Assembly: GCA_963815215.1 (NCBI GenBank)
Contig: CAWFFU010000003.1
Span: 768,001 to 832,000, forward strand
DNA length: 64,000 nt
Direction of reading: 5' to 3'
Origin: an uncultured Trueperaceae bacterium
GTDB lineage: Bacteria; Deinococcota; Deinococci; Deinococcales; Trueperaceae
Positions within the stretch are counted from its first letter, which is position 1; the number at the start of each line of letters is the position of its first letter. Of this stretch, positions 1-64,000 are shown piece by piece. The notes under the pieces are model-generated. The model saw only the letters and a program-made list of their open reading frames with translations. It was not told where the DNA came from and searched no databases. A program made the position numbers and the translations under genes.

Positions 1-1049
1 GGCTCGTCCTGTTCCTTCGGGGTCGCACCGTGCTGCGGCGCGGGCGCGGCCCGTTGCGCCCCGACGTGCAGCGTTTCGGCACCATCCTCGCCATCGGCAT
101 GCCGGCGGGCCTGCAGGGCCTCGCGTACGCCCTGTCCCGACTCGTGCTGTTGCGGGTGGTGACCTCCACGCCGGCCGGCACCCTGGGGGCGGCAGCCCTG
201 GCGATCGGCATCCAGATCGAATCGCTTGCGTACATGCCGGGCGTCGCCCTGAGCGTGGCGGCCACCAGCCTGGTGGGCCGCGCTCTGGGTGCCTGGCAGG
301 TCGCCCAGGCGTGGCGGCGCGCCCACGCCGCGCTGTTCGTGGGGCTGGTCGTGATGTCGTCGGTGGGCCTGGTGCTGCTGCTCGGGGCGCCACTGTGGAT
401 CGAGCTGTTCGAGCCCAGCGGCAACGCCGTGGTGGTGCGCGCCGGCATCAGCTACCTGCGCATCAACGCGCTGGCCCAGCCGGTGCTGGCGGTGTTCATG
501 GTCCTCTCGGGGGCATTGAGGGGCGCCGGCGACACCAGGCCCGCTCTGTGGGGCACCTTCGCAGGGCGCTGGCTGGTCACGCTGCCGGTGGCGTGGGTGC
601 TGGCGCTGCGCACGCCCCTCGGCGTCGACGGCGCGTGGTGGGCGATGGCCGCCGGGACGCTGGTGCAGGCGGCGTGGGTCGCGCAGCGCTGGTTCGCCGG
701 CGCCTGGCCGGAGGTCGCGCTGTCCCGTCAGCCCCTGTTCCGTCGCCACCTCGCCGTCCTGGCTCGCGAGCCACGCGAGCGCTTCCTGGAGGGCGTGCGA
801 CGCCCTCTGCTCGCGGTCCCCGGCAGCCGCGAGGTCGTCGATCCCGACGGCGCGACCTATCTGCTCCCCGGCCGCACCCGGGTCCAGGTCTCCTTCCGAC
901 CCGGACCCCACATCCTCGAGGGCCTCGATACCCTTCAGCACGTCACCGGGCGCGACTTCACGGGGGATGTGGACCACGGCTCCGCGGGCGTCCCGCCAGG
1001 GCGTGCCGGCGTTCCCGGGAGCGGCTCGCCGGAGCGCCCGCCACCGTAA
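1..1049 (+). CDS. MATE-family efflux transporter, 5' end truncated by the window edge
   Basis: Multi-TM protein with MATE motifs (ATSLVGRALGA, GALRGAGDTRP). The frame is open back to the window start. Ends in a hydrophilic C-terminal extension. Confidence 0.8.
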   Translation, partial: LVLFLRGRTVLRRGRGPLRPDVQRFGTILAIGMPAGLQGLAYALSRLVLLRVVTSTPAGTLGAAALAIGIQIESLAYMPGVALSVAATSLVGRALGAWQVAQAWRRAHAALFVGLVVMSSVGLVLLLGAPLWIELFEPSGNAVVVRAGISYLRINALAQPVLAVFMVLSGALRGAGDTRPALWGTFAGRWLVTLPVAWVLALRTPLGVDGAWWAMAAGTLVQAAWVAQRWFAGAWPEVALSRQPLFRRHLAVLAREPRERFLEGVRRPLLAVPGSREVVDPDGATYLLPGRTRVQVSFRPGPHILEGLDTLQHVTGRDFTGDVDHGSAGVPPGRAGVPGSGSPERPPP

Positions 1050-1094
1050 GGTTCCGCATGTTGGGCCCACGGGAGCGCATGCTAGTGTGTTCGC

Positions 1095-2081
1095 GTGGAC
1101 GACGCGCGTTTGCGGCCGGCTTCGCTGGCGGAGTACGTCGGGCAGGGACGGCTCAAGAAGAAACTCGAGGTCTACCTGGAAGCGGCCCGCAATCGTGAGG
1201 AGCCGCTCGACCACGTGCTGCTCTATGGCCCTCCGGGGCTCGGCAAGACCACGCTCGCCCACATCATCGCCACCGAGCTGGGCGTGGGTATCCGCGTCAC
1301 GAGCGGACCTGCCATCGAGAAACCCGGCGATCTCGCCGCCATCCTCACCAATGCCCTCGAGGACGGCGACGTTCTGTTCATCGATGAGATCCACCGGCTC
1401 GGCCGGGTGGCCGAGGAACACCTGTATCCCGCCATGGAGGACTTCAAGATCGACATCGTGCTGGGGCAGGGCCCTGCCGCACGCTCGATCCGGCTCGATC
1501 TGCCGCGCTTCACGCTGGTCGGTGCCACCACGCGACCGGGCCTGATCACAGGCCCGCTGCGCAGCCGCTTCGGCATCATCGAGCACCTGGACTACTACGC
1601 CGACCGCGAGCTGGCCGAGGCGGTCGCTCGCGACGCCGAGCGGCTGGGGTTCGTGCTCGAGCCGGGGGCGGCGCTGGAGATCGGGCGCCGGGCGCGCGGC
1701 ACCATGCGCATCGCCAAGCGCCTGCTCAGGCGCATCCGGGACTTCGCCGACGTCGCAGGCGAACCGCGCATCACGCTGGATCGCACCGGCGCGGCGCTCG
1801 GCGCGTTGGGCATCGACGACGCCGGGCTCGACCGGCGCGACCGCACCATCCTGCGCGCCCTGGTAGAGAAATTCGCCGGCGGTCCGGTGGGTCTGGACAC
1901 GCTTGCGACGGCCGTCGGGGAGGACCGGGCCACCATCGAGGAGGTCTACGAGCCTTTCCTGATCCAACGCGGCCTGCTCCAGCGCACCCCGCGTGGGCGT
2001 GTCGCCACCGAGGCGGCCTACCTCCACCTGGGCCTCCCCGTCGCAGCCACGCGGACCGCGCTCTTCACCGAAGGCGGTTGA
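1095..2081 (+). CDS. ruvB: Holliday junction branch migration DNA helicase RuvB
   Basis: LRP N-terminus, Walker [47 protein letters not shown] lies 6 nt before the GTG start. Confidence 0.97.
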
Positions 2082-2088
2082 GCGCGGG

Positions 2089-3156
2089 ATGATCGAAGGC
2101 AGCCTGCGCAACGTCCCGCTCTCGGACGTGTTCCAGATCATCGCCACCGGCCAGAAGGCGGGCATCCTCACCGTCATGCGGGGCCAGGCGCGGACACGCA
2201 TCTACTTCGAGCAGGGCGGCATCCAGTACGCCCACATCTCGCCGGGCGTCCACCTGGGCGAGATCCTGGTGCGCATGGACCTGCTCACGACCCACGAGGT
2301 CCAGGAGATCCTCCGGCGCCAGCACGTCGAGAACGCCGGCACGCCGCTCGGGCTCATGGCCGTGGAGATGGGGCTGATCGACGAGGACGACCTTCGGCGA
2401 GCGCTCGAGCGCCAGGTGCTGGAGGTGGTCTCGGAGCTGATGAGCTGGTCCGACGGCCAGTTCAACTTCGCCGAGCGGTCCGGCTGGGCCTCGCAGGCGC
2501 CAACCCACCACTCCGTGGACGCGATGAGATTGCTCATGTCGGTGGCGCAGCGTTTGCACGAGTTCGAGGGCGGCGTGGTCGAAGCCGACGCCGTCTTCCT
2601 GCGAGATGGCGACCCCACCAAGGTCGAGATGCCCGCCGGCGCCTGGGAGGTCCTGGGCTACGTCGACGGCAAACGTAGCGCGCGGTCCATCGCCTCCGAA
2701 CTCGATCTAACCGAGCGCCACGTGCTCCACATCCTGTTCGAGCTGGAGGCGCTCGCCATCATCGAGGCGCAGCCCTTCCGCGTCGACGACCCGCTGGTGC
2801 TGGCCGTGTCGCCGAGCAGCGCGCTGCAGAGGCTGCTGCGGCTGTCGCTGCAGCGGGCGCAGCTGCGGGTCGAGGTCGCGCTCGATTATGAGGAGGCCCT
2901 CGAGATGCTGCCGGACGTCCACCCTTCGGCGCTGGTCGTCGACGACCAGGACGGAGCCGGCTGGGATCTCGTCAAGGAGTTGAGGCGGCAGACGGGTCAC
3001 AGCCACCTGCCGGTGCTGGTGCTGGTGGACGAGATGCCGAAGACCGGCCTGTTCGGGCGCGCCCGGCGGCCGCGTGCGGAGGTGCTCCTGAAGCCCTTCC
3101 ACGAGATCGAGTTCCAGCAGATGATCACGCGGATGGTCGGCCGTCCGCTGGCCTGA
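2089..3156 (+). CDS. DUF4388 (PatA-N-like) domain protein with C-terminal receiver-like domain
   Basis: MIEGSL..PLSDVFQII...G.L N-terminus, LGEILV motif, W..GQFNF, central wHTH-like segment and C-terminal REC fold ending LLKPF. ATG at 2089 chosen over the ORF-track start. Confidence 0.7.
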   Translation: MIEGSLRNVPLSDVFQIIATGQKAGILTVMRGQARTRIYFEQGGIQYAHISPGVHLGEILVRMDLLTTHEVQEILRRQHVENAGTPLGLMAVEMGLIDEDDLRRALERQVLEVVSELMSWSDGQFNFAERSGWASQAPTHHSVDAMRLLMSVAQRLHEFEGGVVEADAVFLRDGDPTKVEMPAGAWEVLGYVDGKRSARSIASELDLTERHVLHILFELEALAIIEAQPFRVDDPLVLAVSPSSALQRLLRLSLQRAQLRVEVALDYEEALEMLPDVHPSALVVDDQDGAGWDLVKELRRQTGHSHLPVLVLVDEMPKTGLFGRARRPRAEVLLKPFHEIEFQQMITRMVGRPLA

Positions 3157-3201
3157 GGGCCGGCACAGGGGTCTCGTACCATCGGAGAATGCCGCATACC
3201 A

Positions 3202-3243
3202 GGGCGTAATCCGGTTGCTACGCCCACGGGCACGTGCTATCGT
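3202..3243 (+). promoter_or_regulatory. Sigma-A-like promoter (TTGCTA-17-TATCGT, extended TG) with an inverted repeat over the -35 box
   Basis: TTGCTA at 3215-3220 and TATCGT at 3238-3243. Inverted repeat GGGCGTA-N10-TACGCCC at 3202-3225. Confidence 0.5.
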
Positions 3244-3397
3244 TCATCCCAAGCAGACGACCATCCGGGGGGAACGGAGGCACGCCGGACATGGCCGCAA
3301 CAGCGCGGGTGTGGTACGCACTCCGTCGGTCGTTCTGGGTTTCATCCCCGTGCCACAATTCTCACGGCACCGGGCAATGACGGAAATGAGGTGTCCC

Positions 3398-4672
3398 ATG
3401 AAACGCATTTGGCTGACTCTTCTAGTCCTGGTCGGCGGACTCTTCGGAGGTGCCGCGCTCGCGCAAGGCGTGACGCTGCACATCTCCTGCGGGGCCGTCG
3501 GCAACGAACTCACGCTGTGCACGAACGAAGCGCAGGCGTGGGCGAAGAAGACGGGCAACACCGTGGTGGTGGTGTCGACCCCCAACTCCTCAACGGACCG
3601 TCTGGCGCTCTACCAGCAGCAGCTTGCCGCGCAGTCGGACAGCATCGACGTCTACCAGATCGACGTCATCTGGCCCGGCATCCTCGGCGACTACTTCGTC
3701 GATCTTTCGAAGTACTTCACCCAGAGCGACCTGAGCGGCTTCATCCCGGCGTTGGCGCAGAACGACAACGTTAGCGGCAAGCAGGTGGCGGTGCCCTGGT
3801 TCAACGACGCCGGCCTTCTGTACTACCGTACCGACCTGCTCAAGAAGTACGGCTTCAATGCGCCACCCGCCACCTGGGCCGAACTCACCAGCATGGCCCA
3901 GAAGATCCAGGCAGGCGAGCGCGCCGCCGGCAACTCGAAGTTCTGGGGCTACGTCTGGCAGGGCAACGCCTACGAGGGCTTGACCTGTGACGCCCTCGAA
4001 TGGGTCTACTCCTACGGCGGCGGCACCATCGTCGACGCGCAGGGCAACATCACCATCGACAACGCCAAGGCCGCCGAGGCCATCAACATGGCCAAGAGCT
4101 GGGTGGGCACGATCTCGCCTCCTGGAGTCCTCAGCTACCAGGAAGAAGAGGCCCGGGGCGTGTGGCAGGCCGGCAACGCCGCCTTCATGCGGAACTGGCC
4201 CTATGCCTACGGTCCCGGTCAGAGCGCCGACAGCCCCATCAAGGATAAGTTCGGTGTGACCGCGTTGCCGTCGGCCACGGCTGACGGGCAGCACGCCGCC
4301 ACCCTGGGTGGCTGGCAGCTCGCCGTGTCGCGCTTCTCGAAGAACCCGGCGGCCGCCGCCGATCTCGTCAAGTACCTCACGAGCACCGAAGTGGAGCGGG
4401 AACGCGCCATCCAGGGTAGCTTCCTGCCGTCGCGTCTGGCTCTGTACGACGACCCGCAGATCCAGCAGCAGAACCCCTTCATCCACCAGCTGAAGCCGGT
4501 CTTCGCGAGTGCCGTGGCGCGCCCCGCCACCGCTACCAAGCAGAAGTACAACCAGGTCTCCAGCGCATTCTGGACGGCCGTGCACAACGTCCTCGCCGGC
4601 CAGCAGCAGGCGAACCAGGCGTTGAGCGGCCTGAAGGCCCAGCTCACGCGCATCAAGGGCGCGGGCTGGTAA
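3398..4672 (+). CDS. Sugar ABC transporter substrate-binding protein (trehalose/maltose type)
   Basis: Signal peptide MKRIWLTLLVLV..ALAQ. Motifs DVIWPG, GLLYYRTDLL, QGNAYEGLTCD, FMRNWPY, LGGWQL. Confidence 0.9.
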   Translation: MKRIWLTLLVLVGGLFGGAALAQGVTLHISCGAVGNELTLCTNEAQAWAKKTGNTVVVVSTPNSSTDRLALYQQQLAAQSDSIDVYQIDVIWPGILGDYFVDLSKYFTQSDLSGFIPALAQNDNVSGKQVAVPWFNDAGLLYYRTDLLKKYGFNAPPATWAELTSMAQKIQAGERAAGNSKFWGYVWQGNAYEGLTCDALEWVYSYGGGTIVDAQGNITIDNAKAAEAINMAKSWVGTISPPGVLSYQEEEARGVWQAGNAAFMRNWPYAYGPGQSADSPIKDKFGVTALPSATADGQHAATLGGWQLAVSRFSKNPAAAADLVKYLTSTEVERERAIQGSFLPSRLALYDDPQIQQQNPFIHQLKPVFASAVARPATATKQKYNQVSSAFWTAVHNVLAGQQQANQALSGLKAQLTRIKGAGW

Positions 4673-4686
4673 TCCCGGTCCCCGTT

Positions 4687-4715
4687 GCGGCCCCTCCCGA
4701 CACGGGAGGGGCCGC
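4687..4715 (+). terminator. 13-bp stem-loop after the binding-protein gene (partial terminator or mRNA stabiliser)
   Basis: GCGGCCCCTCCCG-ACA-CGGGAGGGGCCGC. Confidence 0.65.
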
Positions 4716-4766
4716 CCTTCTATAGGTCGGGCGTGTGCGCTCGGTGCGCTCGGCTCGAGGTGATCG

Positions 4767-5687
4767 ATGCAAGAGACCGCCGTCAAGAAGCGCAGCGTCA
4801 AGGCCGGGATATCGCTGGAAGGGCGGCGGGCCAGGACCGCCTGGCTCTTCCTCGCGCCCTCGTTGATCGTCATCCTCCTGGTGGCGGGCTACCCGCTCTT
4901 CCGCACGTTCCAACTCAGCCTGACGCAGACCAGCATGCTTCAGTTCCCGCTGAAGGCGCAGTTCGTCGGCCTCTCGAACTTCAAGTTCCTCCTTCAGGAC
5001 GCACAATGGTGGCGGTCGGTGCAGAACACCGTGGTCTTCACGGTGTCCTCGGTTGCGGTCGAGACCCTTCTGGGGCTCGGCATCGCGATGCTGGTGAACG
5101 CTCGCTTCCCCGGCCGCGGCGCCATGCGCACGGCCATGCTCATCCCCTGGGCGATCCCCACGGTGGTGTCGGCCCAGATGTGGCGCTGGATGTACAACGA
5201 CGTCTACGGCGTCATCAACGACATCATGATGAAGCTGCATCTGATCGACAAGCCCTACGCCTGGCTGGCGAACCCCAAGCTCATGCTCCCCGCCGTGATC
5301 TCGGTGGACGTCTGGAAGACGACACCGTTCATGGCGCTGCTACTGCTTGCCGGGCTGCAGACGATCCCCAACGAGCTCTATGAGGCCGCTCGCGTCGACG
5401 GCGCCACGGCATGGCAGAACTTCGTGCGCGTCACGCTGCCGTTGTTGAGGCCGGCTCTCCTGGTAGCTCTCATCTTCCGAACGCTCGACGCGCTCCGCGT
5501 GTTCGACGCTATCTACGTCATGACGGGTACCACCCCGAACACCATGTCGATGTCGGTCTATGCCAGGCAGCAGTTGGTCGATTTCGGCTTGCTTGGCTAC
5601 GGCTCGGCCATCTCCGTCGGCATCTTCTTCATCATCGGGCTCTTCGTGGTCGGCTATGTCGTTAGCCTTCGCGTGGAGGTCGACTGA
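4767..5687 (+). CDS. Sugar ABC transporter permease (MalF-like)
   Basis: TM helices, WKTTPF, EAA loop [11 protein letters not shown]. Confidence 0.92.
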
Positions 5688-6535
5688 TGCGCAAGCGCGG
5701 CGTCGGATACTACCTGGGCCAGCTCGCCTTCGCCATCCTCGTCATCCTGGTGTTCATCTACCTGGTGTTCCCCTTCTTCTGGGCGATCTCCTCGTCGCTC
5801 AAGACCCAGAACGAGCTGTTCGCCACCCCGCTGGTGTACTGGCCTCCGCACCCGCAGTGGCACAACTACGTCGAGGTCTTCACCGGGCAGCCGTTCGCCC
5901 GCAATCTTGCGAACTCGCTGGTGGTGGCGGGGCTCACCACGATACTGTCGCTCCTCATCGGCGGCACCGCCGCCTACGCGCTCGGGCGCATCCGCTTCCG
6001 CGGCAAGCGCACCATCTTCTACGGCATCCTGGGCGTCTCGATGTTCCCGCAGATCGCCATCCTGGGCGGCATGTTCGTGCTCATCCGGACCCTGAACATC
6101 TACAACACCTGGTGGGGGCTGATCCTGTCCTACATGGTGTTCACCCTGCCGTTCACGGTGTGGGTGCTGACGAGCTTCGTGCGGGAGATTCCGCGTGAGT
6201 TGGAAGAGGCGGCGTTCGTCGATGGCGCCACCCCGGTGCAGTCACTCATCCGCGTCCTGCTGCCGGTGATGGCTCCAGGGCTCGTCACCGCCGGGCTGTT
6301 GGCGTTCATCCAGGCCTGGAACGAGTTCCTGTTCGCCCTCACCTTCACCGTCGACAACCACGCCCGTACGGTGCCGGTCGCCATCGCGCTGTTCAGCGGT
6401 GCCAGCCAGTATGAGCTGCCGTGGGCACAGATCATGGCGGCGTCGGTCGTCGTGACGGTGCCGCTGATCATCCTGGTGCTCGTCTTCCAGCAGCGCATCG
6501 TCGCCGGGCTCACGGCCGGAGCCGTGAAGGGCTGA
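5687..6535 (+). CDS. Sugar ABC transporter permease (MalG-like)
   Basis: [30 protein letters not shown]-terminus. TGATG overlap with the upstream gene. Confidence 0.92.
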
Positions 6536-6573
6536 CCCGCGAGCGGATCGCCCGACCCTCGAACCAGCATGCT

Positions 6574-6603
6574 GTGGGGCGCGCCGATCGCGGCGCGCCC
6601 CAC
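6574..6603. terminator. GC hairpin between convergent genes
   Basis: GTGGGGCGCGCCG-ATCG-CGGCGCGCCCCAC. Confidence 0.6.
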
Positions 6604-6640
6604 GTCTATGACGGCGCCCTCCTGACGGTGCCTTCCGCCG

Positions 6641-8644
<2,004 letters not shown>

Positions 8645-8744
8645 CGTCGTCACCTCGGCGGTCGTTCGTTCCACTGGCCCGTGCCGCCACTGTACCGTCC
8701 GAGACGCTCGGCGGAACGGCGTGCGGGCCGAGTACACTGCGACT

Positions 8745-10562
8745 GTGCGAAGCGTCTTCGGTTCGGGTCGTCGCGAAGGTCGCGGCCGGGGTGCGGCCGG
8801 GCTCGAGCTGTCCCAGCTCCGGCGGTTGCTGGGCTTCACTCGCCCTTACCGCGTTCGCCTCATCGTCGGCATCGTCGCGGTCGGCATCTCCAGCGCGTTC
8901 GGTCTCGCCTTCCCGCTGCTGATCCGCGACCTGTTCAACACCGCCTTCGGCGGTCACAGCAGCGGCGCCGGCCTGAACGGCATCGTCGCCCTGCTGTTCG
9001 GGTTGTTCGCCCTGCAGGCGGTGTTCAATTACGTCCGCACCTACAACCTGGGGCTGGTGGGCGAGGCGCTGGTCGCGGACCTGCGCAAGACGCTCTTCGG
9101 CCACGTGATCGACCTGTCCGTTCGCTTCTTCGAGGGGCGCAAGACAGGCGAGATCACCTCGCGCCTGACCTCCGACATCAGCACCGTCCAGAACGCCGTT
9201 TCCCAAGCGCTGGCCCAGTTCGTCAACCAGCTCATCACGCTGGTGGGCGGGGTGGTGGTGCTGCTGGTGCTGAACTTCAAGCTCACCCTGGTGATGCTCG
9301 CCATCGTGCCCGCCGTGGTGCTCGCCGCCGCCTACTTCGGTCGGCGGCTGAGACGGATCAGCACCCGCTTCCAGGACGCCGTCGGCGCCGCCAACGCGAC
9401 AGCCGAGGAGGCGATCCAAGGGGTGCGGGTGGTCAAGTCCTTCACCGCCGAGGACGTCGAGCGCCGCCGCTACGGCGCCGGCATCGACGTCTCCTACGCG
9501 CTGGCGCTGGAGCGCCTGCGCGTGCGGGCGCTGTTCGTGCCTACCGTGATCCTGGCGATGTTCACGGGCATCGGCGTGGTGCTCTGGTACGGAGGCCATC
9601 TGGTACTACAGGGCTCGCTGAAGGGCGGCGACCTCATCGCGTTCCTGCTCATCACGGTGTTCGTCGCGGGCTCCATCGGTACCTTCACCGGCCTCTACTC
9701 GCAGCTCCAGGAGGCGCTGGGAGCTTCCAAACGCATCTTCGAGCTGCTCGACGCGGACAGCGACCTGCCCGAGCCGGAAGCGCCGCTGCACCTCGAGGCG
9801 CCGCAGGGTGCGGTGCGCTTCGAGGGCGTACGGTTCCGCTACGGCGACCGTGGCGATGCGCCCGTGCTCGACGGTATCGATCTGACGGCCGAGCCGGGCA
9901 GGGTGATCGCCCTGGTCGGCCCCAGCGGCGCAGGCAAGAGCACCCTGGTCTCGCTCATCCCGCGCTTCTTCGACCCGACCGAGGGCCGGATCCTGCTCGA
10001 CGACGTCGACCTGCGCCACCTGCCGACCCGAGAGCTCCGCGGTGTGGTCGGCATCGTGCCGCAGGAGACTCAACTCTTCTCGGGCTCGATCGCCGACAAC
10101 ATCCGCTACGGCCGGCCCGGCGCCGATGACGCGGCGGTGGCCGAGGCCGCCCGCGCGGCCAACGCCGACGGCTTCATCCGCGCGTTCCCCGACGGCTACG
10201 GCACGCTCGTCGGCGAGCGCGGCGTGAAGCTGTCGGGCGGACAGCGTCAGCGGGTGGCCATCGCGCGCGCGCTCCTCAAGGATCCGCGCATCCTGATCCT
10301 CGACGAGGCCACCAGTTCGCTCGACAGCGAGTCGGAGGGGGCCGTTCAGGCGGCGTTGGAACGCCTGATGCAGGGGCGCACTACCTTCGTGATCGCCCAC
10401 CGGCTGTCCACGGTGCAGGGGGCGGATATGCTGCTGGTGATGGACGGCGGCCGCATCGTGCAACGGGGTAGCCACCGGGCGCTGCTGGCCGAAGGCGGGC
10501 TCTATCGCGAGCTGTTCGAACGCCAGTTCCGGTCGTTCGACGTGGTGTCGATCCCCGGCTGA
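8745..10562 (+). CDS. ABC transporter, fused permease/ATP-binding (MsbA/MdlB-like exporter)
   Basis: 6-TM domain, GPSGAGKST, LSGGQRQR, LILDEATS, IAHRLST. Start moved to GTG 8745, 6 nt after TACACT. Confidence 0.9.
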   Translation: MRSVFGSGRREGRGRGAAGLELSQLRRLLGFTRPYRVRLIVGIVAVGISSAFGLAFPLLIRDLFNTAFGGHSSGAGLNGIVALLFGLFALQAVFNYVRTYNLGLVGEALVADLRKTLFGHVIDLSVRFFEGRKTGEITSRLTSDISTVQNAVSQALAQFVNQLITLVGGVVVLLVLNFKLTLVMLAIVPAVVLAAAYFGRRLRRISTRFQDAVGAANATAEEAIQGVRVVKSFTAEDVERRRYGAGIDVSYALALERLRVRALFVPTVILAMFTGIGVVLWYGGHLVLQGSLKGGDLIAFLLITVFVAGSIGTFTGLYSQLQEALGASKRIFELLDADSDLPEPEAPLHLEAPQGAVRFEGVRFRYGDRGDAPVLDGIDLTAEPGRVIALVGPSGAGKSTLVSLIPRFFDPTEGRILLDDVDLRHLPTRELRGVVGIVPQETQLFSGSIADNIRYGRPGADDAAVAEAARAANADGFIRAFPDGYGTLVGERGVKLSGGQRQRVAIARALLKDPRILILDEATSSLDSESEGAVQAALERLMQGRTTFVIAHRLSTVQGADMLLVMDGGRIVQRGSHRALLAEGGLYRELFERQFRSFDVVSIPG

Positions 10563-10650
10563 GCGGTGCGCCACGCGGCGCCGGCGCCGCGCCAACGGAC
10601 GTCGGCCGGGCTCGCCCGGCCGACGCATCGATACCTTAAACTCTTAGGAT

Positions 10651-12684
10651 ATGGCGCTCGAGGTGCACTCCCCCTACGAACCGCGGGGCGACCAGCCGCA
10701 GGCCATCGATGGGATCACCGAGGGCCTGGGCGACGGCCTCCGTTTCCAGACGCTACTGGGGGCGACGGGCACCGGCAAGACCTTCTCCATGGCCAAGATC
10801 ATCGAGCGCATCCAGCGCCCGGCCTTGATCCTGGCCCCCAACAAGATCCTGACCGCCCAGCTCGCCGCCGAGTTCAGGGACTACTTCCCCACCGCGGCGG
10901 TCGAGTTCTTCATCAGCTACTACGACTACTACCAGCCTGAAGCCTACGTTCCGGCGCGCGACCTGTTCATCGAGAAGGACGCCAACATCAACATGGAGCT
11001 GGAGAGGTTGCGCCACTCCACCACCCGCAGCCTGCTGACCCGCGACGACGTCATCGTGGTGGCTTCGGTGTCGGCGATCTACGGGTTGGGGTCGCCCGAC
11101 GAGTACCAGCGCCTCCACCTCATCCTGGAGGTCGGACGCGCCGTCGGACGCGACGCCATCCTGGAGACCCTGGTCACCCAGCAGTACGAGCGCAACGACA
11201 TCGAGCTCGCTCCCGGTCGCTTCCGCGCCCGTGGCGACGTGGTCGAGGTGTGGGCGGCGTACGAGGAGCAGCCCCTGCGGGTCGAGCTGTGGGGCGATGA
11301 GGTCGATCGCTTGACCATGCTCGATCCCGTCACCGGGGACGAGACCAGCGAGCTCGACCGCGCCATGGTCTTCCCCGCCAAGCACTACGTGACCCCTTTC
11401 GACAAGCTCCAACCGGCCGTCGAACAGATCGAGGCCGACCTGCACGAGCGCCTGGCGCTGTTCGAGAAGGCCGGCAAGCTCATCGAGGCGCAGCGTCTGA
11501 GGGAGCGCACGCTCTACGACCTGGAGATGCTCCGCACGCTCGGGTACTGCAGCGGCATCGAGAACTACTCGCGCTATCTCGAGGCGCGGAAGCCCGGTGT
11601 GCCCCCGAACACGCTCCTCGACTACTTCCCCGACGACTTCGTCACCTTCATGGACGAGTCGCACGTGATGGTGCCGCAGATCCGCGGCATGTACAACGGC
11701 GACCGCGCCCGCAAGCAGACCCTGGTCGACTACGGCTTCCGGCTCCCCGCCGCCCTCGACAACCGGCCGCTGCGGGAGGAGGAGTTCTTCGCGCGGGTCG
11801 GACAGGTGGTGTTCGTCTCCGCCACCCCCGCCGATCAGGAGGCGCGCCTGAGCGACAAGACCGTCGAGCAGGTCATCCGCCCCACCGGACTGGTCGATCC
11901 CAAGGTCACGGTCAAGCCCAGCCGCGGTCAGATCGACGACCTGGTGTTCGCCGTGCGCGAGCGGGCCAAGCAGAACGAGCGCGTGCTCGTCACCACCCTC
12001 ACCAAGAAGATGGCCGAGGACCTCACGGAGTACCTGGCCGAGAAGGGGGTGCGCGTGCGCTACATGCACTCCGATATCGACGCGGTCGAACGCCAGGTCA
12101 TCATCCGCGATCTCCGGCTGGGACACTTCGACGTCCTGGTTGGGATCAACCTGCTTCGCGAGGGCCTCGATCTGCCCGAGGTGAGCCTGGTGGCGATCCT
12201 CGATGCCGACAAGGCCGGCTTCCTCAGGAGCGTTCGTTCGCTCATCCAGACCATCGGCCGGGCGGCGCGTAACGTCAACGGTGAAGTCTTCCTGTACGCC
12301 GACGAGATCAGCGATGCCATGCAGGGCGCCATCGACGAGACCAGCCGTCGCCGCGACAAGCAACTGGCGTTCAACGTCGAGCACGACATCACCCCGGAGA
12401 CGATCCGGAAGCGCATCCACGAAGTGATCCGGGGTGAGGGCGAGGGTGAGACCGCCGAGGGCAAGAAGGTCGATCTCGACCCCTGGGAGCGCGAGCTGCT
12501 CTTCGACGACCTCAAGCAGGAACTGGCGCAGCTCGAGATCGAGATGTGGAAGGCGTCCGAGGATCTCGACTTCGAACGCGCCGCGCAGATCCGCGACCGC
12601 ATCCACGAGATCGAGGCCCGTCTCGAGGGCAAGAGCGTGAAGGTCGTCCCGCTGCCGGGCAAGGGCAGACCCGCGCGCGCCTGA
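10651..12684 (+). CDS. uvrB: Excinuclease ABC subunit B
   Basis: [41 protein letters not shown] and C-terminal UVR motif FERAAQIRD. Confidence 0.98.
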
Positions 12685-12751
12685 TGACCGTGCCACGCCC
12701 GTGCCTGCGCGGCCTCGCGCTTCGAGCCCGCTATGGTAACGTTGTCCCACT

Positions 12752-13243
12752 GTGACATTCCAGGTCGGTGACAACGTGGTCTACCCCTCGCAGGGGGCGG
12801 GCGTCGTCGAGGAGATGACGACAAGGCAAGTCCTCGGGGAAACCCAGAAGTACCTGAAGATCGTCTTCGTTCGCGGTGACATGGAGGTTCTGGTCCCCCT
12901 GCGCAAGGGCCAGGAAGTCGGGCTCCGGCTCACGGTCGGTCGTGACGAGATCGAACAGGTCTACGAGGCCCTCGCCAAGGCCGATCTGTCCCTTCCCACC
13001 CAGTGGCCACCGCGCTACCGGGCGGAGCAGGACATCCTCGCCGGTGGTAGCGCCTACGACCTGGCACGGCTGATCGGCGTGCTGTCGAAGCGCGATATCG
13101 AGAAGGGCCTGGCCGCCACGGAGCGCGAGGTCCTGGAGAGCGCCAAGAGCATGCTGTCGAGCGAACTTGCCGTGGTCCAGAAGCTGTCGCTCGCCGAAGC
13201 GTCGAGCCAGCTCGAAGCCTTCATCGCTGAACGCATCGCGTGA
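12752..13243 (+). CDS. CarD-family transcriptional regulator (paralog 1)
   Basis: FQVGDNVVYPSQGAGVV RNAP-interaction domain. Conserved Trp in LPTQWPPRYR. Confidence 0.88.
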   Translation: MTFQVGDNVVYPSQGAGVVEEMTTRQVLGETQKYLKIVFVRGDMEVLVPLRKGQEVGLRLTVGRDEIEQVYEALAKADLSLPTQWPPRYRAEQDILAGGSAYDLARLIGVLSKRDIEKGLAATEREVLESAKSMLSSELAVVQKLSLAEASSQLEAFIAERIA

Positions 13244-13273
13244 GCCTGCGCAGGCCGTGACCGAGCCCCTCCG

Positions 13274-14140
13274 GTGAGCGGCGGCGGCGACGGCGCCGCA
13301 GACCGCGTGCGGCCGCTAACGTCGCCCTCCCGCGTCGCCGAGCTCCTTCGGCGCCACGGGCTCACCCCAGACAGGGGATTCGGGCAGAACTTCCTGGTCG
13401 ATGCGGCCACCCTGACCGCCATCGTCGATGCCGCCGCCATCGCGCCCACCGACACCGTGTTCGAGGCAGGGCCGGGGTTGGGCGTGCTCACCCGGGCGCT
13501 GGCCGAGCGCGCGAGGCGGGTCGTGAGCGTCGAGCTCGACCGGCGCCTGGCCCCGGTCCTGGCCGAGACGCTGTCCGGGCTGGACAACGTGGAGCTGATC
13601 GAGGGGGACGCCGTCCGTTTCGACTTCGCCCACCTGCCCGAAGGGGCGCTCCTGGTCGCCAACCTGCCCTACAACGCAGCGACCGCCGTGGTCACGCACG
13701 CCCTGGAGTCGGCCCGCTTCACGCGCCTGGTGTTCCTGGTGCAGCGCGAAGTCGCCGAGCGCCTGACCGCCGAGGCCGGAACGCCGGCGTACGGCTCGCT
13801 GAGCCTGCTGGTGCGCCACTTCGGGGAGGCCCGGCGCGTCCGCCGGGTTCCGCCGGGCGCCTTCCTGCCCCCACCCAAGGTGACCTCGAGCGTGGTGCGC
13901 ATCGACGTCCGACCGGGCGCGCGCCCCGACCCAGAGCTGTTCGCATTCATCCGTACGTGCTTCACGCACCGCCGCAAGACGTTGGTCAAGACCCTCACCA
14001 TGGCAGGCTACGATCGTACGCGGGTCGAGGCGGCGCTCCAGCGGCTCGGTCTTACCGAGCGCGTGCGCTCCGAGCAGCTCGACCTGGACGCCTTCCACGA
14101 CCTCATGCGCCTCGTGCAAGACAGGAAGGACCCACGCTGA
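13274..14140 (+). CDS. rsmA: 16S rRNA dimethyladenosine transferase RsmA/KsgA
   Basis: FGQNFLVD, EAGPGLG, ANLPY, QREVAERL, FLPPPKVTS, RRKTL. Confidence 0.93.
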   Translation: MSGGGDGAADRVRPLTSPSRVAELLRRHGLTPDRGFGQNFLVDAATLTAIVDAAAIAPTDTVFEAGPGLGVLTRALAERARRVVSVELDRRLAPVLAETLSGLDNVELIEGDAVRFDFAHLPEGALLVANLPYNAATAVVTHALESARFTRLVFLVQREVAERLTAEAGTPAYGSLSLLVRHFGEARRVRRVPPGAFLPPPKVTSSVVRIDVRPGARPDPELFAFIRTCFTHRRKTLVKTLTMAGYDRTRVEAALQRLGLTERVRSEQLDLDAFHDLMRLVQDRKDPR

Positions 14141-14204
14141 GCCGATTCGGTATACTGCCCTAAGCGAACAAGGGACTCCATCCGGGGGATGGATCTGGAG
14201 AGTC

Positions 14205-15149
14205 ATGGGACGATTCGTAGTGGTCGGCGATGCGACCGTCGATCAGATGTACTTCGTGAAGGACTTCCCCGAGCCGGGCGGCGAGGTCAACGCCCTGCGG
14301 GCCGTCATGGAGCCCGGAGGAGCGGGGGGCACCATCGCCACCGTCCTGGGCCGCCTCGGCAACGATGTGCGTATCGCCACGCGGGTCGGCACCGGGCCCT
14401 TCTCCGAACTCGCCCTCAAGCACGTACGCGAGGCGGGCGTGGCGGATGCGCTCGTCCAGGTCGACGAGCACCTCCAGACGAGCAGCGTGACCCTGATCAT
14501 CACGCCGGACGCGCAGCGCACCATGATCAGTGCGGCCGGCGCCAGCCGCCATCTGGACTCGGCCGAGATCCGCAAGGAGGACTTCGGCTCCGCCGATGCC
14601 CTGGTCATGAGCGCCTACAGCCTGGTGGGCGGGCGCCAGCGCGAATACGCCGTTCAGGCGCTGGGCTTCGCCCGCGACGCCCGCGTCACCACCTTCGTCG
14701 ACCTCGGCAGCGGAGCCGTCAACGCTCTTCGTGACCGCCTGATCACGGTGGTCCGCGACGTCGACTACCTGCTCATGAACGAGCAGGAACTCTACACCCT
14801 CACCGGCGAGTCTTCGATCTCGGACGCCGTCTCCGGCCTGAACCGTCACGGCATCGACCGCCTCATCGTGAAGGTCGGTGCGATGGGCAGCATCGTGATC
14901 ACGCCCGAGCTGACCGAGCTGGTCGAGGCGTACGACATCGACGGCGTCATCGACTCGACCGGCGCAGGCGACTACTACACCGCGGCCTTCGCCCACGCCA
15001 TCATGAAGGGCTACGATCTGCTCGATGCCGCACGGCTCGGGAACGTCGCCGGGGCCCTCAACACCACGCAGGTCGGTGCCCAGAGCGTCGTCATCGACGC
15101 CGACACGTTGGAGCGCCACGCCTCGGCCTTCGCCGGTGCGAGCGGCTGA
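14205..15149 (+). CDS. PfkB/ribokinase-family carbohydrate kinase
   Basis: GG.G motif, NEQE, KVGAMGS, DSTGAGD anion hole. Confidence 0.88.
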   Translation: MGRFVVVGDATVDQMYFVKDFPEPGGEVNALRAVMEPGGAGGTIATVLGRLGNDVRIATRVGTGPFSELALKHVREAGVADALVQVDEHLQTSSVTLIITPDAQRTMISAAGASRHLDSAEIRKEDFGSADALVMSAYSLVGGRQREYAVQALGFARDARVTTFVDLGSGAVNALRDRLITVVRDVDYLLMNEQELYTLTGESSISDAVSGLNRHGIDRLIVKVGAMGSIVITPELTELVEAYDIDGVIDSTGAGDYYTAAFAHAIMKGYDLLDAARLGNVAGALNTTQVGAQSVVIDADTLERHASAFAGASG

Positions 15150-16122
15150 GCGCCGTCTCGCCGCCGCGCTCTTGAGCGTCGTCCTGGGCGGGCTCGCGCT
15201 CGGTTCGGCGGCACGGGCAGCGGCACCGAGCGACTACGCGCATCGCTTCGACGTCGCCTGGACCCTGGTCCAGCAGCGTTACTGGGATGTAGGTGGGCTG
15301 AAGGTCGACTGGCTCCAGATGCGGCACCAGTACGAACCTCAGGCGCTCGCCGCTCCCAACGACGACGCCTTCTACGCCGTACTCGTCGCCATGTACGGTC
15401 GCATCCAGGACGGGCACTCGGTGTTCGTTCCGCCCCAGCGCGTGGCCGAGATCCATCGCCTCTACGGCGATCTTCCCTGCCTGGGCGTGTTCGGGATGGC
15501 CCAGGGGACCGGAGCCCACGGCCATGTCAGCTACCGCATGCTCGACGGCGCCATCGGCTACATCCGACTCCCGGACCTGGCCTCGGACGGCGTCGCCGAC
15601 GGCGTGCGCAGTGCCGTCACCGTGCTGCAGACGACGGGAGCGCGCGGGCTGGTGCTCGACCTGCGCGGCAATCCTGGCGGACGCCTGGTCAGCATGATGC
15701 AGATCGCCGGCATCTTCACCCAGGGCTTCCTGTGGCGCGTGGTGACCCGCTGGGCCCTGCCCCTGCCCTACCCCGCGATCGGGCCGGTGGCGACGGGCCT
15801 CCCGCTCGCGGTACTGATCGACGGCGAGGTCAACAGCGCCGCGGAGGGGCTCGCGGGCGCGCTCCAGATGCACGGCCGGGCCACCGTCATCGGAGCGACC
15901 AGCGCGGGAAACGTCGAGGCCGTGCTGCCGTTCTGCCTCTCCGACGGCTCGCAGGCCTGGATCGCCACCGGCGTCCTGGCGCCGATCGGGGGTCCCACCT
16001 GGGAAGGCCGCGGCGTCGTCCCCGACCTACCCACGGCGCCCGCGGACGCGCTCGACGCCGCCATCGCCTGGCTGCGCCGGGACGCGACATCAGCAGGACG
16101 CCCGCCCGCCGGAGCGCGCTGA
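15136..16122 (+). CDS. Secreted S41-family peptidase without a PDZ domain (start uncertain)
   Basis: Signal peptide, IGYIRL, LVLDLRGNPGG, SAAE, WEGRGVVPD. Confidence 0.75.
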   Translation: MRAAERRLAAALLSVVLGGLALGSAARAAAPSDYAHRFDVAWTLVQQRYWDVGGLKVDWLQMRHQYEPQALAAPNDDAFYAVLVAMYGRIQDGHSVFVPPQRVAEIHRLYGDLPCLGVFGMAQGTGAHGHVSYRMLDGAIGYIRLPDLASDGVADGVRSAVTVLQTTGARGLVLDLRGNPGGRLVSMMQIAGIFTQGFLWRVVTRWALPLPYPAIGPVATGLPLAVLIDGEVNSAAEGLAGALQMHGRATVIGATSAGNVEAVLPFCLSDGSQAWIATGVLAPIGGPTWEGRGVVPDLPTAPADALDAAIAWLRRDATSAGRPPAGAR

Positions 16123-16123
16123 G

Positions 16124-16963
16124 GTGGGGGATGCCGAACGCGTCTCCGAGCACGTCTGGCGCCTGGCGCTGCCCAGCGACACCCTGCCCCCGTTCGACCA
16201 CGTCAACAGCTATCTCATCGCTTCCAGCGGAGTGGGCGTGGTGGTCGACCCCGGCTCCTCCCACGACGGTGCCACGGCCGCGACGCGTGAAGCCCTCGAC
16301 GCCGCCGGTGTGCGGCTGCTCAAGGCCGTGTTCCTCACCCACACCCACCCCGATCACGTGGCGGGCCTGCGGGCCTTGCTGGAGGACGAGGGTCCGCTCC
16401 CGGTCTATGTCCATCCGCTCGAAGCCGATCGCCTGGAGGGCGTGGGGGGCATCGTGCCGCTCGGCGACGACCGCCGCATCACCGTGGGGGCCGTGGTGGT
16501 GCGCGCGCTACACACGCCCGGCCACAGCCCCGGCCACCTCAGCTACCTCCTGCAGGAGGAGGGTGCCCTCCTGCTCGGCGACCTGGTAGCCGGCACGGGC
16601 TCGACCTGGGTGGGGTTGCCCGAGGGCGACGTGGGCGCCTACCTCGACTCGCTGGCGCGCCTGCGTGCGCTGCGGCCGCGTGTGCTCGGGCCCGGTCACG
16701 GGCCCGTCGTGCGCGACGCCGACCGCAAGCTCGCCGACAGCGCCACGCACCGGTTGGAACGGGAGCGTCAGGTGTTGGCCGCGCTCGCCGACGGCGTCGA
16801 GACGTTGTCCGAGCTGCGCCAACGGATCTATCCCAACCTGCCCGACGGCGCACGCTCCCTGGTCGATCGCAGTCTGTTGGCGCACCTCGCCAAGCTCATG
16901 CGCGAGATGAAGATCGTGCACCTCGGCGAGGACGCCTCGGGCCCCTACGCGCTGAGGCGCTAG
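16124..16963 (+). CDS. MBL-fold metallo-hydrolase with C-terminal wHTH (LACTB2-like)
   Basis: THTHPDH, TPGHSPGH, GD, PGHG and LAHL.KL tail. Confidence 0.88.
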   Translation: MGDAERVSEHVWRLALPSDTLPPFDHVNSYLIASSGVGVVVDPGSSHDGATAATREALDAAGVRLLKAVFLTHTHPDHVAGLRALLEDEGPLPVYVHPLEADRLEGVGGIVPLGDDRRITVGAVVVRALHTPGHSPGHLSYLLQEEGALLLGDLVAGTGSTWVGLPEGDVGAYLDSLARLRALRPRVLGPGHGPVVRDADRKLADSATHRLERERQVLAALADGVETLSELRQRIYPNLPDGARSLVDRSLLAHLAKLMREMKIVHLGEDASGPYALRR

Positions 16964-16989
16964 CCGCCACCGGAATCGCCAGGGCACCC

Positions 16990-18300
16990 TCAGTCGCGCA
17001 GCGCCACGAGCGCCTCCCGTAGCGCTTCGGGATCGGCGTCGAGCTCGGTGACATCGCGGGGGGCGTGGGCGAGGGTCTCGAGCGCGTCGCTCCGCGGCCC
17101 GCCACGACCGGTGGCGCGCTCCACGGCATCCGGGAACTTGGCGGGGTGCGCGGTAGCGAGCACCATGACCGGACGGGCCTCGCCGGTCTCCCGTCGATGG
17201 ATCTCCACCGCCTCCAACCCGACCGCCGTGTGCGGGCACGGCAGGTAGCCGTCGTCCTCGTCGCTCCGCCGCATGCGGCCGAGCGTCGCGTCGTCGTCCA
17301 CGCTCACCCCCCAGATCGCACGGCTCAGGCCATCGCCCGCAAGTTCCAGCAGGCGCTCGAAGTTCGACGGTGCACCGACGTCCATGGCGTTCGACAACGT
17401 CGCCCGGGTCGGACGGAAGGCGTACGCCTCGGCCCGCGCGTTCAGGAAGTCGGGGAAGAAGTCGTTGACGTTGTGCGCAGCCAGGAAGCGACCCATGCGC
17501 CATCCCATGCGGACGCCGAGCACACCGGCGGTGAGGTTGCCGAGGTTGCCGCTGGGAACGCACACGTCGAGCGTCTCGCGGTCCCCTCGAAGCCGCTCGA
17601 TCTGCAACGCGCCCCACAGATAGTAGAGCGTTTGCGGCAACAGCCTACCGACGTTGATGGAGTTGGCGCTCGTCAGACTCAACCCCGCCAGCGCGGGATC
17701 CGCGAAGGCCGTCTTCACCAGCCGCTGGCAGTCGTCGAACGAGCCCCGTACCCGGTAGGCCTTGACGCCCGGGCGGGCCACCGCGAGCTGGCGCTCCTGC
17801 ATCTCGCTGATCCGCCCCTGGGGGTAGAGCAGCACCACGCGTACCGCATCGAAACCCTTGAAGGCGTCGGCGACCGCGCTCCCGGTGTCGCCCGAGGTGG
17901 CCACCAGGATCGTCGCGCGCCGGCCGCGGCGCTGTGCGGCAGCGGCCATGAGCTGGGCCATGGTCCGTGCGCCGACGTCCTTGAACGCCAACGTGGGTCC
18001 ATGGAACAGCTCCAGCACGTAACGATCCCGCGACAACGGCACCACCGGCATCGCGAAGTCCAGCGCCGCCTCGAGCAGGGGCTCGACCGCCTCCCGGGCC
18101 ATCCCCAGGTAGGGGGGCAGGATGCGGGCGCCGAGATCGGCCGCCGAGGTCGCCTCGCGCCAATCTTCGGGCAGGGGCACCAGCGGCCGCGGCAGGTACA
18201 GACCGCCGTCCGGCGCCAGCCCCCGCCACAGCGCCTCCTCGAACGGGATGCCCGGCGTTCCCTGGGCGGCGCGGGTGCTGTGGTAGCGCACCTCGCTCAT
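16990..18300 (-). CDS. thrC: Threonine synthase
   Basis: YHSTR, GLAPDGGLY, ELFHGPTLAFKD (PLP lysine), ATSGDTGSA, SANSIN, PSGNLGN, TAHPAKF. Confidence 0.95.
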   Translation of the reverse strand: MSEVRYHSTRAAQGTPGIPFEEALWRGLAPDGGLYLPRPLVPLPEDWREATSAADLGARILPPYLGMAREAVEPLLEAALDFAMPVVPLSRDRYVLELFHGPTLAFKDVGARTMAQLMAAAAQRRGRRATILVATSGDTGSAVADAFKGFDAVRVVLLYPQGRISEMQERQLAVARPGVKAYRVRGSFDDCQRLVKTAFADPALAGLSLTSANSINVGRLLPQTLYYLWGALQIERLRGDRETLDVCVPSGNLGNLTAGVLGVRMGWRMGRFLAAHNVNDFFPDFLNARAEAYAFRPTRATLSNAMDVGAPSNFERLLELAGDGLSRAIWGVSVDDDATLGRMRRSDEDDGYLPCPHTAVGLEAVEIHRRETGEARPVMVLATAHPAKFPDAVERATGRGGPRSDALETLAHAPRDVTELDADPEALREALVALRD

Positions 18301-18362
18301 CACGGTCGACCGTCCTCCCGGTTCGCGGGCCCGGGCGTCCCGGATGCGTTCTTCAGCGTCAT
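18300..18362 (-). other. Candidate leaderless 20-aa uORF (MTLKNASGTPGPANREDGRP) overlapping the thrC start
   Basis: TAGGAT-7 nt-ATG. Its TGA shares its A with the thrC ATG (TGATG). Confidence 0.4.
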
Positions 18363-18584
18363 GGCGGCGATCCTACCACGCTCGTTGAGTGCGGCGAACG
18401 CCCGTCTGGTACGGCGTTCACCGCTCATCAGGAGATGCCCGGCGGCACACCGGGGACGGGGCGCACCATCCGCCCCTCGCGCGGCCGGCGGCGAACGCCG
18501 GGCCGCCGGCGCGCGCTATACTGCTGCTTTGGCCGGCTGCGCCGTGGGATCGCCCCGCCGGCACGCCGCCGCACGGGAGAGGTC

Positions 18585-19670
18585 ATGCTTGGCATCGGAA
18601 TCGTAGGATTGCCCAACGTCGGCAAGAGCACGCTGTTCAACGCCATCACCAGGGCGGGTGTGGAAGCCGCCAACTACCCCTTCGCCACCATCGACAAGAA
18701 CGTGGGCGTGGTGGCGGTGCCGGACGCGCGCCTGGACGCGCTCCAAGCGCTCTACGTCAAGGGCGCGCGGATCCCGCCGCTCGTTCCGACGAGCGTCGAG
18801 TTCGTCGATATCGCCGGTCTGGTGAAGGGCGCGAGCCGCGGTGAGGGCCTGGGAAACCAGTTCCTGGCGAACATCCGCGAAGTGGCCGCCATCGCCCACG
18901 TGGTGCGCTGTTTCGACGATCCCAATGTGGTCCACGTGGCGGGTGAGGTGGCGCCGGCGTCGGACATCGAGACCATCCGAACCGAGCTGGCGCTCGCCGA
19001 CATCGCGATGTTGGAGAAGCGCGTCGAGAAGTTGCGCCGCAGCGCCAAGAGCGACCTCGAGGATGCGGCAGTGCTGGCCGACGCCGAGGCGGTGCTGGCC
19101 AAGCTCGAGCAGGGTGTCCCGGCCCGTGCCAGTGGCCACGTGCTGCCCGCCGACTTCAACCTGCTCACCGCCAAGCCGGTCATCTACGTGTGCAACGTAT
19201 CGGAGGACGCGCTGCCCGACGGCAACGCCTACGTCGACGAGGTACGGGCCCTAGCCGCGGAGGAAGGCTCGGACGTGGTGGTCATCTCGGCCCGCATCGA
19301 GGAGGAGCTGACCGAGCTCGGCGACGAGGAAGCACATGCCTTCCTTACCGACATGGGCTTGAGTGAGCCTGGGCTCGACCGGCTGGTCGAGGTCGGCTAC
19401 CACACGCTCGGCCTCATCACCTTCCTGACCGCCGGCGAGAAGGAGGTGCGCGCCTGGACCGTGCCCCGTGGCGCCCGCGCGCCCGAGGCGGCGGGCGTCA
19501 TCCACAGCGACTTCCAGCACGGCTTCATCCGGGCCGAGGTCATCGCCTGGGACAAGCTGGTGGAGGCGGGCTCCATCGCCGCGGCCCGCAGTCGCGGCTG
19601 GCTCCGTACCGAGGGCAAGGACTACGTCGTCGCGGACGGCGACGTCATGCACTTCCTGTTCAACGTCTGA
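18585..19670 (+). CDS. ychF: Redox-regulated ribosome-binding ATPase YchF
   Basis: GIVGLPNVGKSTLFNA, NYPFATI, DIAGLVKGASRGEGLGNQFL and TGS C-terminus. Confidence 0.97.
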   Translation: MLGIGIVGLPNVGKSTLFNAITRAGVEAANYPFATIDKNVGVVAVPDARLDALQALYVKGARIPPLVPTSVEFVDIAGLVKGASRGEGLGNQFLANIREVAAIAHVVRCFDDPNVVHVAGEVAPASDIETIRTELALADIAMLEKRVEKLRRSAKSDLEDAAVLADAEAVLAKLEQGVPARASGHVLPADFNLLTAKPVIYVCNVSEDALPDGNAYVDEVRALAAEEGSDVVVISARIEEELTELGDEEAHAFLTDMGLSEPGLDRLVEVGYHTLGLITFLTAGEKEVRAWTVPRGARAPEAAGVIHSDFQHGFIRAEVIAWDKLVEAGSIAAARSRGWLRTEGKDYVVADGDVMHFLFNV

Positions 19671-19876
19671 GCGCAGGCGCGCGGCCCGCAGCACAGGCAC
19701 AGCGTTGACGTTGACGCCGTCCCCGACCGCGATGCTGGTGAGGCCGGCAGCCCTCGGCATCCGCCGCGAGCGCTCCATGACCCGGTCGAGAGCACGCCCT
19801 TCGTCTGTGCCGGCGCCGGTCGCACGGGTACGTAACCCAGCCGTTTGGTGGCCCGGTCGTGCGGCGGTATCCTCGA

Positions 19877-19897
19877 TTTGTGCCTGGGTCTCACAAA
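19877..19897. promoter_or_regulatory. CRP/FNR-type operator TTTGTG-N9-CACAAA
   Basis: Perfect 6-bp inverted repeat about 45 nt upstream of the Crp-family gene. Confidence 0.6.
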
Positions 19898-19941
19898 GGT
19901 CCGGAGCGCGGCATGGGGCCACGAGAAGGGAGGCGCATGCC

Positions 19942-20550
19942 ATGAGCGCATCGCTGGGCGGCGCCGAGATCGTGGATGTGCGCGGTTACCAGGCCGGTGA
20001 GGTAGTCCTGTTCCCTGGAGGTCCGGAGTACCTCTTCCGAGTCCGTAGCGGGTTGGTGCGGGTGCACACCGTCGATGACGAAGGCAACGGGTTGACGCTG
20101 CGTTACGTCAAGCCGGGCGGGTTCTTCGGTGAGGAGGCCGTCACCGGTGAGGGGCGACGCTACTTCGCCGAGGCGGTGACCGACACCGAAGTGACGGTGC
20201 TGGATGTCCGCTCCTTGTCACGCGACGAGCGCCAGCAGCTGCTCGTCCACCTGGTCCACGTCGTCGAGGCACTCTATCGCGCACTCAACCGGCTGGCCGG
20301 CAAGCGGCTGCGGTCGCGCATCGCCGCGGAGCTTCTGGAGCTCGGGACCAGCGATCTGGCGAGCGTCGACGATGACGGCGTCCGGCTCGTGCACATCACC
20401 CACGACGACCTCGCCGCCGCCGTCGGCTCGGTGCGCGAGACGGTCACCAAGGTCATCGGAGAGCTGGTTCGACTGCGGGCGATCGACGCCGGCTACGGCA
20501 AGATCCGTCTCACCGATCTGGACGTGCTGCGCGACGTCGCCGGCGAGTGA
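19942..20550 (+). CDS. Crp/Fnr-family transcriptional regulator (Thermus SdrP-like)
   Basis: Short cNMP-like domain (GLVRVHTVDDEGNGLTLRYVKPGGFFGEE) and HTH THDDLAAAVGSVRETVTKVIGEL. SD GGGAGG. Confidence 0.9.
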   Translation: MSASLGGAEIVDVRGYQAGEVVLFPGGPEYLFRVRSGLVRVHTVDDEGNGLTLRYVKPGGFFGEEAVTGEGRRYFAEAVTDTEVTVLDVRSLSRDERQQLLVHLVHVVEALYRALNRLAGKRLRSRIAAELLELGTSDLASVDDDGVRLVHITHDDLAAAVGSVRETVTKVIGELVRLRAIDAGYGKIRLTDLDVLRDVAGE

Positions 20551-20556
20551 CGTCGA

Positions 20557-20583
20557 CGGGTGGGGCGGGCGCCGCCCCACCCG
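20557..20583. terminator. GC hairpin between convergent genes
   Basis: CGGGTGGGGCGG-GCG-CCGCCCCACCCG. Confidence 0.55.
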
Positions 20584-20592
20584 CCCAATACG

Positions 20593-23247
20593 CTAGAAGA
20601 CCGGACCCACGCGGAACCCGAAGACGCCGGTGGGGTGGCGTTCGCTGAAGGCGTAGTCCATCCGGATGGCCGGCAGCACCACGCTTCCGAAACCGAGGTT
20701 GATCTGCACCCCGATACCGGCGCCGCCGAACACGGGCGTCTGGTAGTCGGGGAAGTTGGGAACACTCGACGCCCAGCCCAGGTCCACGAAGGCGACCCCG
20801 ATCACCGTCTGGGTGGCGATCGTATTCAGGTTGAAGTTGTAGCGGTACTCCAGCGAGCTGGTGATGTAGCTCTTCGAGAGGTTGAAATCGTTCACGGTGT
20901 AGCCGCGGATCAGCGAGCGAGTCACGTTGGTCCGCCCCACCTGGAACTGCTTCGAGCTGGGGTAGTTGTCGCCGATCTGGGTGCCGGCATCGAGGCGTAC
21001 CGCGAAGACGTGCCCCGGGTCCTTGATCTCGGCCGGGTCGAGCGTCGAGAGCTTGGCGTAGGTGCGGAACCCCGCCGTGACTTGCTGGTAGGCGTAGGTC
21101 TGACGCTGCCCGGTGGCGGGATCGGCGTAATCGCTGCCGATGCCGATGCCGAAGTTGCCGTAGGTATGGATGCCCGTGGTCGGGAAGTCGGGGTTGTCGC
21201 GATCGTCGTAGGACACGCCGGCCCCGAAGAAGGTCGAGACGCCGCTGGTCGGCAGGTACTTCAGCGCATCCGAGCCCGGAAGGGAGCACGTTCCGTTGTT
21301 GGTCACCGCGCCGTTCTGGATGGTGCAGTCGACGCTGGGCGGCTCCAGCTTGTACTGGGCGTAGGTCACACTGCCGCTCAGGTTCATGGAGGTATGGGGG
21401 TAGATCTCGCGGATCACGCTCACGCCGAGGCCCGTGTTGCGCACGGTGTACTCGCCGACCTTCACACGGTTCGTGTCGATGGCGGACAGACCGGGATAGG
21501 TGACCGTGGTGCTGCCGCTGGATGTGCTGAGCGGTTGGTTGTTGCGGATGGTGCTGAACAACTGGACCGAGTAGGAGGTGGGAGTGGTCTCGAAGTTGTC
21601 GACGGGGATGAAGAGCCAGGGGATGTCGTAGCGCAGGCTGCCCCCGAACATCAGACCCAGATCGGTGCTGGTGCCGTTGAGATCGACGCTGACGTGATGG
21701 GCGCGCCCCAGGAAGTTCTTGTTCTGGTAGCTCAGCGAGGCCGAAAGTCCGGTGTCGGTGGCGTACTGCGCCGACGGCTGGAAGGTGCCGGTGCTGGCAT
21801 GCTTCACCGTGACCACGACGGTGAGCTCGTCGGGCTTGGCTGCCTGCTGGAACGAGCGGTTGACCGGCGTGATCGCCCCGGTCCGGTACACCTGACGAAG
21901 CCCGTTGTCGATCTGGTGGACGTTGGCGACGCTGCCCACCTTCGGAAGGTAGCGAGTGATGACGAAGGGCTTGGTGTTGTCGGGCTTGCCCTCGTACTGG
22001 ATGCTGTAGCCGGCGATCTTCATCTCCGTCACGCGCTGGATGTAGGTGCCGTTGTCGTAGCTGAAGTCCGGCTGGGTGGCGATGATGTAGCCCTGATCGC
22101 TGTAGGCCTGGACGATGGCCCCGAAGTCCTCTCGTGCCACCGCCGAGGTGAAGGTGTCGCCGATCTTGAGCGACAGCACCTTCTCCAGCTGTTGGGTGGA
22201 GAGGACCGTGTTGCCCTCGAACTTGATCGCCTTGATCGGGCCCGCGGTGTCGGGAGCGCCCAGGCTGAAGACGACGCGCACGCCGCCGGTCGCCGAACGC
22301 AGCGTCTGTAGCTGGATGTCGCTGCTACGTCCACGAGCGAGCTGCTTGACGTCGCTGAGGAGCTTGTCGTAGTTGAACAGATCGCCCGGTTGCAGGCTCA
22401 GATGGGAAGGGTCGACACCCAGTGCGGTGGTGTCGATCGAGTCGATGCGGAGCTCCACGACGTTCACCGTCAGCGTGCCGTCCTTGAGCTCGCTGTTCTG
22501 AACGTCGACGCCGCTGCCACGGAAGCCCTTGTCGGCGTACATCTTGCTCACCTGCTGCAGTGCCGAGTGATACGAGGCGAGCTGGAAGGTACCGGCCTTG
22601 AGCAACGCGTCGAACGGACCCTTGAGCGCGGCGGCGTCGAACACGGTGTTGCCCTGGAACACGACCTTGTCGAGCTTGGCCTTCTCGGTGATGGTGTAGG
22701 TCAGCCGAACGGGCACGGGACCGCCCTGCTTGGCGAGATCCGGCGCCGCCTCCTCGTTGAGGTTGACGTCCACGTTGAATGGGAAGCCGTCCTGCCGGTA
22801 GACCTGCTGGATGGTCTGCTTGGCCTGCTCGGCGCGGCTGGTGTTGTACACCCGGCCGGTCTCGACCAGATTGTTGGACTTCAGCGCGTCGGTGAGCGCT
22901 GCCGTGCCGACCGAGCTGTTCCCCTGGAAGTCGATCGCGCCGATCAACGGGTTCTCCTTGACCTTGATCAGCAGAACCGGGCCTCCGGGGCTCGACTGGA
23001 TGCTGACCGACACCTCCTGGAAGGTCCCCAGGCTGTAGACGCGGTTCCGTTCGGCTTCCAGGTCGATGCTGTCCACCGGCGTGCCCTTGCGCGCCGTGAT
23101 GATGGTCTTGACGATGTCGGCGTAGTTGGTGGTTCCCTCGACACGGACGTCGGCCAATCGTCCCTGTGGGGCCGGCTGCTGTTGGGCGAACGAGAGAGCG
23201 CCCACGGCGACGAGCATGACGGCCACCAGGTGGCGGAATATCGGCAT
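20593..23247 (-). CDS. bamA: BamA/Omp85-family outer membrane protein assembly factor
   Basis: Signal peptide, repeated POTRA-like motifs (FQGN..), NFLGRAH barrel start, IRGY motif and C-terminal Phe. Confidence 0.85.
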   Translation of the reverse strand: MPIFRHLVAVMLVAVGALSFAQQQPAPQGRLADVRVEGTTNYADIVKTIITARKGTPVDSIDLEAERNRVYSLGTFQEVSVSIQSSPGGPVLLIKVKENPLIGAIDFQGNSSVGTAALTDALKSNNLVETGRVYNTSRAEQAKQTIQQVYRQDGFPFNVDVNLNEEAAPDLAKQGGPVPVRLTYTITEKAKLDKVVFQGNTVFDAAALKGPFDALLKAGTFQLASYHSALQQVSKMYADKGFRGSGVDVQNSELKDGTLTVNVVELRIDSIDTTALGVDPSHLSLQPGDLFNYDKLLSDVKQLARGRSSDIQLQTLRSATGGVRVVFSLGAPDTAGPIKAIKFEGNTVLSTQQLEKVLSLKIGDTFTSAVAREDFGAIVQAYSDQGYIIATQPDFSYDNGTYIQRVTEMKIAGYSIQYEGKPDNTKPFVITRYLPKVGSVANVHQIDNGLRQVYRTGAITPVNRSFQQAAKPDELTVVVTVKHASTGTFQPSAQYATDTGLSASLSYQNKNFLGRAHHVSVDLNGTSTDLGLMFGGSLRYDIPWLFIPVDNFETTPTSYSVQLFSTIRNNQPLSTSSGSTTVTYPGLSAIDTNRVKVGEYTVRNTGLGVSVIREIYPHTSMNLSGSVTYAQYKLEPPSVDCTIQNGAVTNNGTCSLPGSDALKYLPTSGVSTFFGAGVSYDDRDNPDFPTTGIHTYGNFGIGIGSDYADPATGQRQTYAYQQVTAGFRTYAKLSTLDPAEIKDPGHVFAVRLDAGTQIGDNYPSSKQFQVGRTNVTRSLIRGYTVNDFNLSKSYITSSLEYRYNFNLNTIATQTVIGVAFVDLGWASSVPNFPDYQTPVFGGAGIGVQINLGFGSVVLPAIRMDYAFSERHPTGVFGFRVGPVF

Positions 23248-23356
23248 GCGTGCAGTGTACCTGAGTTCGGGTGAGAGGACTTAGAGCGTCCCGGTCGCCA
23301 TCGACGTCCCTCCGGCGCCCCGGTCGACACCGCTCTCCCCCGGTAGAATCGACGCT

Positions 23357-24181
23357 ATGGACGCCGCTTCGCACCCCTCGATCGACGACGCCGTCACCGC
23401 CCTCCGCCGGCACACTTCCGGCGCGCCCGAAATCGCCCTGGTGCTGGGGAGCGGACTCGGTCCCCTCGCCGACGAGGTCGACGCCGAAGCGGTGGTCCCC
23501 TACGCCGACGTGCCCGGCATGCCGGTGAGCGGAGCTCCCGGCCACGCCGGACGCTTCGTGATCGGAAGGCTCGCGGGTCGGCGCGTGGTGGCCATGCAGG
23601 GACGCGTCCACCTCTACGAGGGCTTCAGCTCGGCGCAGTGCGCCTTCCCCGTGAGGGTGATGCACGCCCTCGGGGCCGGAACGCTGCTCGTCAGCAACGC
23701 CTGTGGCGGGCTGGCGCCGACCTTCCGCGCCGGAGAGCTGATGCTCCACCTCGATCTCATCAACGCCACCGGCCAGAACCCGCTCACCGGTCCGAACGAC
23801 GACGCTGCCGGGCCCCGCTTCCCGGTGATGTTCGACTGCTACGATCCCGGCTACCTCGAGGTGGCCCGCGCCGTGGCCCGGAGCCAGAACCTGCTGCTGC
23901 GCGAGGGCGTCTACCTGGCCGTCGCGGGGCCGAGCTACGCGACGCGCGCCGAGCTACGCGCCTACCGCCACTGGGGGGCGGACGCCATCGGCATGTCGAC
24001 GGTACACGAGGTCATCGAGGCGCGCCACCTCGGCATGCGCGTGGTGGGGCTCTCGACCGTCACCGACATGGCGTTGCCCGAGGGCGACCAGCACGCCACC
24101 GGCGACGAGGTGCTGCGCGTGGCCGCCGAGAGCGGGGCACGCTTCCGGGCGCTGGTCAGCGCGCTGCTGCCCGAGCTCTGA
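23357..24181 (+). CDS. Purine-nucleoside phosphorylase (trimeric type)
   Basis: LVLGSGLG, GHAG, QGRVHLYEG, SNACGG, GPSY.TRAE, GMSTVHE. Confidence 0.92.
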   Translation: MDAASHPSIDDAVTALRRHTSGAPEIALVLGSGLGPLADEVDAEAVVPYADVPGMPVSGAPGHAGRFVIGRLAGRRVVAMQGRVHLYEGFSSAQCAFPVRVMHALGAGTLLVSNACGGLAPTFRAGELMLHLDLINATGQNPLTGPNDDAAGPRFPVMFDCYDPGYLEVARAVARSQNLLLREGVYLAVAGPSYATRAELRAYRHWGADAIGMSTVHEVIEARHLGMRVVGLSTVTDMALPEGDQHATGDEVLRVAAESGARFRALVSALLPEL

Positions 24182-24186
24182 TCACG

Positions 24187-24825
24187 GTGCTCTCGGACGT
24201 TCTGCAGCGTATCGAGGCCGCCTGCGCCGGCGTGGGTCGGGACCCTTCCGAGGTGACATTGGTGGCCGTCACCAAGGGGCACGATGTCGACGAGATCCGC
24301 GACCGCGTGCTGGCCCGCGGCCACCGCATCCTAGGTGAGAACCGGGTCCAAGAGTGGCGCGGCAAGGCTGCCGCGTTGGGGCCCGACGTCACCTGGCACC
24401 TCATCGGCCACCTGCAACGCAACAAGGTCAAGTACCTCGCTGGGGTGGCGCTCATCCACTCGCTGGACTCGCCGCGACTGGCGGACGCGCTCGAAGCGGA
24501 GGGCGCGCGGCAGGGGACGACCTTCCGCGTGCTGCTCCAGGTCAACGTGGCGCGCGAGCCGGGGAAGTTCGGCGTCGCACCGGAAGCGTGCGCCGCGCTG
24601 GCGGACCACATCGCAAGCCTCGAGCACGTCGCGCTCGACGGGCTGATGACCATGGCGCCGTACAGCGACGACCCGGAGTCCAGCCGCCCCTTCTTCCGGG
24701 AGCTCCGGCGCCTGGGTGATACCCTTGGGACAGCGCGGCTCTCGATGGGCATGAGCGGAGACTTCGAGGTCGCGGTCGAAGAGGGGGCCGCATGGGTACG
24801 GGTCGGATCGGCCCTGTTCCGGTGA
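24187..24825 (+). CDS. yggS: YggS/PLPBP pyridoxal-phosphate homeostasis protein
   Basis: LVAVTK, GENRVQE, WHLIGHLQRNK, GLMTM, LSMGMSGDF, VRVGSALF. Confidence 0.93.
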   Translation: MLSDVLQRIEAACAGVGRDPSEVTLVAVTKGHDVDEIRDRVLARGHRILGENRVQEWRGKAAALGPDVTWHLIGHLQRNKVKYLAGVALIHSLDSPRLADALEAEGARQGTTFRVLLQVNVAREPGKFGVAPEACAALADHIASLEHVALDGLMTMAPYSDDPESSRPFFRELRRLGDTLGTARLSMGMSGDFEVAVEEGAAWVRVGSALFR

Positions 24826-24850
24826 CGCACCCGCGAGGGACGGTACGAGC

Positions 24851-25396
24851 ATGAGACTGAGCCCGCTCGACATCCAGCATATGGAGTTCCAGCGCACGGC
24901 GAGCGGCTACCATCGCCGTCAGGTCCGCGAGTTCTTGGAGCGCGTCGCCATGGAGCGCGAGGAGTTGCTCCGGGAAGTGCAGAACCTGCGCGAGGAGCTC
25001 GAGCTCCGCGGCGAGAAGATCACCGAGCTGCAGGCCGCGGAGGCCGAGTTGCAGCGCGCCATCATCGCCGCGGAACGCATCGGCAACGAGATCAAGGAGA
25101 ACGCCAAGAAGGAGGCGCAGCTCATCCTGCTCGAGGCGGACCGCCTCAAGCACGATCGGCTGCAGGGCGCCGAGGCGCGCTTGCGCGCCGCCCAGGCTGA
25201 GCTGGCACGGGTGGAGCGCGAGACGTCGCTGTTCCGTGAGCAGTTCCGCGGCATGTTGGAGGCCTACACCCGCTCGCTGGAGAGCCAACCCCACCCGCGC
25301 CAGCTGGCCGGCGCGGTCACCGCGGACGAGGACGGCCAGCCCGGCCCCGACGGCGACCCGCGCGATCGCAGCGAACCTACCACCACGCCGCGCTGA
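24851..25396 (+). CDS. divIVA: DivIVA-domain cell division protein
   Basis: LSPLDIQHMEF...GY..QV.EFL N-terminus followed by a coiled coil. Confidence 0.88.
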   Translation: MRLSPLDIQHMEFQRTASGYHRRQVREFLERVAMEREELLREVQNLREELELRGEKITELQAAEAELQRAIIAAERIGNEIKENAKKEAQLILLEADRLKHDRLQGAEARLRAAQAELARVERETSLFREQFRGMLEAYTRSLESQPHPRQLAGAVTADEDGQPGPDGDPRDRSEPTTTPR

Positions 25397-25447
25397 ACCC
25401 TCACGGAAGCCGCAGGCAGGAACGCTGCTGCGGCCGCGAGGGGCGCC

Positions 25448-25888
25448 TCAGCCGTCCGTACCTTTGCCGCCCGGCACCTCGAGGGCGCTCTCCAGCGTGG
25501 TCCAGGCCAAGGTGGCGCACTTGACCCGGGCGTGGAGTCTGGCGACGCCCTGAAGGGCGCTCAGTTCGCCCAGTTCCGGCGCCGGCGGTTGGCCGCGGAT
25601 CATCGCCCTGAACGCTTCGGAGAGCTCCAGGGCGGCCTCGACGCTACGCCCCTTCAGGGCGTCGGTCATCAGCGACGCCGAGGCCTGGCTGATGGCGCAG
25701 CCCTCCCCTTCGAATCCGATCTCGTGGATGATGCCGTCCGCCACCCGCAGATAGAGCGTGAGCTCATCGCCGCACGATGGGTTCTCACCCTCCCGGACAT
25801 GGCTGGGGTGGTCGAGCGCACCACGGTTGTGAGGCCGTTTGTAGTGCTCGAGGATGACGTCCTTGTAGAGGCTGTCGAGGAAGCTCAT
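25448..25888 (-). CDS. sufU: SufU/NifU-like Fe-S cluster assembly sulfur-transfer protein
   Basis: LYKDVILEHYKRPHN, NPSCGD, GCAISQASAS, RVKCATLAW. Confidence 0.92.
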   Translation of the reverse strand: MSFLDSLYKDVILEHYKRPHNRGALDHPSHVREGENPSCGDELTLYLRVADGIIHEIGFEGEGCAISQASASLMTDALKGRSVEAALELSEAFRAMIRGQPPAPELGELSALQGVARLHARVKCATLAWTTLESALEVPGGKGTDG

Positions 25889-25896
25889 GGGTCGCC

Positions 25897-27132
25897 TCAG
25901 GCGTAGGCCGCGAAGAAGTCGCGGGTCGTGACGACCGCTTCGACGAAGCGGTCCACCTCGTTCTGGGTGGTGTAGAGGTAGAAGCTGGCCCGCGCCGTGG
26001 CGCTGGCGCCGAGGGCCGCCCCCAGCGGTTGCGCGCAGTGGTGGCCGGAGCGGATGGCGATGCCTTCGGCGTCGAGGGCCGTCGCGACGTCGTGAGGGTG
26101 GACGCCGTCGATGTTGAACGTGACGATGCCGCCGCGATCGTCGCCTCGCGGTCCGTAGAGGGTGACGCCCTGCACTCCGTCCAGACGCTCGAGAGCGTAG
26201 CGCGCCAGTGCCGCGTCGTGCTCGGCGACAGCGTCCATCCCCACCGCCTCCAGATAGTCGATGGCAGCGGCCAGGCCGATCGCCTCGGCCACCGGCGGCG
26301 TGCCCGCTTCGAAGCGGGCGGGGATCCCGGCGTAAGTGCTGTCGTCGACGGTCACGCGGCGGATCATCTCGCCCCCGCCCAGGAACGGGGGCATGGCCTC
26401 GAGGATCTCGGCACGCGCCCACAGCGCGCCGACCCCGGTGGGCCCGAGCATCTTGTGCCCCGAGAAAGCGTAGAAGTCGCAGTCGAGCGCCTGGAGGTCG
26501 ACGGGCAGGTGTGGTGCTCCCTGGGCGCCGTCGACGACCAGCACCGCGCCGGCGCGGTGGGCCATGTCGGCGATGCGCCGGATCGGGTTGACGACGCCCA
26601 GTACGTTGCTCATGTGGAAGGTGGCGATGGCCCGGGTACGTTCGCCGATCGCCGCTGCCATCGCGTCGAGGTCGACGCGCTGGTCGGCTGTCAGGCCGAC
26701 GGGCCGGATCACGATGCCGCGCCCACGCTTCAAGAAGTGCCACGGAACCAGGTTGGCGTGGTGCTCCGCGACCGTGACGATCACCTCGTCGCCTTCGGCC
26801 AGGTTCGCCCCGCCCCAGCTCGAAACGATCAGGTTCAAAGCCTCCGTGGCGTTGCGGGTGAACACCACCGAGCGCGCGTCGGGCGCCTTGAGGAAGCCGG
26901 CCACGCGTGCGCGGGCGGCTTCGTAGGCGTCGGTGGCCTCCACCGACAGGGTGTGCGCGCCGCGGTGGACGTTGGCGTGGTGGCCGTAGTAGTAGGCGGC
27001 CATCGCCTCCACCACCTGACGCGGCTTCTGGGACGAGGCGGCGCTGTCCAGGTAGACGAGCGGGTGCCCTTGCACGGAGCGCTCCAGGATGGGGAAATCG
27101 CGCCGCAGCGCATTAGCGTCGAGCGAGTTCAT
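25897..27132 (-). CDS. sufS: Cysteine desulfurase SufS
   Basis: YLDSAASSQKP, EHHAN, DGAQ, FSGHKM, FEAGTP, RSGHHCAQP. Confidence 0.95.
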   Translation of the reverse strand: MNSLDANALRRDFPILERSVQGHPLVYLDSAASSQKPRQVVEAMAAYYYGHHANVHRGAHTLSVEATDAYEAARARVAGFLKAPDARSVVFTRNATEALNLIVSSWGGANLAEGDEVIVTVAEHHANLVPWHFLKRGRGIVIRPVGLTADQRVDLDAMAAAIGERTRAIATFHMSNVLGVVNPIRRIADMAHRAGAVLVVDGAQGAPHLPVDLQALDCDFYAFSGHKMLGPTGVGALWARAEILEAMPPFLGGGEMIRRVTVDDSTYAGIPARFEAGTPPVAEAIGLAAAIDYLEAVGMDAVAEHDAALARYALERLDGVQGVTLYGPRGDDRGGIVTFNIDGVHPHDVATALDAEGIAIRSGHHCAQPLGAALGASATARASFYLYTTQNEVDRFVEAVVTTRDFFAAYA

Positions 27133-27195
27133 CAGGCGTCAGTGTAGCACCGGGGTTGCGCCGTCCCCGCCGTCGCCCGGCCCAGCCGGAACGGC

Positions 27196-27879
27196 TCAAT
27201 CCTCCCAGGGAACGACGGCGACCTGGGCGTGGTAGGTCCGGCGCGCCCGCTCGTCGCGCTCCAACGTGCGGTAGCGCTCCAGCACCTCGTAGAGCTCGAT
27301 CAGCATGTGCCGGGCCTCGTCGTCGGTCAGCGCGAACTCCATCCCCACCCGCTCGGTGACCGGCTGGCTCGGGGGCCACGTCGCCATCACGGCGCGCCAG
27401 TCGCGCCCGGCCCCGGCATCCGCGGCCGACTCGTACATGTCCACGCCGTCGGCGCCACGGTAGAGTCGTCGCCCCTCCACCCCGCCCCCGCGCAACGCCC
27501 GTGCAAGCGCCTTCACCACACGTTCGTCCTCACGGATCACGTCGACGAGCATGCGCTCCTCCAGCTCGCTGTAGGGGGTGAGGGCGAAGGGGATGTAGAA
27601 GGCGTCGCTCACCGAACGGTAGAGCTTGATCGGCCGGCCGGCGCGGGCTCGCTCCCCCTGGATCTCCAGCAGCCCCGCCGCGAGGAAGCGCCGGACGCGG
27701 TAGTGCATGGCGTCGAGCGCGCAGCCGACCTCGTTCGCCGCCTGCGTGACCGAGCGCGTCCGCCCCAGGAAGGGAAGGAAGTATGCGCGGCTCGTCGCGT
27801 CGCTCAGCAAGCGTGCCTGGAGGGGAGTGCGGACCTCCCAGGCCCTGTCGGAGACACTACTGGAATTCTGTTCTTCCAT
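27196..27879 (-). CDS. Winged-helix (ArsR-like N-terminal) DNA-binding protein
   Basis: FLGRTRSVTQAANEVG..MHYRVRR...RAGRPIKLYR. Divergent from an MFS gene. Confidence 0.65.
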   Translation of the reverse strand: MEEQNSSSVSDRAWEVRTPLQARLLSDATSRAYFLPFLGRTRSVTQAANEVGCALDAMHYRVRRFLAAGLLEIQGERARAGRPIKLYRSVSDAFYIPFALTPYSELEERMLVDVIREDERVVKALARALRGGGVEGRRLYRGADGVDMYESAADAGAGRDWRAVMATWPPSQPVTERVGMEFALTDDEARHMLIELYEVLERYRTLERDERARRTYHAQVAVVPWED

Positions 27880-27889
27880 CTCCAGTAGT
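27856..27889. promoter_or_regulatory. Candidate operator ACTACTGGA-N16-TCCAGTAGT
   Basis: Perfect 9-bp inverted repeat in an AT-richer patch between the divergent HTH and MFS genes. Confidence 0.45.
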
Positions 27890-27908
27890 AATCTAGCATG
27901 CTGAGGGC

Positions 27909-29129
27909 ATGACGGAATCCGGCCGCGCACGTCTGTTCAACCGCGACTTCACCGCCTATTGGCTCGGCATCGCCGTCAGCGCCATCGGCGACGCGCTCGG
28001 CTTCATCGCCATGCCGTTCCTGGTGCTCGGCCTCGGTGGATCCGGCGCGGAGCTGGCGACCGTGATGCTGCTGGCGTCGCTGCCGCGCTTCGGGGGTCCC
28101 CTGGTGGGTGCGCTCGCCGATCGTCTCCCCCTTCGGCTGCCGTTGCTGACGGGCGCACTCGCGCGCGCGCTGCTGACAGCCGCCGTAGCGGGCCTGGCCC
28201 TGACCGGAGCGCTGCCGCTGTGGCTGCTCTACCTGGCCGCCCCCCTGAACGGCCTCGTCACCATCTTCACGTTCGCGGCAGGGAACGTCGTCCTGCCACG
28301 GATCGTGCCTGCCGAGCGCCTCGCCCAGGCCAATGCCTTGATGCAGGCGGCCACCATGGGGATCCCGATGGTGGGCCTGGGCGCAGGGGGTGCGCTGGTC
28401 GCCACCGTCGGCGCTCCGGCCACCCTGGCCCTGGCCGCCCCTTGCCTGCTGGCCCTCGCCGTGGCGGCCCTGGTCGTGCGCTTCCCCGCCAGCCCCGAGG
28501 AAGGGCGCACGCCCTTCCTGACCGATCTGGTGGGCGGCGTCCGCTTCCTCGCCGGCCGGCCGCCGTTGCAGGTCCTGCTGGTCGCCACCCTGGTGCTGAA
28601 CGCCGCGTTGAACCTGCTCAACGTGCTGATGCCGCTGGCGATGGAGCGGGCCCACCACGGAGCACGCGGCTACGGCCTGTTCGAGGCGCTCATCAGCGCC
28701 GGCACGCTCATCGGCATCGTCGCCGTCACGGCGCTGGTGCAGCGCGTCCCTACCCGCCACCTGGTAACCGTCTCGCAGGCGGTCGTCGCGATCGGCTTCG
28801 CACTGCTCGCGACCGGCACGCTCCCTCGCCTGCTCGGAGGCGGCGTGGTGATCGGGACGGGTCTCGGCCTGGGTGAGGTGGCGTCGATCACGCTGCTGCA
28901 ACTCATCGTCCCCGACGGCATGCGGGGGAAGATGCTCGGCCTCGTGCTGCCCGCCAACGCGCTGGGGCTCACCCTCGGCGCCGCTGTCGCCGGAGCAGTG
29001 GCCGCCCGGCCCTCGTACGCCGCCGTCCTGCTGGGCGCCGCCGCCCTCCTGCTGGCAGTGGCCGCGGTGTGGGCGGCGCTGTCGCGCGGTCTCGACAGCA
29101 GACCGGCGGCCCAGCCCAGCGCCGCCTGA
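27909..29129 (+). CDS. MFS transporter (macrolide-efflux/EntS-like)
   Basis: About 12 TM helices, NRDF..YW, GALADR, PRIVP..LAQANA, VPDGMRGK. Confidence 0.85.
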   Translation: MTESGRARLFNRDFTAYWLGIAVSAIGDALGFIAMPFLVLGLGGSGAELATVMLLASLPRFGGPLVGALADRLPLRLPLLTGALARALLTAAVAGLALTGALPLWLLYLAAPLNGLVTIFTFAAGNVVLPRIVPAERLAQANALMQAATMGIPMVGLGAGGALVATVGAPATLALAAPCLLALAVAALVVRFPASPEEGRTPFLTDLVGGVRFLAGRPPLQVLLVATLVLNAALNLLNVLMPLAMERAHHGARGYGLFEALISAGTLIGIVAVTALVQRVPTRHLVTVSQAVVAIGFALLATGTLPRLLGGGVVIGTGLGLGEVASITLLQLIVPDGMRGKMLGLVLPANALGLTLGAAVAGAVAARPSYAAVLLGAAALLLAVAAVWAALSRGLDSRPAAQPSAA

Positions 29130-29191
29130 AGGGGAGCGGCAGCGGCCCAACGCGCGCGGGGCGCGCCCAGGCGGAAGGCTACACTGGCTCC

Positions 29192-30238
29192 GTGGTTCTG
29201 CGCTCCCTGTCGCAGCTCAATCTGAGGAACCTCCGTACCCCGCAGATCGAACTCGGCGCCGGCGTCGTCGGCCTGGTGGGCCGCAACGCGTCGGGCAAGA
29301 GCAACGTCATGGCCGCCGCCTACCTGGCCTGCACCGGCGAGCTCCCGGCGGGCACCATCGCACAGACGGTGCGTATCGGCGAGAGCGAGGGGTTCGTGGC
29401 CGCGGAGCTCGAGCATGCCGACGGCACAAGCCGCATCGAAGTCGGCCTCGCGCCGGGCCGCAAGCAGCTCAGGCTGGACGGCCAGTCGGTCCGCGTAGCG
29501 GACATCGCCCGCGTGAGCAGCGCGGTCCTCATCACGCCCGAGGACGCCGAGCTGGTGCACGGCTCCCCCGCGAGACGGCGCGGCTACCTGGACGCCCTGC
29601 TCTCCAAGCTCTCTGCGCGCTACGCCGCCTTGCTGCGTGAGTACCAGCGCGTGCTGGAGCAGCGCAACGCGCTGCTCCGCGGCGGCGCGTCGACGGCCGG
29701 ACTGGAGGTCTGGACCGAGCGCTTCGTAGTGCTCGGCGGCGAGATCGACGCGCTGCGGCGCAGGGCGCTGCGGCGCCTGTCCGAGCTGACGGTCGGGACC
29801 TACGCGGAGGTCGCCGGCGACGCCAAGATCCTGGGCGTGGAGTTGCGCCACCAGCGTGCCGTTTGCGAACTCGGCGAGGCGCTCGCTCTCGCCCATGCCG
29901 AGGAACGGGCGCGCGCGGTCACGCCGGTGGGCCCGCACCGCGACGACCTGGACCTCACCCTCGACGGTCACAGCGTCCAGGCCTACGGCTCGCGGGGGGA
30001 GGCCCGCACGGTGGCGCTCGCCCTACGGGTCGCGGAGTACCGCCTGCTCGAGGAGAAGCACGATGAGGCTCCGGTCCTGCTCGTCGACGACTTCACGGCC
30101 GAGCTCGATGCCGGACGCCGCGCGTTCCTGCTCGACCTCACGGCCCGCACGCCGCAGGCCCTGGTCAGCGGCACCGAGCCGCCGCCCAGTTGCGACCGGC
30201 TGTTGACCATCTCCGACGGGGTGGTGGCCCGTGCCTGA
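29192..30238 (+). CDS. recF: DNA replication/repair protein RecF
   Basis: GRNASGKSN, GSPARRRGYLD, QRNALL, GPHRDDL, SRGE, LLVDD..AELD. TACACT lies 6 nt before GTG 29192. Confidence 0.93.
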   Translation: MVLRSLSQLNLRNLRTPQIELGAGVVGLVGRNASGKSNVMAAAYLACTGELPAGTIAQTVRIGESEGFVAAELEHADGTSRIEVGLAPGRKQLRLDGQSVRVADIARVSSAVLITPEDAELVHGSPARRRGYLDALLSKLSARYAALLREYQRVLEQRNALLRGGASTAGLEVWTERFVVLGGEIDALRRRALRRLSELTVGTYAEVAGDAKILGVELRHQRAVCELGEALALAHAEERARAVTPVGPHRDDLDLTLDGHSVQAYGSRGEARTVALALRVAEYRLLEEKHDEAPVLLVDDFTAELDAGRRAFLLDLTARTPQALVSGTEPPPSCDRLLTISDGVVARA

Positions 30239-31064
30239 GCGTCACGTCTCCGAGCTGTTGGGCGAGTTCTTCCGGCGCTCGGGCATGAAGCGTGCGGTGC
30301 GCCGTGCCGAGGCGGTGCTGCTGTGGCCGCAGGTGGCGGGCCCCGAAGTGGCCCGCTTCGCCGAGGCCAGGGTCGTCCGCGACGGAGTGCTCTACGTCGA
30401 TGTCAGCGACAGCGAGACGGCGATGCACCTCAGCCTCCAACGGCAGCGCTTCCTGGACGTCTACCGCGCCCGCTTCGAGGCGCGCGAGGTACGCGAGATC
30501 CGCTTCGTCGTCGGGCGCCCTCACGCCCCCGAGGAGCCCGCGCCCACGCCGGCGCCCAGCCGCCCCGATCCCGACGCCCTCGCCGACCTGGCGCGCCGAC
30601 TCGGGGACCTCGAGCTGCCCGACCCGGTCGCCGGTGCGGCCCTGCGCGCCGGGCGCGCCATGCTGGGTTACCGTGCCCGGCGGCGGAGCGAGGGGTGGCA
30701 ACCTTGCCCCACCTGTGGCGCGCTGGTGCCGGAGCCGGGCCCCTGCGACGCTTGCCGCCGCTACGCCGACGAGGGCCGCGTCATCGACGCCGCCCGCAGG
30801 CTGGCGGTGCGGCCGGGGGTGCCGACGCCCGACCTCGGCGAGGAGGAGCGGGCCGTTGCCGAGGTCCTGGCGGCGCGTTCGCTCGACGCCACCCTGGCCG
30901 AGCTGCTCCCTCAGGTCCTGGCGGATCCCGGCATCAAGCCACAGCTCGAGCACGCCGCGCGCTGCCGCGCCGCCCTGGCCGCCGGCAAGGCTCTCGCCGA
31001 CGTCGCCGACGACGACATGCGTCGGCTTCCCGACCGCGTCCGGCGGGTCCTCGGCGCGCTCTGA
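30231..31064 (+). CDS. DUF721/DciA-family protein with Zn-ribbon
   Basis: WPQVAG.EVA..GVLYV motif, CPTC..CDAC. Overlaps the recF end. Confidence 0.8.
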   Translation: MPERHVSELLGEFFRRSGMKRAVRRAEAVLLWPQVAGPEVARFAEARVVRDGVLYVDVSDSETAMHLSLQRQRFLDVYRARFEAREVREIRFVVGRPHAPEEPAPTPAPSRPDPDALADLARRLGDLELPDPVAGAALRAGRAMLGYRARRRSEGWQPCPTCGALVPEPGPCDACRRYADEGRVIDAARRLAVRPGVPTPDLGEEERAVAEVLAARSLDATLAELLPQVLADPGIKPQLEHAARCRAALAAGKALADVADDDMRRLPDRVRRVLGAL

Positions 31065-31213
31065 GCGGCGTCCCGGGCGCGACGGCGGTACACTAGCCGC
31101 AGCACCGTTCCCGCGGGGCGTTCGGCCTTCCAGAGGGGTCCGTCCCCGCCCCGTGGGCCCGACAGGACGCCATCGCGGCGGCGACCGTGCCGCCCGCGTG
31201 AACGAGGTGACAC

Positions 31214-32767
31214 ATGACCGCACCCGTCAAGCCCGTGGCTCTGTTCATCCTGGACGGCTTCGGCCTCGCCCCCGCCGGTCCCAGCAACGCCGTCTCCCTG
31301 GCGCGCACGCCGACGTTCGACCGCATCTGGCGGGACTACCCGCACACTGAGCTGGCCGCCTCCGGCCGTGCGGTGGGCCTGCCGGAGGGGCAGATGGGCA
31401 ACAGCGAGGTCGGCCACCTCAACCTCGGCGGCGGGCGCGTCGTGATGCAGAGCCTGAGCTTCATCCAGAACGCCATCGACGACGGTAGCTTCTTCGAGAA
31501 CCCGGTCCTGACCGAGACCTTCGACGCGGCCAAGGGACACGCTCTGCACCTGATGGGGCTGGTGAGCAACGGCGGCGTCCATTCCGACCTCCGGCACCTC
31601 TTCGCGCTGCTCGAGCTCGCCAGGCGGCGGGGCACCGCGCCGGTCTACCTCCACGTCTTCACCGACGGCCGCGACACCCCACCGGACAGCGGCCGCGGCT
31701 TCGTGGCCGAGCTCGAGGAGCGGGTCGCGCAACTCGGCTCCGGGGCGGCGCTGGCCAGCGTGTCCGGCCGCTACTACGCCATGGACCGCGACAAGCGCTG
31801 GGAGCGAACCCGGCTGGCCTACGAGGCAGTCGTTTGCGGGCGTTCCGAGCACACCGCGCACAGCGGCTCCGAGGCGGTGGCGCAGGCGTACGCACGGGGA
31901 GAGACCGACGAGTTCATCCTCCCTACCGTGATCACCGACCAGGAGGGCGTGCCGCTCGGCGAGATGCGCGACGGCGACGCGGCGGTGTTCTTCAACTTCC
32001 GAGCCGATCGTGCCCGTCAGCTCACCTACGCCCTGCTGGGCGGACCGGACTGGGACGGCTTCGAACGCTGCCGTCGGCCGCGCCTGAGGTACGCCTCGCT
32101 GATGCAGTACGACCGGGACGTCGACGCGCCCTTCGCCTTCGAGCTGCCCGCCGTAGAGCACGCTCTCGGCGAGGTCGTGAGCGAGGCCGGCCTGCGCCAG
32201 TACCACACCGCCGAGACCGAGAAGTACGCGCATGTGACCTACTTCTTCAATGCCAAGCGCGAGGACCCGTACCCGGGCGAGGAGCGCAAGCTGGTGCCGT
32301 CTCCCAAGGTGGCCACCTACGATCTCCAGCCGCAGATGAGCGCCCCTGAGCTCACCGATGCCACCGTCGCGCGCCTGGAGCAAGCCGATGACGACTTCCT
32401 GCTGCTCAACTACGCCAACCCCGACATGGTCGGGCACACCGGCGTGCTGCGCGCCGCCGTCGCAGCGTGCGAGGCCGCCGACACCGGCCTGGGCCGGCTC
32501 CTGGAGGCGCTGCTGGCCAAGGGTGGCGCCGCCATCATCCTCGCCGACCACGGCAACGCCGAGGTCATGGCCGAGGCCGACGGCAGCCCCCACACCGCCC
32601 ACACCACCAACCCGGTGCCCTGCGTGCTGGTGTGCGACGATCCGGAGCTCCGCGGGCGGACCCTGCGCAGCGGCGGAGTGCTCGGCGACGTCGCTCCCAC
32701 CCTGCTCGAGCTCCTCGGCCTCGATCAGCCCGCCGAGATGACCGGCCGCAGCCTGCTCCAGCCCTAG
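31214..32767 (+). CDS. gpmI: 2,3-bisphosphoglycerate-independent phosphoglycerate mutase
   Basis: ILDGFG, GNSEVGH, DGRD, GRYYAMDRD, AETEKYAHVT, NPDMVGHTG, DHGN. Confidence 0.97.
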   Translation: MTAPVKPVALFILDGFGLAPAGPSNAVSLARTPTFDRIWRDYPHTELAASGRAVGLPEGQMGNSEVGHLNLGGGRVVMQSLSFIQNAIDDGSFFENPVLTETFDAAKGHALHLMGLVSNGGVHSDLRHLFALLELARRRGTAPVYLHVFTDGRDTPPDSGRGFVAELEERVAQLGSGAALASVSGRYYAMDRDKRWERTRLAYEAVVCGRSEHTAHSGSEAVAQAYARGETDEFILPTVITDQEGVPLGEMRDGDAAVFFNFRADRARQLTYALLGGPDWDGFERCRRPRLRYASLMQYDRDVDAPFAFELPAVEHALGEVVSEAGLRQYHTAETEKYAHVTYFFNAKREDPYPGEERKLVPSPKVATYDLQPQMSAPELTDATVARLEQADDDFLLLNYANPDMVGHTGVLRAAVAACEAADTGLGRLLEALLAKGGAAIILADHGNAEVMAEADGSPHTAHTTNPVPCVLVCDDPELRGRTLRSGGVLGDVAPTLLELLGLDQPAEMTGRSLLQP

Positions 32768-34038
32768 CGCACTTCGGTCGCGCGGACGGCGCGCGGTCGA
32801 CCCAACGGCAGGTCGAACAGGGGCACGAGCATCTCGTCGGCTTCGAGCGAACCGTGCATGCCCAGCAACACCGTGCCGGGATCATCGGGCCACACAGACG
32901 CGGCGCCGCGCGCCAGCACCACCGCGTCCCCCACCCTGTCGACCGCCTCCGGATGGAGGCGGTCGGGCTCGCCGTACAGGCCCGCCCCGAGCGCCTCGCG
33001 CCCATCGACCACCAGGAAGTCCGGGCCGAGCGCTTCCTCCAGGGCCGCCAGAAGCTCCCGCTTCGCCCCGTGGCGCGCGTAGAGGTAGAGGTGGCGCGCC
33101 TCCCCTCCCGGCGGGTAGGCCAGCAGTGGCCCCACGCCGTCGAGCTCGGAGAGCAGCCTGCGCTCCTCCACCGGCGTCGCAACGAGCCCGTGATCGGCGG
33201 TGACCAGCAGCCGCGGAGCGCAGCCCGGCCACGGCCGCATGCCCTCGAGCCAGGCCTCGAGCGTCGTGAGCATGCCGTCCAACACGCGCTCCCACCCCTC
33301 GGTCCCGGGGCCTTCCCGGTGGCTGACGGTATCGAGGTCGGGTGTGTAGACGTAGGCGAAACCGCGGGGGGTGGACCGGAGGAACCGTTCGGCGGCCTGG
33401 AGCCCCGTCGCGAGATCTGGCAGGCCGCGGGGCGTCGCGCCCCGGAACTGCAGCCGCGACAACGGACTCCTTGCGATCGAAGCGGGCAGGAACGCGGCCG
33501 ACGGCACCCCTCCCCCCTCGAGGACCTCGAACAGCGAGGGCGTCTCCAGGAAGGTCTCGGGGCGCATGCCGGGCCGCTCGAGCCCGCGCTCCTCACCGGG
33601 AACTGTCCAGAACAGCATGTTGCCTACCAGCCCGAGGCGCGGCAGGCGTTGCGTGAAGCCCAGCATGCCGCTCTCCGCCGGCGCCGCGCCATTGCCCAGC
33701 AGCGCAGTGGTGGCCACGCTGGTGGTCGACGGTAGCACCGACGTCAGCGTCGTGGCGCGACCCCCGAAAGCTTCTACCAGTCCCTCGAGGCGGCCGCGGG
33801 GACCGGGTCGGCGCTCCAGGGCGCGCAACCCCAGCCCGTCGATCACCAGCAGCAGCACGTGCGACGCCCCGATGCCGTCGGACCCGCGTGCGGCCGCCAG
33901 CGGCGGCGCGGCCCAGCCGCCGCTCACGCCCAGCAGGCGTCCCACCGTGACCGGAAGGTTGACCAGCGAACCACCCCGGTAGTCGGGAGCCACGAAGGTA
34001 GGCACACGTTGGGCCAGCCGCGCGAGGACCGAGCTCAT
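32764..34038 (-). CDS. Alkaline phosphatase/nucleotide pyrophosphatase-superfamily protein
   Basis: LLVIDGLG, PSTT, D..SH..G, TADHG, GMHGSL..EM.VP. TATCGT lies 6 nt before ATG 34038. Confidence 0.85.
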   Translation of the reverse strand: MSSVLARLAQRVPTFVAPDYRGGSLVNLPVTVGRLLGVSGGWAAPPLAAARGSDGIGASHVLLLVIDGLGLRALERRPGPRGRLEGLVEAFGGRATTLTSVLPSTTSVATTALLGNGAAPAESGMLGFTQRLPRLGLVGNMLFWTVPGEERGLERPGMRPETFLETPSLFEVLEGGGVPSAAFLPASIARSPLSRLQFRGATPRGLPDLATGLQAAERFLRSTPRGFAYVYTPDLDTVSHREGPGTEGWERVLDGMLTTLEAWLEGMRPWPGCAPRLLVTADHGLVATPVEERRLLSELDGVGPLLAYPPGGEARHLYLYARHGAKRELLAALEEALGPDFLVVDGREALGAGLYGEPDRLHPEAVDRVGDAVVLARGAASVWPDDPGTVLLGMHGSLEADEMLVPLFDLPLGRPRAVRATEVR

Positions 34039-34094
34039 GCCGCGACGATACTGCGCCGCCCGGCCGGGCGCAGCGCGATCCGCCAACGACGGAA

Positions 34095-34124
34095 GCGGGG
34101 CGGCCCCTTCCGGGGCCGCCCCGC
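34095..34124 (-). terminator. groEL terminator hairpin
   Basis: 13-bp GC stem with a GGAA loop on the minus strand, downstream of the groEL stop. Confidence 0.7.
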
Positions 34125-34168
34125 CAACTCGGCGAGCGCGAGACGCGCTCGTCAACGGTTTGCCTAGC

Positions 34169-35842
<1,674 letters not shown>

Positions 35843-36151
35843 TCACTCGACGACGGCGTGGATGTCGCGCTGACTGAGGATCATCAGCTCCTTGGCGCCG
35901 AGGCTGACCTCGGTGCCACCGTACTTGGCGAACACCACCGTGTCGCCGACCTTCACTTCCATGGGCTCGCGCTCACCGCTGTCGAGCACCTTGCCCGGGC
36001 CGACGGCCAGGACCTTGCCGCGCTGGCTCTTCTCCTTCGCCGTATCGGGAAGGACGATCCCGCTCGCCGTGGTCTGAGGCTCGTCGATCACCTCGACGAC
36101 GACCTTGTCACCGAGCGGCTTCAATGTCATCTTCTCCTCGGTCACTGCCAT
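35843..36151 (-). CDS. groES: Co-chaperonin GroES
   Basis: [29 protein letters not shown]. Confidence 0.98.
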
Positions 36152-36202
36152 AGTTTCCTCCGTGTCGGATAAGGTTCCCTTGTGGGTTGGGTCTCCATGA
36201 GA

Positions 36203-36229
36203 TTAGCACTCACGCGGCGTGAGTGCTAA
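36203..36229. promoter_or_regulatory. CIRCE element (HrcA operator)
   Basis: Exact consensus TTAGCACTC-N9-GAGTGCTAA. Confidence 0.97.
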
Positions 36230-36237
36230 CTGCGGAC

Positions 36238-36266
36238 ATCGTATCCGCGCGGATACCCGTTGTCAA
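36238..36266 (-). promoter_or_regulatory. groESL promoter TTGACA-17-TACGAT
   Basis: Consensus -35 and near-consensus -10 on the minus strand, just upstream of CIRCE. Confidence 0.85.
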
Positions 36267-36416
36267 GGACCTTGAGCGCCTGGCACTCAGGTTTTCCGCA
36301 CCGTCCCACCCTACCGTTTCGCGCTCCGCGGCACAAGGCCATCGGCGACAACGCCGCTCGCCCCGGCGTGGCGCCCGGTCGCGGACCGCCGACGCAGTCC
36401 TGGCGGGGAGCGCCGC

Positions 36417-36746
36417 TCAGCCGCGCTTCAGGCCCCACACCAAGGCAGGCACGAACGCCGCGGCGAAGGCGATGTTGTACGTCAGCAACGACAGGACCGT
36501 GTGCCACGCGCCACCCAGCGCGTTCGGCGTCAGCATGGGGTCGACGCTGCTCTGCACCACACCCCAGTTGATCGAGATGAAGCCGTAATAGGCCAGCACC
36601 TGCACCACCACGAACAGGAGGCCGACGGCGACTGCCATCAGTTTGCCGACCTTCTTCAGCGCGAAGCCCGCGGCGAAGCCGGCCACCGCGCCGAACCCCA
36701 GCTGCCCCACGAACGGGAACACGGTCTGCAGATCCGGGCTCTGCAC
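36417..36746 (-). CDS. FUN14-family membrane protein
   Basis: GQLGFGAVAGFAAGFALKKVGK...GFISINW. TACGCT lies 6 nt before GTG 36746. Confidence 0.8.
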   Translation of the reverse strand: MQSPDLQTVFPFVGQLGFGAVAGFAAGFALKKVGKLMAVAVGLLFVVVQVLAYYGFISINWGVVQSSVDPMLTPNALGGAWHTVLSLLTYNIAFAAAFVPALVWGLKRG

Positions 36747-36821
36747 GGCCCGAGCGTAGCACGACCCGCGGCGGCGCGGGGACGGCGGGGACGGGGCGGA
36801 GGCCTGAGGTAAGATGGCCGC

Positions 36822-37775
36822 GTGAGCCTGTACATCGCCCCGCCGATCCGAGAGGCCCTGCACGCCGGGCAACCCGTGGTGGCCCTGGAGTCCACGGTAG
36901 TGACGCACGGCCTGCCGCGCCCTCGGAACCTCGCCCTCGCCCGCCGCCTGGAGCAGGTCGTCCGGCAGGCGGGCGCGACACCGGCGACGGTCGCCGTGGT
37001 GGACGGCGAGCTCGTGGTGGGGATCGACGACGCGGCCCTGGAGCGCCTGGCGCACGATGACGCCGCCGACAAGGCCTCGCTCTGGAACCTCGCCGCCCTG
37101 GTCGGGCGCGGAGCCAGCGCCGGGACCACCGTCGCCGTCACCGTCTACGCCGCCGCCCGCGCCGGTATCCCGGTGTTCGCCACCGGGGGCATCGGCGGCG
37201 TTCACGAGCAACCGTTCGATGAGTCCGCCGATCTCGGCGCCCTCGCCCGCTACCCGGTCCTGACGGTGTGCGCCGGGCCCAAGAGCATCCTGGACGCGGC
37301 GGCCACGCTGGAGCGCCTCGAGAGCCTCGGCGTCCCCGTGGTGGGGTTCCGCTCCGCGAGGCTGGCGGGCTTCGTCGTCTCCGAGGTCGACCTCCCCTTG
37401 CCCGCGCGGGTGGACACGCCCCGCGAGGCCGCCCACGTGCTGCTCGCCCAGCGCGCGCTCCACCTCGGGGCCGGCGTGGTGCTCAGCAATCCGGTGTCGG
37501 ACGGCCTCGAAGCGGCCGACTTCGCGCTCTGGCTGGACCAGGCGCGCGAAGATCTGCGGGCCAGCGGCATCCGCGGGCGCGCCACTACGCCGTACCTGCT
37601 GGCGCGTCTGGCGGAGCTGTCGGGGGGCGCGACGCTCGAGGTCAACCTGCGGCTGCTGGAGGAGAACGCCCGCCTGGCCGCGGCCGTGGCCGTGGAGCTG
37701 TCTCGAGTGGAGACGTCCGGCCCCGCCGCACCGACGCCTGCCGCAGGCGTCGGTGCCTCGGGAGGATTCGCATGA
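36822..37775 (+). CDS. psuG: Pseudouridine-5'-phosphate glycosidase
   Basis: VVALESTVVTHGLPRP, GTTVA, FATGGIGGVH, DESADL, GPKSILD, TPYLL. Confidence 0.92.
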   Translation: MSLYIAPPIREALHAGQPVVALESTVVTHGLPRPRNLALARRLEQVVRQAGATPATVAVVDGELVVGIDDAALERLAHDDAADKASLWNLAALVGRGASAGTTVAVTVYAAARAGIPVFATGGIGGVHEQPFDESADLGALARYPVLTVCAGPKSILDAAATLERLESLGVPVVGFRSARLAGFVVSEVDLPLPARVDTPREAAHVLLAQRALHLGAGVVLSNPVSDGLEAADFALWLDQAREDLRASGIRGRATTPYLLARLAELSGGATLEVNLRLLEENARLAAAVAVELSRVETSGPAAPTPAAGVGASGGFA

Positions 37776-38947
37776 GCGAGCGCGATGTCAACGCTCAGAG
37801 CGCAGTCCCTGGGAGCGAACGTCCTCCGGGCGGCCGCCCCCAGGGACTGGGCGACATGCTGGTGGAGGCCCGCCAACGCAAGGCGTTGGAGCTCTCCGAC
37901 GTCGCCGAGCTGACGCACGTCCGGCTGGAGTACCTGCGGGCGCTCGAGGAGGGGCGTTACCAGGATCTTCCGGAGGACGTCTACAGTCGCAACTACGTCA
38001 AACTCTACGCCCAGGCCGTGGGCCTCGACGAGGCGGCGGTGCTCGACAGTTACGGCCGCGAACGCCGGCGTGCGGTGGGCATGTCTACCCTGGAGCAGCG
38101 CCTCGAGCAGGAGCGCCGCGGCGAAGTCCCGGCCCGAGACCGACGCCCGGGCTTGCCGTTCGGCACCCTGCTACCCACGTTGCTGCTGGTGGTGGTGCTG
38201 GTGGGGCTGGCGGTGTGGGGCTTCAACAGTCTGCTGTTCCGCCCCACGCGCCCTCCGGCCGTCACTCTGGGTGCCAACGGGCCGACGTCGACGACGTCCG
38301 CGCCGAACGGCGCCGGCTCCGGCGCTCCGGCCGGCACGAGCTCCGGCGGCGCCTCCACTCCGGCGGGCGCGAGTACTGGCGCCGGCTCCACGCCGGCTGG
38401 CGTGGTAGGAGATGCCGTCCAGTCCCGCACCGTCCAGGTCACCATCGACACCCAGCCGCCCGGTGCCAGCGTCAGCATCGACGGCTTCGCGCTCCCCGGC
38501 ACCACGCCCATCCGGGACGCTCCGGTGACCGCTCGGGAGGGCCGGCAGGTCGAGATCACCCTCCCCGGCTACCAGCCCGAGGTGACGACGGTGAACCTCA
38601 CGCGTGACCGGTCGCTGAGCTACACGTTGACGCCTACGCCGCAGGCACAGGCACCTGCGCCGGGACCATCGGGCGCCTCCGTCACACCGACGTCGGTCGG
38701 ACCCAAGCAGATCGGGATCAACATCACGGCCCGCACCTGGCTCGAGGTCTACCAGAGCACCACCCGCAACCAGGGCAACCGGTTGGTCTACGCCACGGTG
38801 GACGCCGGTCAACACTACGTCTTCGATCTCCCCGTCTACCTCCACGTCGGCAACGCCGCCGGCGTGGACGTGGTTCTCCGCGGTCAGGACCTCGGCGCCA
38901 TGGGCTCGCCGGGCGCGGTCGTGAGCCGCGCCTTCCCGGCACCGTGA
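37772..38947 (+). CDS. rodZ: RodZ-like protein (HTH, TM, low-complexity linker, PEGA-like and DUF4115 domains)
   Basis: LG.ML..AR..LE..YLRALEEG..LPEDVYSR.Y HTH, single TM, TQPPGASVSIDG, TWLEV..GNAAGV. Confidence 0.75.
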   Translation: MSERDVNAQSAVPGSERPPGGRPQGLGDMLVEARQRKALELSDVAELTHVRLEYLRALEEGRYQDLPEDVYSRNYVKLYAQAVGLDEAAVLDSYGRERRRAVGMSTLEQRLEQERRGEVPARDRRPGLPFGTLLPTLLLVVVLVGLAVWGFNSLLFRPTRPPAVTLGANGPTSTTSAPNGAGSGAPAGTSSGGASTPAGASTGAGSTPAGVVGDAVQSRTVQVTIDTQPPGASVSIDGFALPGTTPIRDAPVTAREGRQVEITLPGYQPEVTTVNLTRDRSLSYTLTPTPQAQAPAPGPSGASVTPTSVGPKQIGINITARTWLEVYQSTTRNQGNRLVYATVDAGQHYVFDLPVYLHVGNAAGVDVVLRGQDLGAMGSPGAVVSRAFPAP

Positions 38948-38954
38948 TGACGCC

Positions 38955-40766
38955 GTGATCTCCTCCGCCCTGTCGCCGTCAGCAGGCCGCTGGCGCCGTC
39001 TCGCGGTGATCCTGTTGGCCGTGCTGGCGGGCGTTGGCGCGGCCCAGAGCTACCGTTGGCACGACGTCGTTCAGGACGTCACCCTGCAGCCCGACGGCGC
39101 CGTGGTGGTGCGCGACACCCGCACGCTCAGCACCAGCGGGGACTTCGGGGAGGCGTTCATCTGCGTCGGGCACGGGCGCGCGCAGACGGTGACGATGCTT
39201 CCCGGCACGGAGGCGCTGGGCTCCGGCCCGGAGGCGCGCGCCTACAGCCAACCCTGCGACGGTGGCACCGAAGTGGTCGTGCACATGAGCAGCCGCATCT
39301 CCGAGCGCCGGGTGCGTTTCGTCTACCGCGTGAGCGGCAGCATGGACGCCTATAGCGACGTGGTGCAGTGGTACTGGAACCTCGTGCAGCTCGACCACCC
39401 CACGATCCTCGGCTACCACCTGACGGTGCACGCCCCGGGTCCGATGGCCGCGCCTTACGACGCCTACGTCCATCGCTACGCCAACCCCGAGACACCCACC
39501 GTGAGCCTGTCGGACGATCGCAGCACCCTGAGCGTCGCCTTCGACCGCATCCCCAGCGGTGACGGCGTCGAGGTGCGTTACCTGATGGATCCCGCGCTGT
39601 TCACGCTGCAAGGCTCGGCCCCCGGCATGAAGCGGCTGCTGCAGGACGAGACCCGCATCGTCGGCGCGCAGCGCCGCCAGCGTGCGCTCGAGCGCGTCCG
39701 CTCCAGCGCGCTCTGGGGGTTGGTACCTCTCGCCGTGCTGCTGTGGCTGGGCAGCGGCGTGTGGCGCGATTATCGCCGGTACGGCCGTGAGCCACGGGTG
39801 GCCTCGATGAAGTACCCGTTCGAACCTCCCAGCGACCTGCCGCCCGCGGCGGTCTGCGCGATCCGCATGCAGACGTTCAACGCCTCGTCGATGGGTCCCG
39901 CCTTCTTCGCCACCATCATGGACCTGGCGCGCCGCGGCTACGGCTCGTTCACCCCGAAGGGCAGGCGCTTCGAGATGCGTCTCGATCCGACCAAGTCGAC
40001 CGACGGGCTCGAGCCGTTCGAGCGCGACGTGCTGGGTTACCTGCAGAGCGCCGCCAAGACCCACCGTCGGGGCGACCCGGACTATCTCGAGTTCAACGAG
40101 CTCAAGGCTTACTCCAAGCGCCACGGGCAGACCTTCGTGCGCGCTTGGGGGCCGAAGGTGCGCGATTGGCTGGAGACGCGGCGCGGAGGACCGCTCGTCA
40201 GCGCGCAGAGCCGACGGGCGACGCGCCGCTGGAGCGTCTTGGCGATCCTGATGGCGGCCCTGTTGGGTGGCGGCGCGTTCCTCGCCCACGGCACCGCGCG
40301 CGGCCTGTTCATCGCCGGAGCCGCGCTGGCCGTGGGCCTGGCCATCACGGCGGTCGCCAGCCTGCCGGCCTGGCGCGAGGAGGTCGCACCCGAGATCTAC
40401 GGCTGGAACGGCTTCAAGCGCACGCTGACCGACTACACACGCATGAAGGACGCTCCGCTCGACTTCTTCGGGCTGTGGGACGTCTACTACTGCTACGCTG
40501 CCGCGCTCGGCGTATCCGCCCGCTACCTCAAGACGCTCGCTCGCGCCGCGCCGCTGGCGGGCGCCGATCAGGGCGCCATGGTGAGCCGCGGCGCCTGGCT
40601 CGGCGCCCACGCCGGAAGCGGCATCACCGATCTGGCCTCCATGTCGGCACAGATCCAATCGCTCTCCAGCGCGCTGGCGTCGGCGTCGGCATCGGCGTCG
40701 TCGGGCGGCTCGTCCTCCGGCGGGGGCGGCGGTGGCGGGGGTGGCGGCAGCTCGGGCGGACGCTGA
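38955..40766 (+). CDS. DUF2207-family membrane protein
   Basis: Signal peptide, YWN, PP.DLPPA, ATIMDLARRG, YAAALG and Gly/Ser tail SSSGG..GGGGGG. Confidence 0.85.
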   Translation: MISSALSPSAGRWRRLAVILLAVLAGVGAAQSYRWHDVVQDVTLQPDGAVVVRDTRTLSTSGDFGEAFICVGHGRAQTVTMLPGTEALGSGPEARAYSQPCDGGTEVVVHMSSRISERRVRFVYRVSGSMDAYSDVVQWYWNLVQLDHPTILGYHLTVHAPGPMAAPYDAYVHRYANPETPTVSLSDDRSTLSVAFDRIPSGDGVEVRYLMDPALFTLQGSAPGMKRLLQDETRIVGAQRRQRALERVRSSALWGLVPLAVLLWLGSGVWRDYRRYGREPRVASMKYPFEPPSDLPPAAVCAIRMQTFNASSMGPAFFATIMDLARRGYGSFTPKGRRFEMRLDPTKSTDGLEPFERDVLGYLQSAAKTHRRGDPDYLEFNELKAYSKRHGQTFVRAWGPKVRDWLETRRGGPLVSAQSRRATRRWSVLAILMAALLGGGAFLAHGTARGLFIAGAALAVGLAITAVASLPAWREEVAPEIYGWNGFKRTLTDYTRMKDAPLDFFGLWDVYYCYAAALGVSARYLKTLARAAPLAGADQGAMVSRGAWLGAHAGSGITDLASMSAQIQSLSSALASASASASSGGSSSGGGGGGGGGGSSGGR

Positions 40767-40875
40767 CGCCGAGCCGATCCTCCGGCCCGGCGCCGTGAGG
40801 GTCCCGAGCACCGTCGCGGTAGGATCGTCGGCGTGCCGCCCGGCGCGGAGCCCGGTGGCACGGAAGGAGACCGAC

Positions 40876-41286
40876 ATGAGCGCAAGTCGAAGCGTGCGCA
40901 GCGCCGGCCTGGGGCCGCGCGCCACCGCCGTGTGGGGCGCCTCGCTGGCCGGGCTCGCGGTGGTGTTCGGGGCGTTCGGCGTGCATGCGCTCGCTCCGCT
41001 GCTGGGTACCGAGCGCATGGGCGTGTGGGAGACGGCGGTTCGGTTCCAGATGTACCACGCGCTGGGGTTGTTGCTGATCGCTGCTCTGCCCCGCAGCAGT
41101 CGGCTGGCAGCGCTCTTGCTGCTGGTGGGCTCGCTGATCTTCTCCGGCAGCCTGTACTTGCTGGTGCTGACCGGCGTCACCGTGCTGGGCGCCGTCACAC
41201 CGCTCGGGGGCCTGTTGCAGATCGTGGGCTGGGCGCTCCTGGCCGTGAGCCTGGCACGCCGCTCGGACGACGCGGCGGCCGGCTGA
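40876..41286 (+). CDS. DUF423/YgdD membrane protein
   Basis: GAFGVHAL, WETAVRFQMYHALG, FSGSLY, GAVTPLGG. SD AAGGAG. Confidence 0.9.
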   Translation: MSASRSVRSAGLGPRATAVWGASLAGLAVVFGAFGVHALAPLLGTERMGVWETAVRFQMYHALGLLLIAALPRSSRLAALLLLVGSLIFSGSLYLLVLTGVTVLGAVTPLGGLLQIVGWALLAVSLARRSDDAAAG

Positions 41287-41306
41287 GGGACGCCTCCGGG
41301 CGCGCC

Positions 41307-42662
41307 TCAGCCGGCCGCCGGCGGCAGCGTGGCCTCGGCCGCCTCGAGCGTCGCGCCCAGGACGATGCTGCGGTAGACGTCGAAGGAGCGCTTGGGGGTA
41401 CGGCTCTGCGTGGCGCGATCGAGGTGCACCAGCCCGAAGCGCTTGCTGAACCCCTCGGCCCACTCGAAGTTGTCCACCAGCGTCCAGGCGAAGTAGCCGC
41501 GAACGTCACAGCCGGCCTCCAGCGCCGCCTGCAGCGCGCGGAGGTGGCGGACCAGATAGCGGGCGCGCGCCTCGTCCTCCACCCGTCCCTCCGCGTCGGG
41601 AACGTCCTGGAAGGCCGCGCCGTTCTCGGTGATCACGACCGGAGGATTGCCATAGCGGTCCCGAAGCTCGGCCAGCTGCCCGACCAGCGCATCGGGCGCG
41701 ACCTCCCAGCCCATGGCGGTGGTCTCGGCACCGGCAGGCGGATCGACCTGCTCGAGCCCTACCAGGCTCGCCTCGCTGGCACGCACCCAGGCGCGGCTGT
41801 AGAAGTTGACACCCAGTACGTCGATCGGCTGCTGGATGAGGCGGATGTCGTCGGGGTCGGCGATCCCATCGAGCAACCAGGCGGCCGCCTCCGGGTAGCT
41901 CCCCAGCAGGAGCGGATCGAGGGTCGTCCGGTTCCACACGGCGTCGAGCAGCGCCGCGGCGCGCTCGTGCTCCTCTCCGTCCTCCGCCGGCAGCACCGGC
42001 TGCAGGTTCACGATGGTCCCCAGGGTGAACGCGGCGTCGACGTCGCGCAGCCGCGCCAGGCCCGCTCCGGCCGCCAGGTTCTGGTGGTGGAGGGCCGCCG
42101 CGAACGCCGCCGGATCGCTCACGCCGGGCGCGTGGACGCCGAGCAGGTGCCCGAGCACCGCGTGGACGTTGGGCTCGTTGAGCATCAGCAGGTGACGGAC
42201 CCGATCGCCGAGATGCTCGGCCACCGCCGCAGCGTAGTCGACGAAGTAGTGCACCGTGTCGCGCGCCGCCCAGCCCCCGCGATCCTGCAACGCCTGAGGC
42301 AGATCCCAATGGTACAGACACAGCCACGGCTCGATGCCGCGCGCCAGCAGACCATCCACCAGGCGCTCGTAGGGGTCGAGCCCGGCCCGCCTCAGGCGCC
42401 CGCTCCCGTCCGGGAACAGGCGCGTCCAAGCGGTCGAGAACCGGTAGGCACCCACCCCGAGCCGGGCCATCAGGTCGAGGTCCTCATCGAGACGCGCCAG
42501 ATGGTCGCAGGCGTCGTCGCCGTTACTGCCGTCGACGATGCGACCGGGAACGTGCGCGAAGGTGTCCCAGATGCTCAGGCCCTTGCCGTCGCCCACCGCA
42601 CCCTCGATCTGGTAAGCGGCGGTCGACACGCCCCAAGTGAACTCGGACGGGAATGTTGCCAC
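41307..42662 (-). CDS. GH1 beta-glucosidase
   Basis: FTWGVSTAAYQIEG, YRFS, LYHWDLP, NEP, ITENG, DNFEWAEG. Confidence 0.95.
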   Translation of the reverse strand: MATFPSEFTWGVSTAAYQIEGAVGDGKGLSIWDTFAHVPGRIVDGSNGDDACDHLARLDEDLDLMARLGVGAYRFSTAWTRLFPDGSGRLRRAGLDPYERLVDGLLARGIEPWLCLYHWDLPQALQDRGGWAARDTVHYFVDYAAAVAEHLGDRVRHLLMLNEPNVHAVLGHLLGVHAPGVSDPAAFAAALHHQNLAAGAGLARLRDVDAAFTLGTIVNLQPVLPAEDGEEHERAAALLDAVWNRTTLDPLLLGSYPEAAAWLLDGIADPDDIRLIQQPIDVLGVNFYSRAWVRASEASLVGLEQVDPPAGAETTAMGWEVAPDALVGQLAELRDRYGNPPVVITENGAAFQDVPDAEGRVEDEARARYLVRHLRALQAALEAGCDVRGYFAWTLVDNFEWAEGFSKRFGLVHLDRATQSRTPKRSFDVYRSIVLGATLEAAEATLPPAAG

Positions 42663-42781
42663 GCGGCCCCCTCTCGTCGAGCGACCACCCCACTGTACCA
42701 GCGCTGCGGGCCTCGGGCCGACGCGCGGAACGGCGACCTGGAGGGCGCGGGCCGCCACCGGCGCGGGGTACGATGGCGCCC

Positions 42782-43693
42782 ATGGCGCCGCCTCGAACCA
42801 CCCGCGTGTCGCTGGTGCTGGCGGTCGCGATCGCCGCGGTCAGCCTGGCCGCGGTTTTCATCCGGTTGGCCGACGCTCCGGGCGTGGTGATCGCTCTGTA
42901 CCGGATGGTCCTCGCTTCGGTGGTGATGGTGCCGCTGGCGGTTCGCGGACTCCGACGCACCCCGCTCACCGGCCGCCCCCTGCTGTGGACGGCGGCGGCC
43001 GGCGTGCTGCTCGGCATCCACTTCGCCACCTGGATCACCTCGCTGAACCTCACCTCGGTGGCGGCCAGCGTCACCCTTGTCACCACCTCGCCGCTATGGG
43101 TGGCGCTGTTCGCCTGGCTGTTCAGCGGTCGGGCTCCCAGCTTCTCGGTCCTGATCGGTGTGGTGCTCGCCGTTGGCGGTGCCGCCGTCATCGGCTTCGG
43201 CGACCTCGGCGGGGGGACCGCGCCGCTGCTGGGCGACGGTCTGGCGCTGGTCGGCGCGGCCAGCGCGGCGGGCTACCTGCTGCTCGGACGCACGGTGCAG
43301 CGCTCGGGCGTGGGGCTCGACGTCTACGCCGGCGTCGCCTACGCCGTGGCCGCGCTGGTCCTGTTGCCCCTGCCCGCCCTCCTGGCCGTGCCGTACTTCG
43401 GCTACTCGACGTCCAGCCTGGCGTGGATCGCGCTGCTCGCGCTGGTACCGCAACTGGTCGGGCACAACGGAATCAACTACGCCATGCGGCACCTCGACCC
43501 CACGCTCGTGGCGACCACCACCCTGCTCGAGCCGGTGGGGTCCACCCTGCTCGCCTTGGCCGTCTTCGGAGAGGTTCCCTCGGCGTTGACGTTGGTCGGC
43601 GCCGGCATCCTGCTGGCCGGCGTGGTGTTCACCGTGCGCTCCAACGAGCACCCCGCCGGCGACGCGATCCCACCGGAGATCCCGGGGGTCTGA
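42782..43693 (+). CDS. DMT/EamA-family transporter
   Basis: About 10 TM helices, HFATW..SL..TSVA, PQLVGH, LLEPVG. TACGAT lies 7 nt before the ATG. Confidence 0.88.
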   Translation: MAPPRTTRVSLVLAVAIAAVSLAAVFIRLADAPGVVIALYRMVLASVVMVPLAVRGLRRTPLTGRPLLWTAAAGVLLGIHFATWITSLNLTSVAASVTLVTTSPLWVALFAWLFSGRAPSFSVLIGVVLAVGGAAVIGFGDLGGGTAPLLGDGLALVGAASAAGYLLLGRTVQRSGVGLDVYAGVAYAVAALVLLPLPALLAVPYFGYSTSSLAWIALLALVPQLVGHNGINYAMRHLDPTLVATTTLLEPVGSTLLALAVFGEVPSALTLVGAGILLAGVVFTVRSNEHPAGDAIPPEIPGV

Positions 43694-43820
43694 GACCGGC
43701 GCCCGGCGCCCCCGGGCGAGACCCGCCCCTGCGGCCGGATTCCCGTCCATGACGTATCTTCTCGACGGATCGGGAAGCTCCTGTCGGATCCTTGGACCCC
43801 ATGCAAGACCCCCTCGAATC

Positions 43821-43977
43821 TGCTAGAATGCCGTACGTGGATGTGCTCGTCGGAGCCACGTACGTTCTGGGGCGAGCCTCCCACACCCATAACTCCTACA
43901 ATCTGACGAACCCGGTGCCGCTGCAGTCGGCGGCCGCGCAAGCTTGAACGGGCCCTGAGAGAAGGGAGCAAGCGACG
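43821..43977 (+). promoter_or_regulatory. carD promoter (TGC-TAGAAT) and structured leader or possible uORF
   Basis: Extended -10 at 43821-43829, stem CGTACGTGG/CCACGTACG, second TACAAT near 43897 and SD GGGAG. Confidence 0.5.
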
Positions 43978-44484
43978 TTGAAAGATCAATCCAAGACCTT
44001 CAAGAGCGGTGACCAGGTGGTCCTCCCGCCGTACGGCGTCGGCATCGTTTCGGGAACGACCGTGCGCACGATCGCTGGAGCGGACCTCGACTACTACGAG
44101 GTCGAGTTCCCCAACGGCACGTCGCGCGCCTACGTTCCGGTGCATGCGCCCCAGGAAGCGGGACTGCGCCCCGCGCTCACCAGCGAAGAGGTCCAGAGCG
44201 TCCTGGAGCGGCTCAACAACGGACGCATCACGTTGCCCAAGCAGTGGGCGGCGCGCCACCGCAAGGTGACGGACATCCTGACGAGCGGTGACCCTTACCA
44301 GATCGCCACGCTCGCCAGCGAGCTGCGTCGCTGGGATCTCGAACGAGGCCTCCCCGATCTCGACCGGCAGGCCTACCGGCGGGCGCTGCGCCTGCTGGCC
44401 GGCGAGATCAGCGCGGTGCTGTCCATCAGCGTGCAGGAAGCACGCGCCATGATGGACGCGGGCGAAGACGACGAGCTGAACTAG
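43978..44484 (+). CDS. carD: CarD transcriptional regulator (Thermus CarD orthologue type)
   Basis: GDQVVLPPYGVG, AYVP, LPKQWAARHRK, RGLPDLDRQA. TTG start. Confidence 0.92.
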   Translation: MKDQSKTFKSGDQVVLPPYGVGIVSGTTVRTIAGADLDYYEVEFPNGTSRAYVPVHAPQEAGLRPALTSEEVQSVLERLNNGRITLPKQWAARHRKVTDILTSGDPYQIATLASELRRWDLERGLPDLDRQAYRRALRLLAGEISAVLSISVQEARAMMDAGEDDELN

Positions 44485-44587
44485 GGGACGCGCGGCGGCC
44501 ACCAGCCGCGCTTCTCTTGCGGGCCGGGGACTCTCCCCGGCCCTTGGCGTGGTGGCTGCGGGGCGGCGCCGGCAGCCGGGAGGTGCC

Positions 44588-45229
44588 GTGGGAACACGCG
44601 ACTGGATGGAGCGGCGCGCCGGCGGCGCCGCCGCGCTATACGACGACGTCGTCGGCCGGCTGGACCGGCTGGCGCTGGCAGCGGCGCGGCGCGACCTGCT
44701 CCAGGACGTGACGGGCGCGGTGCTCGAGCTCGGCTGCGGGACCGGCAGCGGCTTCGGGCTCTACCCGGCCACGGCGCGCGTCACCGCGGTGGAACCGGAG
44801 CCGGCGTTCCGACCCGTGGCGGCCAGCCGCGCCCGCGCGGCCGCTGCCGAGGTCCGTGTGTTGCCCGGCGACGCCCACGACCTGGCCTTCCCCGACGGCT
44901 CCTTCGACATCGTGGTGGCCGAGTTGATGCTGTGCAGCGTCGCTCGCCCCGAGGTGGCCCTACGTGAGGCCCGGCGCGTTCTGCGCCCGGGCGGCTCGCT
45001 GCGGCTGCTGGAGCACGTGCGCCACCGCCGTCCCGTCATCGGACGCATACAAGACGTCTTCGATCCGCTCTGGAACGCCGTCGAGGGACGCGGCTGCCAC
45101 ATCGGGCGCGACACCCCGCGAACCGTCGAGGCGGCGGGCTTCCAGATCGAGCGCGTCGAGACCGTGCCGTTGCCCGCCGGCGTCGACTGGTTCTTCCCGA
45201 TCGTGACGGTGCACGCCCGCAAATCGTGA
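44588..45229 (+). CDS. Class I SAM-dependent methyltransferase
   Basis: VLELGCGTG, GDAHDLAFPDGSFD, LCSV, RVLRPGG, LEHV. SD GGAGG precedes the GTG. Confidence 0.85.
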   Translation: MGTRDWMERRAGGAAALYDDVVGRLDRLALAAARRDLLQDVTGAVLELGCGTGSGFGLYPATARVTAVEPEPAFRPVAASRARAAAAEVRVLPGDAHDLAFPDGSFDIVVAELMLCSVARPEVALREARRVLRPGGSLRLLEHVRHRRPVIGRIQDVFDPLWNAVEGRGCHIGRDTPRTVEAAGFQIERVETVPLPAGVDWFFPIVTVHARKS

Positions 45230-45290
45230 CGGCCAGCCGCCTACGCGGCGACCGAGGCAGGACCTGCGGCGCATCGGCGTCCGCCGGCCG

Positions 45291-45713
45291 CTAGAGTGGT
45301 GTACCGAGCCAACGCAGCGCGATGGCATAGGCGGCGTAATCGTCGATGGGGCGATGCGGGGCGCGCATGCCGGGAGGCAGGAGCCGCGACAGGCCGCGCG
45401 GCGGATGATCGCGGAAGTACAGATCACGCGCGGCCAGCGTGGTCCCGCGCTCGTCGACCAGCGTGGGCTCGAGCCCGCGCGCGCGCAGCTGCTCCACCAC
45501 CGCGCCGCTGCCGGTGCCGTCCCCCACAAGGACGATCCCGTTCGGTGGCAGCTCCAGGCGCCCGAGGTCGTCGGCAGTTAGGACCGCAAGGCGCTCCACG
45601 GTGCCGTCGCGACGCACCCAGGCGGCGCCCAGGTTGTGCCCCGGGTCGAGCGCCAGTACCACGCCGTCCCACCCGTTGCCGCCGACCGGTCCACCGGGCG
45701 TGCTCGCTCGCAT
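45291..45713 (-). CDS. YqgF/RuvX-like RNase H-fold nuclease
   Basis: LALDPG, GDGTGS, VDERGTT..AR..Y, PIDDYAA. TACCCT lies 7 nt before the ATG. Confidence 0.72.
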   Translation of the reverse strand: MRASTPGGPVGGNGWDGVVLALDPGHNLGAAWVRRDGTVERLAVLTADDLGRLELPPNGIVLVGDGTGSGAVVEQLRARGLEPTLVDERGTTLAARDLYFRDHPPRGLSRLLPPGMRAPHRPIDDYAAYAIALRWLGTPL

Positions 45714-45740
45714 CCCCGACAGGGTAGCAGTCCCAAGCGA

Positions 45741-45772
45741 GCGGGGGCCGGCGCGTACGCGCCGGCCCCCGC
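45741..45772 (-). terminator. rpoC terminator hairpin
   Basis: Perfect 32-bp palindrome GCGGGGGCCGGCGCGTACGCGCCGGCCCCCGC. Confidence 0.7.
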
Positions 45773-45792
45773 AAGATGCCACGTTCCCCCGA

Positions 45793-50379
<4,587 letters not shown>

Positions 50380-50410
50380 GTCCGTCCCTTCAGGAAGGCG
50401 CCGATTCGGC

Positions 50411-53785
<3,375 letters not shown>

Positions 53786-54215
53786 CTTCACCCCTTCGCT
53801 CGAAGCCGTGTCGCCCGGAGCGTGAGCGCGGCCTGGGCCGCGCGTGCCGTTCAAGCCGAAGCGCGGCAGAGCAACCCCAGGGAGGGCCGCGCGCGGTCTC
53901 CCTGAGCGTCTTGCCGTGCACAAACGTTCGACGTCAAGTACGAATCCCCTGATTCAAAATACCGTGTCCCAACGGAAGGGCATGTCGGGCGACCCGGTCG
54001 CGGTGCTCCGCGCACTCGCCGCCTGAGCGAACCCTCGGGTTCTCCCGGCTTGCCGACGCCGACCCACCTCGCTGTGACGTGCCAACCTGACCTTCGTACC
54101 GACTCCGACCGATCTCCCCGCCAGTGGCTCGCAAACCACGAACTCTCATACTACTGCTTCGTAGCTCCCAGTCACGTAGCCTGCCACTCCTGAGCGTCAC
54201 TCCAACACGCTCGCA

Positions 54216-54250
54216 CGTGCGTGACGACAGAAGTACAGTCGTCACGCACG
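54216..54250 (-). terminator. 13-bp stem-loop in the rplL-rpoB spacer (attenuator-like)
   Basis: CGTGCGTGACGAC-N9-GTCGTCACGCACG. Confidence 0.55.
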
Positions 54251-54314
54251 GCGGCGCTTCGTCCTGGACAGCCCGTGTCAACGGGCCCTCCGTGCATCCG
54301 GCGCGCAAAGCGCG

Positions 54315-54695
54315 TTACTTGACCTCGACGGTGGCGCCCGCGGCTTCCAGCTTGCCCTTGATCTCCTCGGCCTCGTCCTTGCCGATGCTCTCCTTCACCA
54401 CGCCGCCGGACTCGACCAGATCCTTGGCCTCCTTGAGGCCCAGGCTCGTGATGGCGCGGACCTCCTTGATGACCTGGAGCTTCTTGTCGCCCGCCGACTT
54501 GATGCTGACCGTGAACTCGGTCTGCTCTTCGGCAGCAGCTTCCGCCGCAACCGGCATGGCCGCCATCATGCCCGCGGGCATGGCGGCAGCAGCTTCGACG
54601 CCCCACTTGTCCTTCAGGGCATCCACCAGATCCACCAGCTCCAGCACCGTGAGGCCGCTGAGCTGTTCCACCATCGCTTCCTTGTCGAACGCCAT
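54315..54695 (-). CDS. rplL: 50S ribosomal protein L7/L12
   Basis: [37 protein letters not shown]. Confidence 0.98.
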
Positions 54696-55226
54696 CTACT
54701 GTTCCTCCTTCACTTTGTCGCTGTAATTCTGCATGACAGACACCAGGTTCCGCTGCGGACCCTCCAACACGCCCACCAGCTGCTGCAGCGGCGCGAGCAG
54801 CGTGCCGAGCAGTTCGCTCTGCAGCTGCTGCCGCGAGGGCAGCTTGGCGATACGGTCGAGGGCATCCGCGCTCACGATGCCTCCCTGGAGGAACCCGCCC
54901 TTGCCTTTGGGCAGGTCCCGGGGGTGGTCCTTCGCGAAGTCGGCGATCGCCTTCAGAGGCGCCACCGGATCCTCGCCGACGAGCACCAGGGCCGTCGGAC
55001 CCGTGAGCGTGTCGCTGAACCCCTCGACGCCCTGCTGCTTGAGCACGACGTCGATGAGGGTGTTCTTGGCGACCAGGATGCGCCCGCCCGACGCGCGCAC
55101 CGAAGCGCGCAGCCGGCCGAGCTCGCCTGCGGAGAGCCCCTGGTAGTCCACCAGGAAGAACGTCTTCACGCCGTCGAGCAAACCGTGCAGCTCGCGGACG
55201 GACGCCTCATTCCTTGGATTGGCCAT
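54696..55226 (-). CDS. rplJ: 50S ribosomal protein L10
   Basis: VDYQGL, VAKNTL, LTGPTA, AKLPSR. Syntenic position. Confidence 0.95.
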   Translation of the reverse strand: MANPRNEASVRELHGLLDGVKTFFLVDYQGLSAGELGRLRASVRASGGRILVAKNTLIDVVLKQQGVEGFSDTLTGPTALVLVGEDPVAPLKAIADFAKDHPRDLPKGKGGFLQGGIVSADALDRIAKLPSRQQLQSELLGTLLAPLQQLVGVLEGPQRNLVSVMQNYSDKVKEEQ

Positions 55227-55239
55227 GGAACCCTCTCAC

Positions 55240-55400
55240 CTACTCTAGAACGTGCGCCCACAGCCCCGAGGGGCCGCTTGCGGGCGCGTGCCGCGAAGCG
55301 CAGCTGGGTCGCGCCGTTCCGTCTCCGAGTGAGCCGAAACCGGCAACCTTGAACGCCTCGGCAGGATCTTTAAGCCTGGCAGGCCCCTGCTGTCTCCAAC
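55240..55400 (-). ncRNA. L10 leader autoregulatory RNA (boundaries approximate)
   Basis: Minus strand reads GAGACAGCAGG...TTAAAGATCCTGCCGAGG in the rplA-rplJ spacer. Confidence 0.75.
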
Positions 55401-55453
55401 GCCAGAGGTGCATCGCAACCGCTACGCACCGGGATGCCGAAAGAACGACCGAC

Positions 55454-56137
55454 CTACAGTGTGACCCGGACGCTGGGGCCCATGGTCGAACTGAGGTGGA
55501 CGGTACGGACGTACTGGCCGCGCGCCGTGTCGGGCTTGGCCGCTTCCAACGCCGTGCGCAGCGCGGTGAGGTTCTCCGCGAGCTTGTCCGACTCGAAGCT
55601 GGCCTTGCCGATCGGCGCGTGTACGACGCCGGTCTTGTCCGCTCTGAACTCGATCTGCCCGGCCTTCAGGGCACCGACGATGTCGCCGACGTTCGGGCCC
55701 ACTGTCCCCGCCTTGGGGTTCGGGAGCAGTCCGCGTGGGCCGAGGACGCGGCCGAGCTTGCCGCCGACCTGCGCCATCATGTCGGGCGTGGCGACGACGG
55801 CGTCGAAGTCCATCCAGCCGTCGGCGATCCGCTGGATGAGGTCCGCCCCGCCGACCACGTCCGCTCCCGCCGCTTCCGCCTCGGCCACCTTGTCGCCCTG
55901 GGTGATCGCGATCACCCGGACGGTCTTGCCGGTCCCGTGCGGCAGGGCTACGGTGCCACGCACCGTCTGGTCGGACTTCTTGGGGTCGATGCCAAGCCGG
56001 AAGTGCGCCTCGATCGTCTCGTCGAACTTGGCGGTGGCGAGCTCCTTCACCAGCGCTGTCGCCTGATCGGGGGCGTAGAGCTGGGAGCGATCGACGCGCT
56101 TCTCGAGCTCACGGTAGCGTTTGCCGCGTCTAGCCAC
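55454..56137 (-). CDS. rplA: 50S ribosomal protein L1
   Basis: [38 protein letters not shown]. Confidence 0.98.
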
Positions 56138-56570
56138 CTGTAGGCGCTCCCTCCACCGTGACGCCCATCGAGCGGGCGGTGCCGGCGATGATGCGCGCCG
56201 CCGCCTCGGGGCTACCCGCGTTCAGGTCGGTCATCTTCTGCTCGCCAAGCTCCAGGCACTGCTGCCATGTGATCTTGCCGACCTTGACCTTGTGCGGCTC
56301 GCCCGAGCCACTGTCGATCCCTGCCGCCTTCTTGATGAGGTAGCTCGCCGGCGGCGTCTTGGTGATGAACGTGAAGGAACGGTCGGCGAAGATGGTGATC
56401 TCCACCGGCACCACCGCGCCGGCCTGCGAGGCCGTGGTGGCGTTGTACTCCTTCACGAACTGCATGATGTTGGCACCGTACTGCCCCAGCGCGGGCCCGA
56501 CCGGCGGCGCCGGTGTGGCGCCTCCCGCGGGCAACTGGAGCTTCACGATACCTGCGACCTTCTTGGCCAT
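56130..56570 (-). CDS. rplK: 50S ribosomal protein L11
   Basis: [28 protein letters not shown]. Confidence 0.98.
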
Positions 56571-56655
56571 GGTTCCTCCTAAGCTCCCCCGGCGGCATGG
56601 CCCGCAGCGGGGTTCGAGCGCTCCGTGAGGGCGCGTGGCGCGTGTTCCGCCGCGG

Positions 56656-57213
56656 TCACGCCCTGACGACCTGAGAGTAGTCGAGCTCGACCGGGGTCTC
56701 CCGGCCGAAGATCGAGACGAGTACCTTCACCTTGCCGCGCTCGGGGTTGACCTCCGAGACGACACCCGTGAAATCGGCGAAGGGTCCGGCCGTGACCTGG
56801 ACCATATCGCCGACGTTGAAGGTGATCTTGACCTTGGGCGCCTCCCGCGAACCGGTGATGCCCAGCGTGCCGAGCATGCGCTGCTCCTCGTCCGGGGAGA
56901 GCGGCACAGCGCGTGTGGCAGTGCCCACGAAGCCGGTCACGCCCGGCGTGTAGCGCACCACTTCCCACGCCTCGTTGGGCTCGTCGGGATTGTCGCCGAG
57001 GTCCATCTGCACGAAGATATAGCCGGGAAAGAGCTTGCGCTTGACGACTTCCTTCTTGCCGCCGCCCGCGTGCTCCACCGTCTCCTCGGTGGGCACGACC
57101 ACCTGGTAGATGCAGTCCGCGATGCCGAGCGACTTCGCCCGGCTCATCACGTTCTCCTTCACCTTCTCCTCGTGGCCCACATAGGTGTGGACGGCGTACC
57201 ACTCGATGCTCAT
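56656..57213 (-). CDS. nusG: Transcription termination/antitermination factor NusG
   Basis: [29 protein letters not shown] domain [16 protein letters not shown]. Confidence 0.98.
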
Positions 57214-57285
57214 TCGGGTCCAAACCTCGTCTCGTGAGCCCCCGTGCCGGGACCCAGGTCGCGGCGGCGGGGTGGGGCGTCGACC

Positions 57286-57468
57286 TCAGGTGAGCAGGCC
57301 AATGAGGTTCCCCAACGTGGCGTCCGCGATGAGCAGGAACAGGGCCGTGATCAGCACGAACAACAGCGTCGCTTCGGTCGCCTGCAACACTTCCTTGCGG
57401 GTGGGCCAGGTGACGCGACCGAGCTCGGCGCGTGAGTTGCGCAGGTAGTTGACGAATCCCTTGAACAT
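57286..57468 (-). CDS. secE: Preprotein translocase subunit SecE
   Basis: ELGRVTWPTRKE followed by one TM helix. Confidence 0.92.
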   Translation of the reverse strand: MFKGFVNYLRNSRAELGRVTWPTRKEVLQATEATLLFVLITALFLLIADATLGNLIGLLT

Positions 57469-57478
57469 GCGTGCCGGC

Positions 57479-57643
57479 CTAGACCTTCACCTCACGGTGC
57501 GCGGTGTGCTTGCGGTCCCAGGGGCAGTACTTGCGGAGCTCGAGCTTGCCCTGGCTGTTGCGCCGGTTCTTGTGCGTCGTGTAGTTACGGCGCTTGCACT
57601 CGGTGCACTCGAGAAGCAGCTTGATGCGGACGTCACTGGCCAT
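57479..57643 (-). CDS. rpmG: 50S ribosomal protein L33 (54 aa, absent from the ORF track)
   Basis: Hand translation [61 protein letters not shown]. Confidence 0.95.
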
Positions 57644-57732
57644 GGTGGTCTCCCAATCGAAAGAGCATACCAGAGTCGGGGCCCCGGCATCGTAGCGCGG
57701 CGGGGTCCCGACCCCGGGAAGGGCAGATGAGG

Positions 57733-58950
57733 TTACTTCGTCACGGCCGTCACGACACCCGCACCGACCGTCCGACCCCCCTCACGAATCGCAAACCGCA
57801 ACCCCTCCTCCATCGCAATCGGCTTGATCAACTCCACCCCAAGCTCCACATTATCCCCAGGCATCACCATCTCCACACCCTCCGGCAACGACACCACCCC
57901 CGTCACATCCGTCGTCCGAAAGTAAAACTGCGGGCGATACCCAGAAAAAAACGCGCTATGCCGCCCCCCCTCCTCCTTCTTCAACACATACACCGACCCA
58001 CGAAACACCGTATGCGGCGTAATCGACCCAGGCTTCGCCAACACCTGACCCCGCTCGATCTCCTCACGCCCCACACCCCGCAACAAAACCCCCACATTAT
58101 CCCCAGCCATCCCCGAACCCAACGTCTTCCGATGCATCTCCACACCCGTCACAACCGTCTTCCGCGTATCCCCCAACCCAACAATCTCAACCTCATCCCC
58201 CGTCTTCACCTCACCACGCTCAATACGACCCGTCGCCACCGTCCCACGACCCGTAATCGTAAACACATCCTCCACCGGCAACAAAAACGGCTTCTCCACA
58301 TCCCTCACCGGCGTCGGAATATACCCATCCACCGCATCCAACAACTCCCAAATCCGATCCACCCACTCATTCTCACCACGCTGCATCGACGGATTCCCAT
58401 GCAACGCCTCCAACGCCCTCAACGCAGACCCCGCCACCACCGGAATCTCATCCCCCGGAAACTCATACAACGACAACAGCTCCCGAACCTCCATCTCCAC
58501 AAGCTCCAACAACTCCGCATCATCCACCATGTCCACCTTGTTCAAAAACACCACAATATTCGGCACACCCACCTGACGCGCCAACACAATATGCTCACGC
58601 GTCTGCGGCATCGGCCCATCCGCAGCCGACACCACCAACACCGCACCATCCATCTGCGCAGCCCCCGTAATCATATTCTTCACATAATCCGCATGCCCCG
58701 GACAATCCACATGCGAATAATGCCGCGCCACCGTCTGATACTCCACATGCGCCGTATTAATCGTAATCCCACGCGCCTTCTCCTCCGGCGCCTTATCAAT
58801 CTGATCGTAATCCTGAATCTCCACCGACGGATCCGCCGCCGCAGCCGCAAACGTAATCGCAGCCGTCAACGTCGTCTTCCCATGATCCACATGCCCAATC
58901 GTCCCAACATTCACATGCGGCTTCGTACGCTCAAACACACCCTTAGCCAT
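57733..58950 (-). CDS. tuf: Elongation factor Tu (tufB-type locus)
   Basis: [37 protein letters not shown]. Extreme G/T third-position bias. Confidence 0.99.
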
Positions 58951-59028
58951 GATCCTGTCCTTTCCCAGCCGAAACGAGCCGGCCTGCTGGCCGCAGGCAC
59001 GACTCGGCTCGACCTCGGGGCTGCAATT

Positions 59029-59103
<75 letters not shown>

Positions 59104-59175
59104 CCGCCTTCTACCCCGTCTTGCGCCCGGCCCAGCACGCACCGTGCTTGACGCGCCTGCGCGCGGGACCGTGCT

Positions 59176-59251
<76 letters not shown>

Positions 59252-59309
59252 GAACCGCCCGGATCCGGGCGCGCCCTCTCGAGCGGCGTGGCCAAGACGG
59301 CCGCGCTCC

Positions 59310-59395
59310 TGGTGGGCAGGGCTGGATTCGAACCAGCGTAGGCATAAGCCAACGGATTTACAGTCCGTCCCCTTTAACCACTCGGGCACCTACCC
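59310..59395 (-). tRNA. tRNA-Tyr(GTA)
   Basis: Anticodon loop CTGTAAA, long variable arm, ends ACCA. Confidence 0.96.
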
Positions 59396-59422
59396 GCACC
59401 GTGGACGTCGCGCCCCGCGCCG

Positions 59423-59498
59423 TGGAGCCACCCATCGGAATCGAACCGACAACCTTCCGATTACAAGTCGGATGCTCTACCGGTTGAGCTAGGGTGGC
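59423..59498 (-). tRNA. tRNA-Thr(TGT)
   Basis: Anticodon loop CTTGTAA, GTTCGATTC T-arm, encoded CCA. Confidence 0.96.
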
Positions 59499-59574
59499 GC
59501 GCCGCAGTTCACACGGCCTCACCGACGCTCGCCGCTCCCGGCGGGGCCGGGCCCGGGCTGACGTCCGAATTCCT

Positions 59575-59604
59575 AAGTTAGCATGCGCGATTTTCCCGTG
59601 TCAA
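59575..59604 (-). promoter_or_regulatory. tRNA-tuf operon promoter TTGACA-18-TAACTT (extended TG)
   Basis: Consensus -35 at 59604-59599 and -10 at 59580-59575. Confidence 0.7.
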
Positions 59605-59807
59605 CGGAATGAATCGCCGTTCGTGACGTGGCTAACGGCGCGCTGGCGACAGCGGCGCGAACGGACGCGTCCGGTCGCCCGCGCACGGCCGCCGGAAGGG
59701 CGTCCAGGCGCCGTCCCACCCCCCCGTCCCGGCCGCCCGTACCGTCGCGCCAGAGCACCTTGTAGCGAAGCGGCGGATGCTACGCTACGCGTGATGGAGG
59801 CAATCGC

Positions 59808-60155
59808 ATGAGAATAGGGTCGCTGGGCCTTCCCGAGCTGTTGGTCATCCTGTTGGTCGTTCTGCTGATCTTCGGTCCCCGCAGGCTACCGGAGATGGCG
59901 AAGGGCCTGGGCCAGTCCGTGCGCGAGTTCCGCAAGGGCATCAAGGACATGAAGGAGGACTTCGAGTCCGAGGCGAGCGCGCCGACCCCGGCCAAGGCGC
60001 CCGCCCAAACCGCCGCCGCCGACGCCGCAACCAACGCTGCGTCGCAGCCCGGGGCCACACCGACGGCCACGCCGACGGCTGCACCTGCACCAGCGGCAGC
60101 GGCAGCGGCAGCGGCGCCGTCCGAGGACGGCGACGCCACGCCGAAGGGCGCCTGA
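59808..60155 (+). CDS. tatA: Twin-arginine translocase TatA/E with Ala/Pro/Thr-rich tail
   Basis: LGLPELLVIL..LLIFGPRRLPE..GLGQSVREFRKG. Confidence 0.93.
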   Translation: MRIGSLGLPELLVILLVVLLIFGPRRLPEMAKGLGQSVREFRKGIKDMKEDFESEASAPTPAKAPAQTAAADAATNAASQPGATPTATPTAAPAPAAAAAAAAPSEDGDATPKGA

Positions 60156-60228
60156 ACCCGCACCCACCCGATGACGGCCGCGAGCGTGAAGCGCGCGGCC
60201 GCGGGCTTTCCTGGGTTCCTCCACGCCT

Positions 60229-60963
60229 GTGACCTTGATCGAGCACTTCGAGGAGCTCCGCACCAGGCTCCTCATCGCCTTCGCCGCATGGATCGTCGGA
60301 TCCGGGGTGGCGTTCGCTTTCCGCTTCCAGGTGCTGGACTGGCTCAAGAGCCCGCTTCCGAGCAACACCACGTTGAGCTACTTCGGCGTGCTCGAGCCCT
60401 TCACGGTATCGATGCAGATCGCCAGCTTCTTCGGGCTGGTGGTCGCTTTCCCGGTGATCCTGGGCCAGGTGTGGGGCTTCATCGCCCCAGGGCTCTACCG
60501 CCAGGAGCGTCGCTACGCCGTGCCCTTCATCTTCTTCGCGGTGGTGGCGTTCCTGTGCGGGGTGGGCTTCGCGTACTACGTGGTGCTGCCCATCACCATC
60601 CCGATCCTGCTCGGCTTCCTGGGGTCGGCCGCGACCGGCCTGCTGTCGATCGGACGATACATCTCCACCATCCTGATGCTGATGGGGGTGTTCGGGCTGA
60701 TGTTCGAGATGCCGGTGCTGGGGTACCTGCTGGCCCGCATCGGGGTGCTGCACTCCCGGCCCCTGTCGCAGAACCGGCGTTACGCCATCGTCATCGGCCT
60801 GGTGTTCGCCGCCGTGATCACGCCCACTGGGGATCCGTTCAACCTCTCCCTGGTCGCCGTGCCGCTCATCGTGCTCTACGAGCTCACGATCTGGGTGGTC
60901 CACTTCTCGCAACGAAGGATGGAGTATGGACGGGAAGATCCAGAGCCTACGAGCCCGAATTGA
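60229..60963 (+). CDS. tatC: Twin-arginine translocase TatC
   Basis: LIEHFEELRTRL, FIAPGLY..E, FEMPV, AVITPTGDP, LYE. Confidence 0.95.
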   Translation: MTLIEHFEELRTRLLIAFAAWIVGSGVAFAFRFQVLDWLKSPLPSNTTLSYFGVLEPFTVSMQIASFFGLVVAFPVILGQVWGFIAPGLYRQERRYAVPFIFFAVVAFLCGVGFAYYVVLPITIPILLGFLGSAATGLLSIGRYISTILMLMGVFGLMFEMPVLGYLLARIGVLHSRPLSQNRRYAIVIGLVFAAVITPTGDPFNLSLVAVPLIVLYELTIWVVHFSQRRMEYGREDPEPTSPN

Positions 60964-62026
60964 CGATCTCAACCTCAGGATCCTTGAGCTACTGTCACAG
61001 CGCGCCTCGCTCGCCGAGGAGATCGGCGAGCTGCAGAGCGCCATGGGGCTGTCGCACTACGATCCCATGCGCGAGCAGGAGATGCTCGACGCGCTCACCG
61101 CGGCCAATGGGGGCCCGTTCAGCGATGCGGCGGTCAAGAGCCTGTTCAAGCAGATCTTCCAGGCCAGTATGCAGCTCGAGGAGACGCAGGAGAAGCGCCA
61201 CTACCTGACGTCACGGCGCAGCCACGGTGAGGACACCGTGGTGATGGTCGGCGACGTGCCCATCGGCGGCAAGCACGCTCCGGTGCTGATCGCCGGCCCC
61301 TGCGCCATCGAGTCGGCCGCCCAGGTGGAGGCAGTGGCGGCGCACGTCGCAGCGCAGGGCGTCACCCTGTTCCGGGGCGGAGCCTTCAAACCTCGTACCG
61401 ACCCCTACAGCTTCCAGGGACTGGGCGAGGAGGGGCTGCGCCTGGCACGCGAAGCCTGCGATCGTCACGGTCTCGCGCTGGTGAGCGAGATCATGGACGC
61501 CGAGCAGCTGCCGCTGTTCGAAGCCTATGCCGACCTGCTCCAGATCGGCGCCCGGAACATGCAGAACTTCACGCTCCTCAAGGCCGCCGGCCGCAGCCGC
61601 AAGCCGGTGCTGCTCAAGCGCGGGCTCTCCGCCACGGTGGAGGAGTGGGTGATGGCCGCCGAGTACCTGCTCAACGAGGGCAACCCCAACGTGGTGCTGT
61701 GCGAGCGGGGAATCCGCACCTTCGAGCGCTACACCCGAAACACGCTGGACGTATCGGCCGTCGCCCTGGCCAAGCTGGAGACCCACCTGCCGGTGCTGGT
61801 CGACGTCACGCACTCCGGCGGCCGCCGCGACCTGCTGGTGCCGCTGACCAAGGCGGGACTGGCCGTCGGCGCCGACGGCATCATGCTCGAGGTGCACCCG
61901 AACCCCGCCGTGGCATTGTCGGATCAGAAGCAGCAAGTCGACTTCGAGACCTTCGACCGCTATCTGGAGGACACGGGCTACCACGCCAAGCTCTCCGAGA
62001 AGCGTCTCGAAGTCTACGGATTCTAG
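60926..62026 (+). CDS. aroF: Bifunctional chorismate mutase / DAHP synthase (type I-beta)
   Basis: N-terminal CM domain (LRARID..DPMRE), then AGPCAIES, GGAFKPRT, QIGARNMQN, LCERGIRTF, EVHPNP. Confidence 0.93.
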   Translation: MDGKIQSLRARIDDLNLRILELLSQRASLAEEIGELQSAMGLSHYDPMREQEMLDALTAANGGPFSDAAVKSLFKQIFQASMQLEETQEKRHYLTSRRSHGEDTVVMVGDVPIGGKHAPVLIAGPCAIESAAQVEAVAAHVAAQGVTLFRGGAFKPRTDPYSFQGLGEEGLRLAREACDRHGLALVSEIMDAEQLPLFEAYADLLQIGARNMQNFTLLKAAGRSRKPVLLKRGLSATVEEWVMAAEYLLNEGNPNVVLCERGIRTFERYTRNTLDVSAVALAKLETHLPVLVDVTHSGGRRDLLVPLTKAGLAVGADGIMLEVHPNPAVALSDQKQQVDFETFDRYLEDTGYHAKLSEKRLEVYGF

Positions 62027-62038
62027 CGGCGGCCTCGG

Positions 62039-63049
62039 ATGCCGGGGTTCGACGACCTCCTCAATTTCGTGCTCAAGGCCACCAACGTGGCCCCCAGCTA
62101 CAGCGCCGACCGGTGCATCGCCGTCACACAGTCGAGCACCGCCTGCCACGCCTGCGTCGCCGCCTGTCCCCATTACGCCGTGAAGCTCGGACGCGAGGTC
62201 GAGATCGACCCCGTCGACTGCACCGGCTGCGGCCTGTGCGTACAGGTGTGCCCCTCACAGGCGTTGGAGCCGCGCGTCAGCTACGAGCCGGGGACCTCGG
62301 TGCGCTGCTCGCAGGTCGAGGGGAGCGCGCAGAGCGTGCTCTGCCTGGGCCGCCTGCAGGCCACCGACGTCGTGCGGCTCGCCGCACGGCACGGGGATGT
62401 GACGCTGGCCCACGGTGACTGCGCCGACTGCCCGATCGGGGTGCCGCAGATCCTGGACGGCCTCGCCGAGGCGGTCCAGGACGCGCGCGCGCTCGTCGCT
62501 CAGCACGGTCGGACCATCACCGTGCGGGTCGAGCGCCGCGACAGCCTCGAGCAGGACCGCGCTCCCGCCGGCGTGAGCCGGCGCGCGCTGCTCACGGGCG
62601 GCCTGCGCAACGTACGGCGTTCGGCCGTAGGTGCTCTGGCGCCGTTGGAGACACTACTGCGGGTGAAGGACGACCCCGACGAGCCTACGCCGCTCCCCCG
62701 CGAGTTGCAGCGGCGCTTCCGCGTGCTGGAGCTCGCCCGCCCGGATCCCGAGGATCGGGTGCCGTGGCGGCTTCCACGAGTCGACGACGGCTGCATCATG
62801 TGCCCGGTCTGCACGCGCGTGTGCCCGACCGATGCCTTCTCCCGCGAGTTCGAGCCAGCGGACGGCGGGCAACCGGTGTTGCGACTCGAGCCCGAGCGCT
62901 GCCTCGATTGCGACGCCTGCGTGCAGGCCTGCCCCGTCAAGGTCATCCACATGGACGATGAGGTCCACTGGGGCGAGGTCTCCGGCGGCACCGTGGAGGC
63001 GCACCGGAGCGCCGAGAACGACGGTCCTCAGGGCAGCGTCTACCGCTGA
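62039..63049 (+). CDS. Multi-4Fe-4S ferredoxin-type protein
   Basis: Four ferredoxin-type Cys motifs, three of them strict CxxCxxCxxxCP (CTGCGLC..CP, CIMCPVC..CP, CLDCDAC..CP), plus CADC. Confidence 0.85.
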   Translation: MPGFDDLLNFVLKATNVAPSYSADRCIAVTQSSTACHACVAACPHYAVKLGREVEIDPVDCTGCGLCVQVCPSQALEPRVSYEPGTSVRCSQVEGSAQSVLCLGRLQATDVVRLAARHGDVTLAHGDCADCPIGVPQILDGLAEAVQDARALVAQHGRTITVRVERRDSLEQDRAPAGVSRRALLTGGLRNVRRSAVGALAPLETLLRVKDDPDEPTPLPRELQRRFRVLELARPDPEDRVPWRLPRVDDGCIMCPVCTRVCPTDAFSREFEPADGGQPVLRLEPERCLDCDACVQACPVKVIHMDDEVHWGEVSGGTVEAHRSAENDGPQGSVYR

Positions 63050-63117
63050 GACAGCTGTTTACACTGCTCGGGTCGACACGCCCCGGAAGGTGGTCGTGGC
63101 GGGGCGTACACTGACCC

Positions 63118-63360
63118 ATGACGGTGGACGATTGGGTATTCGAGGCGGTGGAGGCGTCGGGCCCCAAGGGCGCGACGTTGCGCGAAGTACAGCGCTACAT
63201 CGACGAGAAGCACTTCGAGGAGCTAGCCGTCGACACGATCGAATCGTCCCTGGCCTCGCTCGTCGGGCAGGGGCGTTTGAGCCACGATGGGGCCCGCTTC
63301 GGCGTGGTTGAGCGCACCAGCAAGGAAGACGCCCTCAAGAAGCTGTTCGGCGACGGCTGA
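63118..63360 (+). CDS. Small hypothetical protein (possible wHTH)
   Basis: 80-aa ORF with host-like codon usage. TACACT lies 5 nt before the ATG. Confidence 0.65.
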   Translation: MTVDDWVFEAVEASGPKGATLREVQRYIDEKHFEELAVDTIESSLASLVGQGRLSHDGARFGVVERTSKEDALKKLFGDG

Positions 63361-63396
63361 TCCGTCGCTGCATCCACGACCCGCTTTGGAGGCACG

Positions 63397-64000
63397 ATGA
63401 CGACTCCCGCCAGGCCGGCCTCGGCCGTGTCCCTCGCCGACTTCTACGAGCTCGACGCGCTCTACGACCCGGAGGAGCGCATGATCCGCGACAGCGTCCG
63501 CGACTTCGTCCGCAGCGAGATCGTGCCCCACGTCGCCGACTGGTGGCGCGAGGACGCCTTCCCCGCCGATCTCCCCCGGCGCTTCGGCGCCCTCGGCATG
63601 CTCGGCGTCACGCTGCCCGAGCGCTACGGCGGTTCGGAAGCGTCCTACACGGCGTACGGCTTGATCAACCGCGAGTTGGAGTACGCCGACTCGGGGATGC
63701 GGTCGTTCGTGAGCGTGCAGTCGAGCCTGGTGATGTACCCCATCCACCGCTACGGCTCGGAGGCGCTGCGCAAGCGCTGGTTGCCGTTGCTGGCCAGCGG
63801 TGAAGCCGTCGGCTGCTTCGGCCTCACCGAGCCGGACGCTGGGAGCGATCCCGGCGCGATGCGCACGCGGGTCCGCAAGGTCGGTGACGAGTACGTCCTC
63901 AACGGGGTGAAGCGTTGGATCACCAACGGCTCGCGTGCGCACGTGGCCGTCGTATGGGCGCGGGACGAGGCGTCTGGCGAGGTCCTCGGGTTCGCCGTCG
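63397..64000 (+). CDS. Acyl-CoA dehydrogenase (glutaryl-CoA dehydrogenase-like), 3' truncated
   Basis: Hand translation gives YGLINRELEYADSGMRSFVSVQSSL, GCFGLTEPDAGSDP and LNGVKRWITNG. SD GGAGG. Confidence 0.9.
   Translation, partial: MTTPARPASAVSLADFYELDALYDPEERMIRDSVRDFVRSEIVPHVADWWREDAFPADLPRRFGALGMLGVTLPERYGGSEASYTAYGLINRELEYADSGMRSFVSVQSSLVMYPIHRYGSEALRKRWLPLLASGEAVGCFGLTEPDAGSDPGAMRTRVRKVGDEYVLNGVKRWITNGSRAHVAVVWARDEASGEVLGFAV

Follow-up and report, generated by a model that had tools for sequence, protein, structure and literature searches.

The tuf gene of this uncultured Trueperaceae bacterium is written almost entirely in codons ending in G or T. This spelling is confined to a few genes, is inherited within the genus, arises by replacement of C with G wherever the genetic code permits, extends to the amino acid sequence and leaves no 78-nt window of tuf in which C exceeds G on the sense strand. 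The best explanation overall, to which we give an even chance, is selection that acts on how much G relative to C the coding strand or the transcript contains; the recoding of tuf and recA looks selected rather than mutational.

The code of tuf and its borders

The window is the whole stretch of 64,000 nucleotides that was analysed. The features at the tuf locus itself are as follows.

57733..58950, minus strand: tuf (EF-Tu) coding sequence, 405 sense codons plus TAA, G/T-ending codons
57731..58954, no strand assigned: tract identical to the second tuf copy (blastn 1224/1224)
57727..59151, plus strand: antisense ORF of 474 aa, codon boundaries common with tuf (57733-57727 = 6)

The product was identified as EF-Tu by the NCBIfam profile TIGR00485 (728 bits against a cut-off of 522). 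Third positions of the 405 codons are G in 270, T in 124, C in 11 and A in none. A first-pass annotation, made from the sequence, had counted 394 G/T-ending codons, 11 ending in C and none in A, and our recount agrees, as it does for Leu (TTG 24 of 27, CTT 2, CTG 1), for Gly (GGG 29, GGT 15, GGC 0) and for the 3' end, where the last 11 codons hold 3 of the 11 C-ending ones (codons 48, 137, 140, 298, 332, 339, 343, 375, 395, 399 and 402). In the four-fold boxes T occurs 44 times and A never; 26 of these 44 T-ending codons are GGT or CGT, and the G:T ratio of about 80:20 is that of the genomic background. In pyrimidine boxes T/(T+C) is 0.94, and T is used over C even in boxes served by a single G34 tRNA (TTT 12:0, CAT 12:0, GAT 22:1); Phe, His, Asp, Asn, Tyr and Cys have only G34 tRNAs in this genome. 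The bias was also said to be strand-asymmetric and restricted to the gene, and the skew profile bears this out. Sense-strand GC skew of the tuf CDS is +0.51. Plus-strand skew is -0.32 to -0.62 in 200-base windows within 57800-58999 and -0.41 in the one at 57700-57899, which spans the 3' end of tuf, and it stays within +/-0.14 in every window wholly outside the CDS. The antisense ORF is a by-product of this code and not a gene; its frame is free of stops because the reverse complements of NNK codons begin with A or C, as follows from the genetic code. A scan of 57200-59700 for promoters and terminators gave no usable prediction. G-quadruplex enrichment was dropped as a lead, with one motif in tuf and none in recA.

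The flanking genes and the highly expressed ORFs used for comparison are the following.

59423-59498, minus strand: tRNA-Thr(TGT), upstream of tuf (ARAGORN)
59310-59395, minus strand: tRNA-Tyr(GTA), upstream of tuf (ARAGORN)
59176-59251, minus strand: tRNA-Gly(CCC), upstream of tuf (ARAGORN)
59029-59103, minus strand: tRNA-Thr(GGT), upstream of tuf (ARAGORN)
57487-57690, minus strand: L33-like ORF, downstream of tuf, normal wobble
57286-57468, minus strand: SecE-like ORF, downstream of tuf, normal wobble
56656-57213, minus strand: NusG-like ORF, downstream of tuf, G/T wobble 0.47
50411-53923, minus strand: RpoB-like ORF, G/T wobble 0.46
45793-50379, minus strand: RpoC-like ORF, G/T wobble 0.45
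34169-35821, minus strand: GroEL-like ORF, G/T wobble 0.43

The tRNA genes before tuf (59029..59498) are of ordinary composition, as had been remarked. The same four-tRNA set precedes tuf in relatives both with and without the G/T bias, and no difference in tRNA context was seen between the biased and the unbiased relatives. We take the L33-, SecE- and NusG-like ORFs to be what their translations suggest, and the names GroEL, RpoB, RpoC, L1, L11, L10, L7/L12 and NusG are likewise presumed from N-termini. The GroEL-, RpoB/C-, L1-, L10-, L11-, L7/L12- and NusG-like ORFs have a G/T wobble of 0.42-0.55 and a third-position C of 0.40-0.55. With such values in the highly expressed ORFs of the window, expression level alone is not the cause of the tuf bias, which upholds the earlier view.

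Among 2703 ORFs of the genome, a heuristic set (longest ORFs ranked by GC3-GC2), the mean G/T wobble is 0.463 +/- 0.060. The two tuf copies hold the two highest values, and only about eight genes in the genome have an extreme wobble; for two strongly skewed genes the heuristic chose the antisense frame. In 80 tuf genes from other phyla, an arbitrary sample with no Deinococcota among the matches listed, G/T wobble is 0.53 +/- 0.09 with a maximum of 0.76, and none of these 80 combines a third-position C below 0.10 with flanks above 55% GC. A pattern search for G/T tracts in 31 genomes (K at every third base, 41 positions, at most 3 mismatches) gave thousands of matches and proved unspecific, since it also hits low-complexity repeats and codons whose first positions are rich in G.

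Inheritance of the code and the genes that share it

A second tuf, expected in a str operon, does exist. In the source genome (G000) tuf lies at C3:825736-826950 and C3:568993-570207, both on the minus strand, and the second copy of the identical tract is at G000:C3:568988-570211; identity is 100% over 1224 bp, which takes in the CDS with 2 bases beyond one end and 4 beyond the other. The second copy sits in a str-type operon after an EF-G-like ORF, where the EF-G and ribosomal-protein names are again presumed from N-termini. Paralog identity ends at the CDS borders. Same-genus tuf orthologs are 91-99% identical per 150-bp bin, below the 100% of the paralogs. In the genome G004 the second copy, with two one-base insertions, offered a pseudogene comparison of mutation with selection, but all 14 polarisable differences fall on the other copy, so that it does not separate the two. 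Between-species nucleotide identity profiles show no sign of a recent sweep of the tract.

The G/T wobble of tuf is 0.95-0.99 in all four other same-genus genomes in which at least 260 codons are assembled; 5 further same-genus genomes gave only tuf fragments. That tuf is native, as had been argued from its locus, is supported: the protein is 81-97% identical to that of relatives of the order, identity falls as taxonomic distance grows, and the order tRNA-Thr/Tyr/Gly/Thr-tuf is shared with unbiased relatives. For horizontal acquisition no discordance in synteny was found, the tRNA-tuf order being conserved in relatives. A chimeric assembly, against which a check had been advised, is countered by independent metagenome contigs of other studies, which carry 560-622 nt of the tract with 0-1 differences; none among the matches listed spans the full tuf stretch, and of the contig that crosses the 3' border no more than 28 letters lie in tuf. 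The G/T bias of tuf is no artefact. The metagenomes with this organism come from salt marsh and soil. All four sequencing runs are contigs, which carry no strand, level or transcript ends; exact tuf pieces also occur in an RNA-library run, which is no evidence of transcription.

Both recA copies share the G/T code with tuf. They are 99.4% identical over 983 bp and the paralogs evolve in concert across the genus, where G/T wobble is 0.83-0.91 in all 10 recA sequences from 8 genomes. The bias is also carried by a single-copy gene for a GlnQ/EhuA-like ABC-transporter ATPase, which is acquiring the G/T code now and is the young case among these genes. A mirror code (C/A-ending) is found in the single-copy sqdB-like (sulfoquinovose-synthase) gene, with a C/A wobble of 0.89-0.92 in 6 of 8 same-genus genomes, including the source genome, and 0.69-0.73 in the other 2. 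The mirror set further comprises a pseI-like cluster and one unnamed island gene. At both tuf loci and at the ABC gene the co-oriented neighbours are normal, and in recA and the ABC gene the bias leaves out the final 90-150 nt.

The pressure reaches the proteins. Leu, Arg and Ser aside, the keto content of codon positions 1 and 2 is correlated across orthologs with that of the wobble position, r being 0.85 in tuf, 0.95 in recA and 0.75 in sqdB. RecA of the genus has Val 44-45 and Ile 10-14; elsewhere, high-GC relatives included, Val is 24-34 and Ile 17-30.

Direction of substitution and its possible causes

Direction was read at sites with an inferred ancestral third base, a parsimony test on conserved sites with small counts and one young case. 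In the ABC core of the source genome ancestral C was lost at 50 of 90 sites (C>G 29, C>T 21) and ancestral G at 1 of 60, whereas the two genes flanking it lost C at 44 of 233 sites and G at 22 of 145. By hand calculation C loss is thus x3.0 and G loss x0.11 relative to the flanking genes; 9.1 G losses were expected at the control rate and 1 was seen (Poisson P ~0.001). A single fixation-bias parameter S of about 2.8 predicts x3.0 for C loss and x0.18 for G loss. A three-fold loss of C together with a roughly nine-fold slower loss of G in the ABC gene agrees with a fixation bias that favours G over C on the sense strand. At four-fold sites with ancestral C, C>G : C>T is 86:20 in tuf, 26:6 in recA and 29:5 in ABC; G took the place of C wherever the code permits, and T did so only where the code left no other choice. 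In the mirror gene G>C was counted 8 times at four-fold sites and G>A 10 times in purine boxes (11 at all sites, 1 four-fold). Deamination during strand exchange, one of the causes first proposed, is disfavoured since four-fold C>G far exceeds C>T and G loss is suppressed as well; of those early candidates, the only one to survive is selection for an mRNA that is rich in G or has little structure.

We infer that the fixation bias is selection. The sense strand of tuf, and with it the mRNA, is spelled for the least C and the most G; C became T only under constraint (two-fold pyrimidine boxes, Ile, and Leu CTG->TTG), and A-ending codons turned into G-ending ones. The trait is gene-specific and inherited in this Trueperaceae genus and includes both recA copies, and in the mirror genes, sqdB-like being the clearest, G is purged and C loaded. 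Several points stand against it. The biased set is small and mixed (tuf, recA and one ABC ATPase, with sqdB-like, the pseI-like cluster and the island gene as mirrors), ribosomal-protein, rpoBC and groEL genes are not recoded, an apparent C>G change may hide a T intermediate (C>T followed by T>G, driven by GC pressure), and the parsimony test has the narrow basis given above.

The genome has a rho gene at G000:C3:218373-219602 (TIGR00767, 580.8 bits, cut-off 509). Of the 78-nt sense-strand windows of tuf, 0 of 1141 have C>G; recA has 18-44 such windows, none of them before nt 926-931 (gene length 1041-1077), and in the ABC gene there are 13, none before nt 697 (length 786). All windows of the sqdB-like gene (962/962) have C>G, and the genome mean is 0.50. 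In the accessible part of Nadiras et al. 2018 (PMC6144790), a Rho-refractory region is defined by %C <= %G in all 78-nt non-template windows. There, Rho failed to terminate transcription in vitro at 28 of 32 C>G-free regions, templates with C>G bubbles > 78 bp all terminated, and non-template %G, %GG and %GGG were among the main loadings of the first principal component, which we take to be G-rich explanatory motifs whose sign would be against termination. By that definition tuf is C>G-free over its whole CDS, and recA and ABC are so except for their 3' ends. Tentatively, the likeliest selected property, though of low probability on its own, would be a C>G-free transcript that gives Rho no loading place. 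C>G-free genes would still be transcribed full-length when translation falters (EF-Tu shortage, amino-acid starvation, damage), and the mirror genes would be continuous Rho-loading sites. It is doubtful, though conceivable, that the silent spelling is a Rho switch, in which an emergency set (EF-Tu, RecA and the amino-acid-uptake ATPase) is kept C>G-free so that its transcription outlasts a loss of coupling to translation, and a mirror set, which would comprise sulfolipid and surface-sugar synthesis and a mobile-island gene, is shut off first. That A is avoided altogether, as in the four-fold boxes, does not follow from Rho logic, so that an extra assumption on translation is needed. Within the order, relatives carry a tuf rich in C (third-position C 0.58-0.72), and rho is reported for Thermus and Deinococcus too in the control list of the profile search; the trait is therefore no general need.

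Strand-specific mutation is an unlikely cause. It would consist of deamination of C and A on the strand that is more often single-stranded (non-template in transcription, lagging-strand template in replication), followed by GC pressure from T to G, and R-loop feedback on G-rich genes might amplify it. Transcription-associated asymmetry is known by a surplus of G+T in the coding strand, as reportedly described by Francino and Ochman and by Green et al. in 2003. Going by the sign of GC skew, 8 of 9 skewed loci, mirror genes included, have their G/T-rich strand on the leading side, which hints that mutation linked to replication plays a part; these loci are few and non-independent, the origin is placed by GC skew only, and one recA copy disagrees in its polarity. 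Leading-strand genes have a G/T wobble of 0.49-0.50 against 0.43-0.44 for lagging ones (0.498, n=271, and 0.440, n=261, on contig C3 beyond 480 kb), and the amino-acid shifts are same-direction transitions, Ile to Val in G/T genes and Val to Ile in the mirror gene. However, the bias ends at CDS borders and spares co-oriented neighbours of the same operon, highly expressed ones among them, as well as the 3' ends of recA and the ABC gene, C became G four to six times as often as T in four-fold boxes, and the loss of G is suppressed about nine-fold, which raised C deamination does not predict. No bias over the presumed transcription units was seen in the co-oriented genes adjoining tuf at both loci and the ABC gene, and no strand-wide bias of the Borrelia type, since not all genes of a replication strand share it.

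Selection for a strand that does not pair with itself, as unstructured mRNA or as single-stranded DNA for RecA, is less probable. An alphabet of only G/U or only C/A would serve, its direction being set by a small pre-existing strand bias, which covers both the G/T and the mirror genes and the avoidance of A besides C. Predicted folding is weaker than after recoding with genome codon usage in tuf (-0.280 against -0.363 +/- 0.010 kcal/mol/nt), in recA (-0.303 against -0.399 +/- 0.019 kcal/mol/nt) and in the sqdB-like gene (-0.184 against -0.302 +/- 0.018 kcal/mol/nt), sixty background genes being at -0.407 +/- 0.043 kcal/mol/nt; palindromes in tuf are halved (4-mers 55 against 105, 6-mers 11 against 29). 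Composition alone, however, yields weaker folding, and G/T is only fourth of the six two-letter wobble alphabets for weakening the folding of tuf and recA, after C/A, A/G and A/T. The normal spelling of ribosomal-protein genes and the relaxation at 3' ends are left unexplained.

We regard a damage-tolerant template as very improbable. A C/A template poor in G, which is prone to oxidation to miscoding 8-oxoG, and in T, which is prone to photodimers and thymine glycol, would let first-responder genes be transcribed faithfully. This would account for the avoidance of C and A with a background-like G:T ratio in four-fold boxes, it is plausible that recA and tuf respond first, and radiation-resistant bacteria belong to this family. 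But the mirror genes then have the most damage-prone template possible, and the ABC ATPase is out of keeping.

Biased conversion or recombination between duplicates, perhaps with a contribution from a preference of RecA for GT-rich single strands, is highly improbable as the driver. Both identical or near-identical pairs, tuf and recA, are skewed, recA evolves in concert, and RecA reportedly prefers GT-rich DNA in vitro (Tracy and Kowalczykowski 1996). The link to a homologous tract that had been proposed is not supported, however, because the single-copy ABC ATPase and sqdB-like genes are biased or mirrored. The multicopy check points the same way, with normal wobble in three other duplicated coding pairs (89-99.9% identical), and relatives with two identical tuf copies are normal or C-rich (G012 0.43, G020 0.26, G027 0.35). 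GC-biased conversion acts on base pairs and is blind to C versus G on a strand; it cannot prefer G to C on one of them, and C>G is the main four-fold change. Conversion as the driver of the tuf bias is largely refuted, and its role is only to keep both tuf copies identical.

Least credible is translational selection, in which G/T-ending codons would be best read by a special tRNA pool or modification state: there are C34 tRNA genes for all boxes, two copies each of Ala(CGC), Gly(CCC) and Val(CAC) by ARAGORN (some duplicated calls may stem from overlapping contig ends), a tRNA-Gly(CCC) in the tuf operon and the share of GGT and CGT noted above, but other highly expressed genes lack the bias, NNT displaces NNC in single-G34-tRNA boxes, the same tRNA operon precedes unbiased tuf genes and mirror genes exist.

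Known systems and meaning

Several known systems resemble this one in part. Spirochaetes and Lawsonia are reported to use G/T-ending codons on the leading and C/A-ending codons on the lagging strand (PMC2671203). The alphabets are the same, and polarity may mostly follow the replication strand, given the loci counted above, but there all genes of a strand are moderately biased, whereas here the difference over the genome is slight, 0.50 against 0.44, and only a few genes, at 0.8-0.97 and sharply bounded at the CDS, stand out. Strand-specific codon usage in spirochaetes was reportedly described by McInerney in 1998 and Lafay in 1999. The tufA and tufB genes of Salmonella and E. coli evolve in concert through gene conversion (PMC6053082); as there, one copy follows tRNA genes and the other an EF-G-like ORF, and the copies are identical over the CDS and unrelated outside it. 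Conversion accounts for the identity but not for the spelling, which occurs also in single-copy genes and is absent from other converted or duplicated pairs. Rho-refractory regions are alike in that tuf is C>G-free throughout and rho is present, but the E. coli regions in the accessible part of Nadiras et al. 2018 (PMC6144790) are short and scattered and are not described there as synonymous recoding of entire genes, whereas here a whole gene is synonymously recoded.

As in classical codon adaptation, tuf is the most biased gene of the genome, but here ribosomal-protein, rpoBC and groEL genes are unbiased, and wobble-read NNT is used over cognate NNC. Codon adaptation of tuf and other highly expressed genes was reportedly described by Sharp and Li. 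Our search of the literature outside subscription journals found no description of a C-purged tuf or recA. The code shared by tuf, recA and the ABC ATPase, the mirror genes, the amino-acid shift and the polarised evidence for a fixation bias mark the present case.

For practice, gene finders may mis-call the stop-free antisense frame of G/T-coded genes, codon-based screens for horizontal transfer will falsely flag such genes, and the two-copy tuf tract breaks short-read and unitig assemblies. The G/T pressure changes some ten residues in each protein from Ile to Val. As near-neutral markers and as a model of translational codon adaptation, the silent sites of tuf and recA are in wide use; in this genus they are under a different, strong and strand-aware pressure. 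If selection against Rho loading or on another transcript property is indeed the cause, absence or saturation of C>G windows over a whole CDS would be a signature for such genes in any genome, and a regulatory layer would be written in silent sites.

The tuf spelling and its genomic setting

The feature that raised the question lies at:
window 58950..57733, minus strand: tuf

A recount reproduced exactly all codon counts of the first-pass annotation. Third codon positions are G in 270, T in 124, C in 11 and A in 0 codons, TTG makes up 24 of the 27 Leu codons, Gly is GGG (29) or GGT (15), and three of the 11 C-ending codons fall within the final 11 codons. In 200-base windows, plus-strand GC skew is -0.32 to -0.62 across 57800-58999 and -0.41 at 57700-57899, which covers the 3' end of the CDS; all windows wholly off the tuf CDS lie inside +/-0.14. 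The genome is 3.32 Mb in 14 contigs with 70% GC. Its 2703 ORFs, called with a purpose-made heuristic, have a mean G/T wobble (fraction of codons ending in G or T) of 0.463 +/- 0.060, and the top two are both tuf copies. The neighbouring ORFs, which from their N-termini we take to be GroEL-, RpoB-, RpoC-, L1-, L10-, L11-, L7/L12- and NusG-like, show 0.42-0.55. Among 80 tuf genes drawn arbitrarily from other phyla, the mean was 0.53 +/- 0.09 (maximum 0.76); partial G-loading was observed in a few, e.g., two Gemmatimonadota, and none of the 80 paired GC-rich flanks with third-position C below 0.10. Antisense to tuf runs a stop-free 474-aa ORF (window 57727-59151, plus strand). Our heuristic mis-called antisense or shifted frames at pseI-like and sqdB-like genes, and gene finders may do the same.

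The second tuf copy that the first-pass annotation proposed to look for is present at C3:568988-570211, downstream of an EF-G-like ORF and amid ribosomal-protein ORFs of normal coding. The two copies share a 1224-bp tract, the CDS with 2 and 4 bases added, at 100% identity. In the same genus, four of nine other genomes have at least 260 codons of tuf assembled, with G/T wobble of 0.95-0.99 in all four; the remaining five hold only tuf fragments at contig ends. Order-wide, tuf forms a gradient from 0.26 to 0.99. Four-fold boxes of intermediate-lineage tuf are already 74-80% G, and pyrimidine boxes and Leu shift later across lineages, with T/(T+C) going from 0.28 to 0.94. The tRNA genes upstream of tuf (Thr-TGT, Tyr-GTA, Gly-CCC, Thr-GGT) also precede the unbiased tuf of relatives. 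The Gly tRNA (window 59176-59251, minus strand) carries a CCC anticodon and so reads GGG, which tuf uses most often for Gly; this same CCC tRNA lies upstream of unbiased tuf in relatives, and in the E. coli tRNA-tuf operon the Gly tRNA at this place has UCC.

The stretch is wholly or partly present in 20 of the 21 public runs listed (15 studies). Contigs of four runs cover 560-622 nt of the tuf tract at 0-1 differences; they break off at its borders, as a two-copy repeat would lead one to expect. The spelling is neither an artefact nor foreign. Near-identical overlaps of 1-11 kb were observed at the contig ends C1/C9, C1/C5, C11/C12, C14/C6, C6/C9 and C10/C14. Thus, the assembly holds redundant ends, from which some duplicated tRNA calls may stem.

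Other G/T-coded genes and their mirror images

Further cases were sought by scanning every phase of the genome:
C3:872349-873299, plus strand: recA copy 1, G/T-coded
C8:78383-79333, minus strand: recA copy 2, G/T-coded
C3:748365-749084, minus strand: GlnQ/EhuA-like ABC ATPase gene, single-copy, G/T wobble 0.80
C3:836467-837678, plus strand: UDP-sulfoquinovose-synthase-like (sqdB-like) gene, C/A-coded
C12: pseI-like cluster, mirror-coded
C11:194706-195884: unnamed gene, mirror-coded, C-loaded, skew -0.32

The two recA copies are 99.4% identical across 983 bp; the core has a G/T wobble of 0.88-0.89, and the diverged C-terminal tails are normal and C-rich. All ten recA sequences from eight genomes of the genus show 0.83-0.91. 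recA is also G/T-coded in two neighbouring genera and is normal elsewhere (0.32-0.56). The recA paralogs (C3:872349-873389, C8:78257-79333 and relatives' loci L033 and L058) differ in flanks and C-terminal tails, and in the relatives G003 and G004 also in the first 15 codons; they show concerted evolution throughout the genus. Two recA genes per bacterium are unusual, and the relative G012 likewise has two. For the ABC gene, 0.80 is attained only by this genome and its closest relative, so it is a young case; it shows 0.47-0.69 in other genus members, about 0.40-0.45 in four of five other high-GC family genera measured and 0.57 in the fifth (G012).

In the mirror genes, the sense strand avoids G and T. 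Third positions of the sqdB-like gene (404 codons) are C 0.775, A 0.116, G 0.101 and T 0.007, and it is C/A-coded (0.89-0.92) in six of eight genus genomes, this one included. It lies about 4.5 kb past the window end, and its reading frame is broken near 836997 and 837578 into three pieces. One-base errors in the assembly of this C-rich gene are the probable cause; a pseudogene is the alternative, and the frames of relatives are intact (411-416 aa or more). A search of NCBIfam gave zero matches for the C11:194706-195884 ORF. The island C11:171000-200000 contains both extremes side by side, and a G-loaded ORF in it (C11:187603-188418, skew +0.31) adjoins a type I restriction-like ORF.

Direction of change and candidate causes

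Gene conversion between tuf copies was one of the causes first proposed for the spelling. No second copies of the ABC, sqdB-like, pse and C11 genes were found in the genome. In three further duplicated coding pairs (89%, 96.8% and 99.9% identical), wobble is ordinary (0.26-0.58), and identical tuf pairs are unbiased in the relatives G012 (0.43), G020 (0.26) and G027 (0.35). Therefore, conversion explains the identity of the copies and not their spelling; duplication is neither needed nor sufficient. GC-biased conversion works on base pairs and cannot favour G over C on one strand. A Crp/Fnr-like regulator occurs twice (C10:264291-265008 and C3:866365-867082; 99.86% over 718 bp), with differing N-termini and ordinary codon usage.

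We inferred ancestral third bases where outgroups agree. Ancestral C became G wherever the box allows and T where this is the sole synonymous option; C-to-G against C-to-T changes at four-fold sites were 86:20 in tuf, 26:6 in recA and 29:5 in the ABC gene, although an apparent C-to-G change possibly took two steps via T. The mirror gene had 8 G-to-C changes at four-fold sites and 10 G-to-A in purine boxes (11 over all sites, 1 four-fold). This pattern by codon box indicates that T and A are largely forced by code structure. The ABC core lost 50 of 90 ancestral C and 1 of 60 ancestral G, whereas its two flanking genes in the same genome lost 44 of 233 and 22 of 145. Worked out by hand, the ABC core thus lost C at x3.0 and G at x0.11 the control rate, with one G loss seen against 9.1 expected (Poisson P about 0.001). 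Setting a single fixation-bias parameter to about 2.8 yields predicted values of x3.0 and x0.18, in a test that covers conserved sites only, with small counts and one young case. Raised cytosine deamination, another early proposal, would by itself predict neither the preference for C-to-G changes nor the suppressed loss of G. Neither the conversion nor the deamination reading is supported. We favour selection on the G-versus-C content of the sense strand as the best reading, with about even credence.

As to the purpose of such selection, the leading idea, itself rather unlikely, is exclusion of Rho. The tuf sense strand has C exceeding G (C>G) in 0 of 1141 78-nt windows. Such windows begin only at nt 926-931 of 1041-1077 in recA and nt 697 of 786 in the ABC gene, and make up 962 of 962 in the sqdB-like gene; the genome mean is 0.50, and just 3 of 2382 ORFs have zero. 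Nadiras et al. 2018 (PMC6144790) found C>G-free regions refractory to Rho, with no termination in 28 of 32, and every template with a bubble of >78 bp terminated. Transcripts lacking C>G windows would thus exclude Rho; a loading site within the final 100-150 nt would be unable to cut the gene short, and this would fit the 3'-end relaxation. The rho gene is present (match C3:218373-219602). Its open frame encodes 675 aa, well beyond the 415 positions of the family model, which points to a long N-terminal extension. Such extensions are known from high-GC bacteria.

Selection for weak self-pairing of the strand is also a candidate: the skewed code weakens predicted folding by 23-39% and halves palindromes, but among the six wobble alphabets G/T comes only fourth for tuf and recA. 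At eight of nine loci the G/T-rich strand is the leading one, a polarity that hints at a mutational component linked to replication. The avoidance of A would be explained by a template strand low in G and T, but the mirror genes contradict this idea. Translational selection for G/T-ending codons is contradicted by the normally coded neighbours, NNT in place of NNC and the tRNA context.

Protein composition and novelty

Keto content of codon positions 1+2, computed with Leu, Arg and Ser excluded, correlates among orthologs with that of the wobble position (r 0.85 for tuf, n=14; 0.95 for recA, n=28; 0.75 for sqdB-like, n=14; all inflated by relatedness). recA of the genus has 44-45 Val and 10-14 Ile, against 24-34 and 17-30 in all other relatives, including high-GC ones; tuf has 52-54 Val, against 39-46 in those relatives whose wobble keto content is under 0.7. 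The amino-acid shift in the mirror gene is in the opposite direction. A full-text literature search found no description of the C-purged tuf/recA spelling. New are the code common to recA and one ABC ATPase, the existence of mirror-coded genes, and the polarised test, which points to fixation bias. Amino-acid composition following the code, by which the spelling pressure reaches the protein, is also new.
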